From contig OY970364.1 in NCBI GenBank assembly GCA_963718565.1, positions 448,001 through 512,000 on the forward strand: a stretch of 64,000 nucleotides of DNA, written 5' to 3'. The DNA is from an uncultured Verrucomicrobiae bacterium. Its GTDB lineage: Bacteria > Chlamydiota > Chlamydiia > Chlamydiales > Rhabdochlamydiaceae. Below are positions 1-64,000 of the stretch, piece by piece (the first letter of the stretch is position 1; the number at the start of each line of letters is the position of its first letter). Position numbers and translations under genes: made by a program. The notes below the pieces were generated by a model. That model saw nothing but the letters and a program-made list of their open reading frames with translations, searched no databases and was not told the origin of the DNA.

Positions 1-936
1 CTGGTGACTTTTATCACTGGCAAATCGCGTTTACGCTCTTATGGCAGCATGCCTGCGATGAGCCCTCTTCGAGATCGCCCAGAAGCGTTGACGTTCTATA
101 CTTTATTTTATGGCGGAATCATCGTTTGCATTGGGGCGTTGCTATTTCTCTTTCGTTTTCCTGGAGAAACAGATCTTATTTTGACGATTGCATCGCTTGC
201 AATCCTAATCGTTGTCATTTATTTTCTGCTCAAAGAAAAGCCTGCTCAGCGAAATAAAATGATCGCTTGTTTGATCCTAATTTTGATTTCTGTTGGCTTT
301 TGGGCAATCTATAATCAGACTTTTACTTCTCTAATGCTCTATGCAGACCGCAACATGAATAAAGAATTTCTCGGAATAACCATTGATGCGGAGTTTACTC
401 AGTTTTTCAACCCGTTTTTTATCGTACTGTTCAGTCCGATTTTGAGTCGGCTTTGGATCCTGCTACACAAAAACAAGCGCAATCTCTCCACACCTACAAA
501 GTTTTCCTTAGGTGTTCTTTTCATGGCGCTTGGTTTCTTTTTCTTAGGGTGTGGAGGCGTCTATTTTGGTCAAAATGGAGAAACTTCGTCTTATTGGTTG
601 ATGGGCAGCTATCTCTTACAGACCATTGGCGAGTTGCTGCTTTCGCCGATTGGTCTTGCCATGATCACGACATTAAGTCCCAAACATCTTGTGGGAATGA
701 TGATGGGTGTTTGGTGTTTGACTCAAGCCGCAGCCTTTGCTATAGGGGGAGGGCTTGCGACGTTATCTTCTATCCCTACAAATACGCCAGCAGTAGCTGC
801 TCTTAGAATTTATGATAAGGCCTTTTTTATCTATGGTGGACTTTCTTTGCTTCTTGCCATTTTAAGCTTCACTCTGATCCCTTACTTGAAAAGGCTCATT
901 CATGGACCAGATGTCGTCAAAACACCGAAACTTTAG
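1..936 (+). CDS. POT/PTR-family proton-dependent oligopeptide transporter (5' part outside window)
   Basis: Many TM helices; motifs FWAIYNQTFTSL, QFFNPFFI, TIGELLLSPIGL, GMMMGVW; paralogous to 54698-55993. Confidence 0.85.
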   Translation: MVTFITGKSRLRSYGSMPAMSPLRDRPEALTFYTLFYGGIIVCIGALLFLFRFPGETDLILTIASLAILIVVIYFLLKEKPAQRNKMIACLILILISVGFWAIYNQTFTSLMLYADRNMNKEFLGITIDAEFTQFFNPFFIVLFSPILSRLWILLHKNKRNLSTPTKFSLGVLFMALGFFFLGCGGVYFGQNGETSSYWLMGSYLLQTIGELLLSPIGLAMITTLSPKHLVGMMMGVWCLTQAAAFAIGGGLATLSSIPTNTPAVAALRIYDKAFFIYGGLSLLLAILSFTLIPYLKRLIHGPDVVKTPKL

Positions 937-1005
937 AGGGTATAATGGTCCCCAAAATTTAGACCACTGTCTAAGCTAATATCCTCCCAATGCGAGGAGG
1001 CCAAA

Positions 1006-1296
1006 ATGGCCAAAACAAAAAAACAATATTCACCGGAGTTCAAGCTCAAAGTAGTACTAGAAGTGCTCAAGGGTGAGAAGACAGCAACCCAACTCGCTGG
1101 CGAGTTGGGGGTACATCCCGTAGTTCTGTCGGAATGGAAAAAACAATTTATTGAGGCAGGACCTCAGATTTTTGTAAAGACCAGGAGGTCTAGGGATACA
1201 GCAGAGGGCAAAGAAAAGGCCGAACTGTTCGAACAGATTGGAAGACTCAAGATGGAGAACGAGTGGCTTAAAAAAAAATTGGGGGCTTTGACCTGA
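1006..1296 (+). CDS. IS3 transposase OrfA (HTH)
   Basis: YSPEFKLKVVLE...LAGELGVHP...W HTH; RBS GAGGAGG upstream; A9 run at 1270-1278. Confidence 0.9.
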   Translation: MAKTKKQYSPEFKLKVVLEVLKGEKTATQLAGELGVHPVVLSEWKKQFIEAGPQIFVKTRRSRDTAEGKEKAELFEQIGRLKMENEWLKKKLGALT

Positions 1297-2117
1297 ATGA
1301 AAAACGGGCACTCATTGAACCTCACGATATCAAATTTTCCCAAAGAGCACAGTGTAAGCTCCTCGGAGTATGTCGATCTGGATTGTACTACGAGCCACAG
1401 CAGCCTGGTGAAGAAGACTTGCGACTCATGTGCGCAATCGACAAACAGTACCTCGAAACCCCCTATTATGGGAGGCGTCGAATGACAGTGGCAATGAGAA
1501 AACTAGGATTTGTCGTGGGACAGAAAAAAGTGCGAACAGCGATGCAGGTGATGGGGATAGAGGCGATCTATCCAAAGCCGAACCTGAGCGCTGGGAATAA
1601 ACAGCATAAAAAGTTCCCGTATTTACTGAGGGGCCTAATTGTTGATCGTTCCGATCAAGCTTGGGCAGCTGACATCACTTACATTCCATTAACAAAAGGA
1701 TTCGGATATCTGTTTGCAATCATAGACTGGTATAGTCGGTACGTGATTGAGTGGGAGCTCTCAAATCTGCTTGATACAGAATTTTGCATGGAGGCATTGC
1801 AAAGGAGTCTTTGGCAAAAAAGACCTGAGATATTTAATACTGATCAAGGTGTGCAGTTTACGAGTAGTCAATTCACCGGGAAACTTGAAGAGAATGGGAT
1901 TAAAATCAGTATGGACGGGAAGGGTCGAGCTCTTGATAACGTGTTTATTGAGAGGCTGTGGAGAAGCGTGAAGTATGAAGAAATTTACCCGAAAGGATAC
2001 GAGAGCATGAAAGAGGTTCGATCGGGGCTGAAAAAGTACTTTGAGTTTTACAACAACAAGCGACCCCATCAGGGTCTCGATTATCGAACCCCAGCAGAGG
2101 TGTATTATGGGACATAA
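1272..2117 (+). CDS. IS3 transposase OrfB (DDE integrase core), fused to OrfA by -1 frameshift
   Basis: The -1 frame is open from 1272 (KKIGGFDL...QCKLLGVCRSGLYY); motifs WAADITY, NTDQGVQFTS, DNVFIERLWRSVKYE. Confidence 0.9.
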   Translation, partial: KKIGGFDLNEKRALIEPHDIKFSQRAQCKLLGVCRSGLYYEPQQPGEEDLRLMCAIDKQYLETPYYGRRRMTVAMRKLGFVVGQKKVRTAMQVMGIEAIYPKPNLSAGNKQHKKFPYLLRGLIVDRSDQAWAADITYIPLTKGFGYLFAIIDWYSRYVIEWELSNLLDTEFCMEALQRSLWQKRPEIFNTDQGVQFTSSQFTGKLEENGIKISMDGKGRALDNVFIERLWRSVKYEEIYPKGYESMKEVRSGLKKYFEFYNNKRPHQGLDYRTPAEVYYGT

Positions 2118-2276
2118 GAAAAAGAAAGGGGCTTTGCCCCTTGAACCCCAGCAAAGGGCTGACTGCCCTTTGCAAACCCGTGGGCTTTTGTATAGGGCCC
2201 TGGGAGTTAGATTAAACAACAGAGGAGATTAGCTTAGATTTCTCGATTTTTGGTCTAGACAAAAGGAACCACTTTA

Positions 2277-2310
2277 GGGAATTGCAAAACTCCTCGCCAG
2301 CAGAAAATCA
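2277..2310. repeat. Family A palindromic-element end, split by the IS3 (other part at 936-940)
   Basis: GGGAATTGCAAAACTCCTCGCCAGCAGAAAATC is the reverse complement of the right end of the 39130-39386 copy. Confidence 0.85.
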
Positions 2311-2369
2311 ACGCAGAGACGCAACGTCGCGGAGACGCAAAGGGGGAATTATAGTGGACCCCATCAGCT

Positions 2370-2471
2370 TATGGGTAATAAGATGCGTATGCGTGCCCAT
2401 GCCCGATAATGGGAGGAAGCACTTTTCGGGCACGGGCAAGGGCACGCACACGGGCACGAAGAAGAGGTCTA
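2370..2471. repeat. Family B dispersed repeat (GGGCAC-rich hairpin)
   Basis: Closely similar to 57775-57860: TATGGGTAATA...GTGCCC...GGAAGCACTTTT..CGGGCAC...GAAGAAGAGGTCTA. Confidence 0.85.
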
Positions 2472-2489
2472 ATAAACCCAAAACTCAGG

Positions 2490-3248
2490 TTATTCAGGTT
2501 CCCCAACTTCGCCGAATAACCCTTTGAAAGGGGATAGGAATTGCTGAACTGGGTTGGCAGGTTGATTCATCAACTCTTGAAGCATGTTTTTAAGGTTTTC
2601 TTTAATGAAAACTTGCTTGAGCATTTCGCCAAGTACAGAATTAGTAATTTGGTCCATAGGAAGTCCACCCTCGCTGCTGATCTCAGTGAGCTCCATTCGG
2701 GGAATCGTAGGTAATTTTCTGACCTTCCCACCCTCTTTTTTATAAACGACATCGACGTTGATATTCGTGAGAACAATGCGATGGATGAGGACTGATCGTT
2801 CTGTGCCTTGAGGGGGAGTTTCTCCCTTTTTCTTGTTGACTTGGCCAGCTGTCGACGATTGAATATTATTCATAATCGTCGTCCAATTACCTTTTGTACT
2901 TGATGCTGACTCAAATTCGAGGCCGAGATAAACATCGTTTAAATCGATCTCGTCGATCACAATATGCTTATTGAGATAGCGTGTGAATGGTGCATTGACA
3001 TCAATTTCATTGCAAGAAAAGGCTTTGGATAACATGGAATTAGGGGGATTGCCAATTTCAATCTTTTTTAAATCGATTTTTCCCCATCCCAGGCCAATGC
3101 TGTCAATGGCAACAGACACTTTCATTTTTTTGGAAAGATTGTTAGCTAACATATCAGGGACCCTTGACCACAAAACGAAGCCCGCAATCACAGCGGCCAA
3201 AATAATAATGACGATTAGGCCGGCAAGGGTGGAGAAAAAAACCTTCAT
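2490..3248 (-). CDS. Membrane-anchored AsmA-like/DUF748-like protein
   Basis: 252 aa; N-terminal TM anchor followed by a beta-rich region (HIVIDEIDL...GNWTTI). Confidence 0.55.
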   Translation of the reverse strand: MKVFFSTLAGLIVIIILAAVIAGFVLWSRVPDMLANNLSKKMKVSVAIDSIGLGWGKIDLKKIEIGNPPNSMLSKAFSCNEIDVNAPFTRYLNKHIVIDEIDLNDVYLGLEFESASSTKGNWTTIMNNIQSSTAGQVNKKKGETPPQGTERSVLIHRIVLTNINVDVVYKKEGGKVRKLPTIPRMELTEISSEGGLPMDQITNSVLGEMLKQVFIKENLKNMLQELMNQPANPVQQFLSPFKGLFGEVGEPE

Positions 3249-3266
3249 ATTATCCTCATCAACTCT

Positions 3267-3448
3267 GAGGGAATTGCAAAACTCTTCGCCGCATAAAATC
3301 GCGCTTTTGGCACACGTCGCCTTGGCGGCAGCTCTCCTATTTATCCAAGTATGCTTTCGCCGCCGCCAACCGAACCCGCTATGCGGGTTCTAGCAACAGG
3401 TGCCAAAATCATCGATTTTCTGCTGGCGAAGAGTTTTGCAATTCCCTC
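3267..3448. mobile_element. Family A MITE-like element, 182 bp
   Basis: Perfect 24-bp TIR GAGGGAATTGCAAAACTCTTCGCC; flanked by 4-bp direct repeat CTCT (3263-3266 and 3449-3452). Confidence 0.9.
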
Positions 3449-3498
3449 CTCTTTTATTTTTTAAAGTATTTAAAAAAAAGATTTTCATCAAGAGAAGT

Positions 3499-3532
3499 AA
3501 AAAAGGCGCTCGAATGGAGCGCCCTTATTTTT
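3499..3532 (-). terminator. Intrinsic terminator of groES-groEL
   Basis: Stem GGCGCTC/GAGCGCC (3505-3523) with A/T tracts on both sides, just past the groEL stop. Confidence 0.7.
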
Positions 3533-3551
3533 TCTTTAAGGAGAAATCGGT

Positions 3552-5177
<1,626 letters not shown>

Positions 5178-5195
5178 TCAAAACTCCCTTAAGGC

Positions 5196-5504
5196 TTAGT
5201 TGATAATTGCAATGATGTCATCGGCGCGTAAAATGACGAATTCCTCATCATCGATCGTCACTTCTTGTCCGGAATATTTATCCATCAGGATTGTATCCCC
5301 CGCTTTGACGGGGATAGGGATCTCTTTACCTTCTGCTGTTGTGGCGCCTGTCCCAATTGCGACTACTTTTGCAGTTTCTTGTTTTTTCTTCGCTGTATCG
5401 GGAAGAATAATGCCGCCTCTCAATGTTTCTTCTTGTTCAATGCGGTGGACAAGAACTCGATTTCCAAGAGGCTTGAGTGTCAGTTTCTTGGTAGTTTGTG
5501 CCAT
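5196..5504 (-). CDS. groES: Co-chaperonin GroES
   Basis: LKPLGNRVLV, GGIILPDTAK; directly upstream of groEL. Confidence 0.99.
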   Translation of the reverse strand: MAQTTKKLTLKPLGNRVLVHRIEQEETLRGGIILPDTAKKKQETAKVVAIGTGATTAEGKEIPIPVKAGDTILMDKYSGQEVTIDDEEFVILRADDIIAIIN

Positions 5505-5611
5505 CTTTTCATCTCCTTTTTTAAGAAATGTCCCTTAAACCTTATTCCTATTCTATTAAATAGAAATTTACCCACATTGTATGCCCTAGGTGGATTTTTG
5601 ACAAGGAGAAA

Positions 5612-5638
5612 TTAGCAGATCGGGGCTTTGAGTGCTAA
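5612..5638 (-). promoter_or_regulatory. CIRCE element (HrcA operator)
   Basis: Minus strand TTAGCACTC-N9-ATCTGCTAA versus consensus TTAGCACTC-N9-GAGTGCTAA, upstream of groES. Confidence 0.85.
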
Positions 5639-5684
5639 GCAGGTATGAAAAATATTTTTAACCTGAATAATGGGTTTGATTGCC

Positions 5685-5828
5685 TCAAAATCTACGACAA
5701 TCTACAGCAATTGTAACAAGCTGCTGCTGCTTTTCCGTCAACGGATCAAGCTGTTCTTCCAGCTGAGGAAAAAGTGTTTCTTGAATTTTGCTCCAATACT
5801 GTGATAACGTAGCTGTCAATTGACTCAT
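5685..5828 (-). pseudogene. Truncated transposase N-terminus (IS5/IS1182-like), 47 aa
   Basis: Hand translation MSQLTATLSQYWSKIQETLFPQLEEQLDPLTEKQQQLVTI..., with RBS AAAGGA; resembles the LSQYW..IQ..LFP.LEE.L.PLTEK N-terminus of some DDE transposases (recalled, not searched). Confidence 0.6.
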
Positions 5829-5933
5829 TTGAGTTGTTCCTTTGGCTGATGTGGTGTGTTTTCCAAGAGGACATCATATCAGCCATAAGGATTTTTGCAT
5901 TGGTAAATGGAGGCAGAATCGCAGCCATTTTTC

Positions 5934-6046
5934 TAGCGAATTGCGAGATTGACAAAACGGGGTGATTTTCTGGGGGAAATTATTTAGCTAATCAGCTTAA
6001 TCTCCCCCAGGAAATCACCCCGTTTTGTTAGTTTTGCAATTCCCTC
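5934..6046 (-). mobile_element. Family A terminus plus long internal hairpin; probable left end of the IS remnant
   Basis: Minus strand starts GAGGGAATTGCAAAACT at 6046; stem ACAAAACGGGGTGATTT.CTGGGGGA pairs with TCCCCCAG.AAATCACCCCGTTTTGT (about 5952-6028). Confidence 0.75.
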
Positions 6047-6071
6047 TAAATTCATCAGGAGTATAGAAATT

Positions 6072-7910
6072 ATGACAGCCGCCCAATCCTCCATGCCTAT
6101 AGAAAGGACACAAGAGCGTACTGAAACTGCAAAAAAATATCATTGGAACGTAGAAGCGCTCTACCCTTCTTGGGAGGCTTGGCAGCAAGATCTAGAAATG
6201 TGGGGAAGAGAAGAGAAAGAACCTCATTGGCCGGAATTGATCCCTTTTCGTCAAATTTGGATGCAAAAACCTGAGAATCTTAAGGCACTCATTGCACTTT
6301 GCTTGGATATTGATCGCCATCTTTCCAAACTTTATACCTATGCGCATTTGCGCCATGACGAGGATGTTGCAGAAGAAACGGCAAAAAAGGCGCATTCGCG
6401 GGTTGTTTCATTGCTTTACGCATTCCGTCAAGAAACAGCCTGGATTGAGCCTGAGATGTTACAACTTCCTGAAGAAGCATTGAACAAGATCATCCAATCT
6501 CCTATCCTTAAAGATTATGCTTTTTATCTTGAAAAGATTGTGCGTCTAAAAAAGCATACATTGCCGGCTCCTGAAGAAGAACTGTTGGCGATGGCAGGAA
6601 AGTCCTTGGAAACGGCCTCTCAGGCTTTTGGCGCATTTAATAATGCAGATTTAAAATTTCCCTCCATTGAAGACAGTCAAGGAAAAATCCGCGAGCTTAC
6701 CCATGGAAAATATTTGCTTTATTTGCGTGATAAGGATCGCAAATTGCGTGAAGGGACTTTTAGATCTTTACATCAGAGTTTTGCCGCGTTTGAAAATACG
6801 CTATGCGAGCTATTATCAGGGCAAATTCAACGCCACGTTCTAGAAATGCGGGCCCGTAAGTACGCATCTTGCCTCGAAACGGCTTTGTTCCCCAATCAAA
6901 TCGACGTTAAGGTCTATTCAGCGTTGATCCAGGCAGTTCGCGCCCATCTTCCCGCCCTGCATCGTTATATGTATTTGCGTAAAGAGGCGATGGGTTTGAG
7001 CCAATTGCATCTTTTCGACCTCCATGTTCCCCTCGTTAAAGAGGTTGAGATGGGAATGTCTTATGAAGATGCCACAAAATTGATTGTCGAATCCGTGACT
7101 ATATTAGGGGAAGATTATCAACGCGCTTTAAATCAGGGGTTGACGCAAGAGCGTTGGGTAGATCGTTACGAGAATGCCCGCAAGAGATCGGGTGCTTATT
7201 CCAGCGGTTGCTACGACAGCATGCCTTATATCCTAATGAATTATCAAGGCACCTTTAGTGACGTGATGACTTTGACTCATGAAGCAGGCCACAGTATGCA
7301 TTCATTGCTGAGTCGTCGCAACCAGCCTTATCATTATTCTCAATATTCTATTTTTGTCGCAGAGGTGGCATCGACATTTCACGAAGAGCTTTTTTTGCGC
7401 CATCTTCTCACTCAAGTCAAGAGCAAGGAGCAGAAAGCGTTTTTGATCAATCAAAAGTTAGACGATATGCGAGCGACTTTGCTTCGTCAAACGATGTTTG
7501 CTGAATTTGAACTTAAGCTTCATCATTTCGCCGAACAGGGGGCACCCCTAACTCCTGCTTTGCTCAAGACAGAATATCGCAAACTTAACGAGGAGTACTT
7601 CGGCCCTGATGTTTACATAGACGAAGAGGCGGATATCGAATGGGCTCGCATCCCACATTTTTATTACAATTTTTATGTGTATCAATATGCGACAGGAATT
7701 AGTGCGGCTCATGCTTTAGTCGATAAAGTATTGAAAGGGGGAGAAAAGGCTAGAGAAGATTACTTAAAGTTTTTATCTTCAGGTTGCAGTCGATATCCCA
7801 TCGAAGTGCTCGAACTTGCCGGAGTGGATATGCGCACGCCGCAACCTGTGGAGTCTGCTATGCGGCACTTTGATGAGCTAGTGTCAGAGCTTGCTGAACT
7901 ACTGCGCTAG
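6072..7910 (+). CDS. pepF: Oligoendopeptidase F (M3B)
   Basis: 612 aa; KRSGAYS, HEAGH zinc motif, FVAEVAS, WARIPHFY, YVYQYATG. Confidence 0.95.
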   Translation: MTAAQSSMPIERTQERTETAKKYHWNVEALYPSWEAWQQDLEMWGREEKEPHWPELIPFRQIWMQKPENLKALIALCLDIDRHLSKLYTYAHLRHDEDVAEETAKKAHSRVVSLLYAFRQETAWIEPEMLQLPEEALNKIIQSPILKDYAFYLEKIVRLKKHTLPAPEEELLAMAGKSLETASQAFGAFNNADLKFPSIEDSQGKIRELTHGKYLLYLRDKDRKLREGTFRSLHQSFAAFENTLCELLSGQIQRHVLEMRARKYASCLETALFPNQIDVKVYSALIQAVRAHLPALHRYMYLRKEAMGLSQLHLFDLHVPLVKEVEMGMSYEDATKLIVESVTILGEDYQRALNQGLTQERWVDRYENARKRSGAYSSGCYDSMPYILMNYQGTFSDVMTLTHEAGHSMHSLLSRRNQPYHYSQYSIFVAEVASTFHEELFLRHLLTQVKSKEQKAFLINQKLDDMRATLLRQTMFAEFELKLHHFAEQGAPLTPALLKTEYRKLNEEYFGPDVYIDEEADIEWARIPHFYYNFYVYQYATGISAAHALVDKVLKGGEKAREDYLKFLSSGCSRYPIEVLELAGVDMRTPQPVESAMRHFDELVSELAELLR

Positions 7911-8572
7911 GGAAGGGGAAGCGCAGAAGGCGGAGTCACAATCATTTGTCGCCATCTATCCGCCAATTCTAGCGTGTTTGGCATACCGTCCTGTTTCAGT
8001 GAAAGCCATGTATGCTCAGCGAGTGCTAACACATCCTTGCTATCCTTATTGTACAGCCTGTAGGAAGGGTTTACGCTGCTCAAGGGAATCGAAAAAACAG
8101 GTTTGCCATCAAAGGCCATTCCCAATACTTCTTGCTGATCTGATAACTCTTTCCCAAGTTTAGGATGGATGTATAACGTTGTTCTCAGTTTGTCATAAAT
8201 AAACAATGTAGCGTTGCCTAGAATAGGCACTAATGGGATGATGCCGCGCACACCATTTTTAAATGCATTCCAAAATTCGCTGTTTTTATTGAAGCAAGTT
8301 TTCTCCCAAATTTCCAGAAACATGACTTTAGTTGCTTCTATGATTCTGGTAACAGCATGCAAAAAGTTAAGAGGAGAATAGCCCATTGAATTCTCAACTT
8401 GTTCGTCCACGACTTCTACATGGCCTCTAGCCTTTAAGAAAATAGTGACGACATCCGGTCGATATGGAGTCCCAGTATAACACCCGTGATATTTAGTATA
8501 GTCTAAAGGTGGATTAGTAAAGTCTAAAGGCGCCAAGTAGTTGTTAGAATTTGTTTGAGTTATTGTTGTCAT
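7907..8572 (-). CDS. Hypothetical protein
   Basis: Long ORF; start at 8572 has a GAGG RBS; short hydrophobic stretch VRGIIPLVPILGN. Confidence 0.65.
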   Translation of the reverse strand: MTTITQTNSNNYLAPLDFTNPPLDYTKYHGCYTGTPYRPDVVTIFLKARGHVEVVDEQVENSMGYSPLNFLHAVTRIIEATKVMFLEIWEKTCFNKNSEFWNAFKNGVRGIIPLVPILGNATLFIYDKLRTTLYIHPKLGKELSDQQEVLGMAFDGKPVFSIPLSSVNPSYRLYNKDSKDVLALAEHTWLSLKQDGMPNTLELADRWRQMIVTPPSALPLP

Positions 8573-8797
8573 TTTAACCTCGCATGAATAATTGAAAAAT
8601 ATTCGGAACATTATTGCGCTTAGCCTGTTATAAGCAAATAGAAATGTTTTTTTAGGATGTTCTCTGAATGCGCGGAGTTCTCTCCGGAAATGCCGTGTTT
8701 GATTTCTTAATTTTTTTTAAAAATCATGTTGCAAAAAAATAAATAGAGCGGTATCTCCTTTTGAGGATATTTTAAGACAATCTATTGCCGCTAGACA

Positions 8798-9076
8798 ATG
8801 AGCAAAAAATATAAAGATTCTTTTATCGTGGTTAATGAAAAGGGGCTGCACACTCGTCCCTCTACAGAGCTTGTCAAATGCGCGACGACTTTTAAATCGC
8901 AAGTCATGTTGACTTATCAAAGTTACACTGTCAACGCAAAGTCTCTACTTGGGATTTTAATGCTTGCCGCATCTCGCGGAGCCAAGATCCAAGTTGCTGC
9001 TGAAGGAGAGGATGCTGAAGAGGCAGTCAAATCGATCCTCAATCTGGCTCGAAACAAGTTTAACATTAAATATTAG
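8798..9076 (+). CDS. ptsH: Phosphocarrier protein HPr
   Basis: GLHTRPS (His15 site) and NAKSLLGIL (Ser46 site). Confidence 0.95.
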   Translation: MSKKYKDSFIVVNEKGLHTRPSTELVKCATTFKSQVMLTYQSYTVNAKSLLGILMLAASRGAKIQVAAEGEDAEEAVKSILNLARNKFNIKY

Positions 9077-9202
9077 AGGGAATTGCAAAACTATACCGCG
9101 CGCAGGAAGGTTTTGTGAATTTGGACTAGAGCGAGGCAAAGCCGCAGCCAGTCTAAATTCACAAAACCTAACGGAGCGCGGTATAATTTTCGCGATTTAC
9201 TC
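9076..9202. mobile_element. Family A ends enclosing a 94-bp TATACC...GGTATA hairpin element (9092-9185)
   Basis: Left end GAGGGAATTGCAAAAC, degenerate right end; inner TATACCGCGC/GCGCGGTATA and GGTTTTGTGAATTT.GACT/AGTC.AAATTCACAAAACC stems. Confidence 0.75.
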
Positions 9203-9610
9203 TTCGACTGCAACAGCTTTCTCCAGAATTTCTTTTCGGCAAAAAACAGGGATATTGTTTAGAAGTGCCAGCGTGATGCAATCACTTGGTCTTGCATCGA
9301 TTTCAAGGATAGTTTTCTGCTCTCCGATTTGCTGTTCGAGGTAGAGCCGAGCAAAATAGATGGTATCTTCAATATCGGTGATGACAATCTGAAGGGGTTT
9401 GATGTTAAATCCCCGGAGAATGGCATTGATCAGATCGTGGGTATACGGGCGGGGTTTATTTTCTTCGGTCAAGTAGATTTGAATATTGCGCCCTACAGAA
9501 GGATCGGTGTAAATGGCAAAGCGCTTTTGATCGGTGCCCAAGATGATCACTGTATAGGAACGGGACTGCATGATTTTGTTAAATGTGATGGGGACCAATT
9601 CTGAGGCCAT
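9197..9610 (-). CDS. Bifunctional nuclease family (DUF151) protein
   Basis: PRPYTHDL, YFARLYL, IDARPSDCITLAL motifs. Confidence 0.9.
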   Translation of the reverse strand: MASELVPITFNKIMQSRSYTVIILGTDQKRFAIYTDPSVGRNIQIYLTEENKPRPYTHDLINAILRGFNIKPLQIVITDIEDTIYFARLYLEQQIGEQKTILEIDARPSDCITLALLNNIPVFCRKEILEKAVAVEE

Positions 9611-9625
9611 ATTTCCTTCACTTTA

Positions 9626-9671
9626 AGAGTGTGTTAACGGATTTTGTTAACAAAATCCGTTAACACACTCT
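9626..9671. repeat. 46-bp perfect loopless palindrome
   Basis: AGAGTGTGTTAACGGATTTTGTT|AACAAAATCCGTTAACACACTCT. Confidence 0.95.
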
Positions 9672-10350
9672 AAGGCTTAATTACAACTTGACCATCGGCA
9701 AAGCCAATGATCACTCTTCCCGCTAGGTTAAAGAAGAAACCTGTATCTACGACTCCTGGCATATGGAGCAATGCCTCGTGATCTTGTTCAGGATTTTTTC
9801 GCAGCGTATCAAAATGAATATCGATCAATAAATTGCCGTTATCGGTAACAAACAGATTTCCATCGATTTTTCTTCGAAATTCTCCCTTGTAACCTGCTTT
9901 GCTGATGTGATGTAAAATCGCATTTCTCGCAAAAGGCAGGATCTCTACGGGCAAATTGTGTTTTCCCAAGGTCGTGACAAGTTTGCTCTCATCGATGATG
10001 ACGATCATCTCGCGGCTCATCGTCGCAACAATCTTCTCGCGGACATGAGCCCCACCGCCGCCCTTGATCATTCTCTTTTGCGGATCGATTTCATCAGCAC
10101 CATCGACGGTCAAATCCAAAGCTGTAACTGTATCGATATCGAGCAAGGAGATATTTCCAGCTTTAGCTTGCCGGAACGATTGCTCTGAACTCGCAATGGC
10201 ACGAATTTTAAGGCCGTCTTTGCATCTTTGAATCAATCGTTCGATGAAAAAAAAGACAGTCGAACCCGTTCCCAATCCGATGTGCATTCCATTTTCAATC
10301 AGCTCCGCCGCTTTGTACGCGACTGCTTTTTTTATCGCATTTGTAGACAT
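9670..10350 (-). CDS. rpiA: Ribose-5-phosphate isomerase A
   Basis: GLGTGSTV, DGADE, IKGGGGA; likely start MSTNAIKK at 10350. Confidence 0.97.
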   Translation of the reverse strand: MSTNAIKKAVAYKAAELIENGMHIGLGTGSTVFFFIERLIQRCKDGLKIRAIASSEQSFRQAKAGNISLLDIDTVTALDLTVDGADEIDPQKRMIKGGGGAHVREKIVATMSREMIVIIDESKLVTTLGKHNLPVEILPFARNAILHHISKAGYKGEFRRKIDGNLFVTDNGNLLIDIHFDTLRKNPEQDHEALLHMPGVVDTGFFFNLAGRVIIGFADGQVVIKP

Positions 10351-10402
10351 GAGAAATGAAAAAGGATATAACGATTTATCTAATCTGATCTTTGAAAAAA
10401 CC

Positions 10403-11158
10403 ATGATTACATTACAAGATCTTTTTCAATATCTCCAGCAGCTTCTTTCACCTGCGGATTTTTCTGATTATTGTCCCAATGGTATTCAAGTGGAAGGCAA
10501 GCCGGAAATTCATCGGATCGCATTTGCCGTCTCAGCGAGTTTGGCGGCCATCGAAGAAGTGGTCAAAAAAGACGCAGATCTACTCATCGTACATCATGGG
10601 ATCTTCTGGAATAAAGATCCGTATGTTATTACGGGGACAAAAAAGCAAAAATTAGTGCATTTGTTAAAAGGAGGAGTTTCTCTCATTGCTTATCATCTAC
10701 CTCTCGATGCTCACCCACAAATCGGCAACAACTGGAAAGCGGCTTTTGACCTCGGTCTGGAAGATTTAAATCCTTTTTATCCGATGGGAAAGTCCGCACT
10801 CGGAGTCAAAGGAAAGATGGCCCCAATCTCTGTCGAAGCTTTCCAAAAAAAACTTGAAGCCTACTATGGACATCCAGCCCACATTGCGTTGGGTGGAAAA
10901 AAAGAAGTGAGCAGTGCTGCTATTATTTCCGGAGGTGCTCACCGCTATATCGACCAAGCTGCGGATGAAAAAGTGGATTGTTACATTACAGGCAGTTTTG
11001 ACGAGCCGACTTGGGATATCGCACATGAGCGCAACATCAATTTCTTTGCGCTTGGACATTATTCGACCGAAAGAGTGGGGATCTTCGCTCTAATGGCGCA
11101 TTTGCATAAGCAGTTCCATATTCCGTGTGAATTTATCGACTTGCACAATCCATTTTGA
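10403..11158 (+). CDS. Nif3-like dinuclear metal-centre hexameric protein (YbgI family)
   Basis: DYCPNGIQVEG, VHHG, YHLPLDAH, GHYSTE; likely start MITLQDL at 10403. Confidence 0.92.
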   Translation: MITLQDLFQYLQQLLSPADFSDYCPNGIQVEGKPEIHRIAFAVSASLAAIEEVVKKDADLLIVHHGIFWNKDPYVITGTKKQKLVHLLKGGVSLIAYHLPLDAHPQIGNNWKAAFDLGLEDLNPFYPMGKSALGVKGKMAPISVEAFQKKLEAYYGHPAHIALGGKKEVSSAAIISGGAHRYIDQAADEKVDCYITGSFDEPTWDIAHERNINFFALGHYSTERVGIFALMAHLHKQFHIPCEFIDLHNPF

Positions 11159-11230
11159 GGATTGAATTTAATTCTTTACACAAATATGATGCAACACTGG
11201 GATTCCAGTGCCCGCATTAGGAGAATATGA

Positions 11231-11587
11231 ATGGTCCCATCCAGTGAAAAAGAGAAAAAAAAGTTGATTGCGGAAGAAAGTCCGAAAACGCGCAAGGCTA
11301 GAGAAAAATTAAAGAGACAGCTCGATGCTTTTGAGAAAAAAATCACGCCACAAGCTCTGGAAAAAAAAGCGATTGAAATTCAGCGATGGATTGCCCGCCA
11401 TGCATCGAATCGCGTTGCTCTTAAAAGTAAAAGCATCTCCCTTTTTGATGAAAATCAAAATGCTGCCGGTTTAAGTCAGCGGGTCGGCCAATTAGCAGAT
11501 CAAATCAAAAAAGAATTTCATCTTGCATCTGAAGATGAAGGGCAAGAAAAGATGTCCAAGCTCAAAAAACTCATCTCACAAAGCTGA
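11231..11587 (+). CDS. Hypothetical charged helical protein
   Basis: 118-aa K/E-rich ORF with AGGAG RBS. Confidence 0.65.
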   Translation: MVPSSEKEKKKLIAEESPKTRKAREKLKRQLDAFEKKITPQALEKKAIEIQRWIARHASNRVALKSKSISLFDENQNAAGLSQRVGQLADQIKKEFHLASEDEGQEKMSKLKKLISQS

Positions 11588-11685
11588 TATCTCGACTTTG
11601 TACAATGTTGTGATCGACGAGCATTAGCGAGTGGAAGTCTGAACTCCAGGTTTCTCTCACTTTTTAGCTAAATAGCTGAGAGTAA

Positions 11686-11717
11686 AGGTGATAGAGAAAC
11701 TTGTTTCTCTATCACCT
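11686..11717. repeat. 15-bp perfect inverted repeat within a structured intergenic region
   Basis: AGGTGATAGAGAAAC-TT-GTTTCTCTATCACCT. Confidence 0.85.
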
Positions 11718-11925
11718 GGGTAATCTGATGCATCTCCTAAGAGCCTAATGCACAGTTACTTACATATTGCTAATATTTTCTAGTTATAACAAATAATTAT
11801 ATGTTATAATTATGGTTAATGGGAATTATAAAGTGTTGTTTTATTAGAGTAAATTTTTTGTTTGAAATCCCATCAATTTATATAGCTAAAATTAATATTA
11901 TTTTAAATTAAATAATAGCGGTATT

Positions 11926-13791
11926 ATGTCTACTACTAAAACATGCAATACCTTTCCTAGCCAAGCTTCGCTTGACGTAAATGTAACAGAAGACGGAAGT
12001 GGAGGACTTTTGATCAAGTATGGAGGCATCACAAAAGCCTATCAATTTTCTCTCAAAGTCTATCAACATCCTTGTTTGGACGGGGATGGTGAAGTAAAGA
12101 CATTGCAATCAGACGCAGTTCAACAAATTGTGAAAAAAATTACTTTCGTTGCCTTAGGGAAGATCAAAAATCAATGCATTGTAGACGCAAACATTACTTT
12201 AAACAGCGCAAGCATAAAAGACCTTACAGAAGAAATACAAATTTTACGACAGAACGAGAAAATTGGTATTGATGGCTATGTCAACTATCAAGAATTTACT
12301 ACCGCCGCAGGCGCATTGGATAGAGAAATTAAGAGAGCGGATTTTAAGGCTCCTTGTCCCTTAAATGAACTGAGGGAGGAGCAAGTCCCAACTCCTCAAA
12401 ATCTCGTTGAGCTCAGATCAAATTTATTACCAAAGCAAAGTAACATAGAACCGACTGAGCAGGACTTATCTTTACAAGAAAACAAGGATTCAATACAACC
12501 CACCCCTCAAAAAACTTATGCGGACCTATCTCCTTCCTTATATGAACCGATAACAGTAGTAACTGATCTAGGTTTATCTTCACCAGCCACCACAAATCAG
12601 CCGACTTATGCAGCAAAACCTTTCTCATCCGAGCCTCAGATTAAGACAACCGCGTTAAAACCTTTAGAAACAGTTACACCGCAAACAGTTACACTGCAAA
12701 TAGTTCCTGGGAAGACTGACACTGCATACCAGGACTCTCCGATGAAAAATTTCAAATCAGTTCTTGATCCTGTTATAGAGAACAGCAACAACACACAGGC
12801 ACTAAATGAGCCACAAGTGATACTCAATGTCAACAATCCGATTATAGCTGTAAAACTACCGCCTGACTTAGAAAATGTTCCATCATTCCGCGAACTAATA
12901 GAGAACAGCAAGCTGTTGACATCAGAGGAGCTAGAAATAATATTCAATGTCAACAATCAGATGAAACCGAAAGAGCTGGCAGACATATTATCCAATTTAA
13001 TGGTGTGCAGAATATCAAATAAAGTTGAAACCGCCTCCATGAAAAAACTAGATGATGAAATTTCGGCTTTAGAAAAAGGGCTTGAAGATTTAAAAGAAGA
13101 AATAGTAAAGCAACAAAAAACGTCAGAGATAAGTCAAAAGGAAATAAATCGTGGGTTTTGTAATACAACCTCAACAGAGATCAAAAAAGCTAATGATCAA
13201 AAGGAAAAAGAAGTCTCAAATGCGTTGGAAAATCTAAAAAAATCTTTAGCAGGTGAAGCTCTTGACATCAAGTGCAAGAAAAAGTCTGAGAAGAACCAAG
13301 ATGATGTCTTTGAGAATAAAACCCTGAGGAATATATTCGAAGATCAAAGGTTGCGAAGAATGCAATCCGCTGATTATGTGTCATCGTTTCTTGGAGCTGT
13401 TTTTTGCACTGACAAAATAGCAAATAGATGGCGTGAGTTGCAGGATGGAACCGGTGAAATTTTATTACAAGAAGATTGCGAATGCTTCACTATCTTTAAG
13501 GCAGAAGCGCGTGAATTTTTGAATGAATATCTAGGAGCACTTCAGGAGGTATTAGACAACAAGCCTTATGCATTGAATGGTGAACAGTCGAATATTGAGG
13601 AAAGGCCGCATTTGAATAAGATAGTAGGAGAATATAAGAAAGTCATAGAGAACCCTCAGAACTCCGAGAATCTCGGGAATCAGTATCCTTTAGTAGCTGG
13701 GATAGTCAATAGAAATGGTGGCGAACCCTACTTTAGAACGAAAGCAAAGGAAAAAAATAAGAAAGAATCAATATTGGGGAAATTTCTCTAA
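11926..13791 (+). CDS. Orphan 621-aa protein, T/P/Q-rich linker plus coiled coil (effector candidate)
   Basis: Long AT-rich ORF, no signal peptide, no recognised domain. Confidence 0.75.
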   Translation: MSTTKTCNTFPSQASLDVNVTEDGSGGLLIKYGGITKAYQFSLKVYQHPCLDGDGEVKTLQSDAVQQIVKKITFVALGKIKNQCIVDANITLNSASIKDLTEEIQILRQNEKIGIDGYVNYQEFTTAAGALDREIKRADFKAPCPLNELREEQVPTPQNLVELRSNLLPKQSNIEPTEQDLSLQENKDSIQPTPQKTYADLSPSLYEPITVVTDLGLSSPATTNQPTYAAKPFSSEPQIKTTALKPLETVTPQTVTLQIVPGKTDTAYQDSPMKNFKSVLDPVIENSNNTQALNEPQVILNVNNPIIAVKLPPDLENVPSFRELIENSKLLTSEELEIIFNVNNQMKPKELADILSNLMVCRISNKVETASMKKLDDEISALEKGLEDLKEEIVKQQKTSEISQKEINRGFCNTTSTEIKKANDQKEKEVSNALENLKKSLAGEALDIKCKKKSEKNQDDVFENKTLRNIFEDQRLRRMQSADYVSSFLGAVFCTDKIANRWRELQDGTGEILLQEDCECFTIFKAEAREFLNEYLGALQEVLDNKPYALNGEQSNIEERPHLNKIVGEYKKVIENPQNSENLGNQYPLVAGIVNRNGGEPYFRTKAKEKNKKESILGKFL

Positions 13792-13855
13792 CTTGATATT
13801 TGCCTAATTTCCTTGTAGTCCCTAGAATTATCCCTTTTGGATTGCAACGGTATCT

Positions 13856-15133
13856 ATGTCAAACGTCATCGAATGCTTAAAAGAACGTGGGCTTGTGGAT
13901 GCCATCACAAGCGAAGAATTGATTAAATGTGTGGATTCTCCAATTAGGCTTTATTGTGGATTCGATCCGACGGCAGATAGTTTGCATATCGGGAATTTGG
14001 TCGGCATCATCGTTTTAAAGTGGTTTCAAAAATTTGGACATACTCCAGTGATCGTTCTTGGTGGAGCAACGGGGCGCATTGGAGATCCTTCAGGAAAGAG
14101 TGTCGAGCGTCCTTTGTTAGAAGCATCGACGATTGCCTTCAATGTGACACGCATCCGTCGCCATTTTGAGGCAATCCTCGATTTTTTTCATTCTAAGGCC
14201 CGACCGATGATTTTCAATAATGATGAGTGGTTCGCTGCCTATCCTTTAATCGATTTTTTAAGAGATGTCGGAAAGCATTTTCGACTGGGTACGATGCTCT
14301 CCAAAGAAAGTGTACGAAGCAGGCTCAATTCCGAAGAGGGGATGAGTTTCACTGAATTCAGCTATCAACTTTTGCAGGCGTATGATTTTTTCCATCTGTA
14401 TACGCATAATAATGTCGTTCTGCAAATTGGCGGCAGCGATCAATGGGGCAATATTACAGAAGGTACCGACCTTATCCGCAAACTCACTGGAGGTGAGCAA
14501 GCATTTGGGTTGACATTCCCTTTGTTGACTCGCAGTGACGGAAAAAAATTCGGAAAGACGGAAGCAGGTGCTGTCTGGCTGGCTTCAGAGCGCTGCTCGC
14601 CCTATGAATTCTATCAGTATTTCGTCCGGATTCCAGATGCCGATGTCATTAAAATGATGCGCATGTTGACTTTCATAGATCTCAAAGAAATCCGTGAATA
14701 TGAAATGGAGATGAATGAGCAGCGCTACATCCCGAATACGGCCCAAAAACGGCTTGCTGAAGAGATGACTCGCTTGGTCCATGGTGAAGAAGGGCTTGCT
14801 AAAGCTTTGAAAGTTACAGAAAGTGCAGCGCCTGGATCGGATGCAGAATTGAATGTGGAATCTTTCAGAGAAATTGCTAAAGACATGCCAAGCAAAGAAG
14901 TGTCGATTGTCGATATTATTGGCCAAAAATATACCGAATTAGCAGTTAAAGTGGGGCTGTTGCCTAGTAAAAGCGAGGCTGTTCGCTTAATTCAAAATGG
15001 GGGAGCCTATCTCAATAATCAACGCATTGATGACCCCAATTTTCGCTTATCAGAACAATCCTTGGTTGGAGGGGAATTTCTTCTATTGGGCTCAGGGAGG
15101 AAGAAAAAAATTTTAGTAAAAGTCCACAAATAA
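13856..15133 (+). CDS. tyrS: Tyrosine-tRNA ligase
   Basis: GFDPTADSLHIGN, QIGGSDQWGNI, KFGKT, C-terminal S4 domain. Confidence 0.98.
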   Translation: MSNVIECLKERGLVDAITSEELIKCVDSPIRLYCGFDPTADSLHIGNLVGIIVLKWFQKFGHTPVIVLGGATGRIGDPSGKSVERPLLEASTIAFNVTRIRRHFEAILDFFHSKARPMIFNNDEWFAAYPLIDFLRDVGKHFRLGTMLSKESVRSRLNSEEGMSFTEFSYQLLQAYDFFHLYTHNNVVLQIGGSDQWGNITEGTDLIRKLTGGEQAFGLTFPLLTRSDGKKFGKTEAGAVWLASERCSPYEFYQYFVRIPDADVIKMMRMLTFIDLKEIREYEMEMNEQRYIPNTAQKRLAEEMTRLVHGEEGLAKALKVTESAAPGSDAELNVESFREIAKDMPSKEVSIVDIIGQKYTELAVKVGLLPSKSEAVRLIQNGGAYLNNQRIDDPNFRLSEQSLVGGEFLLLGSGRKKKILVKVHK

Positions 15134-15388
15134 GTCCGCTTGAACATTTAGGAAGCAATCCGTGCGCGGCGTATGCCCGTGTTAATTTTTTTGTAAAAAC
15201 CACTTGCCTGAAAATCAATGTGATACAACAATGTGCAAGTAAAAGGACATAGGTGTCCTTCCTGCCTTTACAGGGTTACCGTACAGAAAGTATTGGGTTA
15301 TACTGCGCTCGTGAACCCGATTACGGACGGCGCCAAAGTATAGGAATGTGAATCGGTGGGAAGAGTTTAAACAAGGAGTCAAAAAAAT

Positions 15389-15718
15389 ATGGCGACAATC
15401 ACTAAAAAGAAATTAATTCAAGTGATTTCCCAAAATCGAGGTGTCCATCCTAATGATGTTCGCAATGTGATACAATCTTTTTTAGATGCGATGACGGAGT
15501 ATCTCTCTAAAGGAGACCGTTTAGAATTCCGAGATTTTGGCGTCTTTGAGATCGTGGAGAGAAAGCAAAAGATAGGACGCAATCCAAAAAATGCCGCGGT
15601 TCCTATCATCATCCCAGCCCGCTTAGCTGTCAAATTTACTCCAGGCAAAAAAATGCGAAAGCTGATCGAGAAAGAGCGTAAGAACGCCTCTGGAGGCGGA
15701 GCGTCCAAGTCGGCCTGA
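15389..15718 (+). CDS. ihfA: Integration host factor / HU-family DNA-binding protein
   Basis: RLEFRDFGVF, GRNPK, KFTPGK; AGGAG RBS. Confidence 0.9.
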   Translation: MATITKKKLIQVISQNRGVHPNDVRNVIQSFLDAMTEYLSKGDRLEFRDFGVFEIVERKQKIGRNPKNAAVPIIIPARLAVKFTPGKKMRKLIEKERKNASGGGASKSA

Positions 15719-15928
15719 TGTTATTTTTGACTCACTTTCGGTATAATTAAAAGGAGGTTTATTGCCTCCTTTTGTTATTTATAGTTTATTTAATTGATTT
15801 TTATTCTGTTATATTGATAATTGTTGTTAATTTTTTTGAATTTTTGGAAATATACCGAAATGAATTCAAGATCAAGGAATCCCTTCCTAAAAAGGGGGAA
15901 GATATTTATAATTTCGAACATCTTGACT

Positions 15929-16102
15929 TATACCCAAACAACCTGAAAAATTGGGAATTTGGCAAGAAGGCGCCCTGGATTTGGGCCAGGAGAAGCCGGC
16001 GCGGAAGCAGCACAACTTGAATAAGTTGTGCGATGGACGCGGGCTCAAAGGCAGTGGCTGCCGACGCGGTCAAAAACCAATTTTTCAAGTTGTTTGAGTA
16101 TA
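15929..16102. mobile_element. Family C ERIC-like element, 174 bp
   Basis: TIRs TATACCCAAACAAC.TGAAAAATTGG / CCAATTTTTCAAGTTGTTTGAGTATA; second copy inverted at 51382-51555. Confidence 0.9.
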
Positions 16103-16119
16103 CATTAAGAGGTCGCAAT

Positions 16120-17190
16120 TTGTCAGCTCCTAAATGGATATTGATTGGTACGGTTTCTCTTTTTTCGGTCATTGGCATTGCGGCGGTTGTGAAGAAGGGG
16201 ACTAAAAAGCCAACTCTTGTATCAGCAGCATCTGCAAAAGAAACGCTGGTCGCAGAAACCCCTGTCGTTTCGGTGCCTGCTACTCCTAAAGTCGTAGCAG
16301 TCAAAACAAATCTTTCCAAGGAAGAAAAAAAGACAAATCCTTCTCCAGTGCCGCCGGCCCTGGCGGTCACTACAACTGCAACACATCCCACTGCTTCAGT
16401 TAAAGACGATTTTCCAACAATCGATCGAATTTTTCAGCTTTTTACTACAGGTTCTTCCAAGTTACCGATTGTTGAAACAGTCCATTATGCGAGCAGCGTC
16501 CCCTGGTTAAAAGGACGTCCGGCTTGGATTGCCGACTATGCGACGCATTACAATACTTCACGCCATTTTATTGCCCGTAGCTTGAATGGCAAGCCTGATT
16601 ATTTTTCTCAAAAAGTTGTTGAAGGGAGCAAATTTAACGTCTTCCGTAAAGATAAAAAAATAAATTTTTGCCTCTTGGTGGATGTTTCGCGATGTAAAAT
16701 GGGTTTTTACTACATCGACTTAGACACCAATGAACGCGTCTTATTAAAGACCTATCGTGTCGGATTAGGACGGATCGATGCGACAAAGCCTTCGGGAACA
16801 CTGACCCCTTTAGGTCGCTATTCGCTCGGATCACGTGTCGCCATTTATAAGCCGGGATTGATGGGATATCATCAGGATCAAAAAAAGGAGATGATCCAGA
16901 TTTTTGGAACGCGCTGGATTCCTTTGGATCAGGAGTTGGAGCGCACGACAGTCCCTGCAAAAGGATATGGTCTCCAAGGAGCTCCGTGGACCGTTGGTGC
17001 TGAAGGGCAAATAGTGGAGAATCGGGGGACGATTGACGCCTATGATAGTGATGGGTGCATTCGTTTAAATTCTGAAGATATCGAGGAGCTTTTTGCCATT
17101 GTGCTGACAAAGCCTACTTTTATTGAAATTGTTAAAGACTTCCACGAAGCTAAACTCCCAGGAGTGGAAGTGGCAGCGCCGTCGCGCTGA
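16120..17190 (+). CDS. L,D-transpeptidase (YkuD-like) family protein with N-terminal membrane anchor
   Basis: TPLGRY, FGTRWIP, SDGCIRL; likely native TTG start at 16120 after AAGAGG. The 16033 start lies inside the repeat element. Confidence 0.75.
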   Translation: MSAPKWILIGTVSLFSVIGIAAVVKKGTKKPTLVSAASAKETLVAETPVVSVPATPKVVAVKTNLSKEEKKTNPSPVPPALAVTTTATHPTASVKDDFPTIDRIFQLFTTGSSKLPIVETVHYASSVPWLKGRPAWIADYATHYNTSRHFIARSLNGKPDYFSQKVVEGSKFNVFRKDKKINFCLLVDVSRCKMGFYYIDLDTNERVLLKTYRVGLGRIDATKPSGTLTPLGRYSLGSRVAIYKPGLMGYHQDQKKEMIQIFGTRWIPLDQELERTTVPAKGYGLQGAPWTVGAEGQIVENRGTIDAYDSDGCIRLNSEDIEELFAIVLTKPTFIEIVKDFHEAKLPGVEVAAPSR

Positions 17191-17197
17191 GAAAATA

Positions 17198-17244
17198 GAG
17201 GGAATTGCAAAACTCCTCGCCGCGAGGAGTTTTGCAGTTCCCTC
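17198..17244. mobile_element. Family A minimal element (two TIRs, 1-nt spacer), 47 bp
   Basis: GAGGGAATTGCAAAACTCCTCGC-C-GCGAGGAGTTTTGCAGTTCCCTC; flanks AATA/AACA. Confidence 0.9.
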
Positions 17245-17263
17245 AACATATAAGGAATGAGAT

Positions 17264-18226
17264 ATGAGTGTACTTGCTCATGAGAAGCAAATTCTAGAGT
17301 ACGAGAAAACAATCTCCCAGCTCAAAGAGCAAAATAAAGGCAATGCTCTTTGGTCAGAGGAGGAAATTGTCAAACTGGAAGCTAAATTGCAGCAGCTCCG
17401 AAGCAAAGTCTATTCTCAGCTCACTCCTTGGGAAAGAGTTGCGATTTGCCGTCATCCTAGCCGCCCAAAGTCGATTGATTACATCCGCAACATGTGCGAA
17501 GAGTTTACTGAACTGTGTGGCGATCGTCTTTTCCGCGATGACCGCGCAGTTGTTTGCGGACTTGCAAAGATTGATGGCGTAAAATTTATGGTCATTGCAC
17601 AGGAAAAGGGTTGCGACACTCAAAGCCGTCTCGAGCGTAATTTTGGGATGCTGCATCCTGAAGGGTACCGCAAAGCGATGCGCTGCATGCGCCTTGCCGC
17701 CAAATTCAAACTGCCAGTCCTTTCTCTCATCGATACCCCAGGCGCCCATCCTGGCCTCTCAGCGGAAGAGCGCGGCCAAGGCAGCGCGATTGCACAAAAC
17801 CTTTGGGAGATGTCCCGTTTACCCACTCCAATTATTGTCGTTCTCATTGGAGAGGGCTGTTCTGGCGGAGCTTTAGGCATAGGAGTTGGCGATGTCGTTG
17901 CGATGCTCGAACATTCTTACTATGCAGTCATTGCGCCAGAAAGTTGTGCATCGATCATTTGGCGCGATAATAATAAAAAAGAGCTTGCTGCTCAATCTCT
18001 TAAGATGCATGCTGAAGATCTTTTAAAACTCGATGTTGTCGATGCCATGATCGATGAACCACTGGGAGGCGCCCATCACGATCCTGCCCAGGTTTATCGC
18101 AATGTAAAAAAATATATCATCGATCAATGGAATATTTTAAAAACTGTTCCTTCGGAATACTTGATCGAACAACGCTACCAAAAATTTCGCCGAATCGGTA
18201 AATTTGCCGTAGAAGAGCAGCCTTAA
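17264..18226 (+). CDS. accA: Acetyl-CoA carboxylase carboxyltransferase alpha
   Basis: [37 protein letters not shown]. Confidence 0.98.
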
Positions 18227-18238
18227 TCGAATAAACTG

Positions 18239-20212
18239 ATGAAATTACTTCTCAAAGCAGCATTACGTAGTCGCAAGCATTTATCTCTACTGGTCATCAC
18301 ATTTGTAACTCTCCTATGTTTAACATTAGCAAGTCAAATGGAGATGTTCGCCCTGGGTGTCCTGTCTAACAACGGTGCGGATTTTTTTGCTCTTTTTTCA
18401 ACAGAACAGACAGTGAATGCTCCTAAGGATTCTGTTTCTTTGCGTACGGTGGAAGCAAAATGGCACGAGATTGATAGCGGTGGGACAGGGGTCATCACCA
18501 AGCAGCAAGCAGCTACCTACATGACTGCCAAAGAGACGAATCCACTCAATTGGCTTTTGCGAGAATTTCAACAGCATTTTCAATGTGCCAGCAACATCAA
18601 CGCTTTGGTCATTATTCTGGTGTGTGTGGCTGTCTTTAAGGCCATCTGGTTGTTTGCCAGCCGTTATACGACTCAGATTCTCTCGATCCGTGTCAGCCGC
18701 GACTTAAGACAGCAGTATTTTGAGCACATCCAATCGCTTCCGATGAGCTTTTATCAGAAACATAACATTGGAAGTCTCTCCTCGCGTGTTGTCGGCGATG
18801 CAGGTCAGATTGCGACATCCATCAATTCCTGGCTGACAAATTATCTTCAGACCCCTTTTACGATTGTGACATGCCTTTCCATGTGCTTCTATCTTTCCTG
18901 GCAGCTTTCTCTGGTGATTTTTTTTGGTGTACCGCTGATTGTTATCCCGATTGTCTTTTTGGCACGCCGGGTCAAACGCGTCTCCCGCCAGCTCCAAACA
19001 AACCAAGAACGTTTTGCCAACGTGTTGATCGATTTTCTCGCCGGTATACAGACAGTAAAAATCTTTTCGATGGAAGCATTTTCTTTGAAGAAATACAAAG
19101 AGCAGAACGACCGTATGGCTGTTCTCGAAGGCAAAACGGCAAAATATGGGCTTTTGACCCGACCAATTCTTCACGCTATCACAACGCTTTGTTTGGCCTC
19201 TGTCGTTTTGTTTGGTCTGTACACGCTTGGAATGAGCCTTTCGCAACTCATTGTCTTTTGCGGCCTTCTTCAACTCGTTTATGAACCTGTTAAGAAATTC
19301 GCGGATGAAAATGCCAATATTCAACGAGGGGTTGTCGCCGCTGAAAGGATGTTTGAAGTTCTGCATTTAAAACCCAATATTGAAGACCGAAAAGGAGCTA
19401 TCGAACTTTCCGGGTTTGCCTTCAGAATTGAATTTGATCACGTCTGGTTTCGCTATCAAGGCGAATGGGTGTTGAAAGATGTCAGTTTTACGGTGGACAA
19501 AGGTGAAACAGTAGCGATCGTTGGGCCGACAGGTGCAGGCAAATCCACCATTGTTCAATTGATCCCAAGGCTTTTCGAAGTGCAGCAAGGGGAGATCCGT
19601 ATCGACGACAGGCCGCTTAGCGCATATACTCAGAAATCGTTGCGCGAACAGATCGCCTTTGTCTCGCAAAAGCCTTTCCTTTTCTTTGACACTGTTGCTG
19701 CCAACATTGCATTTGGGCGCAATTTCTCGCGGGAAAGAGTTGAGAGTGCAGCTAAGCGGGCTCATGCTGAAGAATTCATCAGTCGCCTGCCGCAAAAATT
19801 TGATTCTATGCTTGCAGAAGCAGGCCAAAATCTTTCCGGTGGGCAACAGCAGCGATTAGCGATTGCTCGAGCTCTTGTCAAAGAAGCTCCCATTTTGATT
19901 CTCGATGAGGCCACTTCCGCACTCGATTCCATTAGTGAATTGCATATCAAGCATGCGATTGCCAGTTTGCATGGCGAAGTGACACAAATCTTAATTGCGC
20001 ACCGTCTTTCGACAATTGAGCATGCTGACAAGATTATCTATTTGGACCATGGGGTCAAAATTGCGGAAGGTAATCGCGATGAGCTTCTGAAAACTTGCGA
20101 GCCGTTCCGCCGCATGTGGGAAGCTCTTTACCGTCACGATCATTATCGTCCTGATGCAGACAAGGTTTCCGATCGTTCCGTTTCTTCGGAACCAATGCCT
20201 ACTCCTAGTTAA
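18239..20212 (+). CDS. msbA: MsbA-like ABC exporter (TMD plus NBD)
   Basis: GPTGAGKS, LSGGQQQR, ILDEATS; follows accA as in other chlamydiae. Confidence 0.8.
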   Translation: MKLLLKAALRSRKHLSLLVITFVTLLCLTLASQMEMFALGVLSNNGADFFALFSTEQTVNAPKDSVSLRTVEAKWHEIDSGGTGVITKQQAATYMTAKETNPLNWLLREFQQHFQCASNINALVIILVCVAVFKAIWLFASRYTTQILSIRVSRDLRQQYFEHIQSLPMSFYQKHNIGSLSSRVVGDAGQIATSINSWLTNYLQTPFTIVTCLSMCFYLSWQLSLVIFFGVPLIVIPIVFLARRVKRVSRQLQTNQERFANVLIDFLAGIQTVKIFSMEAFSLKKYKEQNDRMAVLEGKTAKYGLLTRPILHAITTLCLASVVLFGLYTLGMSLSQLIVFCGLLQLVYEPVKKFADENANIQRGVVAAERMFEVLHLKPNIEDRKGAIELSGFAFRIEFDHVWFRYQGEWVLKDVSFTVDKGETVAIVGPTGAGKSTIVQLIPRLFEVQQGEIRIDDRPLSAYTQKSLREQIAFVSQKPFLFFDTVAANIAFGRNFSRERVESAAKRAHAEEFISRLPQKFDSMLAEAGQNLSGGQQQRLAIARALVKEAPILILDEATSALDSISELHIKHAIASLHGEVTQILIAHRLSTIEHADKIIYLDHGVKIAEGNRDELLKTCEPFRRMWEALYRHDHYRPDADKVSDRSVSSEPMPTPS

Positions 20213-20906
20213 GCAGTCCTAGTTTTTCGAAGTTCTCTTTCAGGTCATGATTTTCAGCTTTGTCAAAAGCACCGCTGGAGGCAAGCCAAGCGACATAGTC
20301 TTTGGGCACTTCCGCAAGAAGCTTGCCCTGATGTTTACCAAAAGGCATTCGGCTCAAGACTTGTGGACGCGCAAGCAGGCTGAGGACTTGTTCCGTGGAA
20401 AGATCATCAATCATCGCGGAAAAAACTTGGTGCAGTACGATTACGTCGTCTAGCGCTCGGTGGGCTTGATTAGCTGGAAGACCGTAGACTTCTCGCAATG
20501 ATTGCAACGTATGCCTCGGTAAGTCTCCACGGTATTTTCGTGCCCATTTTAGCGTGTCGACAAAACGAAACTGCGGAAATTCCATCCCAGATCTTTTGAA
20601 TTCTTGCTCTAGGAATAGCTTATCAAAGGCGTCATTATTGTGCGCAATCAATACGGTCCCTGGAGGGCAAAAGGCGATAAAAGATTCAGCGACCTCTTTA
20701 AAAAAAGGAGCAGTAGCGACCATTGCATCAGTAATATTGTGAATGGCAGTTACCTCCTTGGGAATGGGACACCCTGGATTAATAAACTGGCAAAAAGTTC
20801 GGTTTTCTATCGGATCAAAAGCTGCAAGTTCAACGATTCGATCTTTATCGTTACGAACTCCAGTCGTTTCCGTGTCATAGTAGATGGGGCGAAAGCGTTT
20901 CGACAT
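20205..20906 (-). CDS. dnaQ: DnaQ-like DEDDh 3'-5' exonuclease with C-terminal PFGKH domain
   Basis: YDTETTG, AHNNDAFD, AHRALDD, MPFGKHQG. Confidence 0.85.
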   Translation of the reverse strand: MSKRFRPIYYDTETTGVRNDKDRIVELAAFDPIENRTFCQFINPGCPIPKEVTAIHNITDAMVATAPFFKEVAESFIAFCPPGTVLIAHNNDAFDKLFLEQEFKRSGMEFPQFRFVDTLKWARKYRGDLPRHTLQSLREVYGLPANQAHRALDDVIVLHQVFSAMIDDLSTEQVLSLLARPQVLSRMPFGKHQGKLLAEVPKDYVAWLASSGAFDKAENHDLKENFEKLGLLN

Positions 20907-21016
20907 GGCATCCTAATTTAGCGAGGGTCATTTTCTCTCAAATTATACGGAAGACAATAAATATTTGCATCGATTCATTCGGAGTGATATCCTTTTGCTT
21001 CATTTTGAGGTTTTCT

Positions 21017-21607
21017 ATGAAAAGATCTTTATGTGCGTTTCTGCTTTTTTCTCTGTGTGCTGCGCCTATTGTTTCACTAGAAAAAGAGCCCATTGCAAAT
21101 TATCAAGTGCTGTTTTCTCCCGAGGACAACGTTGCGGATGAACTGATTTCTCTCATCCAAAAAGAGCAGAAAAGCATCAAAGCTGCTGTCTATTGTTTAA
21201 TGCATCGCGGCATTGCTAAAGCTTTGATCGAGGCATATCAACGCGGAGTAGATGTAGAAGTCATTGTCGATCCTTATTCCGTCAAGTCGCGTTCACCCGT
21301 AAAAAAAATGCGCGAGGCCAATGTTCCGATTTTTGTGTGGAACCCTTCTCTTCCCACAATTGAGGTCAAAAATGGAAGAAAAGTAAAAAAGCGTCGCCCG
21401 TTGATGCACGATAAGTTTTGCGTTCTTGGAAATAATTTGGTTTGGACCGGGTCCTTTAATTTCACTTTTGAAGGAACTCATAACAATCGCGAAAATGTCG
21501 TTATTCTAGAAAGTAAAGAAATTGCTTCATGCTATCTTGGAGAATTTGAACGTCTAAAGCAAGAAGGTTGCCAAACTTTCAATGAATATCTTTCTCAAGT
21601 AAAATAG
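21017..21607 (+). CDS. Secreted single-domain phospholipase D/Nuc-family protein
   Basis: Signal peptide; FSPED, MHDKFCVLG...TGSFN...NREN. Confidence 0.88.
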   Translation: MKRSLCAFLLFSLCAAPIVSLEKEPIANYQVLFSPEDNVADELISLIQKEQKSIKAAVYCLMHRGIAKALIEAYQRGVDVEVIVDPYSVKSRSPVKKMREANVPIFVWNPSLPTIEVKNGRKVKKRRPLMHDKFCVLGNNLVWTGSFNFTFEGTHNNRENVVILESKEIASCYLGEFERLKQEGCQTFNEYLSQVK

Positions 21608-21676
21608 ATTTTTATCTTCTTATTTTTCTATGAGAAGGTTATCCTTTTCTCAACGCATTCGAATTGGAGTTTTTTC

Positions 21677-21838
21677 GTGAAGAAAATCTCGCTTTTATTA
21701 CTTCTGATTACAGTATCAGCTATCTTTGTAGGGTGCTATCAAATCCACTCGGATGACGATTTAAGGACGATTCCTGTGACAAATAACCCCAATATTGTCC
21801 CCAACCAAGGTAGGATACTTCCCTCAGCGCCTATGTGA
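21677..21838 (+). CDS. Small lipoprotein, 53 aa (absent from the ORF track)
   Basis: GTG start after GGAG RBS; MKKISLLLLLITVSAIFVG-C lipobox, then YQIHSDDDLRTIPVTNNPNIVP. Confidence 0.75.
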   Translation: MKKISLLLLLITVSAIFVGCYQIHSDDDLRTIPVTNNPNIVPNQGRILPSAPM

Positions 21839-21913
21839 GCAAAAATCGTGGATTTAATTCAAATTCTTCGTTATACCGGAAGTGATTCAAAAGTTGAGTT
21901 TAAACCTTAGGAA

Positions 21914-22960
21914 ATGAAAAAGCATACCCCCGTAAAATATCGTTTTTTCCCCAGTGATGCTGCTAAAGTGATTACCGAGCTTGGTAAAGATGTTCTGCTC
22001 GGGCAACTCAAAAAAATGCTATTGATACGCAACTTTGAAATTCGTGCAGAAGCAGCGTATCTTCAAGGTAAAATTGGCGGTTTCTTTCATTCGTATATGG
22101 GGCAGGAAGCTGTGCAGGCAGCTGCTGTCTGTACGATGGGTATAGAACAATGGTGGATTACCTCCTACAGATGTCATGCACTGGCGCTTTTGCTCGGGGC
22201 GACCCCGAATGAGCTTATGGCAGAGCTCTTTGGAAGGGCGACTGGTAATGCGAGAGGGCGCGGAGGGTCGATGCACTTCTTTACAGATCGGATGCTCGGC
22301 GGCTTTGGCATCGTCGCAGGTCAAATTCCGATCGGAACAGGAGCTGCTTTTACTATCAAATATTTACAATCCATTCCCGAACTTAACAGCCGAAAAAATT
22401 GCGATGTCGCTGTGACTTTTTTCGGAGATGGCGCTGTTGCGCAGGGCGCTTTCCATGAGTCCCTTAATTTGGCAGCACTTTGGGATCTCCCTTGCATCTA
22501 CGTCCTCGAAAATAATCAATGGGGGATGGGAACCCATGTGGAGCGGGCGGTCTCAGTTGAACCTATCGCAGAAAAAAAAGCTCCTAGCTTTGGCATCACA
22601 GGATATACTTTTGACGGGATGGATTTCTTCAACTGCTATGCTGGGTTTAAGCACGTTTTTCAAGAAACTAAAAAAACCTCACGTCCTGTCCTTGTTGAAG
22701 TGGTCACTGAGCGCTTTCGCGGCCATTCGATTTCTGATCCGGCCCTTTATCGATCTAAAGAAGAGTTACAGACATGCTTGGCCCGTGACCCGCTTGTCAT
22801 CATGTTTAAAACATTGGAAAATGCCGGTTTCATTACGGAAGAACAGTATCACGCCATGGACAAAGAACAAAAAGAGATTGTTCTCGCAGCCTTGAAATTT
22901 GCTGAAGAAAGTCCGTGGCCTGACCCAATTCTTCTTGAAGAAGATGTTTTTGCGCCTTAA
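21914..22960 (+). CDS. pdhA: Pyruvate dehydrogenase E1 alpha
   Basis: GRGGSMH, GDGA TPP motif, RFRGHSISDP. Confidence 0.97.
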   Translation: MKKHTPVKYRFFPSDAAKVITELGKDVLLGQLKKMLLIRNFEIRAEAAYLQGKIGGFFHSYMGQEAVQAAAVCTMGIEQWWITSYRCHALALLLGATPNELMAELFGRATGNARGRGGSMHFFTDRMLGGFGIVAGQIPIGTGAAFTIKYLQSIPELNSRKNCDVAVTFFGDGAVAQGAFHESLNLAALWDLPCIYVLENNQWGMGTHVERAVSVEPIAEKKAPSFGITGYTFDGMDFFNCYAGFKHVFQETKKTSRPVLVEVVTERFRGHSISDPALYRSKEELQTCLARDPLVIMFKTLENAGFITEEQYHAMDKEQKEIVLAALKFAEESPWPDPILLEEDVFAP

Positions 22961-22986
22961 ATCATGAAAAACTAAAGATCATCACC

Positions 22987-23967
22987 ATGCCGATGCAAAT
23001 TGTAGAGATGCGCGAAGCGATACGCCAAGCATTAGACGAGGAAATGCAACGAGACCCTACCGTTGTGATCATAGGAGAAGAGGTCGCCGAGTACAACGGT
23101 GCTTATAAAATCACGAAAGGAATGCTCGATAAATGGGGCCCAATGCGCGTCATCGACACTCCGATTTCAGAACTCGGATTTGCAGGCCTAGGTGTGGGTG
23201 CGGCGATGACCGGATTGCGTCCAGTCATTGAATTCATGAGTTTTAATTTCTCTTTTGTTGGCATTGATCAGATCATCTCCAATGCAATTAAGATGTATTA
23301 CATGTCGGGCAATCGTTTTAGCGTACCCATAGTTTTCCGCGGACCCAATGGAGCTGCCGCTCAAGTGTCTTCTCAGCATTCCCATTGCGTCGAAGCCATT
23401 TATGGCAATTTTCCGGGATTAATCATCATCGCCCCTGGTAATTCTTACGATGCGAAAGGACTGCTAAAATCTGCAATCCGCAATAACAATCCTGTCCTTT
23501 TCTTAGAAAACGAACTCTCTTATGGCGATAAAATGGAGATTCCAACTGAAGAGTATCTGATTCCCATTGGCAAGGCCAAAGTTGTCTGTGAAGGAAAGCA
23601 CGTCACTCTTGTCTCTCATAGTCGCATGGTCAATTCATGCAAGCAGGCTGCCGATGAGCTTACTAAGAAAGGAATCAGCGTTGAATTAATCGATCTGAGA
23701 ACGATCAAGCCGCTGGATATCACTGCAATTGCTGAATCGGTGCGAAAAACACACCGTTGTGTTCTTGTCGAAGAAGGTCACGTTTTTGCGGGGATTTGTG
23801 CTGAGGTGGGTTTTGAGGTCATGGAGCATTGCTTCGACGATCTCGATGCTCCGATCATCCGTGTTACTCAAAGAGAAACGCCAATGCCCTACTCCAAAGC
23901 TTTGGAAAAAGAAACCATGCCGACAAAAGAGCGCATCCTTGCTGCCATTGAACAAGTTTTAGCTTAA
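22987..23967 (+). CDS. pdhB: Pyruvate dehydrogenase E1 beta
   Basis: DTPISELGFAG, EFMSFNF, SQHS, DLRTIKPLD. Confidence 0.97.
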   Translation: MPMQIVEMREAIRQALDEEMQRDPTVVIIGEEVAEYNGAYKITKGMLDKWGPMRVIDTPISELGFAGLGVGAAMTGLRPVIEFMSFNFSFVGIDQIISNAIKMYYMSGNRFSVPIVFRGPNGAAAQVSSQHSHCVEAIYGNFPGLIIIAPGNSYDAKGLLKSAIRNNNPVLFLENELSYGDKMEIPTEEYLIPIGKAKVVCEGKHVTLVSHSRMVNSCKQAADELTKKGISVELIDLRTIKPLDITAIAESVRKTHRCVLVEEGHVFAGICAEVGFEVMEHCFDDLDAPIIRVTQRETPMPYSKALEKETMPTKERILAAIEQVLA

Positions 23968-23978
23968 AAGGTTCATCT

Positions 23979-25280
23979 ATGCCATTTACCATGACAATGC
24001 CAAAACTTTCCCCGACAATGGAAGAGGGGACGATTGTAAAGTGGCGCAAAAAAGAAGGTGAATTTGTCAAAGCCGGAGAAGTGCTTTTTGAAGTCGCCAC
24101 AGACAAGGCAACGGTAGAGCACACTGTTTTGGACGAAGGTTGGCTACGCAAAATTCTCATCAAAGAAGGGGAAACAGCGATAGTCAATCAACCGGTTGCG
24201 ATCTTTACAGAAACGAAAGAGGAAAGTATTGAAAGCTATCAGCCTGAAGGCGTGGTTGCAAAACCCCCTAAACCTGAACCTACTCCGGCCAAAGAGGAAG
24301 TCCCCGCAAAAGGACTGGCTCCAGCCGCTAAAGCTACTGGCGCGATGCAGCAGCCAGCTTTTGTTCCTGAACCTCCGCTTGCGCACTATTGCTTCCCTGG
24401 GCCTGAAGGAGAAGTTACTGGCCGCATTCCTGCTTCCCCACTTGCCAAAAAAATCGCAAAAGAAAGAGGCATCGATTTAACGACGATCAAAGGATCGGGC
24501 CCTAATGGGCGGATCTTGAGCCGCGATTTGGATCTTGCTCAACCTGCTGCGATCGTCACTTTTGGACGGCGTGAGACTCCCACGACTATGCCGGGTACTT
24601 ACGAAGAAGTTTCTTTGTCCCCCATGCGAAAAATCATTGCTCAAAGACTTCAGGAATCCAAGACGTTTATCCCGCATTTTTATTGTACTCAAGAAATCCT
24701 GGCAGATAGAATGGTCTCTTTGAGAGGAGAGCTCGCAACAGCAGGCTTGAAAGTATCGTTCAACGATTTTATTATGCGCGCCTCCGCACTTGCATTAAGA
24801 GAACATCCGAATGTCAATTCCGGGTTTAATTCCGTGAACAATTCCCTGATCCGCTTCAAGACAATCGACATCTCAGTTGCTGTCAGTATGGAAACTGGCT
24901 TAATCACGCCGATTGTAAGGCATGCCGATTACAAAAATTTAGGTCAAATCTCTCAGGAAGTTAAGCTGCTTGCTGCACGTGCCCGCGAGGGAAAACTCAG
25001 CCGTGAAGAGTATACCGGCGGCTCATTTACAGTTTCTAATCTAGGGATGTTTGGCGTTTCCGAGTTTGTCGCCATCATTAATCCGCCGCAAGCCGCCATT
25101 CTGGCTATTGGCGGCATTGAGGACAAACCCATCGTAAAAGATGGCCAGATCGTCCCAGGAAAAACCCTAAAGCTCACCCTTTCCGCTGACCACCGCGTTT
25201 TAGATGGCACCGACGGAGCCAAATTTCTCAAAACCGTGCAAAAATATCTCGAGAACCCCTCATTGCTGCTATTGAGCTAA
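23979..25280 (+). CDS. pdhC: Pyruvate dehydrogenase E2 dihydrolipoamide acetyltransferase
   Basis: Lipoyl domain VATDKA, E3-binding ASPLAKK, DHRVLDG. Confidence 0.97.
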   Translation: MPFTMTMPKLSPTMEEGTIVKWRKKEGEFVKAGEVLFEVATDKATVEHTVLDEGWLRKILIKEGETAIVNQPVAIFTETKEESIESYQPEGVVAKPPKPEPTPAKEEVPAKGLAPAAKATGAMQQPAFVPEPPLAHYCFPGPEGEVTGRIPASPLAKKIAKERGIDLTTIKGSGPNGRILSRDLDLAQPAAIVTFGRRETPTTMPGTYEEVSLSPMRKIIAQRLQESKTFIPHFYCTQEILADRMVSLRGELATAGLKVSFNDFIMRASALALREHPNVNSGFNSVNNSLIRFKTIDISVAVSMETGLITPIVRHADYKNLGQISQEVKLLAARAREGKLSREEYTGGSFTVSNLGMFGVSEFVAIINPPQAAILAIGGIEDKPIVKDGQIVPGKTLKLTLSADHRVLDGTDGAKFLKTVQKYLENPSLLLLS

Positions 25281-25328
25281 TGTCTAATTGAGAGAAATGT
25301 TTTCATACTGAAGGAGTGACTTTTACTC

Positions 25329-25898
25329 ATGAAAGAAAATAAAAAGCGATGCTTCGGATCTGCTCCTGGCAAGGAGTTCTATGCAGAATACCATGACAAA
25401 GAATGGGGTGTTCCCGTTCATGACGATAGGCACCTATTTGAGATGCTCATCCTTGAAGGAGCCCAAGCGGGTTTAAGCTGGGAGGCAATCCTCAAAAGAC
25501 GAGAAGGATACCGGAAAGCTTTTTACCATTTTGATCCTGTCAAAGTCGCCAAAATGACGGACGACGAATTGAATAGCCTTCTTAAAAATCAAGGCATTGT
25601 TCGGAATCGTTTTAAAGTTTATGGTGCGCGCAAAAATGCGTTAGTTTTCTTACAAATCCAAAAGGAATTTGGTTCATTTTCCAAATACGTCTGGAACTTT
25701 GTGAATGGCAAATCCCTTGTAACGCGAAGAAAATCCCTTCAAGATATCCCTGCCTTTACTCCCATCAGTGAGGTCCTCTCAAAAGATCTTAAAAAGCGGG
25801 GGATGATCTTTGTGGGCCCCACAATCATGTATGCGTTCATGCAAGCAGTTGGACTTGTGGATGATCATCTTGCTGATTGTTGGTGTTCAAATCGTTAA
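25329..25898 (+). CDS. tag: DNA-3-methyladenine glycosylase I
   Basis: YHDKEWG, LEGAQAGLSW, FVGPTI, DDHLADC. Confidence 0.95.
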   Translation: MKENKKRCFGSAPGKEFYAEYHDKEWGVPVHDDRHLFEMLILEGAQAGLSWEAILKRREGYRKAFYHFDPVKVAKMTDDELNSLLKNQGIVRNRFKVYGARKNALVFLQIQKEFGSFSKYVWNFVNGKSLVTRRKSLQDIPAFTPISEVLSKDLKKRGMIFVGPTIMYAFMQAVGLVDDHLADCWCSNR

Positions 25899-26047
25899 AG
25901 GAGAACTTTCTAAGGAGCTTTAGTGAAAAGATTATTCATTGTTCTCCTCCAAAAACAATATAGGATATTCATTATGGAATATGTAAGTTGTGAATCCGCA
26001 TCTATATCTTCTTTTTCCGAATCGCAGCTTACCCACACTCTTCTCAG

Positions 26048-27121
26048 TCACTGATCCGAAGGTTTTTTGGAAGATAATTTTTCTTCTAGAGCTTTCAGTC
26101 GATTTTCCAGATTTTCAATTTGCTGGGTATATTCGATGATTTTACGGAGGTGCACTTGTTGTCGATTATATTCGGATAAATTCATCACGGGGCTGCCGGC
26201 ATATTTGCCTGGCTGGGTGATCGATTTGCTGACCCCGCCACGAGTGGCGATCATCACGTAGTCAGCGATCTCGAGATGGCCAACGACGCCTGCTTGGCCG
26301 CCAAAAATGACATTTTTTCCTGTTTTGGCGGACCCGGCAATTCCCGTCTGAGAAACAATGATGTTATCTGGACCGATATCTACATTGTGTCCAATTTGGA
26401 CGAGATTATCCATTTTAGTGCCTCGGCCAATGCGAGTGGATTTAAAACGGGCACGGTCAATTGTCGTATTGGCTCCGATTTCAACGTCATCTTCAATCAT
26501 GACCGTTCCGAGCTGCTCGAGTTTTGCGTGTTGACCTTTGGCGTCGGTAGTGTATCCGAAACCGCAGGAACCGATGACGGCTCCGGGTTGTAAAATCACG
26601 CGATTGCCAATAGTGCATTTCTCACGAACTGTCACATGGGCATGAAACTGGCAATGGTTGCCAATCGTAACACCGGGGCCAATAGAAGCGTGAGAGGCGA
26701 TGTGTGTGTGATCGCCAATAATCACGCACTGATCGATGACGGAATAGGGGCCAATGTGAACCTCTTTTCCAATCCTCGCAGTGGGGTGGATCACTGCCGT
26801 AGGATGAATCCCCAAAAATCCGGAGAGATTTCCGGAAGAGGGCAGGAGTGCTTTAACGATAGTTTGAAAGGCACGCGAAGGGTCATCCGAAACTAGGAAG
26901 TTTTTACCTTCCTCGGGCTGGGTTTCTTTATCGATACAGATGACCCCGGCTTTTGTCTCTTTGAGTAAAGAGCGATATTTTGGATTGGCTAAGAAAGACG
27001 CATCTTGCATGCAGGCAGCATCGAGCGCGTCGACTCCGGTGATGAGATAATCAGCGGGGCCGATTAAGTGTGACTGAGTGAGCTCGGCGAGCTCAGCAAG
27101 AGTGAATTTCTTAGACTCCAT
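26048..27121 (-). CDS. lpxD: UDP-3-O-acylglucosamine N-acyltransferase
   Basis: Hexapeptide repeats, GSCGFGY, IGANTTIDRA, DNLVQIGHN. Confidence 0.97.
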   Translation of the reverse strand: MESKKFTLAELAELTQSHLIGPADYLITGVDALDAACMQDASFLANPKYRSLLKETKAGVICIDKETQPEEGKNFLVSDDPSRAFQTIVKALLPSSGNLSGFLGIHPTAVIHPTARIGKEVHIGPYSVIDQCVIIGDHTHIASHASIGPGVTIGNHCQFHAHVTVREKCTIGNRVILQPGAVIGSCGFGYTTDAKGQHAKLEQLGTVMIEDDVEIGANTTIDRARFKSTRIGRGTKMDNLVQIGHNVDIGPDNIIVSQTGIAGSAKTGKNVIFGGQAGVVGHLEIADYVMIATRGGVSKSITQPGKYAGSPVMNLSEYNRQQVHLRKIIEYTQQIENLENRLKALEEKLSSKKPSDQ

Positions 27122-27124
27122 AAA

Positions 27125-27736
27125 TCACTTTTTAATCTCTGTTTTTTGATCGGCAGCTGGTTCTTCAGCAGGAATGGCTGCAGTTGCTGCTTGTTTTTTT
27201 GCCTCTTGAGCAAAGTTTTTATCCATCTCAGTGACGACGAGGCTGGTCACATCGAGAGCTGGTGTGAAGTAGAAACAAGCATCTTTATTGACAACCATGC
27301 TGAGTTTTTTATCCTTTGCAACCTTTTCTGAAGCAGAATTAATGCTATTTGCCAATGTCTGCATGATGCGCATGTTAGCTTGGTTCATCACCTGATAGTA
27401 TTGATTCTGATAGCGGCTGAGTTCTTCATTGAGTGTGCGAAACTTGATTTTGAGCTCTTCTTCTGCTTCGGGAGAAAGTCCATCAAGATATTCGGGATCA
27501 TTAAATTTTGCAGATAAATCACTGAGCTGTTTTTCGGTCTCTTCAAGAAGCGAGGACATCTGTTTTTTAAGAGACTCGAAAGAAGCTTGCTCCTGTTTAC
27601 CGAGCTTGGAATCACTGACGCAAGAACCGAAGTTGACGATACCAAAGCTTGGGGGGACTTCAGCGCTAAAAGCAGCGGTTGTCAGCAGGGTAGCAATAGA
27701 GCCAATTAATAATGCAGGGACAAAGCGACGTTTCAT
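27125..27736 (-). CDS. skp: OmpH/Skp periplasmic chaperone
   Basis: Start MKRRFV at 27736 gives a signal peptide; coiled coil; lies between bamA and lpxD. Confidence 0.9.
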   Translation of the reverse strand: MKRRFVPALLIGSIATLLTTAAFSAEVPPSFGIVNFGSCVSDSKLGKQEQASFESLKKQMSSLLEETEKQLSDLSAKFNDPEYLDGLSPEAEEELKIKFRTLNEELSRYQNQYYQVMNQANMRIMQTLANSINSASEKVAKDKKLSMVVNKDACFYFTPALDVTSLVVTEMDKNFAQEAKKQAATAAIPAEEPAADQKTEIKK

Positions 27737-27800
27737 AGGTTTTTCTCCTGGTTGTTCAGATCCCCGCATAAGGCGGGAATGATAATTATTGAAACTCATG

Positions 27801-30173
27801 TTAGAATTGGCCTCCCATTGAGAAGAAGAATTTGCGTACGCCAGCGCCTTCTTGGCGGTTGATCGGAAAGCCCACTCCGACGATAACGGGAACACGGTTG
27901 ATCAACTCTAAACGCGCACCCACACCGGCGGTGCATCTAAAAGTGGAAAAATGAAAGCGTCGTAAAGAGATGCTTCCCGCATCGGCAAACACAAATAAAT
28001 CCATGACAGGTAAAACTTCATGCAAATACTCAATCGAAAGGACGGTGGATGAGACACCGCCTGTAGGATCTCCTCCCTCAAAATGCGAACCTAAGTCAAA
28101 ATCGCGGTAGCCGCGGACTGAGGTTAAGCCACCAATGAAAAAGCGTTCGCTTAAAGGGACATCTTTCGGGCTAGTTGTTTTAAAAACAGGGTCAATAAAG
28201 CGGAGGTCCCAGCGATATTTCATAATTCCATGGCGCCAGAGTTGAGTATAATAGCTGTTGACATAAGCGAAGCGCAGGAAGGCGTAATCCCCCCAAATTC
28301 CGACAAATTCCGCTTCGAGAGAAGAACGGAATCCATTGTGCGGCTTGATAGCGCTATCGGTGGAGTCAAAAGTAAGTGAGGATCCAAGGCCTGAGATCAC
28401 TCCGTCATGATGAGCTTGTTTTTGCTCTTCTTCTGAGGTATGTCTTGAGACGTGGATGATCGAATTGCGGAACCGATATTTGGTCCCGAATGTCCAGTAG
28501 TAGTTCAGCGGGTAAGAAGCATAGAGGGAAAAACCAAAAGTGTTGATATCGTAATCATCGGAGATCAATCTACTATGGTTTTCCGAGACGTCGAAGCCGA
28601 CACGCCAGAGTGTATCGCGGAAATAGGGGGTTAGCCATGATAGTGTATATGTGCGCTGTTTTGCGCCCAAGCTGGCCCGAGCATGTGCATATTCCCCGCC
28701 GCCGCGTAGAGAAGAAAGGCCATCTTTGAAGACACGCGGAATTCCTTTATAACTAAAATTACTTTCAGAGAGGTCAAGGCCGCCAAAAACATCATCGGCG
28801 CTACTGAAACCAAAGAAAAGACTGATGTTGCCTGTGGTCGTCTCTTCAACTTCAATGTAAACATCGCGATAGTTTTCCCCGAGAGCCTGGTCATCTTGTG
28901 TTCGAACGGCATAGACATTGACGCTCTTAAAATATCCCATGTTTTCTAAGCGCTGCTGTGTCGCTTTTAACTTTGCGCTGTCAAATGTTTCGCCAGGAAT
29001 CAGGAGTGATTCACGTAAAATGACATGAGCTTCTGTTTGTACATTTCCGAAAACGCGCACCATGCCGATTTTATATTGTTCACCTTCGTCGATATGATAA
29101 TAGACATTGTAAACAGGTTCATTGGCCACGAGATGAGTCTCATATTGAACAGAAGAATCGATGTAGCCTTTTCGTCCATAGAGGTCTTTGATTGCTTGGG
29201 CAGACTCGCGTAATTTCTCAGGAGAATACACAGCTCCTGGGCGGGCTAGAAAGAGTTCATCGATCTGCTTATCCGTAAAAAGGGTATTGCCCTTGAAAGT
29301 GATTTTGCCAAAATGAAAAATTGGACCACGGTCAGCAACGATCTCTAAAATGATTTTTCCTTCGGTTTTGGCTTCTCTGACAAGGATATCGACTTTGGCA
29401 TCCGCATATCCGCGGTTTTGAAGTAAATTAATGATTGTCAATTTATCCTGTTCAAGCGCTTCCTCGTTATAGATCCCGGCTCCTGTTAACCAGCTCGTGA
29501 AAAGATTGTATTTCTTTGTGTAGATCATCCCAAGGATCTCGCTGCGCTCGCTCTTGGTGAAGCCCTTAAAAACAATATTGTCGATTTTCCCTGATCGTCC
29601 TTCACGTACCTCAACGGCAATGTCCACTTCGTTTGTCTTTGTATCGGGAATGATGATATATTGGAGCTGGGATTCGAAATAGCCCTTCTTGATGTAGTAC
29701 TCTTTGACTTTGTTGAAGGCTTTGTTAAAGGCTTGGCGGTTGAAGACGGCTTTCGGTTTGATTCCTAGTTCTTTTTGCAAGGTGCTTGTCTTAATGTGAG
29801 TATTGCCATGCCATTTGAGCGTCCGAATCGAGGGCCGGGGCCACACTTTAATCGAGATGTAGACCTCGCCATTTTGAACATGGATATTAGGTTCGATACG
29901 GTCATACTCATCTGAAAGAGTCTTAAGATCACTGTCAAAGGTCATTTGAGAGAAAGGATCGCCGACTTTGGTTTTCAAGCGTGAGATCACTGTCTTAGGA
30001 TCAAAAGAAGCATTGGGGGGAAGGTTTTCAGCTTGGATATCGATGTTTGCCACTTTTCGATCTTCAAAAGCTTCAACCGAAGGATATGTCGCCATCAGAG
30101 AATTCAAAGGCGCGCAAGTGAAGGCGATCAGAGATAGGTAGACGAGAATTTTTCTGCTCATGACGAGGTACAT
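27801..30173 (-). CDS. bamA: Outer membrane protein assembly factor BamA
   Basis: POTRA repeats, SVRGY motif, C-terminal Phe; start may be 30161. Confidence 0.96.
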   Translation of the reverse strand: MYLVMSRKILVYLSLIAFTCAPLNSLMATYPSVEAFEDRKVANIDIQAENLPPNASFDPKTVISRLKTKVGDPFSQMTFDSDLKTLSDEYDRIEPNIHVQNGEVYISIKVWPRPSIRTLKWHGNTHIKTSTLQKELGIKPKAVFNRQAFNKAFNKVKEYYIKKGYFESQLQYIIIPDTKTNEVDIAVEVREGRSGKIDNIVFKGFTKSERSEILGMIYTKKYNLFTSWLTGAGIYNEEALEQDKLTIINLLQNRGYADAKVDILVREAKTEGKIILEIVADRGPIFHFGKITFKGNTLFTDKQIDELFLARPGAVYSPEKLRESAQAIKDLYGRKGYIDSSVQYETHLVANEPVYNVYYHIDEGEQYKIGMVRVFGNVQTEAHVILRESLLIPGETFDSAKLKATQQRLENMGYFKSVNVYAVRTQDDQALGENYRDVYIEVEETTTGNISLFFGFSSADDVFGGLDLSESNFSYKGIPRVFKDGLSSLRGGGEYAHARASLGAKQRTYTLSWLTPYFRDTLWRVGFDVSENHSRLISDDYDINTFGFSLYASYPLNYYWTFGTKYRFRNSIIHVSRHTSEEEQKQAHHDGVISGLGSSLTFDSTDSAIKPHNGFRSSLEAEFVGIWGDYAFLRFAYVNSYYTQLWRHGIMKYRWDLRFIDPVFKTTSPKDVPLSERFFIGGLTSVRGYRDFDLGSHFEGGDPTGGVSSTVLSIEYLHEVLPVMDLFVFADAGSISLRRFHFSTFRCTAGVGARLELINRVPVIVGVGFPINRQEGAGVRKFFFSMGGQF

Positions 30174-30234
30174 TCCATTGGGCGTAACAAATCGAGTTAC
30201 CGATTATAAGGAAACCAAGGGAATATTTGCAAAA

Positions 30235-30285
30235 TATACCGAAACAACCCAGCCAAAAACCGATTCTTCATGTTGTTTCGGTATA
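30235..30285. repeat. 51-bp mini element with family C-like termini
   Basis: TATACCGAAACAAC...GTTGTTTCGGTATA, a 14-bp perfect IR. Confidence 0.8.
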
Positions 30286-30286
30286 C

Positions 30287-30886
30287 TCAGAAGCTTTGAC
30301 GTCCGATCAATGCTCGGGCGAGCGTACTGCCATCGACAAAATCGAGGGAACTGCCGATGGGCAACCCAAAGGCAAGTCTTGAAACCGGAAGCCCCCAGCT
30401 TTGAATCTGTTCTTTGAGAAAGAGGGAAGTGGTATCGCCTTCTAAAGTCGAGTCTAGGGCGATAATAATTTCTTTGATGGGAAGTTCTGCAAGTCTTTTT
30501 TTTAGCTGTTCGAGGTCCAAGTGCTCAGGTGTCTTTCCATCGAGAGGGGACAATAGTCCCCCCAGAACATGATATAGGCCACGGTAAGCGCCCGTTTCTT
30601 CAAGAGAGTAGACATCGCGCGGAGAAGCGATGATGCACAGTTGTGTTTTGTCGCGCATGGCGTTATGGCAAAATAGACAGCGGTCATTGTCCATTAAGCA
30701 ACGGCAATCGGGGCATTTGGTAATTTTTTTCTTTAATTCCGCAAAGATTGCTGAGAAAAATTGAAGTTCTGCTTCTTGCCAATTTAAAAATTGAAAAGCA
30801 AATCGTTCCGCAGTTTTAGTACCGACACCAGGAAGTTTTTTAAGAAATGCGATTAATTGCGCAAGGTCGTACGGGTATTTAGTCAT
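30287..30886 (-). CDS. recR: Recombination protein RecR
   Basis: LPGVGTKTAER, C4 zinc finger, YHVLGGLLSPLDG, Toprim domain. Confidence 0.97.
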   Translation of the reverse strand: MTKYPYDLAQLIAFLKKLPGVGTKTAERFAFQFLNWQEAELQFFSAIFAELKKKITKCPDCRCLMDNDRCLFCHNAMRDKTQLCIIASPRDVYSLEETGAYRGLYHVLGGLLSPLDGKTPEHLDLEQLKKRLAELPIKEIIIALDSTLEGDTTSLFLKEQIQSWGLPVSRLAFGLPIGSSLDFVDGSTLARALIGRQSF

Positions 30887-31017
30887 AATTTGCAAGAGTA
30901 CTCGAGTGCCCATTTATGTTAAATAGGGTGTTTTAAATGCGCAGAGAAATAATGCTTTGCATTTTTATAGGGCTGGGGTAAAATCGTTGCTAGTTCACAA
31001 TTTAAATTTTTGTTTGC

Positions 31018-32022
31018 ATGAACAAATCTGTAAAAGCACATATCATTGGAACTGGCTGCTATCTACCGGAGCAGGTTTTATCCAACTATGATCTCGAAAA
31101 AATGGTGGAAACTTCTGATGAGTGGATAGTGACGCGAACGGGGATGAAAGAGCGAAGGATCGCCCGGGCTGATGAATTCACTTCCGATATGGGATACGAA
31201 GCGGCAGTCCGCGCAATCGAATCTGCGAAAATTTCTGCGGATGAGATCGATCTTATCCTTGTCGCGACATTGACCCCCGATTATGTTTTTCCAAGCACTG
31301 CTTGCCTTTTACAAGCGCGATTGAAGGCCGTTAACGCTGCTGCGGTCGATATCCAAGCTGCGTGCACGGGTTATATTTATGCCCTTTCTCAGGCTAAAGC
31401 GTATGTCGATTCTGGTCTGTACAACAATGTTTTAATTATCGCGGCCGAAAAGCTTTCGTCCATCATCAACTATAAAGATCGCAATACCTGTGTGCTATTC
31501 GGCGATGGCGCTTCCGCATGCATCGTCAGCAGCCGAAACAGCGGTTTGATCGTCCGGGATGTATGTCTTGGAGCGGATGGAGAACTTGCCGAGTTACTGA
31601 TTCTGCCCGCAGGCGGCTGTCGTAAACCTGCTTCCGTCCAGACTCTGTGCGATGGCCTGCATTATTTGCAAATGGATGGAAAAGAGACGTATAAGCACGC
31701 TGTGCGCCGTATGGAAATGGCGTCCAAACAATGTTTAGACCGCGTTGGACTTGCTGAATCGGAAATCAGTTGGATTGTACCTCATCAAGCAAATGTTAGG
31801 ATCATTGAAGGAATCGCCAAGCGGTTCGGCGTGCCCATGGAACGCGTTTATTTGACGATTCAAAAATATGGAAATACATCAGCCTCATCTGTGGGGATTG
31901 CCCTCGACGAGCTGCTCCGAAAAAAGGGCGTGAAGAAAGGGGAAAACCTCTTACTTGTCGCCTTCGGCTCTGGATTGACATGGGGAGCATCTATATTGAC
32001 TGTGGGAGATCACCATGAATAA
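31018..32022 (+). CDS. fabH: 3-oxoacyl-ACP synthase III
   Basis: AACTG, PHQAN, GNTSAS. Confidence 0.97.
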   Translation: MNKSVKAHIIGTGCYLPEQVLSNYDLEKMVETSDEWIVTRTGMKERRIARADEFTSDMGYEAAVRAIESAKISADEIDLILVATLTPDYVFPSTACLLQARLKAVNAAAVDIQAACTGYIYALSQAKAYVDSGLYNNVLIIAAEKLSSIINYKDRNTCVLFGDGASACIVSSRNSGLIVRDVCLGADGELAELLILPAGGCRKPASVQTLCDGLHYLQMDGKETYKHAVRRMEMASKQCLDRVGLAESEISWIVPHQANVRIIEGIAKRFGVPMERVYLTIQKYGNTSASSVGIALDELLRKKGVKKGENLLLVAFGSGLTWGASILTVGDHHE

Positions 32023-32977
32023 GAAATTTGCTTTTCTTTTCCCTGGCCAAGGAGCCCAATATCCTGGAATGGGCAAAGATTTTTACGACCAATTCCCCAT
32101 TGCCAAGCAAACATTCGATGAAGCTGACCAGTTCTTAAATCGTCCCTTTTCAAAGCTTATTTTTGAGGGTCCTTCTGCAGAACTAACTCTCACTAAGAAC
32201 AGTCAAATCGCCATTTACATCAGCAGCATCGCCATCTTACGCGTTATTCAAGAGCATTTTCCAGAGTTGAGGCCTGTGTCCTGTGCGGGATTGAGCCTTG
32301 GAGAGTATACTGCATTGACTGCAGCTGGAAAAATCGATTTCCTCGATTGCCTCGATCTTGTCCGTACAAGAGCTGAGGCGATGCACGAAGCATGTGAAGA
32401 GACAAAGGGAACTATGCAAGTTGTTCTGGGAATGACCGAAGAAGCGGTAGAGACAGTGATTCGTAAGCTCAATCCTCCTCATCCTGTATGGATCGCCAAT
32501 CTCAATTGCCCAGGCCAAATTGTCATCGCGGGATCTTTAGATGCGATCGCCATCGCGGTAGAGGCTTTAAAGCAAAAAGGCGCAAAACGCTGTTTACCTT
32601 TGGATGTTTCCGGAGCTTTTCACAGCAGCCTAATGCAATCAGCGCAAGCCAAACTTGCTGCTAAAATCGGAACTGTCCCATTCCATGGGAGTCCCATTGA
32701 CATTGTCATGAACGTTTCAGGAAATGTCGTCTCTTCTAAAGAACAGATCCGGCAAGCGCTGCTCGATCAAGTCGTCATGCCAGTCCAATGGGAAAAGGGA
32801 ATCCGTCAGATGATGGAGCGCAAGATCGATATCTACTTGGAGATAGGACCTGGAGAAACTTTAAGCGGGATGAACAAAAGGATTGGCGTGGCTGAGCCAA
32901 CCTGCAGCATTGAGAAAACATCCGATTTAGAAGAGGTTCGCAAACTTATGGAGTCTTATGCAACTGCTCAAAGCTAA
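32015..32977 (+). CDS. fabD: Malonyl-CoA:ACP transacylase
   Basis: FPGQGAQ, GLSLGEY, VSGAFHS. Confidence 0.97.
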   Translation: MNKKFAFLFPGQGAQYPGMGKDFYDQFPIAKQTFDEADQFLNRPFSKLIFEGPSAELTLTKNSQIAIYISSIAILRVIQEHFPELRPVSCAGLSLGEYTALTAAGKIDFLDCLDLVRTRAEAMHEACEETKGTMQVVLGMTEEAVETVIRKLNPPHPVWIANLNCPGQIVIAGSLDAIAIAVEALKQKGAKRCLPLDVSGAFHSSLMQSAQAKLAAKIGTVPFHGSPIDIVMNVSGNVVSSKEQIRQALLDQVVMPVQWEKGIRQMMERKIDIYLEIGPGETLSGMNKRIGVAEPTCSIEKTSDLEEVRKLMESYATAQS

Positions 32978-33713
32978 AAAAGCGTTAATCACTGGAGGAA
33001 CTGCAGGAATTGGAAAAGAAATTGCCATCGCCTTTGCTAAACAAGGTGCTGATGTCACTATTTTCGGAACTCATGCCGAGCGTGCTGCCCAAGTGATACA
33101 AGAACTTGAGCAGGCTAAGATTTCCCCAGAACAACAATTCGCGTCTTTTCTTGTCAACGTTTCCGAAAAATCTTCTGTCGAAAATGCAATTCAACAGCAG
33201 CTTACCAAGTGGGAAAAAGTCGATATCCTCGTCAATAACGCCGGGATTACTCGTGATGGACTCTTAATGCGGATGACGGAAGAGGATTGGGACCAAGTCA
33301 TCGATGTCAACTTGAAATCTGTTTATAATACTTGCCAAACGATTGTCCGTTCTATGGTTAAGGCCAAAAGCGGGAAGATCATTAACATCTCTTCCGTTGT
33401 AGGCTTGACAGGAAATGCGGGACAAGCCAATTATGCTGCATCGAAATCAGGGATGATCGGCTTTACCAAAGCTTTAGCTCTCGAGCTTGCGACTCGCAAT
33501 ATTTGTGTGAACTGCATTGCTCCTGGATTTATCCAGACCCGCATGACGGATGGTTTGACTGAAGGACAAAAGGAAGGAATCCTCAAAAAAATCCCGATGG
33601 GACGCATAGGAAATCCTCAAGATATTGCGAACGCTGCTATTTATCTCGCCAGCAACCTTTCCGATTACGTGACCGGTCAGGTGCTCACTGTTGATGGCGG
33701 GATGGTCATGTGA
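32958..33713 (+). CDS. fabG: 3-oxoacyl-ACP reductase
   Basis: TGGTAGIG, NNAGITRD, YAASK. Confidence 0.97.
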   Translation: MQLLKAKKALITGGTAGIGKEIAIAFAKQGADVTIFGTHAERAAQVIQELEQAKISPEQQFASFLVNVSEKSSVENAIQQQLTKWEKVDILVNNAGITRDGLLMRMTEEDWDQVIDVNLKSVYNTCQTIVRSMVKAKSGKIINISSVVGLTGNAGQANYAASKSGMIGFTKALALELATRNICVNCIAPGFIQTRMTDGLTEGQKEGILKKIPMGRIGNPQDIANAAIYLASNLSDYVTGQVLTVDGGMVM

Positions 33714-33758
33714 TAATAATTTGTTCGAACTCTAGTTAACAAACCGAAAGGAATGCCT

Positions 33759-33992
33759 ATGTCAATTGAAAAAGAAGTCATAGATATCGTTGTCGAGCAA
33801 CTCGGTGTTGATGCAAACGATATTACTTTAGATAAGTCTTTTGTCGAAGATCTCAATGCGGACTCTTTAGACCTTACAGAACTCATCATGACTTTTGAAG
33901 AGCGTTTTGGCTTTGAAATTTCTGAAGAAGAAGCGGAAAAGCTCAAGACTGTAGGTGATGTCGTCAGCTACATCAACAAGAAAAAAGGCTAA
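33759..33992 (+). CDS. acpP: Acyl carrier protein
   Basis: DLNADSLD phosphopantetheine site. Confidence 0.97.
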
Positions 33993-34039
33993 CCTTTTCC
34001 CTCTTACCGGAAGTGATTCAAAAGTCGGTATGAATTTTA

Positions 34040-34139
34040 TAACCACCCGTTCGCTTCGGCTCTATAGAGGGCACAGAGAAAAAAAATCTTCCCTCTGTAT
34101 TCTCTGTGCCCTCTAGAGAGCGAAGCGAACGGGTGGTTA
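34040..34139. repeat. Family E long hairpin element between convergent acpP and potD
   Basis: TAACCACCCGTTCGCTTCG/CGAAGCGAACGGGTGGTTA plus inner TAGAGGGCACAGAGAA/TTCTCTGTGCCCTCTA stem. Confidence 0.85.
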
Positions 34140-34154
34140 AATTTTTTCAACCGC

Positions 34155-35231
34155 TTAAAACTCTCTTGTTTTGATGTCTACCCAGATATCGCGTGTTTCT
34201 TCTTGGGGAAGAAGATTTTGAATGAAGTGGTATTTTTTAAAATCTTCAGGAGAAGAGCGCATGATTTTTGCGACTTGTTCATCGATCCCAAGATCTTCAA
34301 GGTTATGAAGAGTCGATGGGAAAAGGGAATAGGTTTTGAAATGGGTCGCTACGGACTTAGGACTGCATAGATAGTTGATAAAGCGGAAAACCAGATCCTC
34401 TTTTTGGCTCGGCTTGGGGATACAGATATTTTCAATGGTAATAAAGCTGCCTTCTTTGGGAATGACAAAGCCAACAAAGCTGAATAACTTTTGCGTTCTT
34501 AAGATATAAGAAGTGGAGGCTAGGACAACAGCGACATTCTTTGTGGCAAGGAAGTAGTCTCCGCGAAAAGACGCGTAGGCTGCAACCCAAGGTCTTTGTT
34601 GGATGAGAACTTGCCGGACCGCTTCAACTTGGTCAGGGTTTAAATGGTCGGTAATTCCATAAAGGTAGAAGGCAGCAAACTCGACAGCCTCGATCGGATC
34701 GTTGTTCATTGTGATTTTATAATTCACAACTTTTGGATCGAAGATCATCGCCCAAGAAGGCTCAGTAGGGTGCACGTCGAAATAGTCTTTATCGATGCCG
34801 AATCCGAATAACTCCCATTCAAAGGGGATGGAGTAATTGTTTTCGGGGTCAAAAAAATGGCCGAGAAGAGCAGGATTGATAGAATTCCAATACTCAAACT
34901 TTGATTTATCAAGCTTTTTCAGCAAATCTTCTTTGATCAAGGCATTGACGGCATAATCTGAAGGGATAACCAGATCATATTCTTCTCCGCGTGTCGCTTT
35001 AAGTTTGACGAGTAATTCTTCGTTCGACGAGTAGTAGCTGAGATTAACCTTGATGCCTGTCTCTTTTTCAAAATCGGAAATGACAGACGGTTCAAAGATG
35101 TCCCCCCAAGCAAAGACATTGATCGAATTTTTTTCATATTTCAGCATTTTCCATTTCGGCCAGTACAGGGTGCAGAAGATGAATGCAATCCAAATGAGAA
35201 TGATACCGGAGCGAACCAGAAACTTTTTCAT
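34155..35231 (-). CDS. potD: Spermidine/putrescine ABC transporter substrate-binding protein
   Basis: FEKETGIKV, SSNEEL, YDLVIPSDY. Confidence 0.88.
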   Translation of the reverse strand: MKKFLVRSGIILIWIAFIFCTLYWPKWKMLKYEKNSINVFAWGDIFEPSVISDFEKETGIKVNLSYYSSNEELLVKLKATRGEEYDLVIPSDYAVNALIKEDLLKKLDKSKFEYWNSINPALLGHFFDPENNYSIPFEWELFGFGIDKDYFDVHPTEPSWAMIFDPKVVNYKITMNNDPIEAVEFAAFYLYGITDHLNPDQVEAVRQVLIQQRPWVAAYASFRGDYFLATKNVAVVLASTSYILRTQKLFSFVGFVIPKEGSFITIENICIPKPSQKEDLVFRFINYLCSPKSVATHFKTYSLFPSTLHNLEDLGIDEQVAKIMRSSPEDFKKYHFIQNLLPQEETRDIWVDIKTREF

Positions 35232-35233
35232 GA

Positions 35234-36037
35234 TTAAAAAATCCGCGTACGAGTTTTTTGGGAAAAAGTGAAAAAGAGAAGCACGAGGATGCTGCTAAAG
35301 AGCAGCAAGACGGCAGAAAGGGCGTTCACAATTGGAGAAATCCCAGAGCGGAGCATCGACAAAATGAAAAGAGATAGAGTCTGCGATGTGCTGCCTGCGC
35401 AAAAATAAGAGAGGATAAAATCATCAAAGGAAATAATAAACACAAGTAAACCGGTCACAATCAGCGATGGACGCATCAGAGGAAGGGTGACTTTGAAGAA
35501 GGTCTGCACGGGAGTCGCTCCAAGCACAAGGGAGGCTTCGGTCATTCGGTAATCGAGCTCAAGAAAGCGCGCATAAATAATCGGAATGACAAAACCCAGC
35601 CCTAAAACGGTATGAGCCAGAACAAGGGTAATGAGCCCCAGTGGAATAGAGACAAGGGTAAAGAACCCGAGCAGGCCAACTGCCAGCACAGTTTCTGGAA
35701 TCACCAAATTTCCGTAATAATAGACAAGAAATTTGCTGATCCGTCCTCCTTGCGCGGTATAAAAAATAAGAAAGGTTCCCATGGTCAAGCTGATCGCGGT
35801 AGAACAAATGGCGACAATCAGAGAATTGAGAAATGAGGCCCAAAGGTGCGTTGCTTGAAAGAGCTCATGGTACCATTTTAAAGTAAATCCTTTCCAGGGA
35901 GAAGGAAACCCTTCCGTGTTGAACGAGAAGACAAGCAACACAACTAAAGGGACATAGAGAAACAGATAAGTAGCAATGACCATCGCCAAAGTTCCAATTG
36001 AGCTGAGTTTACCCGTTTTATGTTGCATCTTTGACAT
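35234..36037 (-). CDS. potC: Polyamine ABC permease
   Basis: FLYVP..FSFN, FTLKWY, EASLVLGA, SFDDF. Confidence 0.88.
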   Translation of the reverse strand: MSKMQHKTGKLSSIGTLAMVIATYLFLYVPLVVLLVFSFNTEGFPSPWKGFTLKWYHELFQATHLWASFLNSLIVAICSTAISLTMGTFLIFYTAQGGRISKFLVYYYGNLVIPETVLAVGLLGFFTLVSIPLGLITLVLAHTVLGLGFVIPIIYARFLELDYRMTEASLVLGATPVQTFFKVTLPLMRPSLIVTGLLVFIISFDDFILSYFCAGSTSQTLSLFILSMLRSGISPIVNALSAVLLLFSSILVLLFFTFSQKTRTRIF

Positions 36038-36905
36038 GCGTCCTCCCAGGGATTAACCGATCGATAATCCAATACAATCCAACTGCGCTAGCGAGCAAGA
36101 ATACGGAGGCGACCACGGTAAATGCAGCTCCCAGCGATCCCGTTTCATCGCCGAGAATATAATTAGAGACAACCGTCCCCACAAACATCCAACGATCTCC
36201 TCCCATGAGTTCTGGGATCGCAAACTCACCAAAAGAGGGGATGTAAACAAGAAAAAAGCCAGCTTTAAGCCCTCTTTTCGTCAGAGGTAAGATGATGCGT
36301 CGCAAAGTCTGGCCCCAGCTTGCACCTAAGTCAAGAGAGGCCTCCACGAGGCGAAAGTCCATCTTTTCAAGGGAGGAATAGAGCGGCATGACCATGAAAG
36401 GAAGGTAGTAATAGACCATCATGATCATAATAGAAAAATGAGAGTTGAGCATGTTGATCGGTTCAGAGATGATTCCAAGCGACCTGAGCAGGTTGTTTAA
36501 AATACCTTCTTTTTCCAAGACAAAAAACCAGGCGTACACATGGAGTAAAAAGTTCGTCCAGAATGGGACGATCAACAGAAAGAGAAGAAAATTTTTAAAG
36601 CGTTTTCCCGTGAATGCGAGAAAATAGGCGAGGGGATACGCGATGAGCAGACAGAGAATGGCGTTACTCAGCGCCAAAATAAAAGAAGATAAAATGACTT
36701 TTAAATAGAGCGGGCGCAAAAAAAAGGCGATCTTTTCAAAGGTGATTCCTTCAAAGACATCAAACTCATTGAACTTGAGCACGCTGGTGACGACGAGGAT
36801 TGTCAGGGGCACATAGAAAAATAGGACCTGCCAGATCAAAGCGGGTGCGCCGATGGAAAAGGGTAATTCAGAGGTTGGGGGGCGGCGGAAGAATGTAATT
36901 TTCAT
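36018..36905 (-). CDS. potB: Polyamine ABC permease
   Basis: PFWTNFLL, LPFMVMPLY, EASLDLGA. Confidence 0.88.
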   Translation of the reverse strand: MKITFFRRPPTSELPFSIGAPALIWQVLFFYVPLTILVVTSVLKFNEFDVFEGITFEKIAFFLRPLYLKVILSSFILALSNAILCLLIAYPLAYFLAFTGKRFKNFLLFLLIVPFWTNFLLHVYAWFFVLEKEGILNNLLRSLGIISEPINMLNSHFSIMIMMVYYYLPFMVMPLYSSLEKMDFRLVEASLDLGASWGQTLRRIILPLTKRGLKAGFFLVYIPSFGEFAIPELMGGDRWMFVGTVVSNYILGDETGSLGAAFTVVASVFLLASAVGLYWIIDRLIPGRTHVKDAT

Positions 36906-38029
36906 TTTTCCAGGATGACCACATTTTCTTTTTGCCAGTACAGATTCACTTCATTATCATAATCAATCACTTCTTGTTGGAAGTGTTCTTCATTCTGTTC
37001 GAAAACCTGCAGGCGCATTTGATTTTTAAGCAAAATATTATACTGGGTAGATCGCCCGTGATAGACGATCGATTGCACTGTTCCTTTTAGTGCGTTGGAA
37101 AAATTCTTTGCTTCCTTCTTAGAAATGAAAATTTTTTCGGGGCGAAGGCTGATCATCATATCGCATCCTTCCTTCATCCATTCTTTTTTTTGAGGAATGG
37201 AGATCTTTAGTAAGCCAAGATCGGGAATCTCAATCTCCGGCTCGGAGTTCAGATGCCTCAGTTTCCCTCTCAAAATATTTGTTGTCCCAACAAAATTCGC
37301 GACAAAGGAGGTGTGAGGAAATTCATAAATTTCTTTAGGTGTGCCAATCTGTTCAATTTCCCCCCGATGGTTCATGATCGCAAGTTGATCGGCAACAGTC
37401 AGTGCTTCAAACTGATCATGTGTGACATAGACGAAAGTGGTCTTTAGCTTGTCTTGGAGCTCGATCAGCTCGATGAGCATCCTTTCGCGAAGTTTAAAGT
37501 CCAAAGCGGCAAGCGGCTCATCGAGCAAAAGGACGTCTGGTTCATTGACAATCGCTCTAGCAAGGGCTACGCGCTGCTGCTGTCCTCCGGAAAGTTGGCT
37601 TGTCAATTTGTAGATGTGATTTTCCAAATGGAAGGACTCGAGGATTTTAAGCACTTTCTGCTCAATGACCTGTTTAGGCAGTTGCTTGAGCTTTAAACTA
37701 TAGGCAACGTTATCGAAGACATCGAGGTGAGGAAACAGCGCATAGTTTTGAAAAACGATGTTGACTGGGCGTTTGTGAATAGGCCACTCAGTGATGTCCT
37801 GGTCGCCGAAGAAGATTTTGCCTGCATCTGCTTTATCCAGGCCCGCGATCAGCCGCAGAAGTGTGGTTTTGCCACAGCCGCTTGGCCCAAGGAGGGCGAA
37901 AAACTTGCCTGCAGGTATATGCAGGTTGACCTCGGGGATAATTGTTCCCTCGTTAATCGTTTTTTTTAACTTCTCGAGCTTTATGCTACGCATTTCTTTT
38001 GCCTTGTATGGGCCTATCTGCAAAGTCAT
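36902..38029 (-). CDS. potA: Polyamine ABC ATPase
   Basis: GPSGCGKTT, FQNYALFPH, LSGGQQQR, TOBE domain; start may be about 37993. Confidence 0.9.
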   Translation of the reverse strand: MTLQIGPYKAKEMRSIKLEKLKKTINEGTIIPEVNLHIPAGKFFALLGPSGCGKTTLLRLIAGLDKADAGKIFFGDQDITEWPIHKRPVNIVFQNYALFPHLDVFDNVAYSLKLKQLPKQVIEQKVLKILESFHLENHIYKLTSQLSGGQQQRVALARAIVNEPDVLLLDEPLAALDFKLRERMLIELIELQDKLKTTFVYVTHDQFEALTVADQLAIMNHRGEIEQIGTPKEIYEFPHTSFVANFVGTTNILRGKLRHLNSEPEIEIPDLGLLKISIPQKKEWMKEGCDMMISLRPEKIFISKKEAKNFSNALKGTVQSIVYHGRSTQYNILLKNQMRLQVFEQNEEHFQQEVIDYDNEVNLYWQKENVVILEK

Positions 38030-38166
38030 CTATCATAGACTTATAAATGCGCAGCAATTTTATGGCCAATTGAGTTTTATTGCCTAGAATTTTTCTGTGA
38101 TTTTACAAAAAAAAGCAGAGAAGTTGTATCATCTATTTACGATTACTGAATTTTTGAGTCTACGAT

Positions 38167-39120
38167 ATGGAACGACGAAAACTTGTTATTATTGGATCTG
38201 GTCCTGCTGCTTATACTGCGGCCATTTATGCGGCGCGCGCTAATCTTTCTCCTCTCGTTTTTGAAGGATTTTTTTCTGGCCCTGCAGGTGGCCAGTTGAT
38301 GACGACGACCGAGGTGGAAAATTATCCCGGCTTCCCAGAGGGGATCTCTGGACCAAATCTTATAGAACAGATGCGAAAACAAGCGGAGAGATTTGGAACG
38401 GTAATCTTGGCAGAAGATGTGGCCTTAGTCGATCTTAAAGTTCACCCCTTTGTGATCCATGGAAGTCCAACCAGCGTTCAAACGGAAGCATTGATCATTG
38501 CTACGGGAGCAACGGCAAAAAGACTCGATGTTCCAGGAGCTAGAGATGGAGAGTTTTGGCAAAAAGGAGTCACAGCTTGTGCTGTGTGCGACGGTGCCGC
38601 ACCTATTTTCCGCGACAAGGATCTCTATGTGTTTGGTGGAGGAGATACCGCTGTTGAAGAAGCGATTTTTCTCACCAAATTTGGTAAGAAAATTTTTCTA
38701 GTCCATCGTCGTGACGAACTCCGCGCCTCCAAAATCATGGTCGAGCGCGCATTTAAAAATTCAAAAATTGAAGTCGTCTGGAACCATGTCCTTGTTAAAG
38801 TCGAAGGAGACTCTGTCGTCAAAAGCGTCACTTTACAGGATGTAAAATCAGGACAAGAGACGAAACGCGAAGCCGGGGGTGTTTTTTTTGCGATCGGGCA
38901 TACTCCCAACACCGCATTTTTACAGGGACAGGTGGAACTTTTTCCAAATGGCTATATCAAAATCAAGCCAGGGACGTCTTATACTAATATCGAAGGTGTG
39001 TATGCGGCTGGTGATGTTCAAGACCCTATCTATCGTCAAGCCGTAACCGCAGCGGGTTCTGGGTGTATGGCGGCACTGGATGCAGAGCGCTGGCTCTCGG
39101 AAAAAGGGCCTATTGAATGA
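38167..39120 (+). CDS. trxB: Thioredoxin reductase
   Basis: [26 protein letters not shown]. Confidence 0.98.
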
Positions 39121-40202
39121 CTATATACCGAGGGAATTGCAAAACTCTTCGCCGCATAAAATCGCGCTTTTGGCACCTGTCGCCTTGGCGGCGGCTGCCT
39201 TCGGCCCCGGTTCGCTCCTTCGCTCACCTGTTTTGCACTGCGAAGGTTCCCCGGACCTTCTCGTGTCTTCGCAGCCACTTATCCAAGTATGCTTTCGCCG
39301 CCGCCAACCGAACCCGCTGTGCGGGTTCTGGCAACAGGTGCCAAAATCATCGATTTTCTGCTGGCGAGGAGTTTTGCAATTCCCTCTACCGCAAGATTGT
39401 TTGGTGTGTGTTTCTATCTCATCCGGTTTTCCTCTTTGCTCTTCAGACAAAGCCTTGGCTTGGCAATCAGTATGAGTTTGATTTCGAATCAGCATTTACC
39501 TATTCCCGCTATCATAAAGTTGAAGGTGCTTCAAGACAGCTAAAGAGTCCGTCTAACGATTACGATCTATTCTTTGATCTCGGATTTACGCCGCGATATG
39601 ATTTCGATGTGCGTGCTGAGATCGAATTAGCTGACACCCCGCGTCAAAGTTTCAACTGGCGCAGCGCAGCGCTCCAAGCGCGCTATCAATGGCTCGATGA
39701 TATTGCCGGAGATCCCATCAGCTTGACGACTGGACTTAATTTTCGAGTTGCTCCCCATCATGCTTTAAGGGATGTCAGCTGTCCTTATGCCTCTTATGCC
39801 AACTATGAACTGACAATGTCGGTCGGCAAAGAATGGTCAAAAGAAGGGGAGTGGATCATGAGAACTTATGGTTATGCTACCGCCGGTATCGCAAATCATG
39901 GTTCTCCTTGGACGCATGAAATGGCCACATGGCAGTTCAACTGGCAAGACACTCATGCGCTTTTCTTATTTGCTATAGGAGATTTTGGTTTTGGCCATCA
40001 ACAACATGTCAATGTTCATCGTTTCAATGGCTGGGGAAAATTTCTCCATCAATCTGTTGACTTAGGTCTGGCCTATCGCTATCGACTCAGTATTTGGGGA
40101 ACACTGACTGTATCCTATGCCCATCGCGTGTTCGCCCATAATTATCCTGAGCATGTCAACTTTTTTACACTGGCCTATTATCTTCCCTTCTCATTTTTTT
40201 AG
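39117..40202 (+). CDS. Putative outer-membrane beta-barrel protein with an in-frame 87-codon repeat insertion in its N-terminus
   Basis: ATGA overlap with the trxB stop; aromatic amphipathic strands; C-terminus YYLPFSFF. Confidence 0.75.
39130..39386. mobile_element. Family A MITE-like element, 257 bp, intragenic
   Basis: 24-bp TIR with one mismatch; 4-bp direct repeat TACC (39126-39129 and 39387-39390); collinear with 3267-3448 plus an extra module. Confidence 0.92.
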
Positions 40203-40262
40203 GTTCATCCGACGAATGAGTACCTTTCAGTGGTACTCATTCGTCGGATGAACCCTTTTTTA
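40202..40262 (+). terminator. 23-bp perfect-stem hairpin followed by a T tract
   Basis: GGTTCATCCGACGAATGAGTACC-N7-GGTACTCATTCGTCGGATGAACC, directly after the TAG stop. Confidence 0.7.
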
Positions 40263-40855
40263 ACCTGAGTTTTACGCCATGTGCCAGGGTACATGCAATT
40301 AATGGCGACAACAGTAATTCCCGCTTAAATTTTTTCGTATAGACTAGTATACTGCTTTTTCCGGAAAAATTTTCGTAAAGAGCAGTTTATGAAGCACCGT
40401 CCTCACCAAAAAGAAAAAAAAGCATTATCTGTATCAGGCCTTCTCGGCATCGTTAGGAATGTATTCGCTCAAATATCGAGCGTTATTAAAAGCAAGAAAA
40501 TCAGTTTGTCCGATTGTCTCATGTCGGCGTTGGCGATTTCGTCAGAGGGATTAAGAAGGAATTCAAAATGACTGTGGGCAGAAACAGGTATACATTTTGG
40601 TACGCGAATAATGTTCCTCTGAATGAGACAAAAAATGCCCCGAATGTGAATTTTTTAGAATGTGAATGGGAAGAAGTTCGAGGGGTTAAGGGAAAAACAA
40701 TTCAGAAAGGTCATTGCGGCTGGGCAATAAGCCACGAAATCACGGTTAAAAATATTTACGAATTAATGCGCGGAGGGCGCGCCCGATGGAAAATTGAAAA
40801 TGAAACTTTTAACACGCTCAAGAACCAGGGCTACCAATTCGAGCACAATTTCGGC

Positions 40856-42997
40856 GTGCGACACGAGGCTGTCCACGAAGTTGCTTAGCAATAAGCCATC
40901 TGTACTACCAGATGAATCTAGGGGTCTGAATAAAGAGCGATCCTGACAACGTAGTGAAAGACCGAAAGGTTTGGGGAACGAATTGTAAAACAAGGTCCCT
41001 CCTGCAAACCACAAGGCGGGTGAGCGCTAGATAGTGAGTAAGGCGAAAGAATTTGAATCCGTGTTTAAAGATCGTTATGTGTAACAAGCGAAAGTGGTTG
41101 CTACGCTTGAGCCAAAATGGCAAGGAAACGAGTGAGACACGAACTGAATATGTCCACGTAGTTCAATGTTTCCCGGTTGAGAGCGGGCGCCTAACCTCAC
41201 ACATACTTCAAGGATGGAACGTGGAAACCTCATATTGCTCCGTTTTTTTTTGAAAGCGAAGACATCTCGTAAGAGATGTCGACAACAATATGAGATTGAG
41301 ATGTCGGAAGAAGCAAATGTCGATCTGTAATGGGTCGAATATGGGTTGAAATATTACCCGACGCGAAAGCGAGCCCACGTCTGACGGGTCTTTCTTTGTG
41401 AGAGAAATTGTAGAACCATTGAAACGGAGGAAAGCAAATGACAGCATTATCAATGGCTGGTGCACCTTCGGCAAAAGCTGCAAACTGGAAACTCATCAAC
41501 TGGGTCACAGTGCAACAGCAAGTACGAAGGCTGCAACTGCGTATCGCAAAGGCTATAAAACAAGGACGTCATGGTAAAGCCAAAACTTTGCAATGGCTCC
41601 TAACACATTCATTCAACGCCAAACTCTTGGCAGTAAAACGAGTCACACAAAACAAGGGCAAAAACACCCCAGGTGTGGATCGTATCATTTGGAGATCTCC
41701 AAATCAAAAGATGCAAGCAGCGAATTCGCTGAAACGGAGAGGATATAAATCCCTTCCACTAAGACGAATTTATATTCCCAAAAAGAACGGAAAGTTAAGG
41801 CCATTAGGAATACCCACAATGACAGATAGAGCCCAACAGGCATTACACCTGCTGGCTCTCGAACCCGTTGCGGAAATCCAAGCCGATAAGAACTCTTACG
41901 GTTTCAGGCCAAAACGATCAATCCATGATGCCATTCAACAATGCTTTATCGCATTGGCACACAAGGCGTCCTCCGGATACGTCTTAGAGGGCGATATCAA
42001 GTCATGTTTTGATAAGATTTCCCACGAGTGGATGGAAAAGAATACCCTCATGGATAAATCGATATTACGACAATGGCTAAAAGCTGGCTATATAGACAAG
42101 AACGTTTTTCATCAAACGGAGGACGGCACCCCACAAGGGGGATCGCGTCACCCACGCTAGCCAACATCGCATTAGACGGTCTTGAAAAAGCCCTAAAAGC
42201 GATCAGCAAGCAGAGCGACAAAATCAACTTTGTGAGATATGCCGATGATTTCATCTGTACGGCTGTATCCAGAGAAATTCTGGAGCAAAAAGTGCAGCCC
42301 ACAATCATCAAATTCCTACAAGAACGTGGCCTAGAACTCTCCATGGAGAAGACTAAAATCACGCATATTGATGAAGGGTTCGACTTTCTCGGTTTCAATT
42401 TGCGGAAATATAAAGGAAAACTCCTAATTAAGCCCGCCAAGAAAGGAATCAAAACCTTTCTAGATGGACTCCGAGAAACTGTACAATCTAACCGCGCTTG
42501 GTCGGCAGAGCAATTGATCCAAATCCTAAATCCAAAGATCATAGGATGGGCCAACCACTACCGATACAGCGTGGCCAAGGAAACTTACAGTTATATAGAT
42601 AAAAGTGTCTTCTGCAGTATTTGGAGCTGGTTAAAAAGAAAACACCAAAACAAAAGTAACTCATGGATCCGAAACAAGTACTACACTCGAATCGGCCTGA
42701 GAAACTGGTGCTTCTTTTCAAGGAAGAAGAACAAGACTCCGAAAGGAGAACACGTGATCTTAGCCTCAGCTTCCGACACACGCATCAAAAGGCATGTGAA
42801 GATTCAAGCTGAGGCAACTCCCTACGACCCAGAATACCAAGAGTATTTTCGTAAACGCGATCACTTGCAAAGAATGGTGAGAAAATATAGCCGGGCTAAT
42901 AATCAGGGCCTTAGAAAGGCTTGAGCCGTATGCGAGGAAACCCGCACGTACGGTTCTTAGAGGAGCTGACCACAGTAATGTGGTCGGCTTAATCGAT
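40856..42997 (+). mobile_element. Group II intron (probably IIB / chloroplast-like class)
   Basis: 5' GTGCG at 40856; domain V GAGCCGTATGCGAGGAAACCCGCACGTACGGTTC at about 42923-42956; domain VI and AT 3' end at 42996-42997; excision rejoins GGC|CAT in frame. Confidence 0.93.
41438..42924 (+). pseudogene. ltrA: Intron-encoded reverse transcriptase/maturase with a one-base frameshift; no HNH endonuclease domain
   Basis: LRPLGIP, YGFRP, EGDIKSCFD, GTPQGG then a frame change at the G5 run 42137-42141, then VRYADDF, GFDFLGF, LNPKIIGWANHY. Confidence 0.92.
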
Positions 42998-43359
42998 CAT
43001 GGTGAAAACAACCTTCACACTATATTTGCTTTTTTTCTGTATTACGTTAAATCTTGGACGGATTTATTCGGAGCTCTAACACCGAGCTTTAAAGGTGCTA
43101 CTCTGGGAGTGGACACCTCCTAACAAGCGAGCTTGAGGAGGACCCTGGTTTTTGAGCGTATATAGATCTGACGGTGTTCGTAGGCAAAGGTGCTGGCGGT
43201 GTTGTTTTGTCAAAAACATTCTCATATCTGCGGCAAAGCCGCATTTCTCTCAGCTCCCGCTTCTAGCGGGAGCTGCTGATTGATTTAAAAGTCCTTGGCT
43301 TTTTCTGTAAGCAAATATTAAATTAGATGCTGTCTAACTTTTAACCCGTGGAGGTCATT

Positions 43360-43839
43360 ATGTCAGTAGAATTAGATGTCGATGCAGCATGCGAAGTCGG
43401 TTTTTTCAACTTTGATTCTCTCGAAGAAAAGAGCGAATCTCAATCTTCTAGTTTTCCTGATTCGATTTTTGTTCCCCCATACTACCCTACACAATTTTCG
43501 AACATGGTATCTCTTAATCTTCAAACAGAGGAATCTCAAAAAACCCATGTTCTTGTCGCAGGCCGCCTTGAGAACAAATTGGTCAAATCCGGAAATACTG
43601 ATAATGATAGAGGATGCAGAGCTGAAGATTTTATAATTTTGTGTGGTCATAAAGAAAAGGGGACTATTGAACACGAAACTGACGACAATGGGAATTCAAG
43701 GACAACAGCGAGTGGGAGTTTCAAATATGAAAACGGTGATTATTATGTTGAAGGCGAAGTTTGGGTAAAGCAATCTAATGAAAATGGACAATCAAAAACT
43801 GAAGGTGGGGCGGAAGTTAAGGGCGGAAAAAAATTCTAG
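43360..43839 (+). CDS. Hypothetical protein: acidic/Ser-rich N-region, Gly-rich beta-strand C-domain ending in Phe
   Basis: ATG at 43360 after GGAGG; 159 aa. Confidence 0.75.
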   Translation: MSVELDVDAACEVGFFNFDSLEEKSESQSSSFPDSIFVPPYYPTQFSNMVSLNLQTEESQKTHVLVAGRLENKLVKSGNTDNDRGCRAEDFIILCGHKEKGTIEHETDDNGNSRTTASGSFKYENGDYYVEGEVWVKQSNENGQSKTEGGAEVKGGKKF

Positions 43840-43940
43840 GGAGCGTTTTCAAAAGATCTGTACTGCGCCCAGTCTAAATAAAAGTGTAATTTTCCTCCTT
43901 GAAAAAAGGAGGAAAATTATGAGTCGAAAAGTGAATAATA

Positions 43941-44795
43941 ATGAAAAAATATATTTTGCATTTTAGTGTCGTCTTTTTGGTGCTGTTTAGCTTTTTTTTA
44001 AAAAAGCATTTTCATTCAAAACCCACTTATATTCGACTGCTCGCCCAATGCGGACAGTTCAAAATCCCATTCATTGAAGTGGGAATTCAGGGAAAGACTT
44101 ACCCATTCAAAGTCAACTTAGGGTGGACCCGATCTCCACTTTATCTCAGTAAAGATTTTTTGTCTGGAATGGATAAAAAGCGTAATGGTGTTGTAAAAAT
44201 TAATATTGATGGGGAAGAGGTTGAATTCCCATGCTATTTACTTCCAGAAATTAAAATCGGAGACTTGATTTTCAAGGATCTTTCAGTGATGGAAATTGAC
44301 CGTAATGGTGAAAATCCTTGCAAAGAGGGCCAGTTAGCATATTTTGGCCTTAAGTTTTTCGAAGAACAAAACTTATTGTTAGATTTTGCAAACTCAACAA
44401 TGATTTCATGCAATGATCTCAAAAAGCTAAAGCAAATTGGATATTCCATCGAAAAGATGATTAAAACTCCTTGCGAAATTGGAAGGGATGGCATAATTTT
44501 ATCAGTTTCCACAGACATCGGATTAGTAAGATTAGATGTTTCTCCAGTAAATACTTTTTCTTTAATAAGGTCGGATCTCGTACAAGAAAATGCCACAAAA
44601 GATGGGCCAATTGGGTTGTCACTCGTTACTACTTCATCCTTCGCCATTGGAGAAAGAAATTTTGGAGTACGGGATTTATGTCTTTATGATCTTTCTCCAG
44701 AATCTTATGGTGCAGATGGATGTTTTGGAATGGATTTTCTTTTAGATCATGTTCTTTATTTTGATTTTAAGAATAAGGTTGCTTACATTGATTGA
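43941..44795 (+). CDS. Double-domain retropepsin-like aspartyl protease homologue, catalytic Asp residues lost
   Basis: N-terminal TM/signal; collinear with the next gene; NLG in place of DLG and SPV in place of DTG; DGCFGMDFL. Confidence 0.75.
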   Translation: MKKYILHFSVVFLVLFSFFLKKHFHSKPTYIRLLAQCGQFKIPFIEVGIQGKTYPFKVNLGWTRSPLYLSKDFLSGMDKKRNGVVKINIDGEEVEFPCYLLPEIKIGDLIFKDLSVMEIDRNGENPCKEGQLAYFGLKFFEEQNLLLDFANSTMISCNDLKKLKQIGYSIEKMIKTPCEIGRDGIILSVSTDIGLVRLDVSPVNTFSLIRSDLVQENATKDGPIGLSLVTTSSFAIGERNFGVRDLCLYDLSPESYGADGCFGMDFLLDHVLYFDFKNKVAYID

Positions 44796-44835
44796 TTTCG
44801 AAACGCACAATAATCGCTGGGAATAGTTATTCAAG

Positions 44836-45813
44836 ATGAAAAAACGTGAGCTGTTAAAGATAAGCGTTTTTGTTCTTTTGCTATGCTTATTGACAAGTTT
44901 TCAAAAAGTCACAGCGACGACAGAAGGTTTATCAAAGTCTAATCAAACTCCAACGTTCTTTCAAAAGATTTGTGATTTTTGTCTATCATCATTTCCATTG
45001 ACGCGCAATGAGGTTTTTATCCCAATGGTATTTGGCGGCAATGGCCATCCGCTAATCCAGATGGAAATCGAAGGAAATATCTACCCTTTATCAATCGACT
45101 TAGGATCTTATGCTCAAATGAGTATAGATAAAGAAGTTTTAGAAAAAATAAAAAAAAAGCCATACGGCTTGGCAAAATTTAATGATTTTAAGGGGAATAA
45201 TTATGTGTCGCCAAAGTATCTCATTCCAGAAATTAGAATTGGGAATACAATTTTTGTAGAAGTAATCGCTGCAGAAGAAAATGAAGATTTTAAGAAAAAC
45301 ACTGTCCTATGGGATAACCCTGAATCTACCTCATCAAGGCTTGGTGGGAAGATGGGTAGAGCTTTATTGAAAAGAAATACCAGTCTTTTATTAGACTTTC
45401 CCAATTCAAGGGTAGCTTTTATTGAAAATCCGCGTTTACTCAAAACAGTGAGTTTTTCAGAAGATTCCCTGGCTATTCCGTTTGAATACACATCTTTTGG
45501 AATCACTTTAATGGTTAACACGGACTTAGGAGTAAAAAGAGTTTTTCTCGACACAGGATGCACTATAAATGCCATTAGAGCTACTCAATGTCAAAATTTA
45601 GAATGCCAAATTGATCGAAACGGTTTGCCCTATTTTATGAGTTCGCAATTCAACATAGGCAATAAGAGTTTTGGCAAGATCCAATTATACCCTTTGGATA
45701 TCGCAATAGGAATAGATGAATTCGATGGAATTTTAGGCATGGACTTTATGCGTCATCATACATTTTATATCGATTTTCAACACAAAGTGCTCTATATTGA
45801 TAGCATCCTTTAA
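44836..45813 (+). CDS. Double-domain retropepsin-like aspartyl protease
   Basis: Signal peptide; SIDLGS and FLDTGC motifs; DGILGMDFM psi-loop motif. Confidence 0.85.
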   Translation: MKKRELLKISVFVLLLCLLTSFQKVTATTEGLSKSNQTPTFFQKICDFCLSSFPLTRNEVFIPMVFGGNGHPLIQMEIEGNIYPLSIDLGSYAQMSIDKEVLEKIKKKPYGLAKFNDFKGNNYVSPKYLIPEIRIGNTIFVEVIAAEENEDFKKNTVLWDNPESTSSRLGGKMGRALLKRNTSLLLDFPNSRVAFIENPRLLKTVSFSEDSLAIPFEYTSFGITLMVNTDLGVKRVFLDTGCTINAIRATQCQNLECQIDRNGLPYFMSSQFNIGNKSFGKIQLYPLDIAIGIDEFDGILGMDFMRHHTFYIDFQHKVLYIDSIL

Positions 45814-46202
45814 CCTTTCATCCACATAGCGAAGGTGGTCACGTAGAGCTGGCAATGGCTAATGGATATCAGGACGGAAGTGCCTTTGAGTTTCTTTTCC
45901 AAAGCATTGGAGAAATAGACAGAAGGTTTGCCGCTGCTTTCATTGAGGATCTCGATGTCTAGCCACGAGGCATGCTCGCCAAAGCCTGTGCCTAATGCTT
46001 TAACAATGGCTTCTTTTGCAGAAAAACGGCCCGCAAAGTGGGGAACAGGGTCTTTGTGTTTCAAACAATAATCCTGTTCCTTTGTGGTAAAAAGACGAGA
46101 GATCAAACGCAATCCATAAGTATCGATACTTTTACGGATGCGCTCGATCTCGATAATGTCGTTTCCAATTCCTAGAATTTGTGATTTTTCAGCGTTCATC
46201 AT
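45810..46202 (-). CDS. acpS: Holo-ACP synthase
   Basis: GIGNDII, FSAKEAIVKALGTG, ISISH. Confidence 0.96.
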   Translation of the reverse strand: MMNAEKSQILGIGNDIIEIERIRKSIDTYGLRLISRLFTTKEQDYCLKHKDPVPHFAGRFSAKEAIVKALGTGFGEHASWLDIEILNESSGKPSVYFSNALEKKLKGTSVLISISHCQLYVTTFAMWMKG

Positions 46203-47274
46203 TCAAATCTTCATCTTCATCGTATTCTTCTTCAGAAAGATTTTCTTCGTCAATGGCATTACAGAAGATCATTCGGCCCGAAGTGGTGTGTTTGACCGAA
46301 AGCACTTTGGCATCGATGATCTCTCCAATATAATTGCCCCCACCATTGACGACAACCATTGTTCCATCATCGAGATAACCTACTCCTTGGCGCGGCTCTT
46401 TTCCATAGCGCTGGATCTTAATTTTGATGTATTCGCCTGCCTGCATCAGCGGCTTTAAAGCGTTAGAAAGCGTGTGAATGTTGATGACGCGAATCCCTTC
46501 GATAGATGCCATTTGGATCCGACTGATATCGGCAGTGAGCAGATTGGCATCGAGTAAGCGTGCTAACCGAAGCAATTTCCCTTGAGTGTCTTTGACATCA
46601 GGAAAGTCAGTGTCATTGAATCGGAGTTCGAGTTCAGGAATGGCTTCAAGCTTTTTGATCACTTCAAGACAACGTCGCGCTTTAGATTTAGAGAATTCAT
46701 CGCCAATTTCTGAAAGTGCATAGAGCTCTTTGATGACAAAACGGGGGATGACAAGCTGATGATCTAAGAGCCCTGTGGCCGCAACATCGATAATTCTGGC
46801 ATCGGCAAGAACGGAGCTATCGATGATCAGATCTTTCTTTTTTTCTGTTGTAGGCGAGAATTTGACAAAGGGAATACTGACATAGAGCTCATCCGATGCC
46901 CTCAATGTCATAATTGTCCCGAGATATGTGCCGAAAAGAAACAGAGCGATTTTGATGATTTCGAGCGTCTGCGGCTGTAAAATGATCGAAATGCGGCTAA
47001 TTTCAAGGATGGCGTCGAAGACCAAGACAAGAGCTTGGCCCATTAAGTATCCGATGAAAATCCCGATAATGGCAATGTTGAATGAGCGCAGATTAAAGCG
47101 TTTGAATGTGAGATCAAAGCCAATCAGTAAAAAACCAAAGATGAGTCCGAGTGCAATTCCGACCAAAGCATTCACGTGAATAGATCCTGTCGGGCTCGAA
47201 ACCATAAAGGTTGTCATGAAGAAAATGCTCAGCACTACAAAAAGTATGCGCATGAAAGTCAGAGAAATATTCAT
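46189..47274 (-). CDS. Membrane PIN/TRAM-domain protein (YacL-like)
   Basis: N-terminal TMs, IIDSSVLADAR PIN motif, GKEPRQGVGYLDDGTMVVV. Confidence 0.9.
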   Translation of the reverse strand: MNISLTFMRILFVVLSIFFMTTFMVSSPTGSIHVNALVGIALGLIFGFLLIGFDLTFKRFNLRSFNIAIIGIFIGYLMGQALVLVFDAILEISRISIILQPQTLEIIKIALFLFGTYLGTIMTLRASDELYVSIPFVKFSPTTEKKKDLIIDSSVLADARIIDVAATGLLDHQLVIPRFVIKELYALSEIGDEFSKSKARRCLEVIKKLEAIPELELRFNDTDFPDVKDTQGKLLRLARLLDANLLTADISRIQMASIEGIRVINIHTLSNALKPLMQAGEYIKIKIQRYGKEPRQGVGYLDDGTMVVVNGGGNYIGEIIDAKVLSVKHTTSGRMIFCNAIDEENLSEEEYDEDEDLNDER

Positions 47275-47507
47275 GGAGTGTCTCCTAGTTTTTTATTTTT
47301 AAAGAACGTTGTGACGGATTGTAAAAATCCCTCTCATTTTTGTCGATAAACTAAAATTTAGGTACAGGGCACAAGCAATTAAGAGATTTTTTTAACTTTA
47401 GTAAAAGTTTAAAAAATTCTTCTTAATTTCCTATGCCCTGCCCGACGCCACATCAATTCATGACGAAAACATTCACTTATGATACTGTGTTGTTTAAAAA
47501 CGTGGGG

Positions 47508-48002
47508 ATGCAAATGTCTTTGAGCAAGACGACTTGGATAGCGATTTCTGGCATAGTGTGGTTTGTCGTTGGTGTAGGACTGCTGACTCTTGGCCTTAAT
47601 TTTATCGTCTATAGAGCTCACATTGAATGCCATGAAACGACTTCGTTAATCGCTAAGATCGCCCCATTAACTGGCGGAAGGGAACAAGCCGCCTTAACAC
47701 TTATTGTCATTGGGCTCATCATCGGTTTTATCAAAGGTCGTTTTGCCCTCGCGAAAACAGTCAAACGTGTTGTAGAGCGCATCTTGAAACTGGATCCTCC
47801 CATCAAATTTTCTCAAGTTTATAGCAAGGGATATTTGTTACTCATGGTTGGGATGATTTTACTGGGCTTGAGCATGAAATGGCTGGGATTACCCGTAGAG
47901 ATTCGCGGTATGATCGATGTCGCCATTGGATCCGCATTAATGAATGGGGCCGTTGCCTATTTTCGCACCGCTTTTGCTGTGCAGCGAAAAATAGGCCCTT
48001 GA
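47508..48002 (+). CDS. Hypothetical membrane protein upstream of lgt
   Basis: About four TM segments; KGRF, IDVAIGSAL; start uncertain. Confidence 0.75.
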   Translation: MQMSLSKTTWIAISGIVWFVVGVGLLTLGLNFIVYRAHIECHETTSLIAKIAPLTGGREQAALTLIVIGLIIGFIKGRFALAKTVKRVVERILKLDPPIKFSQVYSKGYLLLMVGMILLGLSMKWLGLPVEIRGMIDVAIGSALMNGAVAYFRTAFAVQRKIGP

Positions 48003-48004
48003 TC

Positions 48005-48871
48005 ATGTTTCACTCCGCTTTATTTTCTTATATTGTTTGGAATCCCAACCGGGAAATGTTTCCTTTCAATCTTCCGCTCTTGGATCGCCCTATTTTGTGG
48101 TATGGTTTCTTTTTTGCTCTTGGTTTTTTTGTTGGGTTTCTTTGTTTGACTTATCTTTTACGCCGCTATTTTCTCTTTTTAACGCATACTCATAAAAAAG
48201 ATGCTGGGATGACCGCTTTAAAGCAGAAAGCCACAAAAACTGCTGAGGAAATGACTTTCTATGTCATCATTGGCGCCATTGTCGGATCACGCCTTGGCGA
48301 TGTTCTTTTTTATCAAAACTGGTCAGAGATCGCACGCGATCCTCTTTCTATCATCGCTGTGTGGCAAGGAGGGCTTGCATCGCATGGAGGAGCGATTGGC
48401 ATTTTAATCGCTATAGGGATTTTTGCCAAAAAAAGAAAAATGGCATACTGGCGAGCTGTCGATTTTACAGTCATTCCCACAGCCATTGCTGCCGTATTTA
48501 TTCGAATCGGCAATTTCTTCAACCAAGAAATTCTCGGCATTCCGACGATGCTTCCTTGGGGAATCCTCTTCCTCCATCCCGCAGATGGGGGTCCTATTGT
48601 TCCCCGTCATCCTGCTCAGCTTTACGAGGCCATGGCTTACCTGTGCATTTTTGTTATTCTTTTATTTTATTGGCACCGCGGCTTGCCTTTTAAAAGAAGT
48701 GGGAAATTGACGGGTCTTTTTTTAGTGCTTGTTTTTTCTGCGCGTTTTTTTATCGAATGGATTAAAGTTGAACAAAGCGTACATATTTCGAAAGGCTCTT
48801 TCCTCACGATGGGACAGTGGCTCAGCATTCCCTTTGTCTTGTTGGGTCTTTGGCTATTATATCGGAAGTGA
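48005..48871 (+). CDS. lgt: Prolipoprotein diacylglyceryl transferase
   Basis: WYG, WQGGLASHGG, RIGNFFNQE, RHPAQLYE. Confidence 0.96.
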   Translation: MFHSALFSYIVWNPNREMFPFNLPLLDRPILWYGFFFALGFFVGFLCLTYLLRRYFLFLTHTHKKDAGMTALKQKATKTAEEMTFYVIIGAIVGSRLGDVLFYQNWSEIARDPLSIIAVWQGGLASHGGAIGILIAIGIFAKKRKMAYWRAVDFTVIPTAIAAVFIRIGNFFNQEILGIPTMLPWGILFLHPADGGPIVPRHPAQLYEAMAYLCIFVILLFYWHRGLPFKRSGKLTGLFLVLVFSARFFIEWIKVEQSVHISKGSFLTMGQWLSIPFVLLGLWLLYRK

Positions 48872-48878
48872 TTCACAT

Positions 48879-50750
48879 TCAGAGAGTTTCTCTTAGGACA
48901 ATATCTGCTTGTTGCTTATCGAAGGGGATGAGAGGAGTGGCCTTGCGGACAATTTCCTCGAGCTGATGGACCAAATGCTCATGATCTAAGGTCTGTCCAG
49001 AAAAAAGCAGTGTACAAGAATGCCACTTGAGAAATCGGTCAAAGGAAGATTCTTCATGCGTACCGAATAGGTTATACCATGCGTATTTATAAAGGACCAA
49101 AGATCGAAGTGCCAATTGTCCTGCGTATAAAGTAAGCTCGGGATAGCTTTTAAGATAAGCCTGACAGATTTCACTGACAAATGTGTGATGAGGCAAAACA
49201 GAAGGGTGATCTTTCCATTTTTGGCAAATCATTCTAAGCAGCGTGCTTTCTGGATCGAGGCGGATCCATCGGCACAACATATCCCCCTGGATGGACCAAA
49301 TGTGGATCTTTTTCTCGATTTCATTCCATTGTTTGACTTGAACGAGATCTTTTGTTCGTTTAAAAAACTGCACAGTATGCTGAACAAGCGCTGAAAATGT
49401 GTGATTAGGATTTTCAATCATAATATTGGCAATTTCTTCTTCGATTCTTTGGCCGATTCGGTAGGGGAGTTTTTCGAGAAGTCCTTCGGTTTCACTTAAA
49501 GATTTCCAAATGACAATTTCTAAAATATCATTGTCTTTTCCTTGGAGAATGGGAAGTAACGTTGCTTCCTTGTAGGCTGACCAGATTGTTTCAGCGACAT
49601 AGGCAGGTGCGCGGCAAAATTCTTCGCTTTTCATGAGGACGAGTTCTGCGGAGATAAAGGCGTAGAGAGCCTGAGGCAGGTCTGGACGATCCTCGCCCTG
49701 CTGAGGATAGATCGCAAGTACAGCTTTTTTAAGGGTGCTTTCAGAAAGTGCTTTCGGTAAGTTGGCAGCTAGGGTGTAAAGGGCGATGATGCGACGGACT
49801 AGCTCGGAAAGCTGGGGATGTGGAATCGCGACCTTGCATAAGGACGTATGCCTTCGGGTGAAATTATTGATGGCATTTTTTTGATCGGAGAAAAACAGTG
49901 CGTGAAATGCTGAAGACGCATACAGCTTTTCGGCTAGCAATGCAGAAATATTGCACTGCAGACGGTCCAGGGAAGAAAAACTCGGGAGTTCGTGCAGTGA
50001 AAACAGAGTTTCTTTTACTTTGTGCTCAAGCTCGTTGAAACTCATTTGAGGATCTTTGGCGGTGATCTCTAGTATCGATTTTACAATCAGGGAATCAATT
50101 TTATCATATTCATCGTAGGGGCTTTTATTGTGCTCAATCCCACCTGTAAGCAAGTGGCGTTGAACAGACCAGATTAATTTGGTCAACTGCTCGAGTTCGG
50201 GGCGGACTCCATCAATGGTTGCAATGCATTCGCTCATTTTCATCGCAAGTTGATGAGCGAAATGGCAGGGATGGATGTGGATAGGATTTTTCAGTGCTGC
50301 ATAATTCCTTAAGTTCTCTTTAATGAAGAAATGGATGTTGAGTTTGCCATCTTGAGTCACGGCCTCCTTTTGCTGCTTAATCTGCTCGGAATAATAAGCG
50401 ATTTTTTCCCAAGTTTTTTTCAAGGCAGAGGCGCCAAGTCGATATTGAGGAAACTTTTTCTGGAATTCGGGTGCAATTTTAAAGATTAAATCTTCCTGAA
50501 TTTTTAAAGACCATTTTTTTGAAGAGCCGCAATGCTGCATTTCCTGTTTGATCTGTTGAGAAAGGAAGAGATTGAGATCGGAATAAGGGTCGTAAAACTC
50601 AGGAGACTCATCGATAGAGGAAAGCAATTCAGATAAAGGATCCTCTTTATCTTTTTTCTTTTTATTAATAGCAATTGAAGCGGTAACATATTTTGAAGAA
50701 CTAGACCAGAAATTATCCGAAGATGGATGTGGTATTCTTGTTCCTGACAT
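48879..50750 (-). CDS. Hypothetical 623-aa helical protein
   Basis: Long ORF; no recognised domain. Confidence 0.75.
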   Translation of the reverse strand: MSGTRIPHPSSDNFWSSSSKYVTASIAINKKKKDKEDPLSELLSSIDESPEFYDPYSDLNLFLSQQIKQEMQHCGSSKKWSLKIQEDLIFKIAPEFQKKFPQYRLGASALKKTWEKIAYYSEQIKQQKEAVTQDGKLNIHFFIKENLRNYAALKNPIHIHPCHFAHQLAMKMSECIATIDGVRPELEQLTKLIWSVQRHLLTGGIEHNKSPYDEYDKIDSLIVKSILEITAKDPQMSFNELEHKVKETLFSLHELPSFSSLDRLQCNISALLAEKLYASSAFHALFFSDQKNAINNFTRRHTSLCKVAIPHPQLSELVRRIIALYTLAANLPKALSESTLKKAVLAIYPQQGEDRPDLPQALYAFISAELVLMKSEEFCRAPAYVAETIWSAYKEATLLPILQGKDNDILEIVIWKSLSETEGLLEKLPYRIGQRIEEEIANIMIENPNHTFSALVQHTVQFFKRTKDLVQVKQWNEIEKKIHIWSIQGDMLCRWIRLDPESTLLRMICQKWKDHPSVLPHHTFVSEICQAYLKSYPELTLYAGQLALRSLVLYKYAWYNLFGTHEESSFDRFLKWHSCTLLFSGQTLDHEHLVHQLEEIVRKATPLIPFDKQQADIVLRETL

Positions 50751-50968
50751 AATTACAAATTTTTTAACGTTGTATTTTTCTGTCTAACTCAAATCGATTT
50801 TTTTTGTCTAATAATTTTTGTTATAGTTTTTAATCGCGATTGAATTTGAAGTTTGAATGATTGAGTGAAACCGTTTTATAGATATTGTGATTTTTTAGTT
50901 AAAATTACTCTGCTGCAAATTTTTGTTGTGGCAATTGTTTGCAAAGGACGTACCTTATTTCTGATCCT

Positions 50969-51361
50969 TCATCCGCGGAAAGCGATGCACGCGATCTCGA
51001 TCCGTGCATCCATCGGGAGCTTGGCTGCTTGCACAGTGGCTCTGGCTGGTTTGACAGAGTATTTAAAACGCTCGGCATAAATCGCATTCATTACAGGAAA
51101 ATCCTGCATATCTTTTAGAAAAACATCTGTTTTAACCACATTCTCAAAAGTCAAATTCTCAACAGACAAAATGGCTTCGAGATTGTCTAGAATTTGCTTA
51201 ACTTGAGCTTCGATGGTATCCGCAGTAATTTTACCAACCTTCGGATCAATAGGAAGTTGCCCAGAAATGAAAAGAAAATCCCCTGCGACGACCGCTTGAG
51301 AATAGGGGCCAATGGCTTTAGGAGCATTTTCAGTTTCAATGGAACGGATCTCTTCTTTCAT
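50969..51361 (-). CDS. ridA: RidA-family enamine/imine deaminase
   Basis: APKAIGPYSQA, ISGQLP, KPARATV, IEI; native ATG at 51361. Confidence 0.93.
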   Translation of the reverse strand: MKEEIRSIETENAPKAIGPYSQAVVAGDFLFISGQLPIDPKVGKITADTIEAQVKQILDNLEAILSVENLTFENVVKTDVFLKDMQDFPVMNAIYAERFKYSVKPARATVQAAKLPMDARIEIACIAFRG

Positions 51362-51381
51362 AGAATTTCCTATAAGGGTTG

Positions 51382-51555
51382 TATACCCAAACAACTTGAA
51401 AAATTGGTTTTTGACTGCGTCGGCAGCCATTGCCTTTGAGCCCGCGTCCATCGCACAACTTATTCAAGTTGTGCTGCTTCCGCGCCGGCTTCGCCTGCCT
51501 CAAATGCAGGGCGCCTTCTTGCCAAATTCCCAGTTTTTCAAGTTGTTTGGGTATA
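51382..51555. mobile_element. Family C ERIC-like element, 174 bp
   Basis: TATACCCAAACAACTTGAAAAA...TTTTTCAAGTTGTTTGGGTATA; inverted near-copy of 15929-16102. Confidence 0.9.
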
Positions 51556-51668
51556 GTATACCGGAAGTGATTTGATTCAGCAATATTTGACCAATGTCTA
51601 AAAGTTCTTGAGAATTTTGCATGAGATAAGAATAATCTCAACAACAAACCATGATCTAACGATGAGGC

Positions 51669-52139
51669 ATGACAATGAATCAGATTACGATTGCAGGACA
51701 CTTAGGTGCAGACCCAGAAGTTCGTTTTACTTCATCTGGCCAAAAAGTCACAACACTTCGCGTAGCTGCACGGGCGCGTCGAAGTGGTAAAGATGAAACA
51801 ATCTGGTGGAAAGTGACGATCTGGGGGGAACAATTCGATAAGATCATCCCTTATTTTAAAAAGGGCAGTCCGATTATCGTCGTCGGTGAGTTAAACAAAC
51901 CGGAAATCTTCACCGATCGTGAAGGGCGCCCACAAGTTTCGATGAGCATTACGGCAAGCAACATCATGTTCAGTCCGTTTGGACGGCCTGATAGCCAAAA
52001 TACAGCGGAGAGTTCTGAGTCAGGTACGCATTCTCATGCTTCTCAAGGGTCCCCTGAAGTGGCTCATGCTGCTCATGAGGTGTCCCAGGGACAAGGGAAG
52101 GTCGATCCCGCATTTAGTGAAGATGAGATTCCTTTTTAG
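51669..52139 (+). CDS. ssb: Single-stranded DNA-binding protein
   Basis: GHLGADPEVRFT OB fold; EDEIPF tail. Confidence 0.97.
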   Translation: MTMNQITIAGHLGADPEVRFTSSGQKVTTLRVAARARRSGKDETIWWKVTIWGEQFDKIIPYFKKGSPIIVVGELNKPEIFTDREGRPQVSMSITASNIMFSPFGRPDSQNTAESSESGTHSHASQGSPEVAHAAHEVSQGQGKVDPAFSEDEIPF

Positions 52140-52191
52140 TGATCCAAGCGGTACGTTGGTGCCTGCGCATTTTTTATAAAAGGTTGCTCCC

Positions 52192-53682
52192 ATGCTAGTC
52201 TATTCAGTTGCAAATCAAAAAGAACGCAAGCCTGCCGACGTTGTGGTTGTCCCGGTCTGGCAGGACAAGAAAAAGCCGATGATTGCTTGTGCCATCAAGG
52301 AATTTGAATCTCTTGTAAAAACTCTTTTTGACTCAGGTGATTTTCAGGGAAAAGAAGGGGAGTGCCTTTTGTTGTATGGGACTCAAGGGAAGGAAAAAAG
52401 AATTTTATTGCTGGGCTTAGGAGCTCAGAAAAATTGCCTTCCTGACACTCTTCGTCGCGCTTACGCTTCTTCTGTCAAAGCCATACGCGCTAAAAAGATC
52501 AAGCATGCCAATGTTCTTTTTCCTGAGACTGGTCTGATCGGATCGGACATCTTACGCCAAGCCGTTATAGAAGGAGTGCTGCTATCGAGCTATTCCTTTG
52601 ATCAATGGAAAGGAGAATCGAGCAACGAGGAAAGTTCTTCTTTAGAGAAGGTCTGTTTTTGTGGTTTAAACAAGGCAGAGCAAGCCGTTTTAAAGAAGAC
52701 AGAAACCATTATCCATTCTGTGAATTTTGTGCGCGATCTTGTCAATGGCAATGCGGACGATGTCCATGTGGAGTATTTTAAGAAAATCGCTAAAGATTTT
52801 GAAAAAAAGTACAGTCAAGTAAAGACGACCATCCTCGACAAAAAAGCCTTGGAAAAAGAGAAAATGGGGTTGATATTGGCCGTCGGACGCGCTGCAACAC
52901 GCGAGCCTGCTTTAATTATTCTTGAATACAGAGGTAATCCTCATTCTAAAGAAAAGACAGCCATTATTGGCAAAGGGATCACCTTTGACACAGGGGGGTT
53001 GAATATCAAAGTTTCCGGAACAGGGTTGGAGACGATGAAGTGTGACATGGCTGGGGCTGCTGTTGCAATCGGGATCATCCAAGCAGCTGCAGAACTCAAA
53101 CTCAAAACCAATCTGATCAGCGTCCTTGCGGTTGCTGAAAATGCGATTGGGCCGGCGAGCTACAAGCCTGGAGATGTGTATCGCAGTTATTCGGGCAAGA
53201 CCGTTGAAATCACCAATACGGATGCGGAAGGTCGATTGGTCTTGGCGGATGCCATTTCTTATCTTCAGAAAAAATACGAACCGAATCAGATGATCGATTT
53301 TGCAACGTTGACCGGTGGAGTGATCATCGCACTTGGAGAAGAGGCAACAGGCTTATTCTCCAATAATGATGCCTTGGCTAAACGGCTGGAAAAAGCAGGG
53401 GAACGCACCCATGAGCGGCTATGGCGTCTGCCCCTCTATCCTGAATACAAGGATTATCTCAAGTCATCGATTGCTGATCTTAAAAATTCTGGACCGCGTA
53501 AAGCCAGTTCAGCTTCTGCGGCGATGTTCATTCAACAATTTGTCAAGAAAACCATCCCCTGGGCTCATTTAGATATCGCGGGGACTGCTTTCCTTTCGGA
53601 GCTTAAGCCTTATCATCCCACAGCAGCCACTGGCGTCGGTATCCGCTTGCTCGTCGATTTCCTAGAGCATCTGGATGCCTAA
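52192..53682 (+). CDS. pepA: Leucyl aminopeptidase (M17)
   Basis: GKGITFDTGG, MKCDMAG, NTDAEGRL. Confidence 0.97.
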   Translation: MLVYSVANQKERKPADVVVVPVWQDKKKPMIACAIKEFESLVKTLFDSGDFQGKEGECLLLYGTQGKEKRILLLGLGAQKNCLPDTLRRAYASSVKAIRAKKIKHANVLFPETGLIGSDILRQAVIEGVLLSSYSFDQWKGESSNEESSSLEKVCFCGLNKAEQAVLKKTETIIHSVNFVRDLVNGNADDVHVEYFKKIAKDFEKKYSQVKTTILDKKALEKEKMGLILAVGRAATREPALIILEYRGNPHSKEKTAIIGKGITFDTGGLNIKVSGTGLETMKCDMAGAAVAIGIIQAAAELKLKTNLISVLAVAENAIGPASYKPGDVYRSYSGKTVEITNTDAEGRLVLADAISYLQKKYEPNQMIDFATLTGGVIIALGEEATGLFSNNDALAKRLEKAGERTHERLWRLPLYPEYKDYLKSSIADLKNSGPRKASSASAAMFIQQFVKKTIPWAHLDIAGTAFLSELKPYHPTAATGVGIRLLVDFLEHLDA

Positions 53683-54607
53683 TAGATGCAAGATGTCTAA
53701 TAAGATCCTCCCATTCCAATGGCGGGTTTCGAGAAAGAAATCGGGGATGCGCTTGCTCCAGTTCTTAAGAGAGAAGTGCCCTGAAGCTCCTTCCGTCAAA
53801 ACAATTAAACGCGCGATCGATGGGAAGCTGTGCACAGTCAATCATCGCATCGAGACATTTTCTTCCTACGTCCTCGAAGAAAACGATATCGTCGTCTTAG
53901 ACAAGGGCGCCTTTGAGAAGAAAAAGGCTATTTTGGATAAGAGAATTCCCATTCTCTTCGAAGACAAAGATCTTTTAGTTATCAATAAACCTCCTGGACT
54001 TGTTTCTGAAAATCGCTCGATTAAAAGCTGCTTGCCTAATCCGATAGGGACTTTAGAACTTGTCCATCGGCTGGACAAAGAAACGTCTGGCGTGCTCATT
54101 TTAGCTAAAACTGAGCAGGCAAAAGAGAAAATGATTGCTCTGTTTAAAGCTCGAGGCATGCGTAAGCTCTACTTGGCAGTTGTCGATGGAGCCTTAGAGA
54201 AGAATGAAGGCAAAATCGATAATTTTCTCGGTAAAAAGCGCGAATTTCAAGGACAGACAGTATATGGATCTGTCGAGAAAAACAAAGGAATACGGGCCAT
54301 CACTTTTTGGAAGTGCTTAGGCCGAGGCAAAACGGCGTCTGTGATTTGCTGTGAGCCGCTTACGGGGCGCACGCATCAGTTGCGCGTGCATTTGAGTGAA
54401 ATGAGCCATCCTATTCTTGGAGACGTCCAGTACGGAAAAAAATTCATCTGCCCTTACAGACCCCGCCGCAATCTTTTGCATGCTTATAGTGTTGTCTTTG
54501 CCCATCCGACAACTGGAAAAGAGATCAAAGTCATTGCACCGATTCCTCGCGATTTCAAACAAGCCTTAGATAACCTTGTACCAGGGAAGATGAAAGGGAC
54601 TTTATGA
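53675..54607 (+). CDS. RluA/RluD-family pseudouridine synthase
   Basis: NKPPG, HRLDKETSG, TGRTHQLRVH. Confidence 0.93.
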   Translation: MPNRCKMSNKILPFQWRVSRKKSGMRLLQFLREKCPEAPSVKTIKRAIDGKLCTVNHRIETFSSYVLEENDIVVLDKGAFEKKKAILDKRIPILFEDKDLLVINKPPGLVSENRSIKSCLPNPIGTLELVHRLDKETSGVLILAKTEQAKEKMIALFKARGMRKLYLAVVDGALEKNEGKIDNFLGKKREFQGQTVYGSVEKNKGIRAITFWKCLGRGKTASVICCEPLTGRTHQLRVHLSEMSHPILGDVQYGKKFICPYRPRRNLLHAYSVVFAHPTTGKEIKVIAPIPRDFKQALDNLVPGKMKGTL

Positions 54608-54617
54608 ACTTATCTAC

Positions 54618-54685
54618 ACCACCCGCTTCGCAAGCTCGCTGGCTTCTTCCTCTGTGCTCTCGAGCGAGCTTGCGAAGCGGGTGGT
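54618..54685. repeat. Family E hairpin element between convergent genes
   Basis: Perfect 23-bp IR ACCACCCGCTTCGCAAGCTCGCT/AGCGAGCTTGCGAAGCGGGTGGT. Confidence 0.88.
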
Positions 54686-54697
54686 AAAATATCTTCT

Positions 54698-55993
54698 TCA
54701 AAGTGTTTCGAGATGGCGCATCTTGTTGAGCTTCTTGACAAGTAAAAAAAGCACGAATCCGAAGATCAATGAGATGATCACAAACATCCCAAAGAATATA
54801 TTCATATTCGTGAGCTTTGACATCAATGGAGCAAGTATACCCCCCAGATAGAATGCGATTCCAATGCACAAATACCAAACTCCAACAAGCATTGCCGTAA
54901 AGCGGCGCGGCGAAAGGTGTGTGAGAAGAGAAAGACCGATGGGGGCGATGAGCATTTCTCCTAAGGCCATGAAAGCATAAGCGACAAAGAGATAAGATGG
55001 GCTTATTGCTGCTTTATGAGCTCCTGAAGTAATCTGTGAAGCACCGATCGCCATGATCAAAAAGCAGATCCCCATTGCAAATAAGCTTAAGGAAGATTTC
55101 ATCGGAGGAGTGGGATCCAATTTCCGTTTGGCAAGAGATGTGTAGAGTTTGGCAAGTGGAAAAGCGAGAATGACCAAATAAAGGCTCTCTGAGGATAGCA
55201 GCCATGAGGGAGGCATTTCAAACCCCCCGATATGGCGGTCTGTATAATTAAGCGCAAACAGATTCATTGAAGATCCGCCTTGGTTGTAGGCCATCCAGAA
55301 TAGAATCGAGAAGAAAGAAAGAATTAAGATGACCCAAATCCGATCTTTTTCATGGGGGTGTAACTTTGCTTTTCTCCCTTCCTTTATCTTGAAGTGCATG
55401 GGAGCTATTTTACTGGCATCTACATTCCTGAGTGCTGAGCGGAATGGCCACAGGCCGATCAGTTGGACAATTCCCGCAATGGCGAACGCAACATTCCAGT
55501 TTTTGGTCCCAATCAATCCCAAAACAACCATGGAGATGAAAACACCGAGGTTGACAGAAGAATAATAAATGGTGAACCCGGAATCGCGCAAGCTGTGATT
55601 ATGATGGTATAAACTGCCGAGCAGTGCGTAAATACTAGGAGTAAAGATTGCTCCGCCCGCTGCGACAAAAATAAGCGCTATGTAGAGCGTGGTGACATGC
55701 CCAAACGCAATGAGAAAACAACCGATCGCTGTAAAAATCATTCCCCAAATAACAGGAAGCCGATAATTTAACCGATCGGCAATATAGCCTCCAAGCACAG
55801 GCAATATAAATGCGATTCCTGTAAAGATTCCGAAGAGATGGTCTGCGGCGCTATCAGTAAACTTATGGTATTGGACTAAATAGAGCACCAACAGACTACC
55901 GACCCCCCAAAAGGCGAACCGTTGGCACATTTCCGTTAGCGCCAAAAGGTACATCGCTTTTGGGTGACTTTGCGAAGCCGTTGACTTTGCCAT
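54698..55993 (-). CDS. POT/PTR-family peptide transporter
   Basis: EMCQRFAF (ExxER-like), GGYIADR, RDSGFTIYY, LGEMLIAPIGLS. Confidence 0.9.
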   Translation of the reverse strand: MAKSTASQSHPKAMYLLALTEMCQRFAFWGVGSLLVLYLVQYHKFTDSAADHLFGIFTGIAFILPVLGGYIADRLNYRLPVIWGMIFTAIGCFLIAFGHVTTLYIALIFVAAGGAIFTPSIYALLGSLYHHNHSLRDSGFTIYYSSVNLGVFISMVVLGLIGTKNWNVAFAIAGIVQLIGLWPFRSALRNVDASKIAPMHFKIKEGRKAKLHPHEKDRIWVILILSFFSILFWMAYNQGGSSMNLFALNYTDRHIGGFEMPPSWLLSSESLYLVILAFPLAKLYTSLAKRKLDPTPPMKSSLSLFAMGICFLIMAIGASQITSGAHKAAISPSYLFVAYAFMALGEMLIAPIGLSLLTHLSPRRFTAMLVGVWYLCIGIAFYLGGILAPLMSKLTNMNIFFGMFVIISLIFGFVLFLLVKKLNKMRHLETL

Positions 55994-56069
55994 AGAGGAA
56001 CTCTCCCTATTATCAAGTTTTAATTTGAAACTTAGCAGTTTTTAATAGTTTTGGCTATAGTTTTTTGTT

Positions 56070-57152
56070 ATGAATACTACTTTTCAACCTCACTCTGTTC
56101 TTATTATTAAAACTTCGGCAATTGGGGATGTGATTCAAACTTTTCCCGTTCTAGAATACCTGCGACGAAAATTTTCCAAAGCAAGCATCCATTGGGTTGT
56201 CGAACAAGGGATTGCGCCGTTATTAAAGGCTCATCCTTTGGTTGACAAGGTCCTCGAGGTTCAGACTAAATCGTGGCGCAAAGCCCCTTTTTCCAAAAAG
56301 ACCAGGACTGAATTGAGTAGTTTTGTGAAAAATTTACGGATGACAGAATATGACTTAGCCATCGATTTGCAGGGAAATGCTAAATCCGCTGTCATCACTG
56401 CAAGCGCACGAGCCAAAGTTAAATTGGGATTTGGTTGGAAGAGTGTCCGTGAAAAAACTAATCTGCTTGTGACCAATCGACGTATCAATGTTTCGCCACA
56501 TCTCAATGTGCGACTAAAGTATCTTCATCTTGTCTGCGCCTATTTTCAGGAGACTCATGAGTTTAAATCTGAAGGAGTCCGACTGCACATGACTCCAATG
56601 GAGCAAGAGCGATTGGAATCTCTTCACTCGAACGAGCCCCAGCTTATGGTCTGCTTTGGTTCAAAATGGGCCAACAAACGTCTCGATCCTGCCATTCTGA
56701 AGGATCTTCTACAAAGAATCTCTAAAGAGTACAGCTTTTCCTTTCTTTTTATTTTTGGAGACGAGGAGGAAAAAAAGATCGCCGAAGAACTTGCAAAGAT
56801 CTTTAGAGAGCGTGGAAGGGCCATTGGGAATTTAAGTTTGCCATTATGGCAAGCACTCATGTGGGAAGTTGATGGGGTCATTGCTGTGGATTCCGCCGCA
56901 CTTCATCTTTGCGGGACCACGCAGACGCCGTCGTTCAGTGTGTTTGGGCCTTCATTGGCATCTTCTTACAAGCCCATCGAAGAAAGACATAGGTGTGTTC
57001 AAGGCAGTTGCCCTTATGGAAGAACTTTTACTTCGCACTGTCCCATTTTGCGTACATGCGACACAGGCGCCTGTATCCGTCAACTAGAAGCTGAAGACCT
57101 TTTTCATGCCTTCAAGCAGTGGGCTGATGTATACATAGGATCTTCTGAATGA
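56070..57152 (+). CDS. Glycosyltransferase family 9 (heptosyltransferase I, WaaC-like)
   Basis: IIKTSAIGDV, IDLQGNAKS, VDSAALHL, FGPS. Confidence 0.85.
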   Translation: MNTTFQPHSVLIIKTSAIGDVIQTFPVLEYLRRKFSKASIHWVVEQGIAPLLKAHPLVDKVLEVQTKSWRKAPFSKKTRTELSSFVKNLRMTEYDLAIDLQGNAKSAVITASARAKVKLGFGWKSVREKTNLLVTNRRINVSPHLNVRLKYLHLVCAYFQETHEFKSEGVRLHMTPMEQERLESLHSNEPQLMVCFGSKWANKRLDPAILKDLLQRISKEYSFSFLFIFGDEEEKKIAEELAKIFRERGRAIGNLSLPLWQALMWEVDGVIAVDSAALHLCGTTQTPSFSVFGPSLASSYKPIEERHRCVQGSCPYGRTFTSHCPILRTCDTGACIRQLEAEDLFHAFKQWADVYIGSSE

Positions 57153-57603
57153 CCTCTTGGGTTTCGACGAATATCTCCTGATCAGGTTCAAGAGAAAGGA
57201 CTTCCTCAAGGGAAAGCCAGCGAATGGCGTTCTGTATTTGATGAGCTTCCGATGTATGGCCACCGACGGGTCGTCCCAGATAAATGAAATCGATGTGTTG
57301 ATGAGCGGGCTGCGGTCCATGCGGAGGAATGTTTTCAAGCAGGCAGAGCCAAGGGCGTTCAAAGCTGCTTGCACTCCATCGATCCACCCAGACGTGTTCA
57401 TCCTTGGTCAGCTCTATGATTAAACCCGTTTCTTCAAAAGCTTCTCGTTTGGCGCATTCAGAAGGAAGTTCATTGGATTCGAGATGCCCTCCAGGGGGAA
57501 GCCATTTTTTGAGTTTAGGGTGAAAGAGCAGCAAGACTTTGTTATTTTCAATCAGGTAGACTGTTGCTGTGAATTGCTTTTCCATCGGTATGTACCTGCT
57601 CAT
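57112..57603 (-). CDS. NUDIX hydrolase
   Basis: GGHLESNE...AKREAFEETGL Nudix box. Confidence 0.92.
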   Translation of the reverse strand: MSRYIPMEKQFTATVYLIENNKVLLLFHPKLKKWLPPGGHLESNELPSECAKREAFEETGLIIELTKDEHVWVDRWSASSFERPWLCLLENIPPHGPQPAHQHIDFIYLGRPVGGHTSEAHQIQNAIRWLSLEEVLSLEPDQEIFVETQEVIQKILCIHQPTA

Positions 57604-57774
57604 GTTAAAAATTCTGTTTTGAAAAATTCAAATTTTGAAGCATAAGTAATTGCACGATCCAACTTTTTAATTTGGGGACCTCGTGCGCAAATTTCACAAC
57701 CTCATTCACTCTTTGCTTCTTGTCACTTCATCTTTAATTACATACCAAGATACACGCTCTTGTCAGATAAAAGA

Positions 57775-57860
57775 TATGGGTAATAGCATGCTTGCCCGTG
57801 CCCGATTAATGGAAGGAAGCACTTTTTCGGGCACGCACACGGGCACGAAGAAGAGGTCTA
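57775..57860. repeat. Family B dispersed repeat
   Basis: Similar to 2370-2471; abuts the stop codon at 57861. Confidence 0.85.
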
Positions 57861-60800
57861 TTACAACTTCAAGTGATGTTTCCCGAACTTTTCCAAGAAG
57901 GGGAGAAAGGCGACTTGATTGACAAATCCTAAATAATTGTGCCGCTGATAAAGAGATTCAAAAAGTTGCTTAACTTTTGTTTGGGCGCGGTCAAAAGCCA
58001 GGTTTTTAACAGTTTCTGTCATCCATTGCATATCAAAGATAAAGAGATTCCATATGGGCAGGTCATGTTGAGCTTGCGCCCAGATGTTCAGCTCTCCTAT
58101 GCGATTTGTGACTTCCTGGAAATGATTGCGGATCGTGGATTTATCAGAGCTAATGCGATGCGAAAATTCTTCGGTAACGGTGTGAAGGCGGGTGTGTAGA
58201 CTTGTCTGGTTTTGACGCAGTGTCAACAACTCTGTATTTTCTTCGTTACAGCTTCTGACATTGCATTGAAAATGAAGAGTTAAAAATTGTGAGGCAGCTG
58301 TTTCGATCGCTTGCTCATTTTGAGCGAGCATCAATGTAAGAATTTGTTGATTTAATGAACTTCCCTGCTCTGGAAATGGAAGGGTATCTAAAAGGGTGCA
58401 CAATTGCCTTTCGAGCTGTCTCAAAGCAGTAGAAGGAGGCTGCCCGCCCACATTGAGCTTTTCTTGTTTGAGTTGCAAGAAAAGAGGTGAGACAGAGCGC
58501 AAAATGGCTTGAGATTTTTGAAGGTTTTCGATGTTTTGAAGTGAGGAAGCAAAATTCCGATAGGACTGCTCCATTTCATCGGTGAGGGGAAGAGGAGATT
58601 GATAACGCTGTAGAGTGGAAAGATGTTGCTGAAAGCAAGCAAGCTGAGTGTGGCAAAAAGCTAAATCTTGAGAAGATAAATTTTGATGTTGCAAAACTCC
58701 GGAAAGAGTTCGATTGATTTGGAAGCTGAGTAGGATCGGATGTAATAATCTATCGTAAAAAGCGATCTCATCAGCGCTGTTTTTTATAGTATTCAAATGA
58801 AGGGTAATAGGATTGCAATGAGACAAAAGCTGCCTTGAAAGCTGATTGAGATGGTGTTTGGTCTCCGTATGAAAATTTCGATTGCCATCCGCTTGACCTA
58901 AAGCATCGACTCTCTCTCGATGGTATCGACAGGAGTGTTCGATCATCGTTGAAATCTTAGAGACAAGAGGAGGAGAGCTGATCGCATGTAGAGGAATTTC
59001 CTGGATGTTCTGTTGGATTTGATTTGCAAATGTTTGACTTTGCTCTTTCATTGTGCGGATGAAACTGGTGATTCCACGTTTTTGTTTTTCATTTGTAAAA
59101 TCGAATTTTTCGTCGATGGTATAGAAAATCATCGCTTCCAGGATTTCATCGGTCAATCGTTGAATCGCTCTTTCGATGGTTGCAAAGTCGGCATCGGAGA
59201 CAGATTCTTTGTTATCGAAAAAATCATTAGCAATACATAAACCATCATAGAGCATTTGTTGCATTTCGCTTTCTTGTGTGACTGCTTCTAGCACGGTGGA
59301 AAAAGTCATGATGATCGTTTCCATGACCTCCGGGATAACCGCATCCTCCAGTTCTCTACCCACGCTGTCTCTTATAGGAGCGCGGTGCTGCAGGTAATTG
59401 TTCAAACGGTCTTGGGTGCGATATTGGCTTTTATTGAGGATTTCAGTGAGATATTCCACAAGGCCAGTGATTTCTACTCTCCTAATGTTAGTATCCCGGC
59501 TGCGCAAGCCTGTCATTCCATTCGTATCATCATTTAAACTTTGCTGAAGCAGCTGAAGGATTTTCTGCAGTTGCCGATAGAGTAAACATTGCGTCGCATA
59601 GGCTGTCGGGGTATTGCGGCGCAACAATTCGATGGTCTGCTCTGAGTAGTTTTGCAAAAAGGGAGTATGGCTGAGCGCAATTTTTGCCCCGCCTTGTAAA
59701 ATTTGATTCCCGATCCATTGAGGGACAAAGAGCATTGCTTTTAAAGCAAAGCTGCAAAAGTAATTGAGACCAGAGAGCAGGGGATTGAGAAAATGCACAG
59801 GAGAATGTGCAGGGATTTGTGTTTTGAAATAAAGATCAATGGTCTCATTCCATTTGATTTGCGGCCCAAAGCTGTCGATGACTGTTTTGGCAACGGCAGC
59901 AAAAAGTTCATTGGGTTGTAATCCTCCGTTGCGCTCGGGAGCTCTGATCGCCTCTTCCATCATGAGATTGAAATCTCTTGCTTGTGAATTTGGGGCAGAA
60001 GCCACTTGATTGTAAGCACCGCTGGTAACAGCCAGCCAATTGCGGGCAAGTTTGATAAAAGACTCTTCTTTGGATTCGTGGGAAGAAGGAGTATTTTTGG
60101 TCCAATTTTTGACTAGATTGAAGACGTTATCGAAAATAGCGTTTACGTAAAACGAAGACAGCGGCATAAGAAAGTCGTAAATGCGTTTTGCCGACCATTT
60201 GATCATTACCGAGAAAAATCCTAGATTAGCCCGATCGATCTTTTCAAATAAATGCTGGCGGAAAATTGAAGAGAGGTCTTTATCGGAATGGTCAGAGGCT
60301 TTATAAATTTCTGCATAGAATGCATCGTCAGTGCGAATTCTACAAACCTTTTCCAAGACAAATGTTGCTGGCCCAATAGAGGATGCCCTGCTTTTGAAAA
60401 GTTCGCTTTTTTGCTGGATGTCTCTGTCAGAGAGGGTCTGAGGGACTCGCTCTGAGGGCGGCTGCAGGAGGTTCTGGTGAGTGTTGATATTTTGAATAAA
60501 ATCGGGGATAGCAGACGCATTTGTCCTGACAGGGTTTAGTGGGAGGCGTATCCCTTGTAGATAGACCTGTTGCGCTTGCATAAATTGGAAGGCTTCTTGC
60601 AAAACAGCTGTCAATTCTCCCCAAGAACTGTGGTCAATAGCTCCTTGAAGCCGCCGGATCATTGGATCAATGGTTCCCAGCAAATGCTGCTGCTCGCTCG
60701 TCCTTTGGATGTGATCGCGGATTTTTTCAAAAGCGTAGCGGACAAGCGTCGCAAGAGAATGTGCGCCTTGCTGAGAAAAGGCTCCACCCGCAGAATTAAG

Positions 60801-62105
60801 AATAGAGTCCAGGATACGTCTTCCTTGCGAGGCGATGGTATCCATATTTAAAAAATTCATCGCTGGCCCCCCAGCTGTAGCCGTTCCACTACTTGAACTT
60901 ATCGCAGCTTGGGTTGTCGTCCCAAGTTGTTGAGAAGTAGGAACTTGTGGAGAGAGGAAGTCTTGGAAGTTTTGGTACATTCTTCGGGGTAATGGGTCCA
61001 CGTACATCATCATCCCGCGTCCGATTCCTTCCACAAGAATATCCGTTGCTTCCTCAATGATTCCGCGCTGAGCGCTGAACCCAACTGTGATGATTTGGAA
61101 AGGGGCATCAGCTTGGGTGAGTAGTTGTCCGTGTAGAGGTGGTGCAGCTGGATCGCTCAATATGCCTCGAAGCCCTTGGTGGAATTGTTCTAATTGCAAC
61201 CATTGATTGGCGACAATTTGCGTCACCGCAGTGCGTTGGGATAGCAGTAATTGGAGTTTTTCCAGAAGATTTTGAACGAGGGGCAATAGTTCGAGTGAAG
61301 GTGCATTTCGACTTAAAGCGTTGCGGTAAGCCTCGAGGGCGTCTTTGGTCTGTCTCAAAAGAAGGGGCGCACGCGCGTTCAAATCGCGTCTCAATGTGGC
61401 TAGCCCCTCTGCGATGATTCCATGCTGCGGGTGATTAAGCTGCTGACGTAAAGCTTGGATAGGCCCGCTGGCGTCGCTCATGCTTTGCGTCAGAAAATTC
61501 AATGTTTGAATCAGAGCTCCTTCATGATTTTCAATGATGCCAGCAAGGACCTCTTCAGCGATTTCAAGCCTTTGTCGAGCAGTGGCGCTCACAGTCAATA
61601 CTGGAGATGCTCCTTCCACTGTCGAAGGTTGTACGGTCACATCAGTATCGAGCAATCCTCTTAAAGTGGTGAGGGCATCCACTCCCTGATCAAGGATCGT
61701 AGGGGCTAAAGTGCGGATTTGAGCGGCATTTAGACCCTCTAATAATCGTTTGATTTCGTTCAGGTCCGCTTGAGAGGGATTGTTTAAAAAAGCGTGGAGG
61801 ATCTGCTGCAGTTGATGATAATTTTCTGGACAGCGGCGAAGAAGCGCATGAATAAAGACATCGCGCACACGATCGATAATTTCGGCTTGATTATTGGTGA
61901 AAAGTTCAGAGATTCGGTTGGCGAAACCTTGTGCGGCCTCTTCAGTTGCCTGTCTGGCAGGTGTATAGATGACATGCTGAGTTCCATTCCAGAGCCTAGA
62001 AAAAAGACCAGGCGTTGATTGTTGCGATGGTTGCTGGGAAGGATTCGTGGGAACCTCAGTGCGGAAATATTGCCCACGGCTTGCCGATATTGGTAGTGCT
62101 GACAT
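57861..62105 (-). CDS. 1414-aa Q/L-rich helical protein (effector candidate)
   Basis: Long ORF, S/P/Q-rich N-terminus, no Sec signal; C-terminal half similar to the upstream gene. Confidence 0.8.
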   Translation of the reverse strand: MSALPISASRGQYFRTEVPTNPSQQPSQQSTPGLFSRLWNGTQHVIYTPARQATEEAAQGFANRISELFTNNQAEIIDRVRDVFIHALLRRCPENYHQLQQILHAFLNNPSQADLNEIKRLLEGLNAAQIRTLAPTILDQGVDALTTLRGLLDTDVTVQPSTVEGASPVLTVSATARQRLEIAEEVLAGIIENHEGALIQTLNFLTQSMSDASGPIQALRQQLNHPQHGIIAEGLATLRRDLNARAPLLLRQTKDALEAYRNALSRNAPSLELLPLVQNLLEKLQLLLSQRTAVTQIVANQWLQLEQFHQGLRGILSDPAAPPLHGQLLTQADAPFQIITVGFSAQRGIIEEATDILVEGIGRGMMMYVDPLPRRMYQNFQDFLSPQVPTSQQLGTTTQAAISSSSGTATAGGPAMNFLNMDTIASQGRRILDSILNSAGGAFSQQGAHSLATLVRYAFEKIRDHIQRTSEQQHLLGTIDPMIRRLQGAIDHSSWGELTAVLQEAFQFMQAQQVYLQGIRLPLNPVRTNASAIPDFIQNINTHQNLLQPPSERVPQTLSDRDIQQKSELFKSRASSIGPATFVLEKVCRIRTDDAFYAEIYKASDHSDKDLSSIFRQHLFEKIDRANLGFFSVMIKWSAKRIYDFLMPLSSFYVNAIFDNVFNLVKNWTKNTPSSHESKEESFIKLARNWLAVTSGAYNQVASAPNSQARDFNLMMEEAIRAPERNGGLQPNELFAAVAKTVIDSFGPQIKWNETIDLYFKTQIPAHSPVHFLNPLLSGLNYFCSFALKAMLFVPQWIGNQILQGGAKIALSHTPFLQNYSEQTIELLRRNTPTAYATQCLLYRQLQKILQLLQQSLNDDTNGMTGLRSRDTNIRRVEITGLVEYLTEILNKSQYRTQDRLNNYLQHRAPIRDSVGRELEDAVIPEVMETIIMTFSTVLEAVTQESEMQQMLYDGLCIANDFFDNKESVSDADFATIERAIQRLTDEILEAMIFYTIDEKFDFTNEKQKRGITSFIRTMKEQSQTFANQIQQNIQEIPLHAISSPPLVSKISTMIEHSCRYHRERVDALGQADGNRNFHTETKHHLNQLSRQLLSHCNPITLHLNTIKNSADEIAFYDRLLHPILLSFQINRTLSGVLQHQNLSSQDLAFCHTQLACFQQHLSTLQRYQSPLPLTDEMEQSYRNFASSLQNIENLQKSQAILRSVSPLFLQLKQEKLNVGGQPPSTALRQLERQLCTLLDTLPFPEQGSSLNQQILTLMLAQNEQAIETAASQFLTLHFQCNVRSCNEENTELLTLRQNQTSLHTRLHTVTEEFSHRISSDKSTIRNHFQEVTNRIGELNIWAQAQHDLPIWNLFIFDMQWMTETVKNLAFDRAQTKVKQLFESLYQRHNYLGFVNQVAFLPFLEKFGKHHLKL

Positions 62106-62178
62106 TCAAACACGTGGGTTGAAGCTGCAAATTGCAGAAAAATTTCCCACTTTTATTGATTCTCGTCAATTCAATCTT

Positions 62179-64000
62179 TCACTTGTTAGGAGCCTGTGTG
62201 GCTTGAACATAGGGAAGCAGGAATAGGTGATGGAGCAGGCCGTAACGATAGGTTTCTTCACGACTCAAGAGGCTTATAAAGCCATCCGATCGTTCCCGAA
62301 CGCGATCGTAAACAAGCCCTGAAGCCCAGTCTTGCAATTCCTTCAAGTCGACAACTGAGAAGTTAGCATAAGGAATGAGTTGAACGTGCTCTTGTTCCCA
62401 AGCTGCCAAGGTCTGTAGATGTTGTTGCGCAAGGGCGATAGATTCTCTGATTCTTCCTCTTACTGTTGCGTCGTGATTGGGCTCAAGAAGATGTGTCCCA
62501 TCGAGCGTACAAACAACATTTTGATAGGTCCGATGATAACTGCCTCGTTGGATGTCCCTAGAAGCATTTGCCTGGGCCATCGCCTGTTGGCAAATTCTGA
62601 TAAATTCCTGCTTGGCAGTATCGACCTGTTGCGCAAGTGTAGCCTGCTCCATGTGACGCAGTTGCGTTAAAAGCTGCGGACGATAGACGTCATCACATGT
62701 CTGTGACATTTCCTGTTCGAGCGTCGTTAACTTGTTTTTGAAAGAGATATTTTCAGTTGTCGATTCTAAAGACTGTTTCTTTTCACTCGCGATTTGTTCA
62801 AGAAGCGAATTAGGTTGTGCCTGAGCAGTGCAGAAGAGATTTGTTTTGATCGCTTTTCGCAGATCGATAAAGATCGTTGCAAAGATTCGCGTTTGGGTTT
62901 CGATCTGTTCAGCAATTGCGGCAAACTGGCGCATTTTTTTGAGTTCCTTGAGATGTGTGTCAAGAATGGCGAGTTGAGTTTCGCAGAAAGCAAGATCTTC
63001 ATCCGTTGGCACTCTTGGATGGAAGAGGCGTAGTGGAATTGCCGATGCGATCGTTTTAATTTCGCTTAAACGAGGGGCAACAATCCGGATAGTTTCTAAT
63101 GTTTTCGCGTGTTGCTTTAACTGAGCAGTAGCCTGAACAAGAGGTTGTGATTGCTGAGCAATTCCTAAATAGCGCTTGCTGATTTCATCTCTGTTGTCAG
63201 TGTTGATTTTAGAACTTTTAGCCTGAGTAATCGATTCATAGCACTTGGATTCGTAAGCCAGTACCTCTTCGGTAATCTTATTGATTTTGTTTTTACCTTC
63301 TGGGGAACTGAAGTCCATATTTGCTAGAGCTGCTAAATCCTGGTCTGTTGTCGTGAAAAACTGCGAGGAAAGATTGTGCAGGTTACTGATAAAGCTGTTG
63401 GCTTCCTGTTGCTGTTTTTTGCCAGTGAGATCGAATTGCTCTTCCACAGCAATATTTACAGCTTCCCGCAGAATTTGGCTACTCAGTTGTGCAATTTCAC
63501 GTTCATCTTCTTGCGCTTGTATTGGGCTCAATGAGGGCTCTTCGCTAAAAGTGCTATTGACCAGATAGGTGAATCTATAAGCAAGCTTTTGCAGCTGGTC
63601 TTCTTTCACAAGAGATTGGATACCGAGTGCGAAAATGTTGGAGACTTTTTCAATGATCTCCTCGAGAAATAGATCATCGATGGCCTGGTTGACTTTTGCA
63701 CTCCAGAGCTTTCCTTTGATCAAGTTGCGCAATTCGTCCTTTGTTTGGCATTTTGATTTCCTTAAAATTTCAAAAAGATTTTTAACAAGTCCGTGTAATT
63801 CATTCTTTTTCGCATCTGAAAGTTCAGGAATTTCTATCGGGTTGTCTTGTTGATGAGCATACTGAGCCTGGAACAATTTCCAAACCTCTTTCAATTGTTC
63901 ACAGACGATTCTATTTAATGCTGGGGAGTAGCCATGGACGTCTTGAATCGATCCCACAGATTTATCGATGATGAAACGAACGATCTCCTCTGGACGACTA
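62179..64000 (-). CDS. Paralogue of the 1414-aa protein (5' part outside window)
   Basis: Frame stays open to the window edge; EEQFDLTGKKQ resembles DEKFDFTNEKQ; similar C-termini. Confidence 0.8.
   Translation of the reverse strand, partial: SRPEEIVRFIIDKSVGSIQDVHGYSPALNRIVCEQLKEVWKLFQAQYAHQQDNPIEIPELSDAKKNELHGLVKNLFEILRKSKCQTKDELRNLIKGKLWSAKVNQAIDDLFLEEIIEKVSNIFALGIQSLVKEDQLQKLAYRFTYLVNSTFSEEPSLSPIQAQEDEREIAQLSSQILREAVNIAVEEQFDLTGKKQQQEANSFISNLHNLSSQFFTTTDQDLAALANMDFSSPEGKNKINKITEEVLAYESKCYESITQAKSSKINTDNRDEISKRYLGIAQQSQPLVQATAQLKQHAKTLETIRIVAPRLSEIKTIASAIPLRLFHPRVPTDEDLAFCETQLAILDTHLKELKKMRQFAAIAEQIETQTRIFATIFIDLRKAIKTNLFCTAQAQPNSLLEQIASEKKQSLESTTENISFKNKLTTLEQEMSQTCDDVYRPQLLTQLRHMEQATLAQQVDTAKQEFIRICQQAMAQANASRDIQRGSYHRTYQNVVCTLDGTHLLEPNHDATVRGRIRESIALAQQHLQTLAAWEQEHVQLIPYANFSVVDLKELQDWASGLVYDRVRERSDGFISLLSREETYRYGLLHHLFLLPYVQATQAPNK

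Follow-up and report, generated by a model that had tools for sequence, protein, structure and literature searches.

A palindromic MITE inserted in frame at the signal-peptide head of a chlamydial gene for a predicted outer-membrane barrel protein, one member of a genome-wide set of in-frame insertions

Rickettsia palindromic elements (RPEs) are repeats of about 150 bp that form ten families (Ogata et al., 2000, 2002; as summarized in the available part of PMC10969869). In the same part of that text, the genes of R. conorii are described as containing 44 RPEs, nearly half of them in frame and each encoding a conserved peptide, the Correia elements of Neisseria and the ERIC/IRU elements of enterobacteria are described as MITEs that form long hairpins in mRNA, with Correia transcripts being cut by RNase III, and ERIC-type elements are described as carrying open frames and as being sometimes intragenic (PMC10969869). 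A widespread MITE is reported for the Cardinium symbiont of Oedothorax gibbosus (available part of PMC9769881). Coding MITEs in chlamydiae, or MITEs in signal peptides, were not found described in the literature outside subscription journals, nor were they found in the available sections of two chlamydial genome papers (PMC9723776, PMC13229535).

The locus described here lies in a 64,000-nucleotide stretch of DNA from an uncultured member of the Rhabdochlamydiaceae (contig OY970364.1, positions 448,001 to 512,000; hereafter the window, from whose first letter the coordinates at the locus are counted). A non-autonomous inverted-repeat MITE of 257 bp, to which no strand is assigned, occupies 39130..39386, as delimited by arm search, genome copies and frame analysis. 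Arm pairing places its left terminal inverted repeat at 39130..39153 (+ strand) and its right one at 39363..39386 (- strand); these terminal arms are 24 nt long and 96% complementary, and 2 further arm pairs lie inside them. The element is flanked by the two copies of a TACC target-site duplication, read from the sequence at 39126..39129 (left) and 39387..39390 (right; no strand for either), and the junctions read ATGACTATATACC (left flank) / GAGGGAATTGC (element start) and GCAATTCCCTC (element end) / TACCGCAAG (right flank). The insertion point is between codons 4 and 5 of the barrel gene, after MTIY. Together, the element and duplication add 257 + 4 = 261 nt, which is 87 codons with 0 stops in the frame used; the first-pass annotation had given these same figures, correct to the base. 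The element has the properties of a MITE, namely terminal inverted repeats, a duplication of fixed length, small size, many copies and no transposase of its own, and a domain search of the 361-aa product detected no transposase domain. Its G+C content is 57.6%, versus 43.6% for the genome, and a search of Rfam gave 0 matches at E values up to 1. An 80-bp inner module (39197..39276, no strand), delimited by the joint 39196>39277 in a shorter variant, is replaced by CTCCT in the 182-bp variant of the family. Short repeats resembling this module are present in many related genomes.

When folded as RNA, the element region forms a single long hairpin with an energy of -159.5 kcal/mol (z -9.4; 0 of 100 shuffles equal), which begins 13 nt 3′ of the ATG at 39117. 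The peptide that the insert encodes in the barrel gene is basic and cysteine-rich, with 17 K+R, 2 D+E, 6 Cys and no hydrophobic window. Since 257 plus the 4-bp duplication is divisible by 3, every 257-bp copy keeps the frame; in addition, three of the six frames of the element are open, and stop-free inserts are not unusual for it. The proposal that the element evolved to be stop-free was only partly supported: it has 4 stops versus 9.6 in shuffles (P 0.007; for at least three open frames, P 0.06), a modest difference that was not significant against a mirrored control (P about 0.2). Compared with the family consensus, the copy in the barrel gene has 5 substitutions, of which 1 is private. Metagenome pieces of 151-225 nt over 38700-40300, from four runs in which the organism is at low depth, had 0 differences from the assembly, and none of the metagenome contigs from these four runs (soil or other) bridged either junction.

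Upstream of the element, trxB, encoding a thioredoxin-disulfide reductase-like protein of 317 aa, was identified as an ORF at 38167..39120 (+ strand; Pyr_redox_2, E 1.5e-50). Its TGA stop, at 39118-39120, overlaps the ATG of the barrel gene (39117..39119, +) as ATGA. The barrel gene itself, defined by its ORF, homologues and structure, spans 39117..40202 (+; stop at 40200-40202) and encodes 361 aa, or 274 aa without the insert. A terminator-like hairpin with a 20-bp stem followed by a T run (40205..40251, +) lies directly 3′ of the barrel gene, while a promoter-like site is present 5′ of trxB (38063..38090, +; 9 of 12 matches, by consensus match only), although it is weak, as 4 such sites were found in the region versus 2.8 expected. 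No promoter-like site was found between the element and the barrel. This arrangement, with a promoter-like site before trxB, none after the element and a terminator after the barrel gene, fits a two-gene operon.

The ATGA junction (GAAAAAGGGCAT..GAATGA / GGATGA) is kept in 5 genomes of the same genus (L032, L034, L035, L036, L037), in all of which 3-5 codons separate the ATG from the hydrophobic core. Because the overlap with the trxB stop is shared by these relatives, the ancestral start is at 39117, which puts the element inside the coding sequence rather than in a leader. The 87 insert residues are absent from 19 of 19 aligned orthologues. In G004, the closest of the relatives searched (86% identity), the site is empty, so the insertion is younger than the split from G004. 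Among homologues of the part after the insert, the 120 listed at E ≤ 1e-43 are nearly all 253-294 aa in length (three are shorter). The few named homologues carry labels such as Rhabdochlamydiaceae, Chlamydiota and Simkaniaceae. The barrel gene is single-copy in this genome and is present in 27 of 30 other genomes searched, and its product keeps all 68 of the 68 columns that are invariant among the 19 orthologues, and thus gives no sign of decay.

AlphaFold2, run on the alignment, predicted a 12-strand beta-barrel from residues 121-358 (39477..40190, +) with pLDDT mostly 75-94, and gave no confident structure for residues 1-111. The best solved matches in Foldseek were FapF, the COG4313 channel, OmpG and NalP, at probability 1.00 and with E values down to 2e-8. 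A C-terminal aromatic residue (beta-signal) marks outer-membrane barrel proteins; the C-terminus here is ...LPFSFF, and all 20 of the aligned sequences share the last F. On the basis of this model, the product is assigned as an outer-membrane beta-barrel protein. The predicted signal-peptide core comprises residues 94-108 (39396..39440, +), from hydropathy windows of 1.6-1.9 and the orthologue alignment. In Sec signal peptides, a positively charged n-region precedes a hydrophobic core of about 10-15 residues. They are usually about 18-30 residues long, and with the insert this one reaches 108 residues, well outside that range, versus 21 without it; a charged n-region is present ahead of the core, with 17 K+R in the extension followed by R92 and K93. 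Signal peptidase I, which is encoded in the genome, calls for small residues at positions -3 and -1 relative to the cleavage site. The residues before the invariant L109 are L-F-A here and A-F-A in most orthologues (..AFA/LETKPW..), and cleavage is likely to occur after A108, before L109, judging from the alignment with the orthologues. Several earlier proposals from the first-pass annotation were borne out by these data: that 39117 is the real start, with the overlap kept in the 5 relatives, that orthologues would lack the insert, and that the host is an outer-membrane protein, in agreement with the predicted 12-strand barrel and its matches to solved barrels. Two of the outcomes that it had named as fatal to its reading were not encountered: the gene gives no sign of decay, and the relatives start at the trxB overlap rather than downstream of 39390.

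The barrel-gene copy belongs to a large family. An 18-nt end of the element occurs 10 times in the 64-kb window versus 0.17 expected, a recurrence that is not due to chance. In the single-contig genome of 2,284,058 bp, the element gave 125 matches, and matches to its end numbered 171 and 165 on the two strands. Scanning for paired copies, with both ends within 400 bp, yielded 83 copies, of 182 bp (23), 257 bp (8), 258 bp (7) and 259 bp (4), together with many deletion derivatives. A perfect 4-bp duplication, mostly A+T-rich, flanks 53 of the 83. The common ends of the family (GAGGGAATTGCAAAACTC) are likewise found around other inner sequences, and in 14 cases they meet end to end as bare 20-bp palindromes; the family is thus part of a superfamily of non-autonomous elements. 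No autonomous insertion sequence with the same ends was found among simple pairings of ends 700-3000 bp apart. Two candidate partners were rejected: a 422-aa DDE transposase is part of an ISAs1-like element that has different ends and a longer duplication and is nested in a MITE, and the sequences following a repeated end at 408802/409801 encode ordinary paralogues. Searching a 5.8-billion-protein set for the insert peptide within longer proteins returned only 4 and 7 proteins, all from the contig of this genome, although such a search needs shared 5-residue words and is therefore weak evidence of absence elsewhere.

Genic copies were tested for an open frame running through the copy into a long ORF and for restoration of a long ORF by in-silico excision, with genes defined via long ORFs and domain hits rather than by a gene caller. 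Eighteen copies lie within genes 3′ of an in-frame start, and all 18 are in frame, stop-free and of a length that, plus 4, is divisible by 3. If landing were random and without selection, half of the copies would be expected to be open, given that three of six frames are, and 18 of 18 has a binomial P = 4e-6. Divisibility of (length + 4) by 3 was seen for 17 of 17 in-ORF copies versus 30 of 66 other copies (Fisher 1.5e-5). Within the full-size class, 8 of 8 copies of 257 bp are in ORFs versus 0 of 11 copies of 258/259 bp, a contrast between two subfamilies and not 19 independent events, because each subfamily has its own shared indels. The family has broken 0 genes in the genome, and harmful landings therefore seem to have been purged. 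Five apparently broken N-termini (451267, 2114366, 1793002, 1321732, 25637) proved to be copies lying just 5′ of the real starts, one of them before rpsL, and further apparently broken genes have copies at their extreme 3′ ends, within the last few codons. The first-pass annotation had expected an excess of frame-preserving insertions among intragenic copies, and this was found; its proposal of an RPE-like, protein-coding palindromic repeat likewise holds for residence in frame, which is seen in 18 genic copies and in many unrelated hosts. The barrel-gene locus is thus one member of a genome-wide set of in-frame insertions.

Host genes were identified using Pfam and NCBIfam. In an OppF-like ABC ATPase, the insert follows the N-terminal strand and precedes the Walker A region; in an RluA-family pseudouridine synthase, a domain of 152 positions is stretched over 209 residues; in MutY, the NUDIX domain is split by the insert; and in isochorismate synthase, the insert is inside the domain. 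Copies were also found in genes for a SET-domain protein, TsaB (tsaB, single-copy), an amino-acid-binding protein, PBP4, a gluconolactonase-like protein, a Legionella-OMP-like protein, two glycosyltransferases, an FKBP protein, a MORN lipoprotein, a collagen-like protein and two unknowns. The gluconolactonase-like copy in this genome (G000) has a -1 and a +1 indel, which together keep the frame.

A signal-peptide-like hydrophobic core is found ≤32 residues after the insert in 11 of the 18 hosts, including the barrel gene, and in these 11 the start and the insert are separated by 0-12 codons. The element has two basic open frames and a third that encodes a hydrophobic stretch. Among exported hosts, 8 of 11 read this hydrophobic frame, versus 0 of 7 cytoplasmic hosts (Fisher 0.004), or 8 of 12 versus 0 of 7 if a further, truncated copy in an FKBP gene is added (P 0.013); for both comparisons, the hydropathy cut-off for "exported" was set once the values, with their gap from 1.65 to 1.92, had been seen. 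If this frame bias holds, it points to selection on the encoded peptide, and such selection at the protein level would in turn be evidence that the inserts are translated. The barrel-gene copy is read in a basic frame, not in the hydrophobic one, and the cytoplasmic n-region should tolerate a basic insert peptide. Tentatively, these data suggest that signal-peptide heads are a safe harbor for the element, where signal peptidase discards the insert, with the frame chosen at the protein level and the helix frame confined to exported proteins; we regard this as plausible, at a confidence that stops a little short of the halfway mark.

Of the 120 other family genomes searched, 35 contain related elements, often through a match to the inner 80-bp module only. 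In G004, 3 related copies are in frame in long ORFs, all of them in signal peptides of lipoproteins or secreted proteins. One is in the signal peptide of a ZnuA-like lipoprotein. Another is in the orthologue of the MORN lipoprotein, where it occupies another codon than the G000 copy and is oriented the other way round, so that the two genomes were hit independently. The third, of the 182-bp form, is in the gluconolactonase-like orthologue at the exact nucleotide and in the orientation of the G000 copy, with both ends being the variant of G004 itself (GAGCC.ATTGC / GCAATTGGCTC); this shared site may reflect an old insertion that was later homogenized or two landings on one hot spot. In G001, a DXD glycosyltransferase that is an orthologue of a G000 host has an element before its hydrophobic core.

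For the barrel gene, we consider it probable that translation still starts at the old ATG and that the 87 residues extend the n-region and are removed with the signal peptide. Translation through the element, export and cleavage are steps that we infer, and would proceed as follows. The MITE landed, with duplication of TACC, directly after codon 4 of a conserved single-copy gene that is presumably transcribed together with trxB and whose translation the ATGA overlap presumably couples to that of trxB. The gene stays open because 261 nt were added and because the frame that was hit is among the three stop-free ones. Ribosomes finishing trxB would initiate again at the overlapping ATG and unfold the hairpin while reading it, giving a 361-residue precursor with an n-region extension of 87 residues that is strongly basic and unstructured. 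Residues 1-93 would remain cytoplasmic while the unchanged core (residues 94-108) engages Sec, and signal peptidase I would cut after A108, before L109, to release an unchanged mature barrel. The insert would then be a tolerated selfish passenger, not an adaptation, surviving because export removes the signal-peptide head in any case.

The main rival is a different outcome, in which the insertion silenced or strongly lowered the gene because the hairpin blocks re-initiation, because RNase III cuts it, or because the leader jams export, with the open frame being mere survivorship of a very recent event. A structure of -159.5 kcal/mol (z -9.4) so near the ATG could act in this way, RNase III is encoded in the genome, and Correia-element transcripts of Neisseria are cleaved by this enzyme (available part of PMC10969869); yet the same hairpin is present in single-copy tsaB and in the RluA, MutY and OppF-like domains with no frame broken, and since these genes carry inserts internally, a hairpin in coding mRNA is compatible with function. 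A signal peptide of 108 residues is far beyond the usual length, which also speaks against the preferred reading. That a random landing has a 50% chance of staying open would also allow survivorship, whereas no gene was found to be broken by the family and harmful landings are seemingly purged. Finally, the barrel gene is single-copy, near-universal in relatives and without decay, although a young copy with 1 private substitution is maybe too recent for a dead gene to show it. On balance, silencing appears unlikely, if worth keeping in view. The first-pass annotation had offered a harmless long signal peptide and an effect of the hairpin on export or translation as alternatives, and the indirect evidence above favors the former.

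Two other explanations are given much less weight. Translation could now begin at an in-frame GTG (39408) or ATT (39396), giving the protein a new, short leader and leaving the upstream ATG and element untranslated or separately translated. The right end of the element contains GAGGAG (39366-39371), but this lies 24 nt before the ATT and 36 nt before the GTG, distances too great for it to serve as a ribosome-binding site; a start at the GTG would leave about 10 hydrophobic residues and no positive charge; between 39117 and 39408 there is no in-frame ATG, GTG or TTG; and no promoter-like site is present 3′ of the element. A promoter inside the element was considered and rejected. This explanation is very improbable. 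We assign a similarly slight chance to an adaptive insert, acting as a regulatory RNA (for example, in temperature- or RNase-dependent control relative to trxB) or as a functional leader peptide. The strong RNA structure and the repeated striking of signal-peptide heads in two species count in its favor, but different hosts read the element in three different frames and in either orientation, so that there is no single conserved peptide, 19 aligned orthologues do without it, and the overall pattern matches a filter on harm, not on gain.

To our knowledge, selfish repeats in frame within genes have so far been a textbook peculiarity of Rickettsia. The copies described here add a second, unrelated obligate-intracellular lineage, in which the repeat is a bona fide transposon, and suggest a rule for survival, with copies persisting in the discarded heads of export signals and at a few permissive spots in enzymes. 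They bear on the filtering of mobile DNA at the protein level and on the gain of N-terminal sequence, and constitute a natural experiment on the length and charge that bacterial signal peptides can tolerate. They also matter for annotation, as such genes are easily mis-started or labeled as pseudogenes. If signal-peptide heads are indeed a safe harbor, in-frame MITEs should collect there repeatedly and independently in related species, the inserts should be translated, and the helix frame could seed new signal-anchors or export signals.

The chlamydial family is likened to RPEs by description, not by sequence. Both are palindromic selfish repeats of an obligate intracellular bacterium that reside in frame in many unrelated genes, and both add tens of residues to host genes that are apparently functional, as far as RPEs are described in the available part of PMC10969869. 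They differ in that the chlamydial elements are 182 or 257 bp in length versus about 150 bp for RPEs, and in that hosts read the chlamydial element in any of three frames and in either orientation, whereas an RPE family corresponds to one conserved peptide. The chlamydial family further has inverted ends of 18-24 nt and a 4-bp duplication in 53 of 83 copies, belongs to another phylum, and has 11 of its 18 genic copies at signal-peptide heads rather than in surface loops. The Cardinium MITE is similar as an expansion in a host-restricted intracellular bacterium, but concerns another phylum and another element (available part of PMC9769881). Like the chlamydial element, the Correia and ERIC/IRU elements are hairpin-forming MITEs; unlike it, they are mainly intergenic and act on the transcript level, and the available part of PMC10969869 describes no systematic in-frame residence in signal peptides for them.

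The extended signal peptides of autotransporters carry an N-terminal extension of about 25 residues that is conserved, of host origin and removed at export. They resemble the barrel-gene product in having a long N-terminal extension ahead of a normal n-h-c Sec signal, and differ from it in that the chlamydial extension is 87 residues long, transposon-derived and absent from orthologues.

Placement of the MITEs in G000, the genome that holds the window, differed by size class. All eight copies of the 257-bp subfamily lie inside genes and none is intergenic, whereas 15 of the 23 copies of the 182-bp class lie outside genes. That intergenic 257-bp copies are absent from this genome is not accounted for by simple filtering of harmful insertions. 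The 182-bp copy at window 3267-3448 (G000 C1:451267-451448) precedes a minus-strand, membrane-protein-like ORF, 6 codons ahead of the ATG; because the copy contains stops in the frame of that ORF, it is a leader insertion and not a coding one.

For one gene, a MITE was found at the same site in two species. Orthologous gluconolactonase-like genes of G000 (MITE at C1:1018889-1019145) and of the nearest relative searched (G004, locus L085 on contig C130) carry a MITE at the identical signal-peptide site, each with the end variant of its own genome, altered in both arms (GGGAATTGC versus GCCGATTGC). The G000 copy also contains a compensating pair of indels (-1/+1).

The 257-bp variant differs from the 182-bp variant by an inner module of 80 bp, which occupies window 39197-39276 in the copy within the outer-membrane barrel gene. 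This module matches short repeats from many of the family's genera at 80-94% identity, and in G110, another genome of the family, it forms a tandem array (C2:201247-201974) with a period of ~83 bp. The module is possibly a further small element, nested within the MITE. Separately, a 20-bp perfect palindrome made up of the two 10-nt MITE tips joined end to end is present in 14 exact copies across G000 (for example, C1:275828-275847, 361110-361129 and 922454-922473), which may represent either minimal elements or footprints left by excision.

Downstream of the barrel gene, ORFs at window 40389-40888 form a transposase-like fragment, of which one ORF (40514-40885) gave no match in a Pfam search. 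In the region that extends to window 42924, two overlapping ORFs (41438-42160 and 42073-42924) resemble, by eye, a group II intron reverse transcriptase with a frameshift, a putative label.

G000 also contains an ISAs1-like insertion sequence encoding a 422-aa protein with DDE_Tnp_1 and DDE_Tnp_1_assoc domains, with 11 full copies counted on C1 (for example, 1624357-1625622). By protein sequence, 10 copies are identical, one is nearly full-length and two are split. One copy interrupts a MITE. The ends of the ISAs1-like element are CAGGGCCATTTAACTAAAA, and its target duplication is longer than the 4 bp of the MITE family.
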